Assembly: GCA_010093605.1 (NCBI GenBank)
Contig: MU004183.1
Span: 2,046,001-2,110,000, forward strand
Length of the DNA: 64,000 bases
Direction of reading: 5' to 3'
DNA from: Lophium mytilinum
Lineage: Eukaryota
This document shows positions 1 through 64,000 of the stretch, one piece after another. Both the position numbers and the translations under genes were made by a program. Numbering within the stretch: position 1 is the stretch's first letter; each line of letters begins with the position of its first letter. The notes under the pieces were generated by a model. It made no database searches. It saw nothing but the letters and a program-made list of their open reading frames with translations, and was not told where the DNA came from.

Positions 1-3000
1 GACGGCAAGGTCGACAAAGTACAATCAAGCGTTTTGGAAATCCATCAAAAAGTGGGCATGACCAACGAGTACCTTCAGCATGCCAATGATGGAATCAAAA
101 TCGTGGACCAGAACATCACCGGAGTGAAGACCGAACTCAAGACCGAACTCCAGAAGATGACGGTGCTGTTCACTGAATCTATCAAAGAGACACAGAACCA
201 AAACTTGAGGGAAATATCTCGTCTTAAAGCCCAGGAACCACAGAAGACCCAGAAGAGTCATTCCAACAGCAAGATGGACGTCTCGGAAAAGAAACATGCT
301 GCGCTTGACGAGATCCGGAGAAACTTTAAAGCAAATTTGGTGGATTGGTCAGCTACTAGGGCCCAACTCAAAGCTCAAAGAAACGGCTTTCGAGAGGATA
401 TCGCCCCAGGGACCGCTAAGTGGCTGTCTAAAGATCAAAAGTTCACGGAATGGATCCAGGGTCCAAACCCGGTGCTATGGGTAACTGGCGGCGAGGGCAC
501 GGGGAAAAGCTTCCTAGCTTATGCAGCAGCAGAAGAATTGCGGAAGACATATGACGATCAGGACCGAACTTCAGTTGCCTACTTCTGCTTCAGAGAAGAA
601 GAGACCGGCCTCCAATCTATCGAGAACTGCCTTGCTAGCCTCGCTCTGCAGATCGCAGAGCACGATGGGAAATACCGCGATCAGTTGCGCGCCGAATTGA
701 AGCGTGAAACCGACGAAAACACATGGCAACGGTTCTTCGCCAATAGGTATACCGCAAAATCAGATGGTCGTATATTCCTGGTTCTAGATGGACTAGATGA
801 GTTGTCCAATCAAGAAAGCGAAGGAAGCTCAACCTTGATCAAGTACCTAACGCAACGCGATGAAGGAAACTTGCGTATTCGAATACTACTTTCATGTAGG
901 AGAACTCTTTCTTCCGCGATGGAAACTTTGAATCCGGAGGTCTTGGCATTGACAAGAGAAAACCTTTCTTCCGATATGACGCTCCTGATAAAATCCCGTT
1001 GCAACTCTCTGCCAAGGCTAAAGAAGTTTCCAAAGCCGGTACTTCGTGAAATCATGAAGAAAGTAAAGAGCCAAGCAGATGGTAAGTCAACTCTTCAGAC
1101 ACTTGAAGCAGCTAACGCCTTCTAGGAATGCTCTACATCGAGCACATGCTACGCCGTCTCAGTTACATCGGTCGCCAAGGTGCAGTACTGAAGGATATAG
1201 AGAAGAATCTTCCCGATAACTTGCAGGACCTGTACCAGCTACTTCTAGATGAATGTCACAGAGGAAGGACCGACGCGCAGTACAAGGCATTGAAGAGGCT
1301 CTTCGCGTGGCTCGCTTATTCCAAACGATCGTTGACCCTGGAAGAAGCTGAAGACTTGGTGAAGATGACTGTTCCAGATGGATCATTTGACGTTGAAGAT
1401 GAAATAATTGGGCGTTCAGCAAGGTAATTATTCAATCCCTTCTGTTCCATTTTGGGGTCGTCTTTAGTGGCTCGAAGCTGTTACAGGCATTTCAGATTGA
1501 AGAGTTTCACATTCCTGAGACATATTCGAGGCATCTCAGAACGTTACAGAAATGCTAATTATCCCCACAGGATTTTAGAACTCGCACGAACCGTTGATGA
1601 AGAAGAAGACGGTAACGACGAAGGGGACGACGATAGTGACAGCGCTATCGAAAAGGTCAATCTTGAGCAGCTGAGCAACGAGCAAGCTAGCTTGACTTTC
1701 CAAGAACGCTCTCTTCGGGAGTTCTTCAAAGCCGTTGACGTCGACGATACGGGCTTGCGCACACCCTCCTCTGCTGCCCACCTCACGATCTTCGATATGG
1801 CGACATCTACACTAGTCACCGCTGCGCAGAAGGACATCCGAAAAGAAGCACCTATCCTTTCTTCGTATGCTGCGAATTACTGGTATCATCATCTCATCGA
1901 AATTGACCTGGAAAACACTTCAGATGCTGAGACCATTCAGGTCCTCAATGCGCTTCAAAGTATTCTTAGCAACGCCTACAACGTCTCGCTAGTCATCGAA
2001 ACTTTTGCATTCTCTCATAAAGATACTTACCCGGATAGTGGCTCCGTCGAGAAGGTCACATGGATCGATACAATGATGAAATGGATTGCGAAAGGAGCAG
2101 GAATGAAGGACCTTGCTCTTCCTTCTGAGACTAGGGAATGGGTCTCTAGTATCTCGGAGAATCGTGCGGGCGTGCTGATCCCGTTAGCTCGTGGACATGT
2201 TAACAACTGGTATACGTCGAGAACTCGATGGACCATTAATTGGGGGTTTAGCTTTGCAAAGGCTGCTCTCGAAGTCGTAGGCACTGCCCAGCCTTTCTGG
2301 TTTGGACGTACAGCTAACGTGTGATAGTGGGAAACTCCAGATGAGAACATTCTCAACATTGCAAAAGTTCAGCAAGTGGTTGATCGCTTTCCGGACATTC
2401 GGGGTGGTGCCGGTGAAAAGAGAGCCATAGGAACCTTGCTGACCTGGGAGGACTCCGAAAAAGCAGTCGAATACCTCCGCGAGGCTTTTGATAGCTTCCC
2501 AGAGGATAGCACCAAGGACAAGTTCTGCTGTGGCTGGTTACTAGCTGATGCCTACGAAAATCTTGCTAAACGGGAAGAAGCGGTTGACGCTATCGACAAA
2601 GCACTTGCGACTCTTCCGCTGGACTGGAAGGAAGACACTGATTTTGTTGAATGGAAAGAATGGGTCCTTATTACGAAAGCCGAACTGTTGTCCGAACTTG
2701 AAAAGACACAAGATGCAATAGACGCGTACAACGAAGCAAGAACTGTCAATCCAAACAACACTATGGGCGGTTGGCGACTCAAACCTATGGCAAGTATTCT
2801 CAACCAGGATAACGATCCAGATGGGCGACGGCTGCTTGATATGCTGAGGTCGTGGACGACCCAGGAGAGACGCGAATATCTTGATTGGATTCTGCTTTTC
2901 ACCGACTCGGGTTCAGTTGAGGCAATCTGCCGATCCGCGAAGCTGAACGAAGACGAGGGGATAAAGTTCCTTGACGATGTTGTAAAGGACTACGAACAGT

Positions 3001-4394
3001 ATCGCCCAGCAAAGTCCCCCCGGATTATCTTTCTTCATTCAGAGCTTGCCGCTTTCTATGGCCAGGTGCTAGGCGATGAGAAGAAAGCCAAAGAAATGTA
3101 TCGCGATATTCTCACCACAACGGTCAAGGAGGAGGACCTAGAGCGGCTGCAATCTACCTTCTACTCCACGAGGTTGGGACTGGCAAACTTGATCTTCTCA
3201 GAATTTCTCTCCTCGACTGAGCCTACTCAGAAAGTTGCATTGCTGGAAGAGATGAGAGACCTCCCCGCAGGGTCCTTCGCGGAGGAATCCGAACGGGATC
3301 TTGACCAGTCGCACGTGAGCGTGATGCTAGCCATCATGCTACGCTCTCTAGGCCCTGCGATGGAGTATCAAGCACACATGCAGAAGGTCTTTCAGAAGTG
3401 CGTAAGCGGTCTCACTGATGCGGAAAGCTCGAATGATATGAGCAGTTTTCGGTTGCTTTCGAAGGTTCTGGCTTGTATGGAAGGGCTCGAAAGAGATGCT
3501 CTCATTGCTCTGTCGTGCCAGTTCTCTGTGACGAATCCGGAACTAAACCACAACGACAGCTCATCAAGCAAATCATCTGAGAACGGCGACGAAGCGGATG
3601 ATGCTGCTGCTCATACTAAGGAAGGTGACCAAGCTGAGTCACCAGGTGCCGAGCGCCCAATCAAAGATGAGCAGGCCGAAGCGCCGGGCATTGCAAGGAC
3701 CTATGAGGCGGACACCGCTGATGAAGCTGAAAGCAACGGAAGTACAGAAGAGAAACCAAATCCAGTCGAAAGCATCGTGATCACATCTACAACCACAACC
3801 ATAACAACACTGACGAACGACCCGAACTTCAAACTCGATACTACCGCTGGCGCAAGCGAAGAGACCCAGCATGTCCAAGTGGAAGGTGGCCCTGATGAAA
3901 GCACCAAGGCGGAAGCTGAATCAAACCCTACGGATTCCCTCGTGGGCTCAAGAGATCCACTCGAGGTTTCAGACGACGCGATGTCGACGGGTCCAAACAA
4001 TCCATCGCTACAAAGTTCACCCGACGAGGAGCTATGGGACTGCTACGTGTGGTGTGACGGCGGATGCGGTACTGGTCTAAACTCTTGGACCACGCCCGTG
4101 TTCTACTGCATCATCTGTGCGTGTACCGATCTATGCACGTCGTGCCATGCGAAGAGACTTGCTCAGAATCATGGCGAACCGGCTAACTCATGGAGAACAT
4201 TTTGCGGAAAGGATCACAAGTACATCAAAGGCCCTATCGAGGGCTGGAGGGGAGTGAAAGATGGTGTGATGCGCATAGGGGAAGAAGAAATTCCGTTTCA
4301 GGACTGGTTGAAGGATCTAGAAGAGAAGAGGTGGAAAGATGCGTGGACTACCTTCTGGAAGGGTGGTACTGGCGTCAAGGACATCGGCACCTGA
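1..4394 (+). CDS. NACHT (STAND) NTPase with TPR-like helical repeats and C-terminal ZZ-type zinc finger; fungal NLR-like protein, 5' end outside window
   Basis: Walker A GGEGTGKS, Walker B FLVLDGLDE, GTAKWL and AYFCF motifs in ORF 34-1125; ORFs 1128-1427, 1452-2324 and 2376-4394 join via GT-AG introns at about 1082-1125, 1424-1570 and 2277-2327; C-terminal CDGGC...CIIC..TDLCTSCH. Confidence 0.85.
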
Positions 4395-5067
4395 GTTCTA
4401 CCTTCATATAGTACTTGGTCTCTCCGGCTCTACTCTTACCTAAGCTAGCAGGCTCTAACTTAGTGCAAAGGTAGCCCAGCTCTCACAGTATCAATGTTCA
4501 CAGTTAGTAATAATAAACGGGTTGAAATGTATGGATATTTTACTACGTAGACTCTACTCTTGCTCGCTTGATACCACTGTAAGAAGAACGTTTAGTCCAC
4601 AGGTGATTGATCTCTGATGCATTGCCCTTCGCATTGTACATACTCACGTGATACTTTAGATGTTTTGAAGAGCTCGTATTTGGTGTAGAATGTCGTGGAA
4701 TGTGGTGAAAGTCTGCAGTCCCCGACGCCCGTCGTCCAGGCACCAGCGCTCTACAGTGTAGGTAGCCACATATTTCGTAGCCTGGCACGATTACACTACT
4801 CTATTAAACTGCTTAGCGCTGATGAGTCATCACTCGATTAGCGCCTGGACCCCAGGAGTAGTGATAGATGCGTGGACTTTAGGTCACCCTTCTTGTAATA
4901 AATGATCTGATTACGTGGTGGACTATTGCTAGCAATGATGAGGATAGCACATCCTAATACCACTCCCTTTTGTCCTGTGGACCAATGTAGGTCGGCAGTA
5001 GTGTCCATGCTTATCAAAAAGTCAATATTCGATTCTCTAGAATACCTATATCACAATCCTGAACGAC

Positions 5068-5271
5068 ATGGCCAATTGCGGCCTCAATTATCCACCGGTA
5101 CGCTATGCGGTCGTATATTACAACGCGAATGAGAAGCCTGTATCGATACAAACAGAATCCCATACTCTGACATCCACAGAAACGCTCCGAGTCTACCATT
5201 TCATCCAGCGAGCCCAAGCGAGCATCGCGCCTAACACCACGAGCAAAACACAAACGCCAGCAAGTGCCTGA
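5068..5271 (+). CDS. Putative 67-aa small protein (MANCGLNYPPVRYAVVYY...IQTESH)
   Basis: ATG in good context (GACATGG); resembles small fungal hypothetical proteins from memory only; palindromic ATGAGTCAT about 245 bp upstream. Confidence 0.4.
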   Translation: MANCGLNYPPVRYAVVYYNANEKPVSIQTESHTLTSTETLRVYHFIQRAQASIAPNTTSKTQTPASA

Positions 5272-5317
5272 AGCCACGCTAATCGATCAAGGTTCTAAAC
5301 ACGCCCCAATGAAGCCA

Positions 5318-8300
5318 CTACTTGGCAGTAACAGCCGCCATCCACTTCTGCTCGTCCTTCTTGTCGAAATGCAGGAGCATGCCTAGGACCGGTATCAATT
5401 GCTGCTGATACTTCTTATCCTTCTGCTCCAAGAACTGCAGGAGCACGTTCTTGAGGTAGACGTAATCTAGCGAGCTCGACCCGGCGGGTTCGGGCTGGCT
5501 AGATGGAGTGCGAGATTTGGGCATTGGAGAGCCGATCCGGCTGCGTGGAGAGGAGTCGATGGAGGACCGGGAGGATTGGACATTTGTGTCTAGCACCCTG
5601 TTTTTCGCGCCCTGAAGAGTTTTGAGCTCGTCGGTCATTGTCTATGAGGTATTAGTATATACAGATTAATGGAGACGTGCAAGAAATGCTTACCTTATTA
5701 GCTTTTTGCACCTTCTCCAGTCGATTTTGTAGCTCGTCGAACGTGCGCCGGAGATCTGATTTCTCTTTCTCCAGGTCGCGGGCTTGTTTCTCGCTGTCGT
5801 CTAATGCGTCACGAAGCTGGCTCATTGCTTGTCTGACCTCCGCGACCTCCTCGTTCGCCTGTGCAGTCTTGCGGTCTAGTTCCTCTTTCTGCCTCCGCAG
5901 CTCCTTCTCCGACGTTGCAAGGTCTTTCTTATCTTCGACAGCACGAGCGAGAGCCCTCTCAGCATCCCGAGCCTTGTGCTTGAGCTCCTCAAGCTCTCTA
6001 GCACGCCGTCGACCAAACGTGCTAGCTTGCTCCTCTGCTCGCTCTCGTTCCTCGATAGCCAAGTCTAGGCGTTCTTGCATCTCTCGTATTCTGGAGTCTG
6101 CGCGGCCTTGTGCATCTGCGAGTAGTCTCCGCATGGTTTCTCCTTCTCTGCTTCGTTCGCTCAAAAGCCGATGGGCGTCTGCCAGCTCCTCTTCGAGGCT
6201 CTCGCTTCTAGATCGGACCTCCTTCATCTGCGTGCCCATTTCTTGCGTTTGATCTTGCATGCTATTCATGAGATCCTGAGCACTGACATATTGCGCAGAC
6301 TTAAGCTGGATCTCGTCACGTAGGCTTTCGACGTCCCTAGTCAGCTTGGCAGCGTCCTGCTCCAAGTCTCGTAGTTTAGTACGCGACGCTCTCAACTCTT
6401 CCTGAGATTTGGCTAGATCCTTCATAAGTCTGTCTCTTGTTTCAACGGCTTCTTGGCGGTCGATCTCGGTTCTCTGTAGATCACGTTGGGCTTTCCTGTT
6501 TGTCTCCTCGAGTGCCAGGCGCTGACTTGTCTCTTGCTTGATCTTTTCGTTCAAAGATCTGATGTCACCGTCTTTATCGTTCATCTCTGATTTATATGTC
6601 GCAATCTCAGACCTGAGATCCTTCTCCCGGATTTCTAGTCGGCGGATGTCAGCTGATCTAGCTATCAATTCCTCCTTTGTTCCTCTAAGTTCGGCAACCT
6701 CACTACGGAGCGACATCAGCTCGGGTTGCGCTTTTTGAAGAATTTCGCGCATGTCGGTAAGGTCTTTGTATCTTGATGTAGCGAGCTGCTGGGCCACTGA
6801 TAGATCAGTCTGAAGCGAGTCTGCCTTCTGTTTCAACTCCTCAAATTCGAAGGTCAAGCTTTGATGCGCTTTTTCGGAGCTGGCGTTCGATGCGTGACTA
6901 GTGCGTAGTTCCGCTATCTCCCTCTCTAACTCATGCATCCCCTCTTCCAGAGCTTTCTTCTCGGCCTCTAGCTCCTTGATCTTGTCCTTTGCTTCAACAT
7001 GCCCTTGTCCGATATCGAGCATCCCTTCTTTGAGTGTTTCGATCTCCTCTTCGAGAGCCTCCTGGTCTTTGATCTTCTTTTGAATTACGTTCATCGAGTT
7101 CTCCTTCTCAGCAACCTCGATCTGTAGACGTTCGATAGCAGCGTCCTTTGCAGACACTTCCTCGTTGAGTATCGCGAGCAGCTTTTGAGCGTCTTCCCAC
7201 TGTGCTGTCGTGATGTTAGAGGATTCCGGAGCAGATTGGCCTTTCACCTCGACACTCTCCGGTGTTATGATTCCTTCGGTTGGCAGATTGGGACTAGGTG
7301 CCTTGCCTCCCTTCTTCTTCTTCTTATTTTTCTTTTTGGACGGGGCACTCTCATCTGCCTTTGAAGTGGCCTCGGCGACCTCCAGAGTTGGCTCCGCCTG
7401 ATTTTGGACAGCTTCGGCGTCCTTCTGGGCTTGTTCGAGCTTGGAAACAGCACTGTCCTTCTGCAATTGCATGTCTTTCAGCTGACCTCGCAGCGTGTTG
7501 ACTAGATTGTTCAGTGTAGTACCGCGCTTCTCAGCTTTAGTATGCGCTTCACGCAAACCTGCGAGGTCGGCCTCCAACGCCTCCACCTGAACTCGAAGCT
7601 GATCTTGCTGGTCGTTTCCAATCATTTTCTCTCCTTCAGCGGAGTGCAGCTCCTCTAACTCTAAGCTGGCCTTCTCGAGCTGGGTCTGGAGATCCTTAAC
7701 AGAAGCTTCGTGCTCTATTTGCAGAGTCTCTCGCATTCGAAGCTCCTCCTCGGCCTTTTGTAATTTGGTCTTTAGGTCATCGGTGGTAGTCTCGAGAGAC
7801 TTACATTGGTCGCTCAACTCTCGGCTCGAGCGTTCTGTGGTGTCCTTGCACGTCTGTAGGTCCATTGTGGCAGTTTCCAGATTCTGAACCAAATGTTCTG
7901 CTGACTCTTTGGCAACGGCTAAATCGGTCTTTAGTGTATTGTTCTCCTTTTGGAGGTCCTCAATCTTGTCTTCCCGCTCCTGTAATTGTGATTGTAAACG
8001 CGGTAGCTCACTGTCGTAGGAGAAAAATTCCTCGCTCTCTTCAACCGTATCCGAAACCTTTCGTGGAGAAGTAGGATTATCGTCATCCGTAGCTTGGGTT
8101 GCGTTGTCATCGTCCCCTGCGGTCGCCTTAGTAGCATGACTTTCAGTGATTTCCGCCTTCAACTTTGTAACCTCGTCCGACGCCTCCTTAGCCCTCTTCT
8201 CTGCCTCCTCATATTTCTTGTTGAGCTCGTCCCGCTCTCTTGAAACGCGCTTGAGTTCATCCATGATCATGTCACCCTTCTGGTTTATTTGGTTGAGGTA

Positions 8301-8987
8301 TTCAACGAATGCGCTGGGCTCGGTGATCGAGGTCAGAGGTGTGTTTTCGCGGAGAGACGCTTCGAAGGACTCGATTGCGCCAACTCTAGCATGGGCTATG
8401 CGGTAGGATCGTAAGAGCTCTACCAGGTCGTTATTAGAAGTGTGGAGAAAACAGGGGCGGATCATCATACCTGAATACTTCGGCTCAAGTTTGTCAAGTT
8501 TTCGAAGCCTAGCTTGTATTTCTGGAGGTATCTCATCCTGTGCCTTCTCCTTGGGAGCTTCCTTGGGACTCTTCTCTGGCTCCTTGCCATTGGTCTCGTT
8601 CTCCTTTCCAGCCTCCTCGGTCGACTCCACAGGTTCTGGCTTCTCCTTGGGCTTCGGCGTCCCAACGCGACTCGGTTCCTCATCCTCTCCTATAACGAAT
8701 TCAGGGTCAAACTCTGAGGGATCAGGGCCCTTTCCCTGGGGCGCCTTGCTTCCATTGTCTTGATCTTTGGACCGCGCGGTTCGTTTGGAAGGGGATAGAG
8801 TTCGGGCACCGGCGGAGCGTCGGGCGGAGGAGCTAGATCGGGAGGGCGACTGGGACGAGGGTGATTTCTGCTTCGCTTGCTCCTCTGCTATTCGAGCATC
8901 TATGGCTCCTTTGATGCGCTGAAAGTTTGTCAATTGCGGCTCTCTGAAATGTAGGGGCGTTTGAGGTACCTGGAGGCCTTGGAACAT
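5318..8987 (-). CDS. IMH1: GRIP-domain coiled-coil golgin (Imh1-like)
   Basis: N-terminus MFQ..RIKGAIDARIAEEQ, long coiled coil, C-terminal GRIP motif YLKNVLLQFLEQKD...LIPVLGMLLHF; introns about 8969-8919, 8470-8420 and 5693-5642. Confidence 0.9.
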
Positions 8988-9235
8988 AATGAGGGAGCGA
9001 CTATGGGCGCACAATCTCCAGTATTTATCTTCGAGTCAATCCCATAGCGTGGAGAGGTTGTATGTGGCTTCTTACTCAAACACCGCTGAGCCCGGTGATG
9101 CTCTGACGGCGCTAGTAGATCACGTGCTGTGGATCCTCCGCACCCCTGTCACTTTAGTAGTTTTCGCGAGCAAAAAATGCAGCTCCAACAGTCAGCCTTC
9201 CTTCTTCACGTCGCATACAAGATTCGACCGAAGCC

Positions 9236-10671
9236 ATGACGACTTTCCAGATTGGGCTGCCGCTGCCAGTCCTTTCAGCGGACTGGTCTGCCCCGACCGA
9301 GTCGAAGACTCTCACAGCTGCGACCGATCGCAACATCGAGCCTGTTGGCCCGCACTTCCTCGCGCATGCCCGGAGGGTAAGGTAGACTCATTCAGCAGAG
9401 GAAGACAGTACTGATGCATCTCCCATTATAGAAGCGACACAAGCGCACCTTCTCCGAGGATGACCGCATCCAGGCTCAAACCAACGTCAAGAAGGTTGAG
9501 GATGAAGATGCTGGGGAAATCAGCGAGCCAGAGGATCCTTTGATGCTCTCCAGAGATGCGAAAGACTGGAAGGTACGCGACGTGTTACTTTGGTAATTTC
9601 TAGACATATGATCTAACATCGTCTTAGGGACAAGATCACTACGCTGTCCTCGGATTGTCGAAGTACCGGTTCAAAGCTACCGAGGACCAGATCAAGCGTG
9701 CCCACCGCAAGAAGGTTTTAAAGCATCACCCTGACAAGAAGGCCGCCGCCGGTGGCACCGAGGACGACTCGTTCTTCAAGTGTATCCAGAAAGCCACGGA
9801 AATTCTCTCCGATCCCGTCAAGCGTCGCCAATTCGACTCCTGTGACGAGAACGCCGACGTTGAGCCACCCTCTAAGAAGGAAACGCAAAAGGGCAACTTC
9901 TACAAGCTATGGGGCAAGGTGTTTGAGGCCGAGGGCCGCTTCTCGAGAAACCAGCCCGTGCCTAAGCTTGGCAACGACAAGAGCACCAAGCCGGACGTGG
10001 AGCATTTCTACAACTTCTGGTATAACTTTGACAGCTGGAGGTCCTTCGAGTACCAGGACGAGGATGTCCCCGATGACAACGAGAACCGAGACCAGAAGCG
10101 TCACGTGGAGAGGAAGAACCAGAATGCTCGTAGGAAGAAGAAGACGGAGGATACTGCCCGCCTACGGAAGCTGGTGGATGATGCTCTGGCGCTGGACGAA
10201 CGAATCAAGAAGTTCCGCCAAGCCGAGCACGCACAGAAAAACAAGAAGCGGCTGGAGAAGGAGGCTGCGGCCAAACGCGAGGCGGAAGAAGCGGCAAAGG
10301 CTAAGGAAGAGGAGGCCAAGCTGAAGGCCGAGCAGGAGGTCGCCGAAAAGGCCGCGAAGGCTGACGGCAAGAAGGCTAAGGAAGCAGCCAAGAACGCCGC
10401 AAAGAAGAACAAGAGAGTGGTGCGTGGCGCCACAAAAGAGGCGAATTACTTCCACAGCGGAGGAGCTGCTACTGCGGCTCAGATCGACTCTGCGTTGAAC
10501 GACACCGACCTGATCATCACGAAGATCGACAACGAGGAGCTCGCTGCGTTAACCGCGAAGCTCAATGGGAAGAAGGATCCCACAGAGATCAAGCAGATAT
10601 TCTTGGACGAGGTCAAAGGGCTCGTTAGTGCTGGCAAGCTGAAGGAGGGCGAGGCCAAGTCACTGGCATGA
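9236..10671 (+). CDS. ZUO1: Zuotin, ribosome-associated J-domain chaperone (RAC subunit)
   Basis: Exon 1 MTTFQ...IEPVGPHFLAHARR, KDWK/QDHYAVLGL, J-domain HHPDKK, FYNFWYNFDSWRSFEY; introns 9377-9431 and 9573-9627. Confidence 0.96.
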
Positions 10672-11852
10672 TTGCGGGTAGTGTTTGATTGAGATTTGAT
10701 AGATAGATTGGGCAACTGGACTTGGTGTTGGAATGAATGCCTTCTTGTCAAACGGCTTGCTGCTTTGCAAGTGCTCGTGTTTGCTTGTTGCTTTGTAGAC
10801 CACCATGATTCCTCGCCGCTATGTTACGGCTACTGACTCAACCTGCCTTTTACGGCTGTGAGTTGTTCTAATGATATGCCAATGCTGAGTCTGGATAGCA
10901 CAGACTGGCTCCTATATACACCTTGCCAAATTGACATTCACGTAATCACAGAGTCTGTGAGGGTATCTATTAGCCAACATCTCGTATTGATATGGATTAG
11001 CATTTTCAGAAAGTAGTGTGTTGGTTACAGTAGACTGACGCCCGGTCATTCACAGCAGTTCCCACCAATCAATTAGAGATGCTCAAGCCGCAGTTACACA
11101 CGTCCCAGTCTATATGCAGAGCTAAGAGTTGCCCATTCCGTCATCTCATCACGCCCACATGCATGCAGCTCTCTTATCGGTTCGTGATGGGGATTAGTGT
11201 GCATATCAGTCTGCATATGCCTCCCAACCCTCAGCCATCGACTATGCTATCGACTACCTATACTAGGCTGGGCCTTGGCTGGGATTGATTGCTTTGTGTG
11301 CGCCGTAGTGCGGAGAAAGAGCCTATTCACCGTTTGACTCTCGTGTGCTCTCCAGGGCGACGGGCACTCCGACTGCAGCACCATCGCTCACTGCGTCTAA
11401 TAAGCATTTCCCACAGCGCGCCGAGAGGCTCCAAGGTCGCTCCCCTGCCCACAGTAGCCAGCCAGAATGGACAAGGCATCGCAGCCAAGAGGTCTTGGTT
11501 CGCCCCGGAATAGCTGTGACTGCGTGCGTTGCCCTTAACTGAGCAGATCGCCCCCCAGGACCGCACTGCAGCAGCACCTCCGCCGCCTCTGCATCGTCAC
11601 TGCAACTTCGTCCGACGAGCGTCTTCACCGATCGTAAACCCCCACTCCGGCGTGGAAGCTCTCCGCCCTCTCCGCACTGCTCTTCGCCGTCCACGACATT
11701 CTTCTGCAGCTCTTCGCCTGTGAGAAGGCTCCACGCGCGCCAGGGTCGTCCGCAAGCGGGCAAGACCCCAGATTGCCTTTTGACGGCGACGGGATACTCG
11801 TTACGATCGCGTGCCTCCATCAACTGCCTGGAAATACCAATCGGAAATCAGG

Positions 11853-13431
11853 ATGGGCAAGTCCCCCACGCCCTCCCCAACTTCTGCACCCGTTGGCGCC
11901 CTCAAAGCCTCATCACAGGCTGCTGCTGTGCCTGCTGCTCCCACGCAGCTGCCCGTGAGCCCTCTGTTGCGGCCCGCTCTAGGCGATGAGACACACGATG
12001 CACGACGGCCCTCCATCCAGTTCATCCCGCACATTCAGGTCGGCCTGCCCCAGGGCCTTCCGAAGGCTGGCCGCCTGCAACGGCGGATGTCGTCGCCGCC
12101 GCCTCCTCCGTAAGTATAAATTCACACAAGACTGCCCCTCCTCCTCTCGCAGTGTGATGTCACTGGTACCTACCCCTCATAGCTCATACACAGGGACATC
12201 TAAGAGCGGGATGGCCGAGTATGGCTCACTAGCCTTGGTGTGGCTGCTAAGAGATACATATATTGGCGTCTTGCCTGCCGCTTTTCTCGCGCTGCGCTCA
12301 ATTGGACCATACTAATAGCCTGTCTAGTCTTTTCCAGCCCCGAGTCTCTTTTGACACCTTCGACCGACCTGCAGACTTCATAGAAGAGAATTCATTCACT
12401 CTGATCACGAAACACAAAGACTACGAATACACGAAGCGCTCGCGGACGTTTCTGTGCGGATTAGACTCCAATGACTACTCCGAGTACGCGCTGCAATGGC
12501 TCATCGACGAACTGGTCGACGATGGAGACGAGATTGTGTGTCTGCGGGTGGTGGAACTGGACTCAAAGGTCGCAGCAGACTCCAGTATCGAGACTGGCAA
12601 ATACCGCAAGGAGGCCGAGCTACTGATGAAGCACATTCAAACTAAGAATGAGGACAATAAGGCTATCAATCTGATATTGGAGTTCTCCTTGGGGAAGGTG
12701 AACAAGGTCATTGACGAAATGGTATGTCTGATTCGGTACCTGTTGAAACGTAGCTAATTGCGTAGATCAATCTCTACGAGCCAGCGATTCTCGTTGTTGG
12801 CACTCGTGGTCGAAGTCTGGGCGGTTTTCAGGGCTTGCTACCAGGTTCAGTGTCGAAATACTGTCTACAGCACTCTCCGGTTCCGGTCATTGTCGTTCGA
12901 CCGAGCACCAAACGAGATAAGGCGAAACAGAAGCGCAAGGCTGATGGACGCCATGCGTACAAGGACATTTTGGACAAGGCGGCTCCTACGACAGGCCACA
13001 TCCTCAATATGAACCATAGAAATAGTTTCATCGAGGAGGAGAATCTGCCAGCGTCGGATGATGAGGCTGGTGCGGTCGCTGCAGCCATTGGATACAAGCC
13101 TCCTCGAGAGACTGTTCACCCGCTAGCACATGTCCAGACTGCCCCTGGAAGTCTGGATTCGCCCGAGCTAAGAAGTGAACATGAGGGTGATTTTTCACCG
13201 GACGATTTCCGAGATCAAGGAGTTGTCATGAAGAGCCCCCATTTACAGAATCTAGAAAGTCCACCATTGAGCGACGTCAGCAGCAGCGACGATGAAAATG
13301 GTCCCGAAGGAGGCGTTCCAATGGACCCTGAAGATTCTCCTGACGAGTCCGCGAAGCCAGCTGCTTCCAAGGCTGCGGAGAGAACTTCAGCAGAGTTCGT
13401 GGAGCCAGACGATACACCAACGACCATCTGA
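11853..13431 (+). CDS. Universal stress protein (USP) domain protein
   Basis: RTFLCGLDSNDYSEYALQWLIDELVDDGDEIVCLRVV, VVGTRGRSLGG and GSVSKYCLQHSPVPVIVVRP motifs; introns about 12110-12327 and 12722-12765. Confidence 0.88.
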
Positions 13432-13917
13432 ATCATACGCCAGGCCAACCTTGGCGAGCTTTGACGAACTGGATATTATTCCACTGGCACAGATGGTTTA
13501 ATGGGACGGATTCACGGTGTCATCACTAAAGTCTTGGGCAGGTCGGCTCGGATTGAATTGTTAGTCCATTAGCACGTTGACACGATGTTGACGGCCGTAA
13601 TGAATACCCAGTCTCAATCATGAAACAATGGGAGCCTACGACGCTCACTGCTTGTTCCTGACGTGACTTTATTTTGCTGGTGACGAATTGCGGGGACCTC
13701 CCCTACCACTTGCGATACGGAGGATAAGACAATGCCGCGTTCCTTCCGCGAGGCGTCATGCAAGGTTACCCGTATTACCTTCACTGCCACTTGACACTCT
13801 GTCATGATCAATACATGTGCCTACCGACCGCTAGAATCAATGGGAACTGCTCGAATCCACGCCTCCGACCTGGATTCCTAATCATCGCCCGCCCTTCGCT
13901 CCCGCACCACCCGCCAT

Positions 13918-15579
13918 ATGCTCCCCTCCAACGACTGCGATGACTGCGTGCCGGACTATGTCAAGCAGCGCAAGCTGTCCGCCCTAGCCTTCTCTTTCCT
14001 GCCATTTATCCTCACGTTCCTCATCGTCGCGACCGCAGTGTCCCATAAGCTGTTCCCGCTGCTGTCTGGGCAAGCGGCTCGTAAACAGCATGATGCGCAG
14101 TTACCAACGTCGACATACAACTTTCCGGAACGACCGTCTGTCCAGACACGACTGAAGCGATTTACGGCTCGTAGTCTCGCGGGGATAGTCTTCTCGACCA
14201 ACATTGCGCTCTCGGCTGTGCTAGTAGAGCTGTTACTATGCGAAATCTCGAACACCGTCAATCCCGCTGCGCGCAGCCTGGCCTTGAAGATCACGCTTCC
14301 CTCGCTCCTCTTCCTCCTTATCATCGCGACGCCGGCGTTGGAGATACACTCGGTCATATCAGCGGCAGGATGGAGCTTTGGCGAGGGCCGGAAGGGACAC
14401 CTTAGGACAGCTTGGGCTTTGGAAGGAGTGGGGTTGGCGACATGGCTGCTTGGGTTCTGGTATCTTGGGCGGGCGCTACTGGGGTCGTATCTGCATGAGG
14501 AGTCGTACATTCGGGATCACAGTGTTAGCGAGGGATGTTTGGAGCGGATTGGCATCATTGGGGTTAGCCTCATGGCGTCGTTGGCTGGGTTTGCGGCGGT
14601 GAGTTCGTTGTGGCAGACTTTTGGGGTGAAGTTTCGTCTGGTGAGTGCTATGCAATGCAGTCTTGGAATCCTGTATAGCTTGCTGACAGGATACTAGGTG
14701 ACTGAAGCTGTTCTTGCTCGAAAGCAAGCTGGGTTGGATGCGACTAACGAAATGCTCCTCACGAAGGAGAGCCGTCTTCGAGCTATCCAACGGAAGCTAT
14801 CCGATCAACCCCAAGAGGGGTTCATGACACGCATGGTTGGGAGCATCCGCGGAAATTCGGACGTCCAGGAGCGGAAGACACTCGAATTGGAGATAGCTGG
14901 GCTTGAGACGATGCGGACTGCGCTTTCAAACTCGCTCTTCACGCTACAAAACCGGAGACAGGCCCAATTACGGGCTCATACGCCTTACGGACGACTCTTA
15001 AATCTATTCTCCTACGTCTTTTCTCTGTATTGTCTCTACCGCCTATCTGCCACCACCTATACCACCATTCGCCGGTTCTCATCACCGAATACTAGTTTCT
15101 CGAACAGCGATCCGATCAACAACGTGCTCGCGATCCTAGCTAAGCACTGGGACCCTACGCTTGACCGTGTCGCATGGAGCCGCCAGATCTCCTTCCTCCT
15201 CTCCGGCGTTATGCTCCTAGCCTCCTTCAATAGCGTCCTCCAGACCTTCCTCCTCTTCGCTCGGATCGTGCCGGGTATACTCCAGCACGCTCAAGCCAAT
15301 ATGGCACTGCTCGTTTCTCAAATCAGCGCGACTTACGTCATTAGCTCTGCACTACTTTTGCGCAGTAATCTTCCCAGCGAAGTGCGCAGCGTGATTTCGG
15401 ATGCTTTGGGAGCGCCTCTTGAACCTGCTTTTACCGAAAGGTGGTTCGAGGGCTGGTTCCTCGCTGTTGGTGCATTGACCGTGCTAGGGATTTGGGTTGG
15501 GAGAAGAGTAGGATCATCAGGCTGGGACGACGACGATGATCTAGGAGAAGGGGACGTTGAGATGGGGAAGATGAGCTGA
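13918..15579 (+). CDS. GPR89/Golgi pH regulator (GPHR; ABA-GPCR-like) multi-pass membrane protein
   Basis: ELLLCEI, LERIGIIGVSLMASLAGFAAVS, DPIN, QISFLLSG and YVISSALLLRSNLP motifs; intron 14641-14697 joins the two ORFs. Confidence 0.88.
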
Positions 15580-16223
15580 TTGACATTGGAGTACGAGACT
15601 ATGGGAGTATGGGAAAACAGGCGCTATCGGAATAGTACATGCATATATTAGACCTTCGAAATCCCATGATTGAAATGCCATGTCGCGCGCATCGAGATTG
15701 TGCATAGAACATCTGGCGTAATCTTGTCCAACCTCATGCGAGAAGATGACCGACACTCACATGCGAAACCCACACTTTGCTCTGTCAGCGCGACCTAGTT
15801 GTTCCGATGATGGAGAGCTTGACGTGATGTGCAGGGTGCTCTGCAAAGATGCCCGAAACGTCGCTGCCAAGACCTGGTTGGGGATGACGTCAAAAAGAGC
15901 AGGAGGGGCAATAAAGCGCGGGGCGCGCTGGAGTCTCGTGGATTTTACATCAAACCTGTCCACGACTTGAGAATCATCGGGTGAGTCTATCAAGAGTTCT
16001 GAAGGTGTTCAATTGAGTAGAAGCTGACTCGTGTTCGTCTTAGAATCTTACGCTTCTACACTACAGTACGTTTACATCATTATTCACTATGACTTCGATA
16101 TCTGTCCTTCCTCTCCTCTGCTTAGACTTCATACTTAAACCATTCTCAACGAGACATCAAGGCTAACGCTCTTTCGTAGACCTACAATCCAAACCAACCC
16201 ATTCCACAATCTAAACCACCAAG

Positions 16224-16421
16224 ATGTCCGCACCCAACGCCGGCCGCCAGTCCCCCGAGCCCGAGACCCAGACCGGTGCTCAGCAGCAAGACGCGAATTC
16301 CAAGCCGAACGACCAGGGCGCGGCTGACCAGGGCAACGCGAAGGAGGAGTTGGCGGGGCTGGAGAGCAACCCAACGCATATCCTCGCGAAGGCTGCGGAG
16401 GAGAAGACGAGTAAGAAATGA
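16224..16421 (+). CDS. Conserved small hydrophilic fungal protein, 65 aa
   Basis: Strong Kozak context (CAAGATGT), GC3-rich codons, MSAPNAGRQSPEPE...LESNP.H.L pattern typical of a Pezizomycotina small-protein family (from memory). Confidence 0.75.
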   Translation: MSAPNAGRQSPEPETQTGAQQQDANSKPNDQGAADQGNAKEELAGLESNPTHILAKAAEEKTSKK

Positions 16422-17234
16422 GCATGGAAGGAAAGGGGGAAGCAGGAGTGACGGGAATGAAGTGGTCATGCTCCTAAGAGCAGTGTGCTCTATCGATGAT
16501 GATGGAGGGTTGGCACCGGCTCGACTTGAGCTAGCTTTATGAGTACGATATGGGAATTGAAATGAACTTCTCTGAACTTAAGATATTATGTGATTGTGTA
16601 CGATTCTGACTTGTGTTGCATGGGGCTCTCGCGGTTGCTTGTGAGACAAGTAGCTTCAAGCGAGTTTCGAGCCGCAAACATGCTACCAATCTGTCTTTAA
16701 ACTCATGAAACCTATATACATTCTAAAGCACTCACTTGTGATCCTAATAACACCCGCTCTAGGGGAAACACGAACGAATGTCTTCAGGATGAGGGAGAAA
16801 GCCTTGGTCGCGAATAGGAAGGAGTAGACTCCGTCTTTCGGTATCAACTTCAAATGCAGGCGTCTCAAGTCTCCAAACCCTTTTGTTGATGCAACCATTC
16901 AGCTAGTCATCAGATAGATCCTCCAGCAATCCGGTGAATCGCTACAACTGACTTATGGCCCAGCTCAATCGCCTAATGAAAAAAGAAATGGTTGAGCTCC
17001 AATTCACCCACCCCCAACCCATCAGTGAAGCAGCACTCAATCAAATGACACTATCCCAACGTCGTGTTATCTCCAGCAACTTACGCCTAACGCATTCGTC
17101 TTCCCGCAATGTTTTGGCCGCTATTCAACCATGACCTCGCCCAAAAAAAAGCCGCCCAGAGGTCCCAGCTCCCCTCCTCCGTCTCCCACCTCATCTCAAC
17201 ACCAAAAAAGAACACGCCTATGCATCGCAAGGGC

Positions 17235-17240
17235 AAAAAA
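17235..17240 (-). terminator. RNA polymerase III T6 terminator of the tRNA-Ala gene
   Basis: TTTTTT 10 nt downstream of the discriminator base on the minus strand. Confidence 0.8.
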
Positions 17241-17250
17241 GATAATGATC

Positions 17251-17389
17251 TGGACGCTGTGGGAATTGAACCCACGACCTTTCACATATACGTATCGAGA
17301 AGATGCGAAGCGAACTATAGGTGGTTAGTTGAGGAATTTGTGGGAGATTTTGTGATGAGCTTACAATCATACCCCTAGACCAAGCGCCC
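17251..17389 (-). tRNA. tRNA-Ala(CGC) with two introns: 50-nt GT-AG insert (17364-17315) after position 26 and canonical 17-nt tRNA intron (17303-17287) after position 37
   Basis: Spliced form GGGCGCTTGGTCTAGGGGTATGATTTTCGCTTCGCATGTGAAAGGTCGTGGGTTCAATTCCCACAGCGTCCA (72 nt): acceptor stem GGGCGCT/AGCGTCC with G3:U70 and discriminator A (Ala identity), anticodon arm TTCGC-TTCGCAT-GTGAA, T arm GTGGG-TTCAATT-CCCAC; intact A and B boxes. Confidence 0.92.
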
Positions 17390-17856
17390 GGTGATTTTGA
17401 GGGCGGTGAGAATTATGCTGTTAATATAGGTTCTTGAAAAGAGGGGCAGGAGGGATATTTGTGTGGTGGGGTAGATGAGGTGTGGGTGGGGACGGGGTGA
17501 CACAGGGATTAGCGAATGAAAGAGGATTGGGACGCAGCCCGACTCTAGCGGCTTCGCTGAAGTGGGTTAGAGCACGATTCGGGGTGTCCAACCTTGTCTA
17601 TTAAGTAGAGAGCCTTAGCTTTTAGCGAGTTGCCTCTACTTTTCCGCATAACCTTTCGAAAGCGAACCTCAGCCTCCTTTCGTGCCAACGACCATCCAAC
17701 GACCCCCCACCCCAGGAAGCCAGCGGAACCCTAGTGTCTAGAGCCTTCTTCGAAACTTGCAGATATCCCAGGAACCTCCACATATAACTTTTGGACCTGT
17801 AAATGCACTATGCGGACTTGCGAGTGTGCTCGTCAAAGTCGTGGATAGAACTACTA

Positions 17857-17889
17857 ATAGTTTGCTTCGCATCTTCTCGATACGTATAT
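17857..17889 (+). repeat. Inverted 33-nt partial copy of the tRNA-Ala gene (3' splice AG, anticodon arm 5' half, tRNA intron)
   Basis: ATAGTTTGCTTCGCATCTTCTCGATACGTATAT matches minus-strand 17318-17286 at 32/33 positions. Confidence 0.9.
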
Positions 17890-17918
17890 AGACGTCTTCA
17901 ACGCGGGCATTATTAAGC

Positions 17919-19420
17919 TTAATGTCTCACTAAGCTATGTATCCGTAAGCTGGAGAGGCCGTAGATGTACTGTCCGTGACGATAAACGGGAGTCGGTTGT
18001 AGGTGATATTCGTCCTCGACATAATCAAGATTCACAACGCAGTATTCAAGAGCGAGATTCGTCCCCACAACAATCAAGAAGAGAGCTTCTGTCTGGAGAA
18101 TCTGAAATATAGTGTAAGGCTTAAGACAAAGATCGGGAGGCCGCATTGAGATTCGAAGACTGCAGAAGGAACCGTCGCTCACTTCAGATACCAGGGCCTG
18201 GGGTCGTTCACTTAGTTTGCCATCTTCCGAGCGAATATCTTTCTTCTTGCCCACCGAGCGGCGAGCGCTGGCAGTCGATGAACAACCTTGCGGCATAACC
18301 TGACGGAGTTGAAAGAGCTACATTCGCCAATCATGGATATGTGTATACTCTTTCACCGACGCTTAAGGTGCCTCGATCCAAGCTCAAATTTGTGTTATCA
18401 TTTCGGACAAGTGTTATTTGCTGTACGTATGGATACAGACTTAGCGCAGTCCATTGCATCACGCTTCCGCAACGCACCCAATCATGACGTATTTACTCGG
18501 AACTTGCTCCTGCGGTCCAGGTAAGGTTGCATATTCACCAGTAGAACTGATAAGTAGTGGATTCACAACATCTAACCCACCAGTTCTTATCATTTCAGCC
18601 CTCGTGCAAACTCCGAGGCCCTTCTCGAGCTCCACGGTATCGTCCGCCTTCTTCATATCACCGGATATTACGATCCCCGCAGTCACGTTCTTCTTCGCAT
18701 CAGCCACCTCGATATTCACAGCGTTGTGATATGTCTATGAAGTCAGCTTATAGGCTTTCTCAGGAAACTTGTCCTTTCAGGGCCAGGGCCAGCCAACAAT
18801 GGCTTCAACATTGCGAGAACTCGGATTAAGTCTTTATGCTGTTTCCCGATCTCATGAAGCCTGAACGGGTTCTCGTGGGCAAAGCTAGGCGACTCACAAT
18901 ACTCGAGCAAAGCCGCTTGTGATCGAGGAGCTATCGAGCAGCTCAGACAGGGTACGCATAGTTTGAAAGTCAAAGGGGAGTGGACGTGCGACCTAGTTTC
19001 CGGGAATGAACATAAGGGTTTGGAAGCATCATCGTCTGATAAGGGAACTGTAAGATCTGCAGAAATTTGCATTGGATTTCAGCTATCTCGGTATCGCTTT
19101 TGTCATAAAGAAGAATAAAGAGTGACGGCCTCGGGGATGCAGAAGACTGAATGAGAGGCACTTGTACCAATTTAAAGACTCGCCGTGCTATGAGAGATCT
19201 CCGAGAAGATTTTGCTTTGGATGATGGAAGAGGAGAGATGGAGTATGCTTTGGGGGCTGCTTCCGTAGATGCTGGGTTGCAATGATCGTGAAAATATGGC
19301 CGGTATCTTTGGGCAAGGAAGCGCAGAAGTACACCCAAATTATTGAAATTGATAGCATACTTTTGAGCATTGGAAAATTGTGTGAAAGGGAAAATATGGA
19401 TCTTCAGATCAATGATCAAA
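17919..19420 (-). other. Possible multi-exon lineage-specific gene or pseudogene
   Basis: Chain of minus-strand ORFs with branch/acceptor signals (GCTGAC..TAG near 18735, GCTAAG..CAG near 18421); no recognisable domain; exon structure unresolved. Confidence 0.3.
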
Positions 19421-19707
19421 TATTAGAAAAGAGGAAATGTGCCCCAAGTCTCCGTACGCTGTGCTACTCTCCTCCGTGTTGCTGGTGGCTCATTTGGTAT
19501 CGGGGATTTTGCGGACGGCGAGATGGGATCATGCATAACTCTGTGGGTGTCGGAACTTGTCTGATCGTATAGAAATGCCGAAAGATTGGATCGAATTAGG
19601 TGGTGAAAATTTTCGTGAGTCAGATTCGCCGTGGCTGTGACGCCATTTCCTTCAAAGTCACGTCCGAAGTCTTTTGCTCGTTGGGTATGAGGAACCGCGA
19701 GAACGTC

Positions 19708-20439
19708 CTAGGTTTTCGGGTCTTTCTTGATCAGTGTGAGATCGACCGTCGGGCTCGGCTGAGTTTGTTTGATCGCTTCCATCTTCATAATATAGTCGAT
19801 GAGCTCTTGTTTAGTGGCTACTTCGGAGAGCAGCTGAGTAACAGTGACGATCAAGTCCTTTCGGCTTGCCTTCCCAAGTTCTGCCTGGCGCCGGACGGAG
19901 AATGTTGGGGAGTGCTCCAAATTGGCAGTTGGGTAGACATCCTCCATGCGCTGAACAATAGGCACGGGCTCCTTTCGATCGAACGACTCAGCATATGAGC
20001 GAATCAGGTATGACGCCAGTCTCATGACCGACGTGACCTTTACGACTCTCGCATCGTATGCCTTGGTGTCACAGCGCGGCCACGCGTTCGCGAAAGGCTT
20101 TTCGAAAGGCTCATTGGGCTGAGCGAGATTTTTGCATGTCTTGTACACTAGGCACTCGAAATGGGTTTGAACGGTCCACTTGGAAATCTCGCTGTCCTCA
20201 GGCCAGTCATAAATCGACGCTGCAGTCGTTTGCAAGGCTGCCATGACCAGTGATAGCGACTTGTTTGTGTTGTTGATCGGAGTGTGGGGTCCGGGGACAT
20301 GGTGTCCAACTCGGAGTAATTGCGGGTTATTGTCGCGGAACTGTACCCATGGAAGCATGACGCTCCTGGATAGAATCATTCTCAGCAGTTCTGCTTCAGT
20401 CTTGACTCCGAACTCCGCAGGTGCTGGTTTGATGGCCAT
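19708..20439 (-). CDS. Hypothetical protein, 243 aa; paralogue of neighbouring gene 20905-22551
   Basis: Intact ORF, ATG in CAACATGG, probable 5' UTR intron about 20530-20482; shares PW..FRD, AS.YDWP...E...W....H..C..YK motifs with its neighbour. Confidence 0.75.
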   Translation of the reverse strand: MAIKPAPAEFGVKTEAELLRMILSRSVMLPWVQFRDNNPQLLRVGHHVPGPHTPINNTNKSLSLVMAALQTTAASIYDWPEDSEISKWTVQTHFECLVYKTCKNLAQPNEPFEKPFANAWPRCDTKAYDARVVKVTSVMRLASYLIRSYAESFDRKEPVPIVQRMEDVYPTANLEHSPTFSVRRQAELGKASRKDLIVTVTQLLSEVATKQELIDYIMKMEAIKQTQPSPTVDLTLIKKDPKT

Positions 20440-20904
20440 GTTGGTGGTTGTGAAGAGTCGTGCACAAAATGACCACGAGCTCTAGACAATAATTAGCTTG
20501 GAGTGATATAGTAGGGGGGAGATAGCTAACCAAGATGGCGGAGGAAGGAAACGGAATTGAGGTCAAGCGTGAGCTCGAATGAAGTTATGCAGTCATATGA
20601 GATTCTATGAAACTATGAGTCGACTATCGCTTTAACAATATGAGAGTGGTAAACGGGGAAATAGAAGATCACCGAGATGAGAGTAATAGACTGATCCAAG
20701 GTAGCTAAGATGAAACTGAAGTGAAGTGAAATGAAAAGGTAACTCCGCTCATCCCTCGAAGGAACCTCAAACTGACTTAGTCCCAAAGGTTCCAGTAATA
20801 CCACGCACCAGGCCGGTGAACCTTAGATGTTCGGGTCGATCGAGCACGATCTGCCTAGCGCGCACCGAATTTGGACCCTAGGATAACTACCTCCATCACG
20901 CTCT

Positions 20905-22551
20905 TCAATCCACATCCATCAAATTCGACATCGCCTCCGCAATCCGAGAGCCCGGCAGAACGGTCGACAGAGACATGACTACCATCCCAGCCCCGTCGTC
21001 TTCATCCTCCAAGTCATGCTCCTTGATGAAAGCAATCAACTTAGCCTTATCCAGCACACTCGCAAGTCGGCCCGGAAGCGTCCTCAATGCAAGTTCCTTC
21101 AGTTCTTCTACTTCTGTGGGATTACCTTCAATCAAGTCGTAGAGCACCCCCCTGTCGTTGGTCCCCTCTACCGTGCGCATGAGGACCTTCAGGGCGAATT
21201 GCTTCAAGTCTGTGATCGGTATCTCTTCCACCAGCGTCTCCTCATCCGTGACAAATCGCAGGAGTTCTTTTTTATCCGTCAACTTGTTAAGCCACCTCTC
21301 CGCAGTCATTGATGTGTAATGGCGGACATTCTCCGTGGTGTTGCCTCCAAGTCGCTCGAGAGCTCTCACATACGGAATGGGCGATAGGCGTGGAATCTTG
21401 GTAGGCTTCCGCTCTTCAATGCCTCGAACAAGCTCAGAAGGCCTAGATTGGAACGCTTCATAGTACTCCTTTTCCACGTAGTAGACAAGCGTAGCCACGT
21501 TCTGTACGGCCTCGAGTCCATTCTTCCCCCGGAAGGCGTTATGCAGCGGACCCAATTTGGCTGCGAAGGTCCTATAGATCTTGTAGATGATGCATCCGTA
21601 GTGTTCAAGGGCCCCCCAGCGCCTGACTTCGTCCTCGTCGGGCCAATCATAAGGCGACGCTCCAACCTCTTTGACGTATCCTAGCGTAGTACGCTCTAGC
21701 TCTGCGGTGACGCGGTAGGGCGGTCCGCAAGGGTTTCCAGTAAGGAGAAAGAGATCTCGAAATTCAGCCCAAGGATTGAGGAATCGTGAGGTAAGTATGA
21801 TATCGCGTAGCGACTCCTCATCGTAGCAATTGAATCTTTGCGCTAATGATCCGAGGTCGACGGGACCTTTCGGGCTATCGCTGGTCGAACTGATTGCTGT
21901 TTTCTTCGACTCGATTTCAGATTCGAGAGAAATGAAATCTCCCGCGGAGTGTGTTGAGTTTGTCGTGTGGTCCTGTGAGGCCCCTCCAGCATCGGCATTT
22001 GAGTCAGCTACGCCCTGCAATTTGGAGCTGGCTTGGCTGAAGTTGCTCTTCATACGTCTGTAGCGCTTCTGTAGTGCAGCACCGCTTGGCTTATGTCCAG
22101 TAAGCTTCTCAAACGCCGCATTTATCTTCGGCCAAGGCTCGCCAGCATCCCTCATTTCGAGTATCAAGAGATCCTGGGCGCTGGCCTCATTTGCGGAGTG
22201 AGGTATCTTCCGTGCCTTTACAACTGAGCAACGTTAGATTTGATAGCGCAGGTAAGTGGCGAGTGGAATCCTACCTGGAGAATGTGGCGCAGAATCATTC
22301 TTTGACGCTGTCGGGGAGTTCTCGGAATGTGATAGAGATGCGATCGATGGGGGGCCGGGAAACTTGGGAGATGGTGTATCATCCACCGTCGAATCCATTG
22401 TGACGGAGTCAATGACCATCGCCGTGGCTGGTGCTGCCGATGAGCTGAGTGGCTCAGACCCCCCGGCGAGGCTGTTAGGAGATATGTCGGCTGGATCGTG
22501 CGGTGGAATGGAGCCTATGAAAGGCATAACCAAGTCGTTCGAAACTTGCAT
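20905..22551 (-). CDS. Hypothetical protein with N-terminal Myb/HTH-like domain, shared orphan domain and C-terminal helical repeats
   Basis: Exon 22551-22275, intron 22274-22224 (GTAGGA...CTAAC...CAG), then DLLILEMRDAGEPWPKINAAFEKLTG...LQKRYRRMK (Myb-like). Confidence 0.75.
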
Positions 22552-23956
22552 GGCAACTCTATATGACGCTATGGGGGTGTTAGCAGTGTGGCAACCAAGG
22601 TAAGCTCACTAGACGACTATTTGATCACCACCAGTTTCCATGTACTTACAATTGGGACGCCTGCTCTCTACGAACCGTTCTAAACGAAATTCATCACGAT
22701 TGGAAGCAATTATCACTGTTTGAAGCTTTTGGTTTGAAGGTGATCAGGAAGAGGCTGAAGACAATATACAGGTTTCAAGATAAGATCTGTAGATAGGCGA
22801 AGAAGTCAAGGTGAGAGTGAAATGATAGATCGACGAATTAAAGTGAGGAGCGTGATGATGTTCGAACTGGATGACCCGATGAGAGTTTAGCTAGGTGTCT
22901 ACACTCGTTTACTACTGTAGATGGAAGTCCATCGTTTTGGATAGTCGCCTAGCTCATTGAATCACCTCAGACAGTGCCGTACTTGAGCACACATCCAGCT
23001 GTACTATTGATATGAGTTACAAAGTTTTCCACGATTCTGTCACGAAGTTTGTCAAGAGGAAAATCAGCAAAATGTACTCACACGTATATAGCAGCCGGAG
23101 TTGCATGAACACGTTGAAGTACCCTAAGCAGTCGTGCATTCAATCAAGCGGCAGAAAAAGATGATCGAGACATTGCAAAACGGGGCTTTTGTTGGGTAGG
23201 CATGTTTTCAACAAGGAAGTAGTGTCGCACGCATAACGACAGTTGGATAGATGTCCCTCTGCACCAGCCCACGCCTACGTCACACATACTCCCTCTCCCC
23301 TCCCGAAGTCAGGTCAAAGAAGCGCGCCGACGCAGACGCCCCAGCCACCGTCCTCACAGCCGTAGCCGCTCGAGTTGCCAGGATTCCCTCTCTCCCGGCA
23401 ATTGCGGGGATCAAGGGCCCGGAATAAGAGTCCACACTACCGCCGGTTTGACCTTGCGGTCTACTATGGAGGCTCCGGACATGCTTGGTCCGAGCCAGCC
23501 TTGCGGCCAGCTACAGACCGTCCAGAACGTATGGGGATTCGATATATCGCGAAGTGTATACTGAGCAACAGGGAAGGAACTCGCCCTGAGCTCCACCTGA
23601 CACCGCGAACAAGGTTCTAGAGAATGAGTGGTTTGGGAATGTGAAGAGAAGTGCTGAGCTTTGGGAGGAAAGGGTCGAAGTACAGCGAGATGGACAAATG
23701 GGTGGACATCAAGGAGCAGCTCGAGCGGAAGGGGATCACTCGTAGTACACGAGCGAAGCTTGGTCATTAAGGGTTGAGTTTTCTTTTCTTGAAGAACTTT
23801 TAACCTGCGTCATGGCAAGACGCCTTAGGGTATTCTACGCTATAGGGTCTGTCAGTGTCAATGTAGGGTTCATGGCATTGAGACTCACCCTACCAAACAA
23901 ACCACGCTTCCACCTATGCCATTCCCTATATGATTAGAAAGACCCTGTTCGGGCTT

Positions 23957-26001
23957 TCAGGAGGCGAAAAGAACTTTTCGCGGGTTCCCTAGCACGAGAC
24001 TACCACTGGTGCCCCGGGGCTGCTCGAACTCCATGCTATCCAACAGTCGATCCATTCCCCCAACATCAAGTTCACGACTTGACAGCTTCGATTGATCGCT
24101 CTTTAGTGTAAGCTCGTGTTCGTTCCGCTCTTTATCTGAGAAAATAGATCCAAGCGCCCCTGATGGTGCCGTTGTGCTCGTCTGAATGATTAACCTATGC
24201 TCTGCCACAACCAAAATATCACGCGGGATGGCCATCCGCGCGGCTGCAGTCGTGGTATCGAATTGCTGAATTGTAGTGACAGCTTCGCCGAGCAGGTTGA
24301 GGCCTTGGACCTTCACGAGCCCCGGGCCAAAGAGTGAACCGCCACCTCCCGTAGCACTTCGCGACCAGAATTGACCGAAATTAGGAATCCGATAGGTATC
24401 TGGACCATACCACAGGATGACTGATTCTTCCGGCACACCTCCAGTAGTGGAATGAAGGGCTTCGATTGTAATCCCACCGCGCGAGACACTGGGCTGGCTG
24501 GAAGTGGAGCCTTGGAAAAGACTTTCTTCTTTTGTTCGGCGTGTATTGGGCGTCATAGGTGCCAGACTAGAACGAGTGTTACGAGACTTGAGGCTAGAAG
24601 AGGTCGTTGGATGAGTGGATGAGGTGCCAATGAAACCACGGAGAGAGAACGTGGAAGGGTCGGCCGGAGGTTGAGGGCCTGATCTATCGAAGTCCCATAT
24701 TCCCCATTCACCATCAGCTAGAAGTGCAACGATGCTGCGCCCATCAGAAGCCCAAGAAGCGTCCAGAATACGCTTACGATGAGCGAGGCCGGGTACTGTG
24801 GGCGAGTAATTTTTGGGTACTTCAAAAGTGGTACTGAATGATGCCAGCCAGGCGCCAGTCTCTATATCTTCTTGACGAGAAGATCGGGAGCGCTTTTGTG
24901 GCGGAGCGAGTGGATCGTAGACTCTGACAATACCTGTGGGGTCCACCACCAGGAGCTGAGAATGCCGCCTCTTAGGATACTGCGCGGAACTGAAAGCTAT
25001 TCGCTCAGCTGGTGAGGTCAGATACTCAGTCCGATATGGTGTGACGGGCGGTCTGACGGCTATTCCACCTGGAGCAATGGGAAACCGCCATATGCGAAGA
25101 ATCCCACCACGTTCTCCGGAATGAGACGCAATCAAAAGACTCCACTTCTCTATATCGTCACCCGCTCTAGATCCCGATCGTGTCCGAGAGCGACGCCGAG
25201 ATGACCGAACCCGCGGAGTGGACTCCTCTTCCTCATTATCGTCCATATCTATATCCTCTGCCCAGTCATCTACTAAATCCTTTTGTGATGTCGAGGTCCA
25301 AGTCATTGAGATACCAGTTGGTATACTCTGGTGCCCATTCTTGATATCTATGATTTGCTCTCCCCATTTGGACTTGTTCTTAGTAGCGGGAGTTGCTTTG
25401 TTGGCGTGCGAAGGAGGGCTAAGAGGCAGGGTAATGATGCGGATGTCGTAGTCGACGCAGGCAACGGCAAAGACAATCTTATCGCTAAAGATCGGGGGCA
25501 TTGAGTCAGCCGGGCGTATCGGAGTGACTTCAGGGATCTTGGGGACCGCGATGTGAAGGACTTCGACGTTCAGAGCCAGGTCAATCTGTTGGATGAAAGT
25601 TGGGTATGGCGCTTCTGGGTCGAGCTCTTCAACCTCCTCTTCGAACTCTGTTTCGGCGGGTGTTTCGTCCTCGTCTGAATCATCGATGACCATAATCACG
25701 TCCTTGCCCGTGCCATTGACCTTTGCAGGCTTTGGCTGCTCTTTCGGCAGCGCAACGTGTTTCAGAGGTCGCCCACCCCTCCATATTATCCGAACCCCAT
25801 TTTCGTGGGCATAGATTATTACCGTCGAGCCATTCGGAGCTTTGACGGGATATATTTTCGCGTCGTAGATGCGGTGAGGGAGCTCGTAGCTGTGCGGAGG
25901 AGAGCTGTTAGCGACACATTCTTGAAGGCTTCGGGAGTTGAACTGAGAGGAACAAACCTCAGTTGAGCAGCTCTGCCAGAGCTCGACACCTGGGGCTTCA
26001 T
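23957..26001 (-). CDS. NUP37: Nucleoporin Nup37 (WD40-like, Y-complex)
   Basis: Exon 1 MKPQVSSSGRAAQL, intron 25957-25890, then YELPHRIYDAKIYPVKAPNGSTVIIYAHENGVRIIWRGG typical of filamentous fungal Nup37; LLADGEWGIWD. Confidence 0.8.
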
Positions 26002-26240
26002 CTCGCCTGCGCGACTCTCGGGCTTGTTGTTGTAGTGGTCGCGGGAGCGCGTCGTAGAATGTGGTGTTGTTGAAGGACGTCAAGCGGAGGTGAAGAGGCC
26101 CAGTTTAATTTGGACGAATTAACGCGTCTCCAGCGTTGTCCACGCGATTGTTTCCATAGAGGCCCCAGATCAATTCACGGCACCACTGCAAAGCCAGACG
26201 CTACCGCTGTCCTCCTCTCCATGTCACGACCAACGAATTC

Positions 26241-29200
26241 ATGGCATCGCTACGGTCGCTGGGCGTCCACAAGCCCTCCGCGCTCTCATATCTAGCAGCC
26301 GAATCGATCCTCTCCGAAGACACCACCGAAGAAGGATATACATGGGAAACATACAGCAGCGAGGAGTCGGGGCAAACCTTTGAAGATGAAGTAGTAACAA
26401 CCGACTGTTGTGTGGTGTGGTCTCGCGGCGGAGTAGTCCAGAAGGTCTTCAACTTTGAAATTGAACAAGAGAAGGTCGTCCAGGCCGTATTGACCTGGTT
26501 CCCTTCGGACGAGGTTCCAGCTACGGAGATAGAGGCCCATGGCGGGCTGGAGTCTGGTTCGGACGAGAAACTGAGAGCCTCCCTCACTCAAGGGACGCAG
26601 CCAGCCACAGATCCTAATAGCGACACTTCATACTCAAGACCCCCAGAAGGGCGTTCTCGAGCTCTAGTAGTCTTCCTCAAGTCTCAAGCTCATGTCTTCT
26701 TTCTCTCGGGATCTGCCCACATCGTCAACCTTCCTTTCGAGGTTGAGAAGGCGTTTCCAGCTCCACGAGGTCTTATTCTGCAACGAAAGATTCCCCAGGC
26801 CGAGATCGTTCCTCCTACACCAGTGATACCCGGCCCACCACAGAACTCCTTTCTCTATTCATCTCAGTCCTTCTCTCAACCAGGCCGAAGACCTGGATCC
26901 TTGCTTGGGGCCGGACAGAAGACGTCCAAGATTTTGAAGGCAGGATCGACGAATGCCCTATTCTTGGAGGACTTGATAAAAGGATCTTCCCTTCCGAACA
27001 CAAACGGCCTCCCTCGAATATTCTCTTTTACAGATCCACTGTCTGAGCTGGGCCTGGTCGTTAACGTTGTGACTCCTGCTACTCGTGGGTCTGTGTCTGT
27101 CAATGGATCTGGTCCTCGAAGGTTGGAACCGATCGAGAAATCAGAAGAAATTCTCTACGTTTCTCCACTGAACGAATTGGCTTTTGACAAATGTGTTGAA
27201 GATAAACCACTGATCTTAGTTGTCACTACAAACAATCAGACGAGCGGTTTCACCATTTGGACAGCTTCATACATCGAACCCAAATTGATCTCTGCTGCAA
27301 GACGCCACAATCCGACATTGCACAGCCACAAGCTTAGGCGGCGAAGTTCTTATGGGCCCACCGCTGCTGGAACCGGAACCACCACGCCTGCTCTCCGAGG
27401 GGCCAATAACGTGAGAGAAAGCTTTGGTGGAGCGAATAGGAGCAAACCAGTCCCTGCGTCGTTCAATGGGCGCGGAAGCCAAGAGAAGAAATCCTCAGAT
27501 CAAAATGCAGAAGATGCCCTCGCTTCTCAACTCGACCCTGATTTTGAGATATCACGGCAACCAAAGGAGTCTCGGCGTGTTAGCTCCCTCCTGTCAAGAG
27601 CTGAGCTCTCTACTAGTTTCGACAAGTCGGCATTCCAAGGTCTAGCCACCAAACGCACAAGCATAGGAGCAAGTTTTGTGGCAGGCACTCGTAGAGGACA
27701 ATCTATGGGAAGCTACAATGAGAGAGCTAGTTTCGGTGCTTCGCAAACGAGACATAGAGCGTCAACCCCAGGAAGTGTTTCCAGATTGAGCCTTGGTGGG
27801 GTGTCGGTAGATGACACACTGGAGGATATCATGGACGAAGACAGCTATGACACGCTCGAAGACTATGACGAACTTGAAGACTTGTTTTCTGGTGGGACAT
27901 ACGGGGGTCTTTACGAGCAAGAACCGATGAATGGGCTTAGAAAAGAAATGGTTATGAGCAAAGTAGGCGAAATATCAGCCGATGAGCTGGTCACACATAA
28001 TATTTCTATGTATGGCATTGGCGGTCAATCCAAGGTATGATATGCAACTTCGCCTATCGTTGATATGGATTCAGGAAAGTGCCAAAGTCTAATATCTCAC
28101 TTTACAGGGTTCTCTGAAAATATTCACGATGTCGGCTCCAGTAGATCCCACAGCGCTTCACGAGCGCAAGCTGTATATTCACATTATCAACAGCCCCTCG
28201 CAGAGCCACCTCGAATGCGAGCTATCTGTCTCACGGAAACGCCTGTCCACGCCTAGTTCGACAACTAGACAGAATGGGAAGAGCTTGCAACCACGCTATA
28301 TGTGCGTACCAGTACTCCAACATACGCGATGGCTAAGACCTTGCATCGACGCCATGAAACTCACAGATAATGGCACCGAACGAGTGTTATGTCTACTACA
28401 AGATGAAGCTGGCGAAACGTCACTCTCACTCCAAGCCGGCGGGGGTGAACAGCTACCTACAAAGCTCGCAATTGGCCCACTAAAGCTTTTCAATCCGTAC
28501 GAGATCATCAGCAACTCTCCGTCTTCTAGAAAATCGGCCGGGCTGAAGAGAACTCTAGGCGTACCACAAACGCTCCGAAAGTTAACAGCATCTACTTTCA
28601 ATGGATCTTTTGACATCCTGGATGGAGACTGGTGTAGGCACCGCTTTCAACTGCAACTCGCTCCACGGAACGAACTAGTGTCGATTTTCTTCGAAATGTG
28701 CTTGACCATTCTCCCCAACCATATAGCGGACTTTCTGCTTGGGATATGGTGGAGTGTTTGTAGAGGGTTCTCAAAAGATCAGACTTCAAATGTGGAATGG
28801 ACAGCATTGGTTGTTACTTTGTTCACACTTGCAGTTCCATTCATCGAAGACAATTCCATCAGGTTAACAGAGTCACCGAAAGATTCTCAGCGCTCCCACA
28901 AATCGCGCCATTCTTCTTCCGCGAGTAAGTCGTCCGAGTCTACCTCCGCTTGGGACGCAATGTGGGGTCGCGAAGCTGCTAGGCCGGTTTCAAAGAGCTG
29001 GCATACCTCCCCGTGGACTTGGCTCCAGGAATCCAAGTTCACTCCATCGACGAATTCGAGAAACCGACCCCCCGGTGGCTCCGCAACCATCTCTCAGCAA
29101 TCACGGGGCCGGAAAGATTTCATCGCGAACTGCGTCTCGCTTGCCCGCCAATTCAACCAAACACCAATCGGCCTTGCTGCAAACGATCATTGGAGACGAC

Positions 29201-32200
29201 TCTCCGCTACCGAGAATTCAGACATCCGATGCTCCTACCTCCCTCAGATACTCGTGGCACTTCACCTGTTACGGGAAGAGCAAAAACTCGATGTTCTGTA
29301 CATTGATCAACTCACGGCTGATGTTGGCAATCTTGCCCCAGTCCTTGCTCAACTTGGGCACTGGGTGCGATGGGATCTTTGGAGCTGGAAACGAGGCACC
29401 TACTATGACCTGGACGGAGCTGGAGTAGCGGAGTGGATTTTTGAAGACTGTAAGTAAACAAACATTATCTCAAACCACGCCGCGTGTGCATAGAAGACAA
29501 AGTCACAGCAGTGGAGCATGTCCACTGCCCACTTGAACCAAAATTGAAGCTGACTTGAGTAGCAAATTTGAACATTGAGACCTTTTCGCAGCCCTGGGAT
29601 GCACCGCCATCAATATATGAATGGCTAGGGAAAGCTATTCGCCCGGAACCCTGTTTACCATTCCCGACTCTCAGCTTGCTCATCAAGAAGCCAACACAAC
29701 CTTTGTACGGAGCTCAGGATATCGAGCACCGTATATCTGATATCACACCCCGGACAATCGCACTCGGGAATTACCTACGGAGCGTGCGAGATAGCCCCAG
29801 ATCACCCGCAGCCTCTATTGAGTTGATCGCGAAATCGGGCATAAGTGCAAGAATGCTAGACACACTCCCAGAAGCTGCTAAGGCGCCACTGCGGGAAGCT
29901 ATCGTCAGATGCAGAGCAAATCCGCCAACCACTTGGACATCTGATCTTCTAAAACTAGTCCAACGAGAAGATCTCGACATACGTGCCACGTCATCCGAGT
30001 CTATCGACACTCCGCAGGTCACTTTATCCAGCAATGCTCACCCGAATCCCTCTGGATTAAGGGATGTTCATACGATTTGTCAAATGGCCGAGCAGCCTGA
30101 GTCTCTTCTTCGATCCTCGGCTGAAATGGAGAGAGGCTTAATAACTAGGCTTATATTCAATGAGGATCGACGTTTTATGGAAGCGCTAATGCTGCTCGAA
30201 CCTCTTAGGCAAGCAGTTGCGGAGTGTACACCAGATAGCCGTTCGGATGAAACAGCAATCTTGGAAGCACAGAAGAACCTTATGCAATGGGTTATGGTCC
30301 GAACGTTTTCTCTTCCTACAGGTGGTGGTATGATTAAATTCGGCAACAAGAAGCCTCTTTTGACCGAGAAGTTCAATCTCTACGGCTTCACGACATCGTG
30401 CTTGATGAAACCAATGGGTAATGTAGTGACAGCAGATAGAACAAACTACTCCGAAGACAAATTCGGCTGGGCCTTCTTCCATGCAGGTGTCTCCGGAGGT
30501 GTCAGCATTTCTCGCGCTGCTCAAGGCATTGATACTTCTTGGATCATGTACAACAAACCCGCGGAGCTCTCAAACAAACACGCCGGGCTCTTGTTAGGAT
30601 TGGGTCTCAACGGTCATCTCAAAACGATCGCCAAATGGTTGTCATTCAAGTATTTGACCCCGAAGCACACCATGACATCGATTGGTCTCCTTCTTGGTTT
30701 AGCGGCATCTTACCTAGGAACGATGGACACTTTGGTAACGCGTCTGCTATCTGTTCATGTTACTCGAATGTTGCCTCCGGGTGCCGCGGAACTCAATCTT
30801 TCTCCATACACCCAGACCACTGGCCTTATGGGCATAGGATTGCTATACTACAACACTCAACATCGGCGTATGAGTGAGATCATGCTGTCCGAGATTGAGC
30901 ACGTCGATCATGTGGACCCATCAGAACCGCCAGATACCCTGCGCGACGAAGGGTACAGATTGGCAGCTGGTTTCGCCCTAGGATACATCAACTTAGGAAA
31001 AGGAAGAGATCTTAGAGGTCTTCATGACCTGCGACTAGTTGAACGGCTGTTAGCCGTCGCCGTGGGACCAAAACCTGTCGACATTGTCCATATACTGGAT
31101 CAAGCAACAGCCGGCGCTGTGATTGCAATAGCTCTCATCTTTATGAAGACGCATGATGAGTCCGTCGCCCGCAAAGTAGATATTCCGGACACTCTTCCGC
31201 AGTTCGACTACGTCCGACCGGATATCTTCCTCCTCAGGACTCTAGCCAAACATCTCATCCTGTGGGATAAGATCAAGGCAGAACACCGCTGGATGATTAA
31301 GAATCTACCTCCGGAATATCGGCATGATCATCAGCTGAAGGAGATCAAAGCACTCCGGAGCGACCACATGCCTTTCTTCAACATTATTGCTGGTCTTTTA
31401 TGGAGCATCAGTTTCAAATATGCCGGCAGTGGCGATACCCAGGCCCGGGATTTTCTAATCAAATATCTCGATCAGTTCATGCGCATATGTCGCTTACCAG
31501 CTTTGCGATATGACGCCAAACTCACAAGACATACAGTACGGAATTGTCAAGATCTGATAGCTCTCGCTGTCACTACTGTCATGGCTGGGACCGGAGATCT
31601 GAATGTCTTCCGCAGACTACGAGCACTGCACGGCCGTGTAGGCCCTGATACACCGTTCGGCTCCCATCTTGCCGGCCACATGTCGTTCGGTGCTCTCTTC
31701 CTCGCAGGCGGCACCCACACATTCAGCACCTCCAATCTATCCATCGCATCCCTAATGTGCTCCTTCTACCCTCTCTTCCCGATGGATGTCCTAGACAACA
31801 AAGCCCACCTTCAAGCCTTCCGCCACTTTTGGGTCCTAGCCGCCGAACCTCGCTGCGCCGTGATCCGCGACGTGGACACCCACCGCGCGATCTCGACCCC
31901 CATCATCGTCACTCTGAAAGACGGGTCCGAGAAATCCCTAGTCGCCCCAGCCCTCCTCCCCGAACTCGACATCATCTCTAGCATCCGCACTACCAGCACA
32001 GAGTTCTGGCCGGCGACACTCGACTTCGCAAACAACCCCATCCATCTTGCGGCGTTCAAGCACAGCCAGACAATACGTGTCCGGAAGCGGTCGGCGCACG
32101 ATATGCACGGCTCTACCTTCAGCGCTACTCTTGTCGCACTCAATGATGCTCAAGCTGCGCGCACGCAGCGGGTCATCTGGGATTGGCTGTTTGCGCTGCC

Positions 32201-32489
32201 CGCGCTAAGGGAGTTCGAGAAGCCAGATGTGGGATTGATCATTCCACTTGATGCGTTTAGTAGCGTGCATACGGAGATGAGCGGGACGGTGGTTGATGAG
32301 CGATTAATGCTACGCAAGCAGGCAGGTAGTTGGAGACGTGATGATTTGTGCGATCTGAGAGTACTGTTTGAATGGGCTGAGCGGGCTCAGAGCAGTGGGG
32401 GGAAACTGAGGTGGTTAGGGCGAGCTGTTGTGGAGAGGCTCAGGGCGGAGGTGATGGAGAGGGGGCGAGGGGTCGGAGAATCACTCTAA
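26241..32489 (+). CDS. APC1: Anaphase-promoting complex subunit 1 (BimE/Cut4)
   Basis: MASLRSLGVH N-terminus, PC repeats (WAFFHAGV, HAGLLLGLGLNGHL, EGYRLAAGFALG), HLQAFRHFWVLAAEPR; introns 28035-28107 and 29450-29562. Confidence 0.95.
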
Positions 32490-32857
32490 AGAGGCATTTA
32501 GTTCGTAATGATTGAAAGGTGTACGTCGGAACGCTTATGAGTAGGTAGAGCGAGGGATGCATAGCGTGGAAAAGTAACACAGTTGGTGCTCTTGTGTCAG
32601 AGATATAATCACAGTCTACATGAATTATTAATGACTTCGCTCACTGACGTGCAAGAAATTCTATTGGAGGGCCTGCTTTTAAATTGCGCCTAACCGCTTC
32701 AACCTGACATCAATCTACAGTTACAAAATACGAAATATGTAGAAAGTTCCGTTCAGACTTTTATAATACATAGGTAATTGGGCAGAGAGGGTATCGTACA
32801 AAAGAACTAGAACTTCTGACAAGCCCCGAACCATTCCCTTCAAAAACCATAACATTT

Positions 32858-33286
32858 TCAACCAACCAGAACCACAGTATCCCCAACACCCTTGCCATCC
32901 ATCTCACCATCCCTCAAATCACCTTTGCCCTCCTTCACATCATCCGTCACATCCTCTCTCTTCACCTCATCTTTCCCATTCCTACCCTCTCCCTGAAGCA
33001 GCCACTCGAAGACCCAGAAATTAGGTATATACCTCCCCGCCCGCCTCCGCTGGATAAGACATATCTTTGTCGCGCTGAGACCGAATTTTGTGATTGGTAT
33101 GATGCTGATCCTGACGACGCTAGAGATTGCCATTATAGTTAGGAGCTTGGAGCCCCAATATAGAGTTTGATTCGAAGCGCTCCTGACGTCAAGCTCTGTA
33201 GTTCGGGAGAACAGACCTCCGGAGGAGCACGCTTGAAGGTGGCGGGTGGGCGCGGGCCGAGAATGGGTGCTTTGGTTGTGGCCCAT
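32858..33286 (-). CDS. Possible orphan small protein (MGHNQST...)
   Basis: Open frame between APC1 and TYR1 with a hydrophobic segment; no recognisable motif. Confidence 0.25.
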   Translation of the reverse strand: MGHNQSTHSRPAPTRHLQACSSGGLFSRTTELDVRSASNQTLYWGSKLLTIMAISSVVRISIIPITKFGLSATKICLIQRRRAGRYIPNFWVFEWLLQGEGRNGKDEVKREDVTDDVKEGKGDLRDGEMDGKGVGDTVVLVG

Positions 33287-33776
33287 AATTAAAGCAGATT
33301 GGAGATAGAGTATTTGTAACGGACGAGTCGGATGGAAAAAGCGCTGATGATGGTGTGAGACTGGGCTTTGATGGTTTTTGGAGTGGTTCTGGGACGGGAA
33401 GAAAATGAGCGAGTTGCTGCCTAGTAAAGTGGGCGGGTTTGACTTCGTGTCACAGCGGAATGTGCGACCTGTCCAGAATCTCAACTAGGGCCAGATTATC
33501 TACTTCAATCTGATTGCAAGGTGGCCTTTTGAGCAAGTGACGTTGATGGTCTCAAATCAGAGAGCTTGGGAGGTTGTAATTGCCCTCCAACGCCACCCGA
33601 TTCCAAGTCGAATTTAACGCGAATCAGGAAGCAAAAAGCATTGAAATGGAGATATGACCTCCAAGTCTCGAGGCAAATTCATTTAATCCTATCTCTCTAA
33701 ACTCCAGGAGAAACCTATTTATTACCCGGAGCTCATACGCCAAACATTTACAGGAGGTTGGTGCCCCTAGAACCTC

Positions 33777-35714
33777 TCATTTCTCTTCGCTCGTCTTCTC
33801 AAGGATAGTCTTGATCATCTCATTGCCCAACTTTGTTGCTGCCGGGAATCTCGGCGCGAAGTACTCCTGGATCTCCTCGAATTTCTCTCTGTAGCCATCG
33901 AAGTGACCCATGCTCACGCGCGCGCTCCAGTCCTATCGAAGTCAGTACGCGGTTATAAATACAGAGCTATGGACATACTCGTGCTGCGAATGTAAACTCG
34001 AGGTCATCGGCGCGGAATGTGTTGTCATTGATCGCAGTATCGATACACTCTTCGAGGAGGTCGGGTTTGCGAAAGAGATACTCTGTAATCCCAAGCCACA
34101 TGCGGAATAGCTTTGAAGAGGTCAGCTTTTGAATAGAAGGGTATTGAAGAGCAGGGCTAACCGGAGTAGAGCATATCATGTGGTCATACGGCACGATTCC
34201 TAGCTTCCACCAACAATCCACCATCGCCAGCAAGCTTAGATGGTTGTTCTTCACACGCTGCTCGGGCTCGGGCAGCTCGCCCAGCGAGAACCTATCCAAA
34301 ACCTCGTCTTCCAACAAGAGATCATGGTCGTTATCGTCTTTGAATACAGCTGCGCCTGCCTTGTGGATGCGGTCTGCCAGTTCTTGACGATGTCCCCCGA
34401 GCATGAGCTTAAAGAGCTCTGTGACGGATTCCGCGTACTGCTTGATCTGCTTCTGCGCCGAAGGGTTTAGGATTGCTAGTCCAGCGTAGACGTGCCATTT
34501 GTTGGCGTAGATGCGTAGAGTAACGTTGATCTTTACGTTCTCGATGCCACCGAGATATCGAGGTATTTCCCACGGAAACTGCTTGTTGGCCATCCATGCG
34601 GCTCCCATGCTAACTCGTCTCAGTAAGCTGATTGATGATGGAGTAAGGCAACGTACCTAAGGAACGCTGCGTGGGTGACTGCCTGAGTGTCTGCGGTGAT
34701 ACGATCGTGTTGTGCGGCGGTCAAGTAGACGTGTTTTGAGTTCAGGCACGACAGCATGCGCTCTACCAATGCCAGGCTTTCATCGGAAGCTCTATGCTTG
34801 ATGAGAACCTAGGCAGAGTTAGCTTCGAATGGCAAGTTTGCATTCTTTTCCCTACCAGTGGCTGGCCTTTGGGGTCAACGCCGGGACCATGAAGAGAGTG
34901 GCAGGAGACAATGTGGACATCGCTAGGGAGATGCTGCTCGAAGGCTGCTATTTCGGGTGCCTTGCAAGATGTCTGGCCCCCGACAATAGCGCCAAGCTTC
35001 GTTGCTGTAAGACAATTTAGTGAAAGGAGCTTCTGATGCCTAATTCAGGGCATCATACAAGGTCCAAACATTCTCACAACAGCATCGATGTTCTTAGCTT
35101 CTACGCTGTAGATGATGTAGTCGCTACACCGTGACACGAGATGACCATTTGGCAAGATGTGGACGTTTGTCTGGAAATTGCTCTTCAGCGATTGTTCTGT
35201 CTATGAAGTATATACAAGTATCATCCTACTCTTCCAGCGAATTCTTTCTTCAACAGGTCCGCCTTCTCTGGGATGTCGCAAGCGTTGACTCTAAACGCGC
35301 GAGTTGTTAGTTCGGGTTCGAGGGAGGGGAGGTAATGCCTAATCTTTACGGGTACGGTTAGCTTGCGTTCGCAAATGTAATATGAGTGAGAATGAGGAGC
35401 TATGAACAACGTTCAGACAAAAACTGTATTAAGGTAGCTGAGAATTTACATCATCGACAACCCGCCTCCAATCTTCAAAGCCAGAACGGCAGGGAAAACG
35501 GAAAGCAAGTCGTACTCGAGCCAAATGCACTCAAGTCATCATTAAAGGGAAGAAGGTGAAGAAGGAATGTAGTACTTACTCAAGCGTTGTGCACCCTAGA
35601 GGACAGCAATCTCGTAAGTGATTCGTACCTCCAGCCAGCGTCGCTGATCCTCCGAGCGTACATCTTCCCCATGTCGCCCATGCCTATAATGCCTACCGAC
35701 TTCCCCTCCGCCAT
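33777..35714 (-). CDS. TYR1: Prephenate dehydrogenase (NADP+)
   Basis: Rossmann VGIIGMGDMGKMYA, GAIVGGQTSCK, HDRITADTQAVTHAAFLSMG, YLGGIENVK, WHVYAGLAI, NNHLSLLAMVDCW; several introns including a 338-nt first intron (35628-35291). Confidence 0.95.
35410..35547 (-). ncRNA. snR13: Box C/D snoRNA, snR13 (SNORD15-type) homologue, intronic in TYR1
   Basis: Box C ATGATGA (35542-35536), guide GTGCATTTGGCTCGAG, second element CTCAGCTACCTTAA, box D CTGA (35416-35413); both elements complementary to LSU rRNA TTAAGGTAGCCAAATGC; layout matches yeast snR13 as remembered. Confidence 0.88.
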
Positions 35715-36188
35715 TTTCAGTTGCGTAGGAGGCAATTGCCGTCCAGTCTGTGAAACGGGTAGGGGAAAAGGTGGTGGATGAGAGTCAGAGCGAACGGCGC
35801 TTTGTCGAAATTTAACCAGAGGGTTAGCTTGGCAGCGCTTGGCCTAATGCGGAATAGCGCCATATCGCAAAACCGAGCACCTTCGACTTTTCTTTGCCTC
35901 CACTCGACAGGTTGTAAAGAACACACCAAAAGCTAGAAGAACCCTTAGTAACTTGATCTCATAGGACTATCTAGTCTGGCAGATAGAGCCGTTTTGAAAT
36001 ACCTTGACGAGGACGAAAAGCGCTCATCATTCACCACTCACCCTCGAGGCATCAAATGGCTGCTATTATTAATCCGAAGCTATAGATCATCCTCAACCGT
36101 CGAGAATCCCTTTCGCTCCCTTTATCAAACGTTTGACAGTGTCCCCTTTCCTAAACTCAAAATTCCCGCTCTTAGTGGCAAGTGCACA

Positions 36189-37487
36189 ATGGACTCAGCA
36201 AGCCATACAGCATGTGTCCTTTTCCTTGATCTTCCCCCATCTGCCCTTGGTGGAATCGATCTCCTATCCTTCACAACGACTCCTCGCTTCAAGGGGATCA
36301 AGAATTTGACACCGGGATGGCATTTCGCGTTCACGTCTAGCAGCGAGTCCATGTCAGTCCGACACGGAGCGTGGTTCTTTGTCAATGAAAATCAAGAGCC
36401 GGCTCAGATATTCATCAAGAAATGGGATCCGGCTACCGAAGACTTTGTAGCCGAGCAATCCGAGACGGAGGTTATGCGATGGCGGGCCAACCTAGGATCA
36501 ATATGGCGAGACGGGTTGACTCCCTACCGACAGAGCTCTGGATCGGAAGATTCGACGGAACAGAATGAGACACAACGGGAAGGTGACTGGAAGGATTTGA
36601 CGAGCCGAATTACTCCAGCCTTGCTATCCCGCATCACAGGATCAATGCCGGATCACTGGAGCCTCACTTCTGCCTCATCGGCCGCTCAAGATGTCGATGA
36701 TATCCCAGGGCTCGCTGAACTGGAGTCCAAGTTCCAGCCAGAGAAGGAACTACATCTGCTTCCGATCGATCTGAAGAAGACATGGCGAGAGGGTGCGACA
36801 GGGCGAGAACGAACAACTGCTGCACAGGACCGGTCATGGGCGCTGGAAAATCTTATCACAGAGCGATGCTCCGGAAGTACACCCGAAGAGCGCGAGCGAG
36901 AGATCGTCGGCGAGCTGCAGTTCGCCTTTCTCACTTTCCTGACTCTGAACAACAATTCCTGCCTCGAGCAGTGGAAGCGGCTACTGGAGCTTCTCTTTAC
37001 GAGTCGGCAAGCTATCAAAAATCGACCAGATCTGTTCAAGGACCTTCTCCAAGTGCTGAGGATACAGTTGAGCCATTGCCAGTATGCCGAGAGCGGACTT
37101 TTCGATATGACAGACCAGGGTGGTGGGTTCTTGAAAGGCCTGCTACGGAAGTTTCGAAAAGGATTAGAAGAACTGGACTGGACTGATAAAGACGAGATCT
37201 TGGAAGAGCTGGTCGAGTTAGAAGAGTTTTTGAAGGATGCGTTTGGGTGGGAGCTTGATGACTCGTTTGTCAAGCGAGGCATGTTGGAACTCGAGGATGG
37301 CGAGAAGGTCGAGATGGAAGTGAACGGCTTCGACGAAGACGACGAAAGCGGAGAGTACGCTCCAGTCGTTGTGGACTTGACGCCGGCCCAGATCAGAGCA
37401 CTGCAAGGTGGAGACTCAGAAGAGGAGATGCAGGATATAGAGAGCGAAGATGATACCAATCTAGAGGACATGGATGCACGATATTAG
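36189..37487 (+). CDS. AAR2: U5 snRNP assembly factor Aar2
   Basis: GIDLLSFTTTPRFKGIKNL..GWHF, AAQDRSWAL, GELQFAFL..L.LNN.SCLEQWKRLL, DESGEYAPVVV motifs. Confidence 0.92.
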   Translation: MDSASHTACVLFLDLPPSALGGIDLLSFTTTPRFKGIKNLTPGWHFAFTSSSESMSVRHGAWFFVNENQEPAQIFIKKWDPATEDFVAEQSETEVMRWRANLGSIWRDGLTPYRQSSGSEDSTEQNETQREGDWKDLTSRITPALLSRITGSMPDHWSLTSASSAAQDVDDIPGLAELESKFQPEKELHLLPIDLKKTWREGATGRERTTAAQDRSWALENLITERCSGSTPEEREREIVGELQFAFLTFLTLNNNSCLEQWKRLLELLFTSRQAIKNRPDLFKDLLQVLRIQLSHCQYAESGLFDMTDQGGGFLKGLLRKFRKGLEELDWTDKDEILEELVELEEFLKDAFGWELDDSFVKRGMLELEDGEKVEMEVNGFDEDDESGEYAPVVVDLTPAQIRALQGGDSEEEMQDIESEDDTNLEDMDARY

Positions 37488-37527
37488 AAGCTCCGCCTCT
37501 TCAGACCCTCCAGCTGTAAGATAGGAA

Positions 37528-38154
37528 TTAGGCGATAACTCCCTCCCTCGAGTCTCCCTCCTTGCTCCAATAGGTCCCCTTAACCAGCTCCACCCCCTTC
37601 CTAAGCACCTCCCTATCTCCCTCAAAACTCAGCTTCTCCACCGCCTCCTCAACACCCACTCTCACAACATCAAATTGCTCCTCCGGCCCATCCCATCTTC
37701 CTTCATCAAACGACTCCCCACTCGCCTGTCCCTCGCCCTCCACAATCTCCCCCAAAAACCACCAGATAATCTTCAAATGCCTGCTCCCTTGCTGCCCCTT
37801 CTTCCCCTGCCTCCCCACTTCCCGCATGCTCATCATGAACGGCTCCACACACTCCTCCTCCACCCTCACTCTATCCCCCGCGTTCGTCTCCTCGGCTTTT
37901 TCGTCCGCTGGCGGCGCCCGTGTCTCCATGGTCACGGGTAGCAGCGTGCACGTGAGTCCGGTTTCTTCGCGCACTTCGCGCAGAGCGGCAGCGGAGCGGG
38001 ACTCGGAGATATTGCGGCGGCCCTTGGCGAGGAGGTACTCATCTTTGCGCTTGTAGTAGACGAGGGCAATTGTACGAGTAGGAAGATGGAAAGGGAGGGC
38101 GCCGCAGGACTCGACGAAGTGGGGGCTTGGGAGGGAGAGAGGTCGGGTGAGCAT
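37528..38154 (-). CDS. NUDIX hydrolase
   Basis: Nudix box KGRRNISESRSAAALREVREETG. Confidence 0.88.
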   Translation of the reverse strand: MLTRPLSLPSPHFVESCGALPFHLPTRTIALVYYKRKDEYLLAKGRRNISESRSAAALREVREETGLTCTLLPVTMETRAPPADEKAEETNAGDRVRVEEECVEPFMMSMREVGRQGKKGQQGSRHLKIIWWFLGEIVEGEGQASGESFDEGRWDGPEEQFDVVRVGVEEAVEKLSFEGDREVLRKGVELVKGTYWSKEGDSREGVIA

Positions 38155-38544
38155 GGTTGGTGTAGTGATACCTTATCAGATTGGGTGTTGAGATTCGACT
38201 TCTAGCATTGGTGTTTTGCTTGTCGTGCTGGTGTGCTTCAATGTGTGTTCTTGGTTGTGGGTTTAGCTTGAGCATGATACGATATGACTGGAAAAAGGAC
38301 TAGTTTATGAATTTCGTTGTTGCCTGCCGGAGATCAGGCTTGATATGCAGGGCTCAACTAGGATCATGGGTCGGGAAAGGATCGTTGTAGCGGTTGCGTG
38401 ACACAGGCTGAAAGCTCTCATCTTTTACCCGTGCCCCTTTCACTTCCAAGTTCTCCAATCTCTCCAAGCATCAAAACGCCATTGAATCATCAATTTGAAC
38501 ACCAAACGCGAAGGAATCCGCTGCTTCGCACTTTAAGGCAACCC

Positions 38545-39838
38545 CTACTGAAGCCCATTATCCCTAGCATTCTTCCAAATCCTGAAGACGTGCCTCTGAT
38601 CATGCCTCGTCCCATTCCTTTCGCACTTCCCACACAAGTCATACGAAGGACAATTCAAGCACTCGAACTTTAGCCCCACGATTTCCTCTGAGCCACAGTT
38701 ATCGCAACGTGCATACTCATGCCGAAACCCTTGTGTGCCCGCCTGCTGCGGCGCCTGAGCCACGAACGCTTCGATCGTGGGCGTGTTGACTGCAGCAGCA
38801 CGATACATCGGGGCACTGGTCCACGTGAACCCCCTCCCACATCCACTCTGGACGTTTCCGCCGTGAGCATCCTGGCCACACGTCATGGCGTCGCAGCCGG
38901 TAATCTTCTCCACGACGCGGCCGCAGTGCGGGCACATACGAGCTGAACGAGCTTTGTACTGTTCGTCCTGCTGCAGCGTCTCGAAAGCTCGTAATGCCGT
39001 AGCGCGATCTTCTTCGTGCTTCTTCTGCGCGGCGACGAACTCCTTCGTCTGCTTCTCGTACTGCTGCTTCTGCCGTCGTTCCTGTTGCGCGACAGTCGAC
39101 TGGTAATCGTTCCTCCCTTTGCGTAACCATGCCGTCCAGATATTGCGGTACTGCTTGAGCTCCTGACAAGTGCAACGGTAGTGGTAGTCTTCGTTACAGA
39201 GCGAGCAGAACGTGTATTGACACTTTGGGCATTCGACGCGCTCCTGCTCGCCTGCTGAGTGCGCCGCCATGACATGCTTGCATTTGCATACGAGGAACGG
39301 GCCCTGGGAAACGAGGCGATTGAGCAGCATAGTGCTATATTTGTCGAGCTGCTCGGGGAGAAGCTGCTTCATTTCCTGCTCGCTGAGTTCGTGCTTGCAT
39401 CGTTCGCCAGGGCATTTTGGGACTTTGCTGCCTGCTATGTCACCTCGCACAACCTCCCGGGAGCAGTCGCGGCAGAAGGTGTGGCTGGTGAGGCAATCGA
39501 AAACGTAACTAGACTGTCTTAGCTGCTATCTAGAGCTAATAGCTACTATCATCTTTAGCAGGCGCGGAGGCTTACGAGTCGGTTCGTGGTTTGTCGTCCA
39601 TGCAGATACCACACGTAAACGGTGGGCCTTCGATTTCATAGTCGAAGCCATTTTGGAAGGGAGTGAGATCTTCCGGAGTGAACTCGCTCTGGTAGGTAGT
39701 AAACTCGTTGCGGCTAGGGTTTGTCGTGTTCCGGTAAGAGGAATTGTAAGCAGGTGGTAGCTCGTCCGGAAAGTCGTTTGGCTGATAGGCTGACGAGGCT
39801 GACATGCCGGATGAGTATGTGTACGGAAATCGACTCAT
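38545..39838 (-). CDS. RBR (RING1-IBR-RING2) E3 ubiquitin ligase with C-terminal ZZ zinc finger
   Basis: CGICMD / intron 39575-39509 / C..SHTFCRDC...CPGERC; IBR ECPKCQYTFCSLCNEDYH..C; RING2-like CPHCGRVVEKITGCDAMTC; ZZ CDNC...FECLNCPSYDLCGKC. Confidence 0.88.
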
Positions 39839-40605
39839 CCTTGAGAACAGAAGTGCATGCAGTACTTCTTGAGTGAGATACTGCGGTTCTAGAACCCTAC
39901 CAGTTGCTTCTTCTCACAAAGAGAGGATGGAAGAAGTGTGAAGAAAGGCTGAGGCTGAAGTCCATAACAATAGCGCTAGCTAGCCTTGTGCAGATATAGT
40001 TGTTTTAGCCGATTCGTGGTTTGCTGTCTTGTGGCTGCCTTGCAACTTCAACAAATCAGGCCCCTTACGGTATGGCACCATTCGAGACTATTGAACGTTC
40101 AAAAGAGATACAGTATACCTAGCTAGGGCTCTGGGTTCACTTGTTTACCACCGTTCGAGGTGCCTCGGTGCATTGTAAAATGTCTGATGAGATGTAAAGG
40201 CGTTGAGAGCAGAAATCAGAGGTTCTATGCGCTTGCCGTTGACCCACTTGGCCGTTGTTTGGGGTGCTTCAACACATCAACATAATTCTGGAAGAGTGGA
40301 AAACGGCATGTCCAGATCTGAGTCCTTATACCGTATCTTCCACCACATTTGAGTCTCGGAATACAGCAGTCGTGGTCTCAAGATGGCGGGGTCTGGTGCT
40401 GCTAGAACGAAACAAGCCTAGTCGTTTCCCAACGGGGAGCATGTACCACTCTTATTAATCTTTACTTTCTGGCGGACAACAAATTCCTTGTCAAATCTTA
40501 TGCCACCCAAAATACTGCCTACGACTATTCTGAACACAATGAGATACCTCTTCATATAAGAAACTGCGGCCATTCTGACAAGCTATTCCACAGCGTTCAC
40601 TAGTC

Positions 40606-41640
40606 ATGTCTCAACCTCATCGTAAGTCGGCTTGTTGCTTAGCGATACGTCGTACTGATAATACCCTCACAGCCTATCGTAGCCTCGAAGTGCCCAGCGA
40701 AGCACCCTTCGCGTTAGGCCCCTCACAAGGGAAAGGATGGGGTGCTTTCGCCACAAGGCGAATCGAGCGAGGAGCCCTGATCTTGAGAGAGAAGCCCCTC
40801 TTTGTCATCCGGAAACCTCATGAAGAGATCACGGAACAGGACATCTGGACAGCGTTTGAACAGTTGCTGCCCGGAGAAAAAGAACAGTTTTTGTACCTCC
40901 GCGACAATGACTCCAGGCCTTTTGTACGCATTACCGATGCCTTCGCTGAAAACTCCTTCTCAACGTCTGCGCACCCTCCAATGCGTGGCATGTTCCTGCT
41001 CCAGTCGCGTTTCGACCACTCGTGCGTCCCCAACTCCAAGATTCCGGAGACTGGTGGAGAGCCTATTGCAAGATTCGCAACTCGAACCATTGAGGCAGGC
41101 GAGGAGATTACTTTCTGTTACGCCACGGCTTTCATGTGCAAGACTAGAAACGAGCGCCTTGAGGAATTGCGCTTTGTATGCCATTGTAAAGCCTGTCTAC
41201 CTGGCACCCCCTTCCAACAACTCAGCGACTTGCGGCGAAATCTCATTAGGGGGCTGCAATACCTTACGCTTGGCCACGACTTCAATGGAGTGATACAGAC
41301 TTCTGCCTCCCCAATCATCTTCGACTCCAGATTGAAGCAAGCAGCTGAGAGCTTCAGCATTCCCATCTCTTCTAGGTTGATTTATAACCTCCTCTTCATG
41401 GTTCTCATGGAAGACGAGGGTTTGCTAGACGACTTTATCATCAAAAGGACGGCTCCAAGCGTAGTGATGACGACGACTAAGTTTCAAACAGAAAGCAACG
41501 TCAAAATTGCCAGGCTCGCCATGGCACAAGACACCTGGCTTGGGAAATTTTGTGTGGCTTTCAGACTCCACGGGCGGCGAGACGTGGCTGATGATGCCAT
41601 TGCTGAGCAGCTACGAATGCTACACGGGTTTTCTGTATAA
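40606..41640 (+). CDS. SET-domain protein (fungal SMYD/Set5-like, with post-SET)
   Basis: GKGWGAFATRRI, SRFDHSCVPN, GEEITFCY, post-SET FVCHCKAC; probable 51-nt in-frame intron 40622-40672. Confidence 0.85.
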   Translation: MSQPHRKSACCLAIRRTDNTLTAYRSLEVPSEAPFALGPSQGKGWGAFATRRIERGALILREKPLFVIRKPHEEITEQDIWTAFEQLLPGEKEQFLYLRDNDSRPFVRITDAFAENSFSTSAHPPMRGMFLLQSRFDHSCVPNSKIPETGGEPIARFATRTIEAGEEITFCYATAFMCKTRNERLEELRFVCHCKACLPGTPFQQLSDLRRNLIRGLQYLTLGHDFNGVIQTSASPIIFDSRLKQAAESFSIPISSRLIYNLLFMVLMEDEGLLDDFIIKRTAPSVVMTTTKFQTESNVKIARLAMAQDTWLGKFCVAFRLHGRRDVADDAIAEQLRMLHGFSV

Positions 41641-42365
41641 TCATAGCCTGCAGAGCATCCTAAGGTTCAACAACATCAAGAATTTCAGACTGGAACGTTT
41701 TGTTTATTTTTGAAGTCTTGTCACCTCGGAGCTCGCGATTAGCTGCCTAAGGCTCTCATCGGCATCGCAGCTCCGATTCTGCGGAGCTCCGCTCCTCTTC
41801 TCCGCTTCACCGACCACGCTCCAGTCACGCACGACAAAGCCGAAATACGCGTTCTCCTGGCAAAGACTCATAGAATGGTCCCAGAAAGGGCATGCTCGCG
41901 AGGGAGCAGCGATGCTGAGTTACTTTTCTAAATGTACGGATTACCAAACTGGAGAACGTTACTTGTCTTGCCATCCTTTGCAATCTCTATTATGTACTAC
42001 GATTTCGAGACCGACATGATATGTCGTGTTTGCGCGCGTCCTAGAACGATAACTCCATGAACGGCCTTGAATTTTCCTTTTAGTCTCGCTCTAATTAGGT
42101 AGCATTGCCTAATCTTCAAGACCGTGTATCCCCGCAATTCAGCGCTCATATCTCCGCAAATTCGCGTCGACAATCCTTTTTATATATGTATTCCCTACGC
42201 GCAATTATTATCTTGCTTCTACCTTCTTCAAGACACATTCTTAGCACCTGTCAATAATACTCATCATCACTACTTTATCCCGCCCAGTCCATCTGACACT
42301 ACCAACCCGCCCAAGCACGACCTTGGCTATAACTTACAAGCACCTTGTAATCACCTTCCACCGCA

Positions 42366-43688
42366 ATGTCTCTCCCAAACCTGAAACCCTCCACTTCCCT
42401 CGCAAATCCTCTCCGAATTCTCATCGTAGGCGCTGGTGTCTGTGGGCCCGCTCTCGCATACTTCCTCCAGAGCTCCGACCCTAGACACAGCATCACGATC
42501 ATAGAACGCTCCTCCGCGCTCCGCATGGCCGGCCAGCAGATCGATATAAAAGCTCAAGGCCTTCCAGTCTTGAAGAAGATGGGTCTGATGGATACGATAA
42601 AGAAACATCTCGTCGCCGAAACCGGTCTCGATATGGTAGACACCACCGGGAAAACAGTCGCACACTTCGGCATCGTCGACGCCGCGAAGGGCACCGTTGG
42701 TTTGACCAGCGAGTATGAGATCATGCGGGGCGATCTAGTGCAGGTGCTTTACGAGGCCAGCCTTGCCCAAAGAGCGAAAGCGAAAGAGTTGGGGAAGGAG
42801 GGGGGCTTGACGTATGAATTCGGGAAGACTGTCACGGATTTCAAACAAGACAACGATGGCGTGGACATTATTTTCTCGGATGGACTGAAGAAGCGATACG
42901 ACCTCGTCGTTGCCGCCGATGGCCAGATGTCGCGGACAAGACGCCACGCTTTCGGCCAGGTGGCTAGCGATGAAGCGATGAGATCTCTCGGTGTCCACGC
43001 GGCATACTACAGTCTTCCTCGCGTCGACGGCGAAGGCGGCCTCGCGAAATGCTACAACGCTCCAGGACGCAAGTGTATCGTGACACGAACGGGCGACCGG
43101 CCAATGACGCAAGTGTACCTCTTCAACATGAACGCTGCGGATACAGAAAGACTGAAGAAGATGGAAAAGGAGCCAGTAGAGAAGCAAAAGGAGGTTTGGG
43201 CCGAAGCGTTCAAAGATGTCGGATGGCAGGCTGACCGGTTTCTGAGCGGATTGAATACCTGCGATGACTTCTACGCGCACGAACTAGCGCAGGTGAAGAT
43301 GAAGCCGGTGTACAAGGGCCGTGTTGCGCTATTGGGAGATGCTGGGTACTGTCCGACTCCCTTCACGGGCCTGGGGACTACGCTCTCGATCACTGGCGCG
43401 TATTTGCTGGCTGGGGAACTCGCGAGGCATGGGAACGATGTGCCTAGGGCGTTGGAGGCATACGATAAAGTCGCGCGACCTCTTATTGACGAATGTCAGC
43501 ATTTGCCTTCTGCGTTGGTGGGGGCGTTCTTGCCATCCTCGCGACTGGGCGTCTGGATGTTCCGTAATACCATGTGGGCGTTTTCTACCTTCAAGATCAA
43601 TGAGATGATGCATAGGGTGTTCCCTGAGGATACAGGAAAGGCTGGATGGAAGGTTCCAGACTATCCTGAGCTAAACTTGTTGTCATGA
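42366..43688 (+). CDS. FAD-dependent monooxygenase (FAD_binding_3, aromatic hydroxylase type)
   Basis: ILIVGAGVCG Rossmann fold, DLVVAADG and GRVALLGDAGYC motifs. Confidence 0.92.
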   Translation: MSLPNLKPSTSLANPLRILIVGAGVCGPALAYFLQSSDPRHSITIIERSSALRMAGQQIDIKAQGLPVLKKMGLMDTIKKHLVAETGLDMVDTTGKTVAHFGIVDAAKGTVGLTSEYEIMRGDLVQVLYEASLAQRAKAKELGKEGGLTYEFGKTVTDFKQDNDGVDIIFSDGLKKRYDLVVAADGQMSRTRRHAFGQVASDEAMRSLGVHAAYYSLPRVDGEGGLAKCYNAPGRKCIVTRTGDRPMTQVYLFNMNAADTERLKKMEKEPVEKQKEVWAEAFKDVGWQADRFLSGLNTCDDFYAHELAQVKMKPVYKGRVALLGDAGYCPTPFTGLGTTLSITGAYLLAGELARHGNDVPRALEAYDKVARPLIDECQHLPSALVGAFLPSSRLGVWMFRNTMWAFSTFKINEMMHRVFPEDTGKAGWKVPDYPELNLLS

Positions 43689-43949
43689 TACGGAATTCGA
43701 CTACGAGGTTCACTTCTTGAAGATGTGTGGTAAAGAGTACGTCCGGGGGAAGATCGGGGGGGTCATCTGTATATCGTAACACTACGTTAGCGAAATGAAT
43801 CTCAACTTACTAGTTATCGCAGGCCTGAATTGCAGGGTCAGGAACTTTACATCGGTGGGTCCTTCCGTTAAATACCTTTGAGTTGGCCTGAGGGTATATT
43901 CACGTTGTCAAAATACAGCCTAATACATACTAATTTAGAGCAGATAAAA

Positions 43950-44270
43950 CCCGCCCTCAATGTTATGGCTCTAGCTACTATTAACCTAAATAGCAATATT
44001 ATAAACTTTACATTGGTAAGACTATTAAGCTAATAGCGTCTAGGGTATCTTGAAGCTACATTTGTATTATTAAAGTGCAGAGTAAGTAAACTTAATTGAT
44101 CTCTAATTTATAAATCCAGCTACTGTTGACCTAATTAGCGGTGTCATAAACTCCACATCGGTAAAACTGTCAAGCTAATAACATCTAGAGTGTTTCGAGG
44201 CCATATATATGCTGTTAAAGTGCAAAGTAAGTATGCTTGATTTAAAGTGGAATGAAGCTCGACCTCTAAT
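43950..44270 (+). repeat. About 145-bp tandem duplication with RIP-like divergence
   Basis: ctagctactattaacctaaatagc... (43971) vs ccagctactgttgacctaattagc... (44116), continuing to aaagtgca.agtaagta; differences mostly C/T and G/A. Confidence 0.75.
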
Positions 44271-44636
44271 TCTACTAGTTCACCAACGACCTCGTTCAGA
44301 ATCTAACCCTTATTAATCTTACTATGCGGATTGATGGCTTGCTCTACCTCTTATACGCCAATTAACATTAGAGTCCAGAAGCGAACCACTCGGCCCCCAA
44401 GCTACTTGGGTCAGCCATCTTAGATAATCGAGAGCGCGACTGACGCTTCTTATATCTTAAGAGAAATTATCATAACCGAACATTCCTGCTGCCTCTCTCC
44501 TTCACGACTATCACTACAATCTCACGAACCTCAGCCTTACAGAAACCAGGCTTAGCTGTCACACACTCCCCCTAGCACTGGCTGGCGCGGTCCCAACTCA
44601 AGCTCCAAATATCCACATCAGACTCTCTGTACATGA

Positions 44637-45460
44637 TCACTTCGGGGATGTCGGCAACTCAGCCACGGGAATGCTGTCCAGCTCCGGCGTCGCATGAGGA
44701 GCGGTATGCCCGTACTTCTGCTGTATCTCGTTCCCACCAGCCTCATGCAGCAGATTCACTCCGTTGACTCCACTATATAACGTGCTACCATCTAGTTCTA
44801 CACTAGATCTCGACTGTTTCCGCTTTCTGCGAAGCGAGAACCAGATAACGGCTACTAGAAGCGCGAGCCCGACCACTCCGCCAACCACGCCTCCAGCTAT
44901 GGCGCCCGTGTTCGATTTCTCAGAGGTATTTGCTGTAGGCGTTGAAGTATGTATTGGGACCTGGCTTGACTGGCTCAACTGGCTTGACGTGGAAATCGAA
45001 ATGGTGGTAGATGATGTAGCGCTGGCGGAGGAAGAAGAAGACACTACACGCACATCTATCGTGAGCTCTCCGCCTTCCAAATAGGAAACCAGGCTCTCAG
45101 CTTACCTTGCCCCGTCGACACTATCCGCAGCTCTAGTTCCCCAGACGTCGTATTGTATCCCGGTTGCCCACAGCCATTGCTATCCGTCGTCGTATTCGCA
45201 TACCCCACTTCGTCTTTCTGGCAGCAGAAGAAGCCGCCATTATCGTACATGTCCCAACTGTCATTCGCGCAGTGGGCGTCAGCTAGCAGCGTCGCAGTGC
45301 AGTTCTGCCCCGAGGGACAGCAGGCAAGGTTATATTGATGCGGACACACATAACCGGATGGACAGCAACCACGAAACGGCGAGACTGTAGTGCCGCAGTT
45401 TATGTTCCCAGTGGGACAGGATCCATTGTGTCGCAGGGCGAAGCCTGTGTGTATGGACAT
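44637..45460 (-). CDS. Single-pass membrane protein: Cys-rich N-terminal domain, Ser/Thr linker, GAIAGGVVGG transmembrane helix, cytoplasmic tail
   Basis: Exon with CGTT...CCPSG..C......CCPSG.NC; intron 45105-45056; exon 2 with S/T tract, TM helix, basic stop-transfer RRKRK and ELD/ELP repeats. Confidence 0.85.
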
Positions 45461-46296
45461 GCCGCATGTGGTATGTATGCAGAATTGAAATGGCTACAAA
45501 GGAACGAATGAGGTGTGGGCGTATGCAACAGTGTGATTAAGGTTTATGCACTATGACTTCGAAGGGCGCTCTATTGCCGGAAATGGTACTCGGTTCCAAA
45601 GAAACATATGTGTACGGGGAGAATAAGATGTCACGTGATGAAAAGAAAGACGACAAGTGACAAGTGTTCAGGCAGCAACCGTTGATCTCTCGTGATGACA
45701 CAATGGGAGCAAGGCTTACTATATATACGGTCGTTGCCCAGCCAAAAGATGCTGCGGCATCTTGGCTGTGCCGATCGCTGGGGCGCAAGAATTGCCTAAT
45801 GTGTAACCCTGGACCGCGATACAAGCCTTGGATTGGCTGGGCGCATACTTATTCTTCTCATAGCCCATGGTACCCTTCGTAATATAGCCCCCAAGAAATG
45901 CTGTGGAACGTAGGAAACTGTGTTACGAGGAGTCGTTCTTGACCGGCGAGCGCGGTGATACTCTCCGCCTACCATTAGAGAAGGCGGGAGCCTTGCTGCA
46001 AGGCTGGGCGGAAAGTTGAAATGGGGTATTCTTGGCATCATACTTGGCGGGATATTCAAACCACTTATCCGCGCGCATTGGTTAGGCGTTTCGTTGTTAA
46101 ATAAATGGCGTAGCCGAAAGTGAGCTTACTACATCTCCGATTTCTAGGGGAACAACCCGGGAACCGCATCCTTCTCGGCATATGGAAATGTGGAGATACC
46201 GCTTCATACAAGACGAAAACTGATAATTCGTGCGGGCGTCGCTTACGTTTCCTCTTCATTTCGCGTAAGAGAGGGCCCTCAAGCACTTTCACGCGA

Positions 46297-47300
46297 TCAA
46301 TCGGTTACCGGTAGCCGCTCGATGGTGCCCGGCTCTTTGTGAAAACAGGACCTGACCGCGACCATGTACATCTGGTCACTATCCGGAGCAGGAACATTTC
46401 GAATTTCCACAGCACAAGGACAACGGAAACCGCTGGCCTCCATTACGCAGCACTGAAAGCATATTGTCGAGGTAATGCCAGAGCGTACTTCAAGCAGGTC
46501 CCAGGCGAGCTCAAGAACGGTTTCATTGTTGAGACGAGTGTGTGAACACAACGATACGTCTAAGTCTTGTAGTGCCATCTTGATTTTGGCTTGGGTGGCT
46601 TTCTGCCCAATGACTAGTGGGTATACCGAGACGATGCGATAGGTTCTGGTATCCCGGGGCCATTCGCTAACGATCATTGGGATTCCGAATGGTATTGGAA
46701 CTGCGTACGAGCGATGACTGGGATCTTGGCACGTGGCCCTGGTCCAGTAGTCTTCCGTATGTGTGGTGGTCGTATGTGTGAAAACTGTGTTTGTGGTGGC
46801 CACAGGTATGGTCGTGAGTGTGGTCATATGTGTGGTAGGCATACTGATGATTTCATCGTGGGTGAAGCTACGGTGGTCACAGAGTTTGACTTTATTACAG
46901 CGGCGCGCGATTGCTCGATTGCATCTCTGCTCCGGCGTGAAGTAATAGCTTGGATGGCGGGTCCTACACACGCTGCACCAGATGCGGGATTGTAGCTGCT
47001 GCGCTCGCCAGGGTAGTTGATAACTTCGGCGAAGAAAGCCTGTCTCTAGGGCTAGTATTTCTGGATCGAATTCGTTGAGAGGAAAGATCCCAGACCCGAG
47101 TCGCAGTAGGCCTCGGATCGTCTTGCATGTTTGGCGGAATGCGATTGTAGAGATTGTAGTAAGGTGATCTCCAAGCTCTAGCAGGAGCAGTACAGGTAGT
47201 TGAAGAATGAGACTCCTGTGAGAGTTATGCACGCCTGCCTGCCTACGTGCTTCGGGACTCCTTTCGCCAGGTATTAGGGTGATTAGCTTCTCAAAAGCCC
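46297..47300 (-). CDS. Hypothetical F-box-like, Cys-rich protein (upstream exon unresolved)
   Basis: LILQLPVLLLLELGDHL......FRQTCKTIR F-box-like start, WCSVCRTRHP; acceptor GCTAAC...CAG near 47300. Confidence 0.55.
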
Positions 47301-48647
47301 TGCGAAATCTTGTTAGCAGCGATAGGTGAAGGTAGTGTCAAAGACAACTGGAGGAATATAGAGATAAGGACTGCGGCTCTCTCTGGACCAGAGATGGAAC
47401 ACACCCTTTGTTTCGAGAGCAACGTAACATTCCTGCGTCTATGCACGGTTTTGAGAGCAATATGATGCGATAAGTCGAGCGGTAGTTGATACAGACGAAC
47501 GTTGCGGTTCCCAGTAGTGGAGCTTGTAGAGATGAAGGAGGCGAATGGAAGAACTGGGTGGACAGCAAGAATTTATTCTATCGGATATCAAATGGGTGTG
47601 GCACAACGATGAGCGGGAGTAAAATAGAAAAGCAATCCAGACCAGATGTGTGGCCTAAAGCTGTTGAATTGAAGATGGTGAGGAAGCTAGCTATTGTGTG
47701 GAAGGGGGAGACATATACAAAGAATGCTGAGTAAGCCCGCAAGAGAGGAAGGGGCCCGACACTGAGTAGCTGGGCTCTGGTTAGGTGTGCGAAGCATATA
47801 GAGCATGACATTACTAACCATCTGAAACTCTAGCTGATCGTACAGCAACGTCGTCATATACATCTGTACACTTTTCTGTAATGTTTATGATGTCTCATAG
47901 TAGCTTTAAGATTCTAAGGAGAAATTAGGCATCTTGAACAGCTTGGTAAACTCGCGAGCCCACTTCAAACAGTGTCAGAGTAGGGTATAAACAATTGGAC
48001 TGTGCTCTGTTACCCCTGATGCCTATTAGTCCGTTGGGGGCCTACGCGCATTGACAAGAGATTGTACGCATAACTATGACAAGGCACTGGACGCTTGAAT
48101 CACCGGAAATCTAATCGTTCGGGCATCGACTTCAGTCATCAATGACATTCTTATTCAGACTTGCTTGATATAGTTGGATCTGAGCGGGGTTTCCAATCGG
48201 CCATTAAGGTCCTCGCATCCCATCGAGATCAGGAGTGAGTATGGGCATCTTGGTACCGACAAATACTCGTGGGAACTCTTATCAGGATATCTGACTCGCG
48301 GTCAAGGGTAAGAGCACAAGCTTTGAAAGCCGTTAGGATCGTGAAGAGTAGGCAAGTGAACCGCAATGATAATCCTTCATCAAGAGCTTTGCAACCTCGT
48401 GCGCGATTCGAAAATCTGACCCCACCTAGCTGGACAATTCCGTCATCTGGATGTAAGGAATGAATTACCGCGTACTGAAGTTAGCCTTGTTATTTCGAAA
48501 GTGTAGATTTTCTTCCTTTCCGACTAGTCACGGAGCTCTTATGGCCAGCTCGAGATATTGGACCGACGAGATCCATGAGATCCGAGCTAGTAGTATCACT
48601 TTGAACTTCATGGGTCAACGGTGTCGACTTTGTTACCCTCAGCCACT

Positions 48648-51244
48648 TCAAGTTCCGCTCGATGGGGTTGGAGGCGCAGAATCATCGCGCCGCAGACTTC
48701 TCGATGTACTCGCCGAGCGACTAGAGTCTCTCGTCGAAGATTTCGACAAACTCCACGACGAACTGGCTCCGCTTGTCTCCTTCTTCAAGTCCGGCGCTAG
48801 CTCATTCCACCTCGTAAGCACCTCCATCCTCTCTTCTTCAGTTGAGTTTTTAACCTCTTCAAATCCGAGCGCGAAATGTGCTGCGAGAATAAAACTTAGG
48901 GTACCTGAGCCCATTCTCTTTTTGATCGTGTCGTAGACTGCGCGGATGCCGTAAGGCTTGCCGCCTATGACAAGACCGCGTTTGGGAAACAAGACATGTC
49001 CAAATCCCTTTCCTAAGCCTTTACCGAAACCGCGCCAACCGTCTGCTCTGGCTCCTTTATACGGTTCGTACACAATACCTGCGTAGGCTTTGCCGACGTT
49101 GATGGGCCAGTGAATAATGCCAGACGCAAGTGAGCCCAGAGTATTGAGCACAGGGTTGGCGCCGGTAGCATTGGAGATGACAGTGCTCTCTGCAACCGCA
49201 TACTCGTAGGGGCGGTAGAGGCGAAGTTGATTGACATCAAGCATACGCTCGTTGCCCAATACTGTTGCCGCAAATGCGCTGAGCCGTACATCGGCGGTCG
49301 TAGAATCTTTCGTCTTGACGCGCCATACTGCTGGACGACTGGGCACCATCGCGCAACGGAGGCTGTCAACGTGCATTTGGGCGTGGAAACTTGCCGCACC
49401 AGCCTCACATCCTTTTTCTTCGCGGATACGCTCGCCTAACTCACGAGCCCGCTCGAGAGTCTCCGGTTTCAGTGCATGGAGGATGCTATCCGCGAGTCCT
49501 TGCGCCGTAAGGTCCTTGTACGGAATCGGCGAAGGTCCTGCACCGGCGCGTGCAACCATGGCACCCCAAAAGGGCTGGTCGCCGAAGAAAGGTACGATGA
49601 CGGTTGGACGCCCCAGTGCAATGCCAGCAGCGGTTGTGCCAGCGCCACCGTGGTGAACCACACAAGAGACGTGTTGGAATAGCCAATCGTGTGGGCAATT
49701 GCCGAGCATAAAGACGTTGTCAGGTTTAGCAAGATCATCCCCACCGAGGCCGCCCCAACCTTTCGATACTAGCGCGCGTTGACCGGTCTTTCGTACAGCG
49801 TCGAATATAAGCGTAGTCATTGCATTTGGGTCGTCCACAACGATTGATCCAAAACCGATATACACTGGTGGAGGGCCTGCAGCCAGGAATGCTGCGAGGT
49901 CAGACTCCGGCTGGTAGTTGGAGGCTAGGGACAGGAAATAAAAGCCTGATATATCGATATAACTGCCCCAGTCCTTAGGTTTCGGAATCAAGGCTGGAGA
50001 CCTGTTGGACGTGTTAGCCTCAAAGCCCTCAGAGGGTTGGGAACAAGCACACAAAGGTCAAGCATACCAACAGTAGGTGTACGGTATTCGTAGCCGATGG
50101 AGCATGGTGGTCGCCGCGGCTTGAGTGATTTCTTCAAGACCGAGTGTCTCTTTCCTAAACTTGTTGGTGATATCCCCAAGACCCTGCCAAGTCATCATAT
50201 CAACGAGTGTATAGCTCATTTCGTTCGTCATACTGCCGGTGGCATTGGATGATTTAATATTCGCTATTGGATGCGGAAAATCGTGGGTCGGAGACCAAGG
50301 CATGCTAAAAGACCCTCAATTAGCGCATGTACCCACTACTAGATAAGAGGCAAGATTGGACACGCACGTGAACATGAGATGCAGCGGGATGCCGAGCTTT
50401 TCTGCGCAATGTATATGCGCGAAACTTGGCGGATTGGCAATGATGGCATGGGCAATGAAGGGAGGCTTCGATTTCGGGGCGTTCGGGGTGTTTTCATCCG
50501 CCTTCTCGACTTCGTCCGCGTCGGCGCATGATTTCCAGCATCCTTCGAGTATCTCGGCCATGCCCTTCCGTCTCTTGCCTACATCGCCGGCCTTGAGCGA
50601 CTTCATTCCTGGAATGAGACCTGGGTTCTTGACCATGAAAGCCATCAATTCAGCTGGGTCACCGCCAATCTCGAAGAACTCCAAGCCATTCTCCTCGACG
50701 AACTTCTTGAAGGTCCCGTGTGTAGCAATACGGACGCGGTGTCCGTAGCTGTTCTTCAATTCTCGACCAAGCGCAACGAACGGCTGCACGTCCCCTCGCG
50801 AGCCAACAACATGGACGACAATGTTGAGAGGCGGAGGCGCCTCATATAGCTCGCCGTAGGGTGTTGGTGTGTATAATGGTGATGGGGCTTCGGGCTGTTC
50901 TTGTAGGGACGCATGCTGGAGCTGCTCAATCTCTTTCGCAAGTCTCTCATCGGTTTCGTTTATACGTATTTCCAGGCGCCCGTCATCTAGTTCCTTAGTC
51001 AGCTCAGATCACGAAGAAGACCTGGTGAGGTAAAGAACACGGAGTAGGAGAAAAATGTGATGTCATGTTTGAGGCCGGGTGAATTAGGCGTCTATAGAGA
51101 GGACTGACTGCTGACTTGGGCTTGAGTGCTGAGTCCATCCTGGCGTATATCGAGAGTTCCTGTGGCATCGTTGTATGTCGGAGGAGGCTCATTCAGTAGC
51201 GGAGGAGCCTCTTCTGAATGCGCAAGAGGATTAGTTGAAGCCAT
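48648..51244 (-). CDS. Sterol 3-beta-glucosyltransferase-like GT1 (Glyco_transf_28 plus UDPGT)
   Basis: [71 protein letters not shown]; introns about 51108-50987, 50367-50305 and 50067-50002. Confidence 0.93.
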
Positions 51245-51849
51245 TGAAGCTTTTTGGTGCGCCCAATGGCATGGGACGCGTCTGCAAGGAGAAGAGGGGC
51301 ACAGCTGCAAGCTTCGAATCTCCGCACCGGGGAACACTTTGGAGCGATCCAGTCAGGGTCAAACGTGAGACTTTGGTGAAGTATCCATATATGCACAATG
51401 ACTAAGAGCCAATGTTTAAAAGCTCAGGATGAACAGTGCAGGTATGCCGCCCCTCCACAGCTCTAGGCGGCGAAGCCTTCGCCAAGTAGCGCCGGGGCTG
51501 AAGCTCAAGATTTGTCGTATTCAAAACGGAGTACATTCCTTGGCGTTTTTCTCCGTGCACCCCCCCTAATTTTATAAGCGCGCGCCTGGGATTATAGATA
51601 GGTTATACCTTAATTTTTAACCACTTTTTAATGTGCCTATTTTAATTATTAGTAAGGCCTCTTATATATATATTAGAGCTTATATACTAATAATTTTTAG
51701 TATTTCTAGTATAAGTTAATAACTTAATCTATAGTTAAATCCTCCTCTCTACTAGTGCGTAAACCTAACTCTAGAATTAAACCCTAATATTAGCCTTATA
51801 GCGCCTAGATATTATGCAGCTCCTCTAGCTTAATAAGCACCCTAAATAG

Positions 51850-52860
51850 ATTACTAAGGTTATTTATATCTACTAGAAGATAGTATATAATATAGAAAAA
51901 TATATAATTCTCTATAGCGCGCCCGTAAGGCCTCTATAAATTAAGATAGAATAGCTAAAAAGACTTACTATAGTAGATAAAAAGGTAGTGCTCTAATAGC
52001 TTATAGAAGATAGCTAGTATAATTAAAATAAGATTTAAATATAGCTTAATCTTAAGTATAGTATTAAAGTTTTATAGCTAACTATATTACGCATAATAAA
52101 GAGAAATAAATAGAGTAAGAAGTAGGCCTAGCGCTAGTTAAACCGCGCAAGTAAGAAGTTAAGATTAAAGTACTTAGAGCTTACTAGTTACTATAAGCTA
52201 GAAGATTTTATCTTTTTTAATAAGTCTATATTTAATAAGAAGACTAGCTAGCGCTATTATATATATATATCTATTAGAAGTTCTATATACTACTAGAGAC
52301 CTATAAATTATAGAAATATATAGAGTATATATATAGTAATAAGTATAGTAGAGTAGCTACTATATATAGCTATATAAGAGGGCTACTTTAATACTAAGAA
52401 GTTCTAAAGCTAGGTTATTACTACTCTTCTACTAGCTATAGAAGGTAAGTTTAAGGGCTGCTTAAAGGTTATTATTCTAGATAATATTAGAATATATACT
52501 AAGAAAGCTCTTATATACATAATCTAGGTATAAGAATATCTAGTATATTTTCTACTACTATACTTACTAGATTTTAACTCTATAGAGTTAACCTTTACTA
52601 TACTAAAAATATAGATCCGCAGGCGTTACTATTACCTACGCCCGGCCTATTATAACTTTAGTAACTTTCTAAGGGCTACTATTAAGTAGAGCTAGTATAA
52701 TTATTTTACTTAAAAGTAGTTCTATTATATAGCTAGAGAAGTATACTATATAAGAGAAGAGATAGATAGAATTTAGGCTAAGCTAGATGCGTATAAAAGA
52801 GGTAATATTAATACTTAGATTAAGAAGAAGTAGATAGAGAAGTAAGTTAAGGCCTAAGTA
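51850..52860 (+). pseudogene. IS630/Tc1-mariner (DDE_3) transposase relic
   Basis: Reverting RIP changes gives FIFFDES (about 52207), IILDN.RIH (about 52471) and LPPYSPDFNPIE (ctactactatacttactagattttaactctatagag, about 52552); limits approximate. Confidence 0.75.
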
Positions 52861-54219
52861 TATACTATATATAGTCTTTCTATTTAATATATACTCTATA
52901 TATAGCCTTACTATTTTTTATATACTCTTTAAGCTAAGGCTTAAGTATTAGTACTAGTAGATAATCTATAGCTTATATATTAGTGCAGGGTAAAGTTATA
53001 TAGTAAAGCTTAATAGCTATTATTTATTTTTCTATATATTCTTACCTTTCTTTTAACTTTCTTTTTTCTTTAGACTCTATATACTATTAATTACTACCTC
53101 TATAATACTATAGCTAATAATACTATAGCTAATAATGCTAGTAATTAGGGCTCTATTAATAGCCTTATTAATAACATCCTTATAGAGCCCTCCCCCTCTC
53201 CGCCTCTTACTACGCACCTCTTTAGGCCCCTTAGGGTTTACCTAGATTCTTTAGTAATATAGATAGTAGCGGCTAGGCCGCTTCTTACTAAGAAGAAGAT
53301 AATAGGCGTTTAAGCTAAAGATAAGGCGCTAGAAGCTTCCTCTAGTAAGAGTCTAGAGAATTCTAGCCCTTAAAGGCTTTATATAGTATATAGTAGGCCT
53401 ATACACCCCCTTTCTACTCTTACTATTAGTAGAGATATCTATAATATACCTAATTAGAAGAAGAATAAAAATAAGAAAAAAGAAGAGAAAACTAATCCCC
53501 CTCTACTATATATAATTTCTAGTATAGTAGCTTAAGAATCTAGCTAACCTATTTATATAGAAAGCGCTGCGCTTACTACCTACCCTCTCCTCTTACTATT
53601 ACTATTATTCTAGGCCTGCTAACTCCCTCTTAGTATACTAATAACTTTACTACTACTTTTAGCTCCTCTACTATTACTATAGCCCTCTAAGAGCGCTTCT
53701 ACCGCGCTAAGCTTATTTATATAGAGCTTATTAATAGCTAATATAGCTAGAATTAGGTAGGCCTAGCCTATAGTATATATCTAGAGTGCGCCTAGAATAT
53801 ATCTACTAGGGGCTATTATTAGTATAATATTAATTTCTATACTAATAATAATCTAGGTAGTAAATATAGTATATATAGGGTTAGAAGTAAGTACTATACT
53901 TAGGTTAATACTGCGGAAGATATAGTAGCGTTTAAGTGGGCTCTAAAGCCTAGGGCTAGTTATACTAGAAGAAAGAAGTAGAGAATTAAGCCTATTTAAC
54001 CGTGCACTTAGAAACTATAACTATAACTTTAAAAGTTTATTACTACTAATTAATATTTCTATATAGTTAGTACGCGGATATAAATATATATATCTAAATA
54101 TATAATTTAGCTATCTATTTATATAATTTAGACTTATATTTACTAAGATATAATAAAGTAATAGATTCTATCTCTATATAGCCTTTCTATTTTATATATA
54201 CTCTATATAGTATCTAACT

Positions 54220-54485
54220 TAAGGCTTAAGTATTAGTAGTAAGAATCTTATTTTAATATTTTATAGCTTAAGTATTAGTAGTAAGAATTCTATTTTAAGG
54301 CTTAAGTATTAGCGCAGAGGAAATTTGCCCTGCGCTAATACTTAAGCCTTAAAATATTAAAATAAGATTCTTACTACTAATACTTAAGCCGTAAAATATT
54401 AGAATAGAATTCTTACTACTAATACTTAAGCTATAAGATATTAAGATATATTTTTATATTTTACTAGCACTAATACTTAAGCCTT
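54220..54485. repeat. Palindromic array of a GCTTAAGTATTAG motif inside the element
   Basis: Three forward copies (54224, 54266, 54300) and four inverted copies (54335, 54377, 54419, 54470); perfect 27-bp arms 54291-54317 and 54330-54356. Confidence 0.85.
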
Positions 54486-57110
54486 AAACTATAAATACCC
54501 TTTAATTAATAGGTAGTATATATATTATAGGTAGTATATATATTATAGGTAGTATATATTAAATAGATAGTATATATCTATTACTACGCGCTCTACCCTT
54601 TATTACCTAGTAGAGTAAGATTAAACGCTACTTTATTTTTCTAGTATAGCTACTTAAACCTATATAGCTTTTTAGTAAACTTTATAGCTATTCTATTTAA
54701 TATTTCTAGCCGCGTAGCCTTATAATACGCCTCTAAGCTTCTATTTATTATTTAATAGAGGAAATCTATATTCTAAGCCTAATCTATTACTATCTAGGCC
54801 GCCTACTACTAGCGCTAGTATAAACTAGCATTCTATATACTATTAACTTTCTAATAGAAGAACGCCTCTAGTATATCTATATTCTTCTTTTTAGAATATA
54901 CTAGGCTTAAGCTCTTTAGTTAGTAAGGTTCTACAGCGGCTAGAGCCTAAGTTAAGGGCGGTAGTAGTAGTAGTAGAGAAAGAAAAGGTATAGATATAGA
55001 TACCGGCGCATATAGAAATACTAGAAACCTAGTAGAAATATATAGATTTAGTAAATAATAGAGTAGTAAAGAAGAAGAAAAATAGTAGCTATACTACTAC
55101 TATTAAGGCTATAACTAAGGCTATAATATAGGCTACTATATACTTAAAAACCTCTTAGCTATAGCTATTATCTATTATATGCTACTAAGCTCTATAGTTT
55201 ACTTTATTATTACCTTAATATTATCTATAGTACTTACTACCTACTATACTCTTATTATCTTTACTAGCTAATAATATTCTAAACCTATAGGCCTATTTAT
55301 TTAAAGCTTCTTTAATAATTTAATTAGGGGTACTAATATAGTAGCCTTACTATATGCTATAGTATTAGCCTATACTTTCTACTACTTAGTAAGTATAATA
55401 AAGTGCTTACTACTATTAAGAAAGTAGTAGCTATTAAAGTTACTGCACCCTTTATTAGTATACTTTTAATACTGCATTAGGTCTATATTATAGTCTCTTA
55501 TATTAGTAATTTTATTTATTGCAGCCTTATACTACTATAGTAGCTTTCTACTATAACTTTTAGGCATAGCTATAGCTAGTAAGAACTTAGGCGTAATTAA
55601 CTTTCTAGATAGATTAGATATAACTTTATATTTAAATAGAAGCACTATAGTACTCTTTTAAAAGACTACCTACTTTATATTAAGGGCTATAAATAATCTA
55701 TTAAAAGAGAATATAGAGAAGTTATCTATATTATATATTTATATACCGCCTTTACTATTTAAAGTATATATTATAGTAGTATAGAAAGTAATAGTATACT
55801 TCTAGTAGTTACTATTAGCCTGCGCCTTTATAACTAGCTTATTAAGTTCTAGCTTAATATTATTACTAGAGAGGCTAAGCTATATCTTTATACCTACTAC
55901 CTTACTACCCGCCTTCTTCTTATTAATAAATAGCTAGAAAGATAGGTTAATATTATAGTCTAGAGAACTAGTAGATAATAGTAGTAATATTAATACTATA
56001 CGCTTACAGTATACTAGAGTAAGAGGGGTAGAAGAGAATATAAAAGGTAGACCTCTACTTCTATCTAGTAGTAATAATAGCGGTACTACTAGTATAGAGT
56101 TATAACTATTCTAGATCTCTTTATTCTATACTACTTCTTCTTACTACTATACTATCTTCTCTTACTATTACGCTGCCTTCTCTTACTATTACGCTACCTT
56201 CTCTTATACTGCGCGCTACCTATCTATTACTATAGCCTTATACATAGCCTTTTTAGCTGCCTAAGCCTTGCACTATAGTCTATTCTTTCTCTCTCTTACT
56301 ACCTTAGCTAAAAGATCTATACCTAGTCTTGCAGCAGCTTTAATAGTAGCTTAGCTATTATTAGAGCGTATATATCTCTCTCTCTAGGTAGTAGTCTATA
56401 TATTCTCTAGCGTAACTCTAAGTAATTTTATAAAAGTACCTACTTTTTCTCTTTCTTCTCTTTCTTCTCTTTCTCTACTTCTTCTAGCCGCTGGCGGGTC
56501 TCTAGAGTATTAGGTATTATTATTAAAGATTACACCGCGTTAAGAATATTATAGTAGTACTAGAATACTAGAAATTATTAGTATATAAGCTCTAATATAT
56601 ATATAAGAGGCCTTACTAATAGCTAATATAGGTATATTAAAAAGTAGTTAAAAATTAATATATAATCTATCTATAATCCTAGGCGCGCGCTTATAAAATT
56701 AGGGGGGGTGCATGGAGAAAAACGCTAAGGAATGTACTCTATTTTAAATACAATAAATGCTAGTGCACATTACTACTCTACTAGCGCAGCGCTAACTTTG
56801 CGAGCATTGCTGTATATCTCAATGTACGTTGAGATAAGCACCATAAGGCGACAGGTTCGTGTTATGCTTATATTTCCTTAATTCAAGTGTCTTTTGTGTC
56901 TCTGGGGTGAACGCGGGAAGGGCGGGTTCCGATTCATGTTGAGCATATCACAGGGTGGGAATGGGTTGCGAGTTAATTAAGAACAAGTAGATAGATCAGT
57001 AATAAGTATATAGGTTCATAACAAGAGAGCAATTATAGGAAATTTGTTACGCTGCGGGGCTTTTTTCATGCCTCAAATACCTAACATCACCCTCTCGTCC
57101 AAGACGCAGT

Positions 57111-58364
57111 TCACGCTCCCAGAGTCACCACCTCAATAACGCCACTCCTCTCCCTCTCCAAGCTCACCTCGACCCACCCATCACTCTCAACCCTCACAAT
57201 CTTCCCATCCACACAAATCCTCCTCCACCTCCCTTCCTCTTCCAGCCCCCGAAAGTCAACCTTCAAACCCTCCACCGCCTCATACCCCACCGCCTCCTCC
57301 TCCACATGCTTCCCCCCATCATACGCCAAACCCATCACCCGCATCGCCTCCTCCCCCGCCAACGGCCCAAAATGCACAACCCGCAACCGCGCCTCCAGCG
57401 GCCTCGACGCCGGTGAAATCCGAAACGTCGCCTCCAGATTCGACACTAGCGTTGCGAGCACATACATATGCGCCGCCCTCCCTGGCGCCAACTCCTCCCA
57501 GGCCCCAGAAGCCTCGCGCCGTACCACCACGGCGCCCTTGAACGCGTGCGGCGGTCCCCCGTCGGCGGGGAACAGGGCCTCTTTCGCGGCCATCCCGAAG
57601 CGGGCGGCGCCGTGCGCACGGTACGCGGCCGTGTCGCTGTCGCCGACCAGGCAGGCGTGCATGCCCCAGGAGCACACGACGGCGCCGTAGAGCGCGCCGC
57701 CGGGGATGGACTCCTCGTCGCGCGCTTCATTGGTGAGGAGGCGGGCGCCGGGGGAGAAGCGGGCGCGGAAGCAGGGGAGTGGGTGGGGGGTGCCGCGGGC
57801 GAGGGAGGAGAGGCCGTGTGTGGCGTCGCCAGGGGGCAGGGTGGAGTGGGCGAGGGCATTGCCGGTGCCTAGGGGGAGGAGGATGATGGTGGGGGGTTTG
57901 AAAGCAGGGGAAGAAGGGGTGGAGAGGAGGGTATTGAGGATGTCAAGGAGGCCGCCGTCACCGGAGAGGAGGATGAGGCGCTGGGGGTGGCCCGCAACTG
58001 CGGCGGGGAGGAAAATGGTGGTGGTTAGGTCTGTGACGGTCGAGATAGACTCGGTAGTGTGGAGGGTGTAGTTTTCTGTTTCTTCTAGGCTCATGTGCCC
58101 GAGGAGGGGCTTCAAGGCCTGGGTATAAAAAGTAGAGGCGAGGCCGGTGCCGGAAGCGGTAGAAATGATGATGTGGGTGTGTACATTTTGAAATGGGAGA
58201 GCGTTGAATGCGTACTTTTTCTGTTCATCTTCCGTTAAGGAGGTGGCTGGTATGGTTTTAATATGCGGGATCTTGTTCTCGCCCTCCTCAGTGTAGACGA
58301 GTTCGAACTGGCCACTTTCACCTGGCTTCGGGAAGACTCCGATGATGTTTTGTGGGTTGACCAT
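57111..58364 (-). CDS. Diacylglycerol-kinase-catalytic-domain lipid kinase (sphingoid base kinase-like)
   Basis: IIISTASG, LSGDGGLLDILN, LPLGTGNALA and ICVDGK motifs; true start uncertain. Confidence 0.85.
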   Translation of the reverse strand: MVNPQNIIGVFPKPGESGQFELVYTEEGENKIPHIKTIPATSLTEDEQKKYAFNALPFQNVHTHIIISTASGTGLASTFYTQALKPLLGHMSLEETENYTLHTTESISTVTDLTTTIFLPAAVAGHPQRLILLSGDGGLLDILNTLLSTPSSPAFKPPTIILLPLGTGNALAHSTLPPGDATHGLSSLARGTPHPLPCFRARFSPGARLLTNEARDEESIPGGALYGAVVCSWGMHACLVGDSDTAAYRAHGAARFGMAAKEALFPADGGPPHAFKGAVVVRREASGAWEELAPGRAAHMYVLATLVSNLEATFRISPASRPLEARLRVVHFGPLAGEEAMRVMGLAYDGGKHVEEEAVGYEAVEGLKVDFRGLEEEGRWRRICVDGKIVRVESDGWVEVSLERERSGVIEVVTLGA

Positions 58365-59197
58365 GGCGGAGGTCTCGGACACCGACGTCGTGTTTGTTGA
58401 AGAGCAAGTCCCACCAGATGCATGGTGTCACTTAGTACCGGGGGTGGTGTAACCTAGCTGTCGGCATCCAGGAAGGTGAGGCAGTGATAAGCACGCCATG
58501 CTTGCTTGCTAGGGTTCATCAGACAAAAAGTGGCAGTCAGCGAATGTATGGTTAAACCTACTCTGGGGTTGTTACATATCGATTCGCCTAGCACCGCTTG
58601 AGGTCTTCTGATACGCCATCAAAAACTTGAAAACAACAGTTTTGACAACCCGATAGCTCTTGGGGCCAGCTCAGACGGCGTCAGATTATGCCACTTTTGT
58701 CCCGGTTTGCGGAGTCGCTTAACCTGTCCAAGCAGCTAACCTGTATAAGACAGCTGTCTTTGAGGCCTGCGGGCGATACTCCAGGCTCCTATTCGCTGCG
58801 TTTCTCACTGCTGTTGCCATTGTGTTTCTCTATAACGATGCCAGCAACGATACTGGCATACATATATCAACAATCACTCGCTGGCGGTTGACAAAATAAG
58901 CCTCGCTGCGCCGTCAGCAAGTGCCTCATCCGTCATCATCTCGCGCTCGCTAGCCTTAGCTTGTCCCGTCCAAGCTCCGCTCATCTATCATCACATCAGC
59001 TCGTCGCTGCCAACCTCACTCCCACCGTCAGCTGTCCTCTCAGCCTCCACAAACCTTTCAGAACCCAATCCACCATCACGAACCCATCGCCCCACCGGCC
59101 GCGACCTCTACCCTACTGATCCGCGCACCGCCGCGCACCCATCAACCTCCACCTAATCTCACCACCACAAAACCACAACCCAAAACCGCCTACCACA

Positions 59198-60034
59198 ATG
59201 CCGCCCACCCTCACCAGCCTCACGTCGCGCACCCTCTCCTCCCTCCTCCTCGCCGCCCGCGCCACCAAAACCCCGACCCCCGCCAAAATCCGCCCCAAAA
59301 AACACGGCATCTCCGGCTGGGCCGTCTTCCTAATCGTCGTCCTCGTGCTCCTCATCCTCGCCGCCGTCGCCTGGGTCGTATACTCACGCCTACGCGCCCG
59401 CCGCCTAGGCCTGCCCCCACCCCCGCTCAACCCCTTCGCCAGCTCGCGCTCCGGCCCTAGCAGCAACTACCCCGCGCCCGCCCCAGGCGGCGTAAAGGGC
59501 TGGATCGACACGCAGGTGCGCAAGTTCAAGAACCGGCGGTACGCGACGGGCGCGTACGAGGAGCCGACGGGGTACGGGGGCGCCGGGGGAGCGGCGCGGG
59601 GACGAGGCGCGGGCAGGGGCCCGCTGGATCCGGATGAGGCGTGGGATGCGCATGTCGGGAATGAGGCGTACTATGAGGAGCAGGAGCTGGGGCTGCATGC
59701 GCCGGCGCCCGGAGGGAATGCGGCGTATGGCGGACCCACAGGGTATACGGGGGCGTATGGCGGGGATGGGGTGGGAGGGGCGGAGAGGGGGAGGAGTCGC
59801 ACGAGGGAATTGGATGAGCGGTATGAGGAGGAGATGCATGGGGGCGCGAAGCATTCGACGAATCCGTTTGGGGATGATAATGCGGTTAGTTTGAGGGGGG
59901 TGAGCCCGAGGCCGTTGGAGACGGAGAGGACGGGCGGTGCGTATGGCGCGCCGGCTGGTGCGGGGCATAAGAAGACGGGCAGTGGGGATAGCAGTCCGAC
60001 GGAGCGAAGGAGTATGTTCAGGGAGAACATGTAG
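59198..60034 (+). CDS. Conserved fungal single-pass membrane protein with Gly-rich cytoplasmic tail
   Basis: TM helix GWAVFLIVVLVLLILAAVAWVVY, then RARRLGLPPP, LDPDEAWD.HV, NPFGDD, ERRSMFRENM. Confidence 0.8.
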   Translation: MPPTLTSLTSRTLSSLLLAARATKTPTPAKIRPKKHGISGWAVFLIVVLVLLILAAVAWVVYSRLRARRLGLPPPPLNPFASSRSGPSSNYPAPAPGGVKGWIDTQVRKFKNRRYATGAYEEPTGYGGAGGAARGRGAGRGPLDPDEAWDAHVGNEAYYEEQELGLHAPAPGGNAAYGGPTGYTGAYGGDGVGGAERGRSRTRELDERYEEEMHGGAKHSTNPFGDDNAVSLRGVSPRPLETERTGGAYGAPAGAGHKKTGSGDSSPTERRSMFRENM

Positions 60035-60365
60035 GGGATAGTTCTGGGGTTGAGTTGGGCTGGTTGAAAGGGAGGTTCAGTGGGGGAGGGATATTGGTAT
60101 GGTATGGTATGGATATGAGTCACAGAGCACGGTTCCAAGCGTTCATGTATTTCAATTGGACGGAGTCAATTCTCTACCTTGGGTCGGTTTTGTATGTTTG
60201 TGTTTGTTCTTAAAGCCATGGGAGGGACCCTTCAAAATATCAATCCTCAATTGAGCAGCAAATACAAGTCCCACTACTGTTGAATTGGCCGTGTTTCCGT
60301 CCAATATCTGTGCTTTGATTTGGATTCATTCTTGGTTGGAATTCTGATCTATGATCATATTTCCG

Positions 60366-62239
60366 TCATTCGTCGAGCAAGTTGTACATATTCCCGCGCT
60401 CGAACGTCTTCTGTTGTTTCTGCTTAGCTTTCCTGGCATGCCTTGTCTTCTTTGGTTTTGCTGCTTCGGGCCATTTCTCCTCAACGCCCAGAAGCGCATA
60501 CATCTCGGTGATAGCCTCTGCTAGTTGCGGATTCTCTTCAAGCGCTGGTTTGTAGTCTTGCTGAACGAGTTCGTCCAGTGGCGGAAGACTGTGCAGACTA
60601 TCATGCAACGCCTGAACCCCCCTTGTGAAATCGTCATTCTGTTGCGCCACAGGATGCGCCATAAAGACGGTCGTAAAACGTTGCAGCATTCTGAGCGAGT
60701 AAAGGACGGCTTGGAGCTGTGCGTCGAGATGTCTGGTACCCCAGTTGTATTGTCCCGCATGAGTCTTTGAGCCAAGGAGCTCCTGTACATTCACGCGGAA
60801 CTGGAGGAAAGTTTTGTCTGTCGCTGACACATCCTGCCACATTGAGTACACGGCGAACAATCTCCACACGCACGGGGGAGGCAGTTCAGAGCAGATCCTC
60901 AACCATGTCTTGATGTGGTCGGTAAATGTGGCAATCAATGTTGGATAGCAGAAAAGCTGGCGCTCCTTTTCCACGATTCTCTTACCGCTGCGAACAACCT
61001 CGTGGACGATCACAGGCTTGATAGCAAGTGTTGATGTCACAATTGAGTAACCAAATTGTCGAATCTGCTCGCCGCAATCCCAGGCAGAAGCTCGGTCGAC
61101 ATTTTCGATCAATACTGGGAGATACATATTTAATCTGCCTAACATAGGCCGATCTAGAGGACAGGAGAGAACTTGTTGTGTAAACTCGGATATGCGAGGG
61201 TCCAATCTACTCAGCACGCTCTGTAGAAGAACCTGCTGTGAGTCAGTTGACACAAAACCAGCAGTGGCCCTGTCTTGTGCATATATTGATATGTTGTAAA
61301 CTGAACTATCTTCAGTGGGCTGAGGAATGCCATGGTCGTCCAGATTGATGAGTGTTGAGAATCTTTCCAGAGCCTTGGCCAATACTACGTGTTCATTCAA
61401 AGTTCTGTGCGGCTCACGAAGCAACTCGTAGGCTAAGGAACGAATGCTGGCCAGACCTAGACGGTTAGCTATCCTGGCTGGTTTGAATTCACGGACCTCA
61501 ACTCCGGAGTCGTCTATACCGATAGACGGGAAGAATGCGACAGATCCTTGCGTGCCCAGATCGTGAGCGAGAAGGTCCGAGTCACCAGTAATGATCATGC
61601 TGCCGAAATCTCTTGCATGCCCTGCACACCAGGGATCGGCTTCTCCTGGCATGACTGTGGTGAAAAGATGAAACTCGCTTTCAAACAAAACCTCCAGGAC
61701 TGCAGGAACAATGAACGGGGCACACCTCGAGATTTTCTGGGCATTGGGCATGACAACGTCGAGTTTAGCAGTGCTTTCGGCCAAACGCGCAAATCGTTCC
61801 TCCTTCTTGTAATTAGGTAGGAAGCCATCAAAATAGATGGCACGACTACGTTTATTAGTTAATCTTAATGATTCGAAAATTATTATGAGCATGCGGACTG
61901 ACAATAACGAAGGAGACCAACGAACAAAAAATGCAATGATGAAGCATAAAGCGCGCAAGGTTCGGATAGAAAGCGTAATGGGAGTCAAGACACCTACACA
62001 CTCAACCCGCATAGCTGCAACGATCGGAGAAATGCTAGTGCAGCGTCGCCAATCTCGCGGTAGGTCGGGACGCGAACGCTGGAGGTCTCCTTCGATTTCC
62101 GCAAGGCGAGTTGGGCCGCATGGTAGGCCAGGCCAGGACCGTCGATCACGACAAGCCTGGGGTTTGCTGCATTTCTCTCGGTGAATTGGACCGTCTCGGC
62201 GAAATGCTGGAGGTGGCCGATGAGGCGCGGAATACCCAT
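60366..62239 (-). CDS. Asteroid/XPG_I_2 (PIN-like) domain protein
   Basis: Exon 1 MGIPRL...VVIDGPGLAYH, intron 61997-61846, then IYFDGFLP..K..ER, PGEADPWCA, IITGDSDLL, RLDPRISEF. Confidence 0.85.
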
Positions 62240-62818
62240 ATTGGGCCTGAATCACGCGCGGCTTGGTTGTTTCATCAGGGAAAAGGCGAGAATAGAGTAG
62301 TTGACGAATCCGAATCTACACTCGACACGCCAGATGGCTTGAGTTGGTAGCGACCGCGCGCAGGGTCGAGACTGGACACCTCAACCGTGTTTCTGATAGC
62401 GCCCTGGAAATTCGATATGGGAACGGAGCGTGGAGATAATTGTTGAGATAGTGCTGGCGCCGTGGAGGCTCAATTCGATAGTTCTGCAGCGCGGCTGGCG
62501 CCTCCACCCGCTTCGGTCGAGAGGACGGTCCGGACTGTGCTAGCGAGCGGCGGCGGCGGCACTGGGCTGTGAGGGCATTGGTGATGGCCCTGATACCGCT
62601 GTGACTGGGCTGCGTCGTGGTTGATGGCGGTGAGGTTGTTGTGAAAGTGTGCATGTGAGGCGTCGCTGGTTGGCTTCTGTCGATCCTGCGTCATGTCCAA
62701 AACCCCCACTCGTTTCCCTCAACATAGGTCTCCCCACCAACTCCAGATCTCCCCACCAGCACAGCTCCCCTTTCTCCGTTACTCCAGGAATCCAGCCTAA
62801 ATCTCTCCCGGTGCAATC

Positions 62819-64000
<1,182 letters not shown>

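Follow-up and report, generated by a model that had tools for sequence, protein, structure and literature searches.

Two introns of apparently unrelated kinds in a tRNA-Ala(CGC) gene of an ascomycete and in its relatives

The 64,000-nt window of Lophium mytilinum DNA analysed here harbours, on its minus strand (17389..17251), a tRNA-Ala(CGC) gene interrupted by a 50-nt insert between nucleotides 26 and 27 and by a canonical 17-nt intron between nucleotides 37 and 38. The original prediction had presented the gene as split in this way, and the sequence it quoted was confirmed letter for letter against the minus strand. Comparison with related genes led us to conclude that the 50-nt insert and its counterparts are probably true spliceosomal introns, located in a tRNA gene transcribed by Pol III, and that the window locus is probably a functional nuclear gene for tRNA-Ala(CGC) in an ascomycete, with two introns of unrelated kinds.

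Anatomy of the split gene

Read 5' to 3' on the minus strand, the first exon (17365..17389, 25 nt) comprises the 5' strand of the acceptor stem, the D arm and U26; uninterrupted relatives have the very same sequence in their 5' half. This exon is followed by the spliceosomal-type intron at 26/27 (17315..17364, 50 nt, minus strand), which begins with the donor GTAAGC (17364-17359), contains the motif ACTAAC (17329-17324), with its putative branch A (17325) 10 nt away from the 3' end, and terminates with the acceptor TAG (17317-17315). The second exon, of 11 nt (17304..17314, minus strand), provides the 5' strand of the anticodon stem and the loop through A37, CGC anticodon included. Then come the canonical intron at 37/38, a presumed SEN substrate (17287..17303, 17 nt, minus strand), as delimited by ARAGORN after in-silico excision of the 50-nt insert, and the third exon (17251..17286, 36 nt, minus strand), made of U38, the 3' strand of the anticodon stem, the variable loop, the T arm and the 3' strand of the acceptor stem, and carrying U70 and the discriminator A73. 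The Pol III signals that had been described as intact were all found on the same strand. What we take to be the A box (about 17371-17382) and the B box (17262-17272), read from the sequence by the general box consensus, lie within exon 1 and exon 3, respectively. A T6 run, read as the Pol III terminator, is located at 17235..17240, 10 nt past the discriminator base, and a TATA-like element, TATATTAA, was read directly at 17421..17428, i.e. at -39..-32. Inside the 50-nt insert, the longest T run is of 2 nt.

Once the 50 nt had been excised in silico, ARAGORN reported a 72-nt tRNA-Ala(CGC) with a 17-nt intron in the anticodon loop. The resulting cloverleaf had been announced as flawless; it is indeed that of a clean 72-nt tRNA, but it contains a U13.U22 mismatch and a G10.U25 wobble in the D stem, as well as a G.U pair in the anticodon stem. 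Since uninterrupted relatives share the identical 5' half, these irregularities are native features of the tRNA. The insert can be placed in only one way that leaves an intact tRNA, and its ends are then GT..AG; by our own arithmetic, the chance of GT and AG coinciding there is about 1/256, to be multiplied by about 0.03 for a CTRAY motif in the right window. Two other ways of dividing the locus were rejected. Given the unexcised gene, ARAGORN -i forces a wrong structure, and an anticodon arm starting within the insert, as in that forced call (which has a 50-nt 'intron' along with a long extra arm), has poor stems. A single intron of 84 nt was ruled out by the TTCGC/GTGAA stem and the CGC loop, which sit mid-way in those 84 nt.

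Neither ARAGORN with default settings nor a default Rfam run at the gathering threshold called the window gene. Under permissive filters only, the Rfam tRNA model spans 17251-17389 from end to end, with 32.3 bits against a gathering score of 29, and in that alignment an 84-nt local gap takes the place of the anticodon arm. The suspicion that standard finders would miss such genes was well founded, as default Rfam and ARAGORN are blind to the window gene and many of its relatives are missed or miscalled: among 39 distinct genes with two inserts, ARAGORN with intron search detected no tRNA in 24, and it miscalled others. With the interrupted genes escaping the finders, these fungi will appear to lack tRNA-Ala(CGC).

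The 50-nt insert had also been likened to the mRNA introns of the window. Among the runs listed as containing this DNA, none is recorded as RNA. Five mRNA introns within 4 kb of the tRNA gene are backed by contigs from run X3, which we took as RNA because its contigs skip these five GT..AG introns. They are 49-81 nt long, with GT..AG ends, a CTRAY situated 10-16 nt before the 3' end and the donors GTGAGT, GTTAGC, GTAGGA or GTAAGT, so that the insert, with its 50 nt, its GTAAGC and its CTAAC at 10 nt, falls within the local range of size and signals and the resemblance holds. X3 contigs flank the tRNA gene (16695-17150 and 17667-18520) and none covers 17151-17666; the X3 depth recorded in two bins across the locus is, by our own arithmetic, fully explained by these neighbouring contigs.

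An inverted partial copy of the gene, 37/41 identical, was found on the plus strand at 17849..17889, within the X3 RNA contig 17667-18520. It corresponds to the 3'-terminal 12 nt of the 50-nt insert together with exon 2, the canonical 17-nt intron and U38. As a counterpart of this 41-nt copy was present in 0 of the 91 related loci described below, it was treated as a local quirk, and it may lie outside the mechanism proposed for the gene.

Architectures of the related genes

Relatives were collected by a metagenome scan, using a pattern that described only the anticodon loop and the 3' half and was silent on the 5' half and on the inserts; conservation of the 3' half among the relatives is therefore guaranteed by the search. 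Of 91 related loci found, 85 could be resolved: 13 uninterrupted, 21 with one insert and 51 with two. The 72 insert-bearing loci contain 123 inserts, 94 of them distinct. Judging from these sequences, the gene family is widespread in ascomycete-like genomes, its members carrying none, one or two inserts. At least 16 different contig-name prefixes are represented among the interrupted genes, as read by eye from a table covering loci other than L081-L091. It should be considered that the relatives are not independent, many of them coming from a few metagenome data sets and from close lineages, so that all these counts overstate the number of events.

The inserts occupy seven positions, four in the D arm (after linear nucleotide 10, 11, 14 or 15) and three at the junction (after 24, 25 or 26), the junction inserts falling at nt 25-28, between the D and anticodon arms. 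Excision at any of the seven positions restores one and the same mature tRNA sequence. Five relatives (L006, L022, L045, L031 and L083) have an insert at the position of the window gene. A second insert in the D arm is common, which makes three introns in a 72-nt tRNA, as the canonical 37/38 intron is present in 85/85 resolved relatives, with 10-26 nt. Exons can accordingly be very small, with first exons down to 10 nt and internal exons of 10-16 nt.

Some canonical introns link genes of different architecture. The identical intron TCTTCGCACA is shared by the architectures (14,26), (26) and (14), and an identical 15-nt canonical intron is found in L022, which carries an insert, and in L087, which carries none. 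Among these related genes, the putative introns are thus precisely present or precisely absent.

All 123 inserts have GT..AG ends. For 51 of the 94 distinct inserts only a single boundary is possible, and that boundary is GT..AG in 51/51. CTRAY is found in 94/94 distinct inserts; in 92 of these the presumptive branch A sits 10-14 nt before the 3' end. Insert lengths range from 48 to 65 nt. What is conserved in the inserts is GTRAGN, CTRAY and YAG, rather than a structure. Their bodies, by contrast with the fixed GTAAG, CTAAC and AG, show pairwise identities of 43-100%, with medians of 0.56-0.84 within architecture groups. The candidate splice signals, the insert size and the exact excision frame are thereby shown to be conserved throughout the family. 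In its ends, its extended donor and branch motif, its length and the conservation of signals over a diverged body, the insert has the properties of a U2-type GT-AG intron.

The exons behave differently from the insert bodies. The 5' 28 nt, which the search pattern did not describe, are identical in 78/85 loci; in the seven deviating loci, six of them interrupted, changes are confined to the acceptor stem and pairing is complete. The six variant distinct genes have the acceptor stems GGGCACT/AGTGTCC and GGGCACA/TGTGTCC, and in 69/69 distinct genes the acceptor stem pairs throughout and both G3:U70 and A73 are present. After in-silico splicing, ARAGORN identified a tRNA-Ala in 64/69 and another isotype in the other 5, one of which is uninterrupted. 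Purifying selection on the predicted exons is shown across the family by these comparisons. It had been proposed as a refutation test that the splice signals might not be conserved in related loci; the outcome favoured the original prediction, as signals were kept while bodies diverged and exons stayed fixed, and its interpretation of the window gene is supported at the level of sequence.

Proposed maturation and alternative explanations

We infer that the insert is removed by the spliceosome, that Pol III is the polymerase and that the splicing steps occur in the following order. Pol III would transcribe the 139-nt unit by means of the A and B boxes and the upstream TATA-like element, with the T6 run after the gene and no internal T run to stop it. 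The spliceosome would take out the 50-nt GU..ACUAAC..UAG intron between U26 and U27, joining the D arm to the anticodon stem. Only after this step would the L-shaped body form which the fungal tRNA splicing endonuclease needs for the 37/38 cut, and tRNA ligase, end trimming and CCA addition would complete a tRNA to be charged by AlaRS via G3:U70. A coupling of GCG decoding to spliceosome activity, as put forward in the original prediction, may follow from such a pathway. Some considerations count against this scheme. Tiny exons, such as exon 2 of the window gene with 11 nt or those of relatives down to 10 nt, are demanding for spliceosome assembly, and pre-tRNAs fold fast and have no cap.

Which polymerase produces the spliced transcript bears on one alternative, according to which the spliceosome joins the exons on a Pol II transcript, a longer spliced non-coding RNA from which RNase P and RNase Z would free the tRNA; termination would then take place elsewhere than at the T run. 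The spliceosome is normally recruited in connection with Pol II transcription, and X3 RNA contigs lie on both sides of the window gene. Moreover, the D-arm inserts of relatives split, and so destroy, the A box, which leaves ordinary TFIIIC-driven Pol III transcription not assured in those relatives. The upstream region gives weak evidence in this respect, since a loose TATA-like motif was found at -50..-20 in only 34 of the 64 distinct genes with enough upstream sequence; as a family feature, an upstream TATA was rejected as unconvincing on this figure. U6, on the other hand, is a Pol III transcript that is spliced (PMC5855946), and the T runs argue for Pol III. A run of at least 4 T begins 0-8 nt after the gene in 64/68 distinct relatives. 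Such runs are depleted within the inserts, as they should be if Pol III has to transcribe through these. The five local mRNA introns, a small set, also have T runs of 2 at most and so do not discriminate from the insert on this point; we therefore used a shuffle test instead, in which 2 of 94 inserts had a run of at least 4 T, whereas shuffles of matched composition gave 11.0 ± 2.9 and only 2 of 2000 shuffles were as low. The B box is invariant too, partly because the search pattern required it. On balance, we regard a Pol II origin of the transcript as unlikely and Pol III as the polymerase to be preferred.

It could also be argued that the window locus is an insertion-inactivated pseudogene in which intron-like DNA landed by chance, GCG being read by another gene copy or by tRNA-Ala(UGC). 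Default tRNA finders do reject the locus. Budding yeast is not known to have a tRNA-Ala(CGC), and this tRNA is dispensable in some yeasts; in principle, the fungus might therefore do without the gene. The conservation reported above makes this explanation very unlikely: the exons are intact in the window gene and fixed in 72 interrupted relatives in spite of the divergence of the insert bodies, interrupted genes show paired acceptor-stem changes that preserve full pairing, G3:U70 and A73 have been kept in every distinct gene, and neutral decay would not preserve GT..AG and CTRAY in the whole set of inserts.

Still less probable, in our opinion, is that a functional gene has its insert cut by the tRNA splicing endonuclease, or by another RNase, at a non-canonical site and its exons joined by tRNA ligase. 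The window gene already relies on the endonuclease for its 37/38 intron, and non-canonical tRNA introns are described in Cyanidioschyzon and archaea (PMC3978253, PMC10485636). The fungal-type heterotetrameric enzyme, however, is presented as removing introns only at 37/38 (PMC10485636). Furthermore, 3-nt bulges flanking a 4-bp helix, the mark of a bulge-helix-bulge (BHB), were not found at the insert ends in MFE and centroid folds (z-score -0.89), in which the insert is mostly unpaired, and the conserved features listed above are exactly spliceosomal.

The least probable alternative, a recent copy of a mobile introner-like element, spliceable or not, appeals to the variation of insert positions between lineages and to the proliferation, in some ascomycetes, of elements of this kind, which carry splice signals with them, but a second copy of the 50-nt insert was not found within the 64-kb window (best other match, 11 nt), same-position inserts show homology between lineages that have diverged and are not near-identical copies, 48-65 nt is the size of ordinary host introns, and an explanation of this sort concerns origin and is compatible with spliceosomal removal.

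Relation to known introns and significance

Spliceosomal introns have been described for Pol II transcripts and for a few snRNA and rRNA genes (PMC5855946, PMC12530127, PMC10485636), among them U6, which is a Pol III transcript, U2, U5, U1 and rRNA genes (PMC5855946). The introns of the U6 genes of Schizosaccharomyces pombe and other fungi, and those of the other snRNA and rRNA genes, are the closest parallel to the tRNA inserts: they have GT..AG ends, a branch site and the size of host introns, they reside in genes for small structured non-coding RNAs at positions that vary by lineage, and U6, which like the window gene has a T-run terminator, demonstrates that splicing of a Pol III transcript is possible (PMC5855946). 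Unlike them, the present inserts have a tRNA as host rather than a component of the spliceosome, leave exons down to 10-16 nt, and number up to two beside a protein-spliced intron in a single 72-nt RNA. No snRNA family match was obtained in the window. Because its host is a tRNA and not an snRNA, the insert would work like the U6-type class without being a member of it.

The 17-nt intron of the window gene is of the same kind, and at the same site, 37/38, as the canonical introns handled by SEN/TSEN and tRNA ligase. The 50-nt insert differs from these in its position (26/27), in having no structural motif and in its spliceosomal signals. The BHB introns of archaea and of Cyanidioschyzon merolae resemble the family in several ways (PMC8450103, PMC3978253): there may be several per tRNA gene, they occur in the D arm and at other non-canonical sites, one intron must leave before another is recognisable, and the genes are likewise missed by standard finders. 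Those introns, though, are defined by their fold and cut by a protein endonuclease, whereas the inserts keep GT..CTRAY..AG. Self-splicing ribozyme introns are also found in tRNA genes; they are RNA-catalysed and some lie outside the anticodon loop. The plastid trnG-UCC intron, for instance, is in the D stem. They measure hundreds of nucleotides and belong to organelles and bacteria, whereas the inserts, with 48-65 nt and in a nuclear gene, are far too small for a ribozyme.

Reviews dealing with nuclear tRNA introns attribute their removal to a protein endonuclease only (PMC12530127, PMC10485636). A search of literature with limited coverage of subscription journals did not turn up any tRNA gene reported to contain a spliceosomal intron, the sole phrase match being 'non-spliceosomal tRNA introns'. 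Nor did it yield a precedent for the spliceosome acting on a pre-tRNA, which counts against the proposed scheme.

If the explanation we favour is true, these inserts would constitute a fourth class of tRNA introns, beside group I, group II and BHB/SEN introns. The spliceosome would be able to act on pre-tRNAs, at exons as short as 10 nt, and genes with a split A box would need upstream elements for Pol III. Spliceosomal tRNA introns would have persisted in many lineages, some being gained, some precisely lost and some moved by a single base, and current tRNA catalogues of these fungi would be systematically devoid of tRNA-Ala(CGC). It is likely that, in a large lineage of ascomycetes, the GCG-cognate tRNA-Ala(CGC) arises by as many as three splicing events, for which two unrelated machineries act on a single 72-nt RNA. 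As a compact natural system, the family would bring together intron gain, precise loss, one-base sliding, the splicing of micro-exons and the tolerance of Pol III promoters.

Anatomy of the interrupted gene and the mRNA introns of its host

The original prediction rested on a sequence that corresponds exactly to positions 17389-17251 of the minus strand. Exon 1 (17389-17365, 25 nt) holds the 5' strand of the acceptor stem, the D arm and U26, and is followed by the 50-nt insert (17364-17315; GTAAGC...ACTAAC...TAG), by exon 2 (17314-17304, 11 nt; 5' strand of the anticodon stem and the loop with CGC), by a canonical 17-nt intron directly after A37 (17303-17287) and by exon 3 (17286-17251, 36 nt), which makes up the remaining tRNA. 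After in silico excision of the 50 nt, ARAGORN drew a 72-nt tRNA-Ala(CGC) that shows G3:U70 and A73 and carries a 17-nt intron in its anticodon loop. The cloverleaf had been described as flawless, which is slightly generous given one U.U mismatch and one G.U pair in the D stem; the 5' half of the gene, these irregularities included, is the same in uninterrupted relatives. Under permissive filters the Rfam tRNA model aligned over its full length to 17251-17389 with 32.3 bits (gathering score, 29), skipping 84 nt in place of the anticodon arm. With default ARAGORN and an Rfam gathering run, no RNA genes were returned across the whole 64-kb window, so standard finders miss this gene, as had been anticipated. 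Putative transcription signals are present: a TATA-like element, TATATTAA, at -39..-32, intact A and B boxes, and a T6 run beginning 10 nt past the discriminator base, the longest T run within the insert being 2.

For comparison, we used five GT..AG stretches located between 14.6 and 22.6 kb of the window and skipped by contigs of the sequencing run X3 that are otherwise identical to it. X3, recovered alongside two DNA runs apparently from the window's own source, thus behaves as RNA. These mRNA introns measured 57, 63, 49, 51 and 81 nt, with donors GTGAGT, GTGAGT, GTTAGC, GTAGGA and GTAAGT, respectively, a CTRAY branch-site motif 10-16 nt from the 3' end in each and TAG or CAG acceptors. Judged by its own features (50 nt, donor GTAAGC, a CTAAC whose branch A lies 10 nt from the end, acceptor TAG), the tRNA insert is indistinguishable from local mRNA introns in size and signals, in agreement with what had been claimed for it.

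The surroundings of the gene offered further observations. A spliced gene with an ABA_GPCR domain (PF12430) occupies 13808-15979 on the plus strand, with its 57-nt intron at 14641-14697, and is an ordinary neighbour. X3 RNA contigs flank the tRNA gene on either side (16695-17150 and 17667-18520), none covering the tRNA locus itself; ORFs within them (e.g. 17919-18296, minus strand, 125 aa) had no Pfam matches, and these transcripts may be non-coding or orphan. Inside the second contig, at 17849-17889 on the plus strand, lies an inverted 41-nt partial copy of the tRNA locus (37/41 identical) that spans the final 12 nt of the 50-nt insert together with exon 2, the entire 17-nt intron and U38. 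Because it includes insert and intron sequence, the copy must come from the unspliced gene or precursor, and its RNA would be antisense to the pre-tRNA if read from the minus strand. Such a copy was absent from all relatives (0/91 loci).

Inserts in related tRNA-Ala genes

Relatives were retrieved from metagenome contigs with a pattern that joined the anticodon loop to the 3' half across a 0-30 nt gap accommodating the canonical intron and was blind to the 5' half and to any insert; 91 loci were returned. The first 28 nt of the mature sequence, which end directly before GCTTCGCA, were then aligned upstream of each match by dynamic programming, permitting long genomic gaps irrespective of splice signals and listing all equivalent boundaries for each gap. 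Six loci truncated at contig ends (L002, L007, L012, L024, L027 and L047) were left out. Among the other 85, which are not independent since many come from few data sets and close lineages, 13 had no insert, 21 had one and 51 had two, corresponding to 11, 18 and 39 of the 68 distinct gene sequences. Interrupted genes occurred under at least 16 contig-name prefixes (table read by eye).

A GT..AG boundary was possible for all 123 inserts and, where only one boundary could be drawn (51 of the 94 distinct inserts), it was GT..AG in 51/51. Insert lengths ranged from 48 to 65 nt, with a median of 55. Among distinct inserts, donors were GTAAGC (33), GTAAGA (27), GTAAGT (10), GTAGGT (8), GTGAGT (7) and a few others, and acceptors CAG (62), AAG (24) and TAG (8); CTRAY was found in 94/94, of which 92 place the branch A 10-14 nt before the 3' end.

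Inserts fell into two regions: the D stem and loop, after linear nt 10 (e.g. L014, L023, L042), 11 (L028, L069), 14 (L003) or 15 (L021, L074), and a second region after nt 24, 25 or 26. The gene in the window is of the "after 25" type (Sprinzl 26/27), shared with L006, L022 and L045, which carry a single insert, and with L031 and L083, which have an additional D-arm insert. Exact GT..AG removal at all seven positions yields the same mature sequence. Positions differ by single bases (10/11, 14/15, 24/25/26), a pattern suggestive of introns that have slid, or been gained repeatedly, inside runs of identical bases. In two-insert genes, internal exons measure 10-16 nt and the first exon is in some cases just 10 nt long; together with the canonical intron, the two inserts make three introns in one 72-nt tRNA.

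Closely related loci differed in the presence of inserts. Twelve shared an identical 10-nt canonical intron, TCTTCGCACA: nine (L003, L005, L015, L018, L026, L048, L054, L073, L091) have inserts after nt 14 and 26, the mutually identical L039 and L082 only that after 26, and L085 only that after 14, the retained single inserts being homologous by eye to those of the two-insert genes. Similarly, the exons and the 15-nt canonical intron of L022, which has a GT..AG insert of 53 nt after nt 25, match those of the insert-free L087 exactly, within unrelated flanks. Such exact presence or absence among close relatives is the expected product of precise intron loss or gain. The first T run of L087 lies ~29 nt downstream, and we speculate that this locus is a paralogue or a copy of partly processed RNA, without the spliceosomal intron and with the canonical one kept. 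Spliceosomal-type inserts are not in all tRNA genes of these fungi: tRNA-Ser(TGA) at L010 (~1911-2014) and tRNA-Thr(TGT) at L079 (~1907-2012), identified by ARAGORN ~0.9 kb from interrupted Ala genes, have anticodon-loop introns only, of 21 and 24 nt.

Conservation, transcription and removal of the inserts

Conservation of the 3' half is imposed by the search pattern itself; the 28-nt 5' exon, outside that pattern, was identical to that of the window gene in 78/85 loci. The remaining seven loci, six of them interrupted, showed one or two differences, confined to the acceptor stem. Six of the distinct genes were variant (L011, L038, L045, L051 and L052, interrupted; L062, uninterrupted), and in these both strands had changed with full pairing kept (GGGCACT/AGTGTCC, GGGCACA/TGTGTCC). 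An acceptor stem paired throughout was present, along with G3:U70 and A73, in 69/69 distinct genes, the window's included. Insert bodies (minus the first 6 and last 20 nt), compared pairwise within groups of the same architecture, had median identities of 0.56-0.84 and minima of 0.43-0.67, and the canonical introns, counting the window's, comprised 44 different sequences. When L006, L022 and L045 were aligned to the window gene, exons, GTAAG, CTAAC and AG were conserved and the rest was not. Splice signals were kept in related loci while insert bodies diverged, and this combination of fixed exons and diverged bodies is unlike that of decaying pseudogenes.

A T run of at least 4 begins 0-8 nt past the gene in 64/68 distinct relatives, as would be expected for Pol III. 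Inside the inserts such runs occurred in 2/94, against 11.0 ± 2.9 in shuffles preserving the composition of each insert (2/2000 as low as observed), a depletion that would fit read-through by a polymerase terminating at T runs. In relatives, however, the A box of the internal promoter is interrupted by D-arm inserts, and a loose TATA-like motif at -50..-20 was found in just 34/64 genes, so that Pol III transcription of the split-box genes is tentative. A Pol II host transcript is kept as a rival, which we regard as quite improbable.

As to removal, PMC10485636 describes the heterotetrameric enzyme of fungi and animals as an endonuclease that reads the body of the tRNA and takes introns out at 37/38 only. 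MFE and centroid folds of the precursor, of unexceptional stability (z = -0.89), formed both the acceptor stem and T arm as well as the anticodon stem bearing the 17-nt intron, left the 50-nt insert largely unpaired and contained no helix flanked by bulges at the insert ends. Inserts of 48-65 nt are much too small to be self-splicing ribozymes. The comparative evidence supports the interpretation originally offered, and the insert in tRNA-Ala(CGC) is probably a spliceosomal, mRNA-type intron. In the pathway we propose, all of whose RNA steps we infer from sequence, the unit would be transcribed by Pol III, the 50-nt intron excised by the spliceosome, the tRNA body folded and the 17-nt intron then removed by endonuclease and ligase, after which the ends would be processed and the tRNA charged by AlaRS via G3:U70. 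The spliceosome would act before the endonuclease because the latter needs a folded body.

Lineage and relation to known introns

The window has ~50% G+C, introns of 49-81 nt with CTRAY branch sites and a long ORF whose closest protein-atlas clusters are ascomycete; next to the two-insert locus L021 lies a gene for an MFS transporter (Pfam), whose closest clusters are ascomycete too (score 0.97). On these grounds we call the family ascomycete-like. An AT-rich block at 52001-56000 (G+C 0.277 vs ~0.50 elsewhere in the window) resembles those that repeat-induced point mutation produces in filamentous ascomycetes.

PMC5855946 lists spliceosomal introns in rRNA genes and in those for the U6, U2, U5 and U1 snRNAs; its available text calls the determinants of their insertion in non-coding RNAs unclear and does not mention tRNAs. 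In PMC12530127, spliceosomal, tRNA and XBP1 introns are three unrelated classes. tRNAscan-SE 2.0, as described, searches non-canonical introns in archaea only. In the full-text literature searched, which covers few subscription journals, no tRNA gene with a spliceosomal intron was described, so that a prior report may exist. The hosts known for mRNA-type introns are Pol III or other non-coding RNA genes; here the host is a tRNA gene, in which such an intron would sit beside a protein-spliced 37/38 intron. The finding is far wider than one gene, 72 of the 85 resolved relatives being interrupted; such introns were known from Pol III and non-coding RNA genes, and what would be new is an mRNA-type intron in a tRNA gene.
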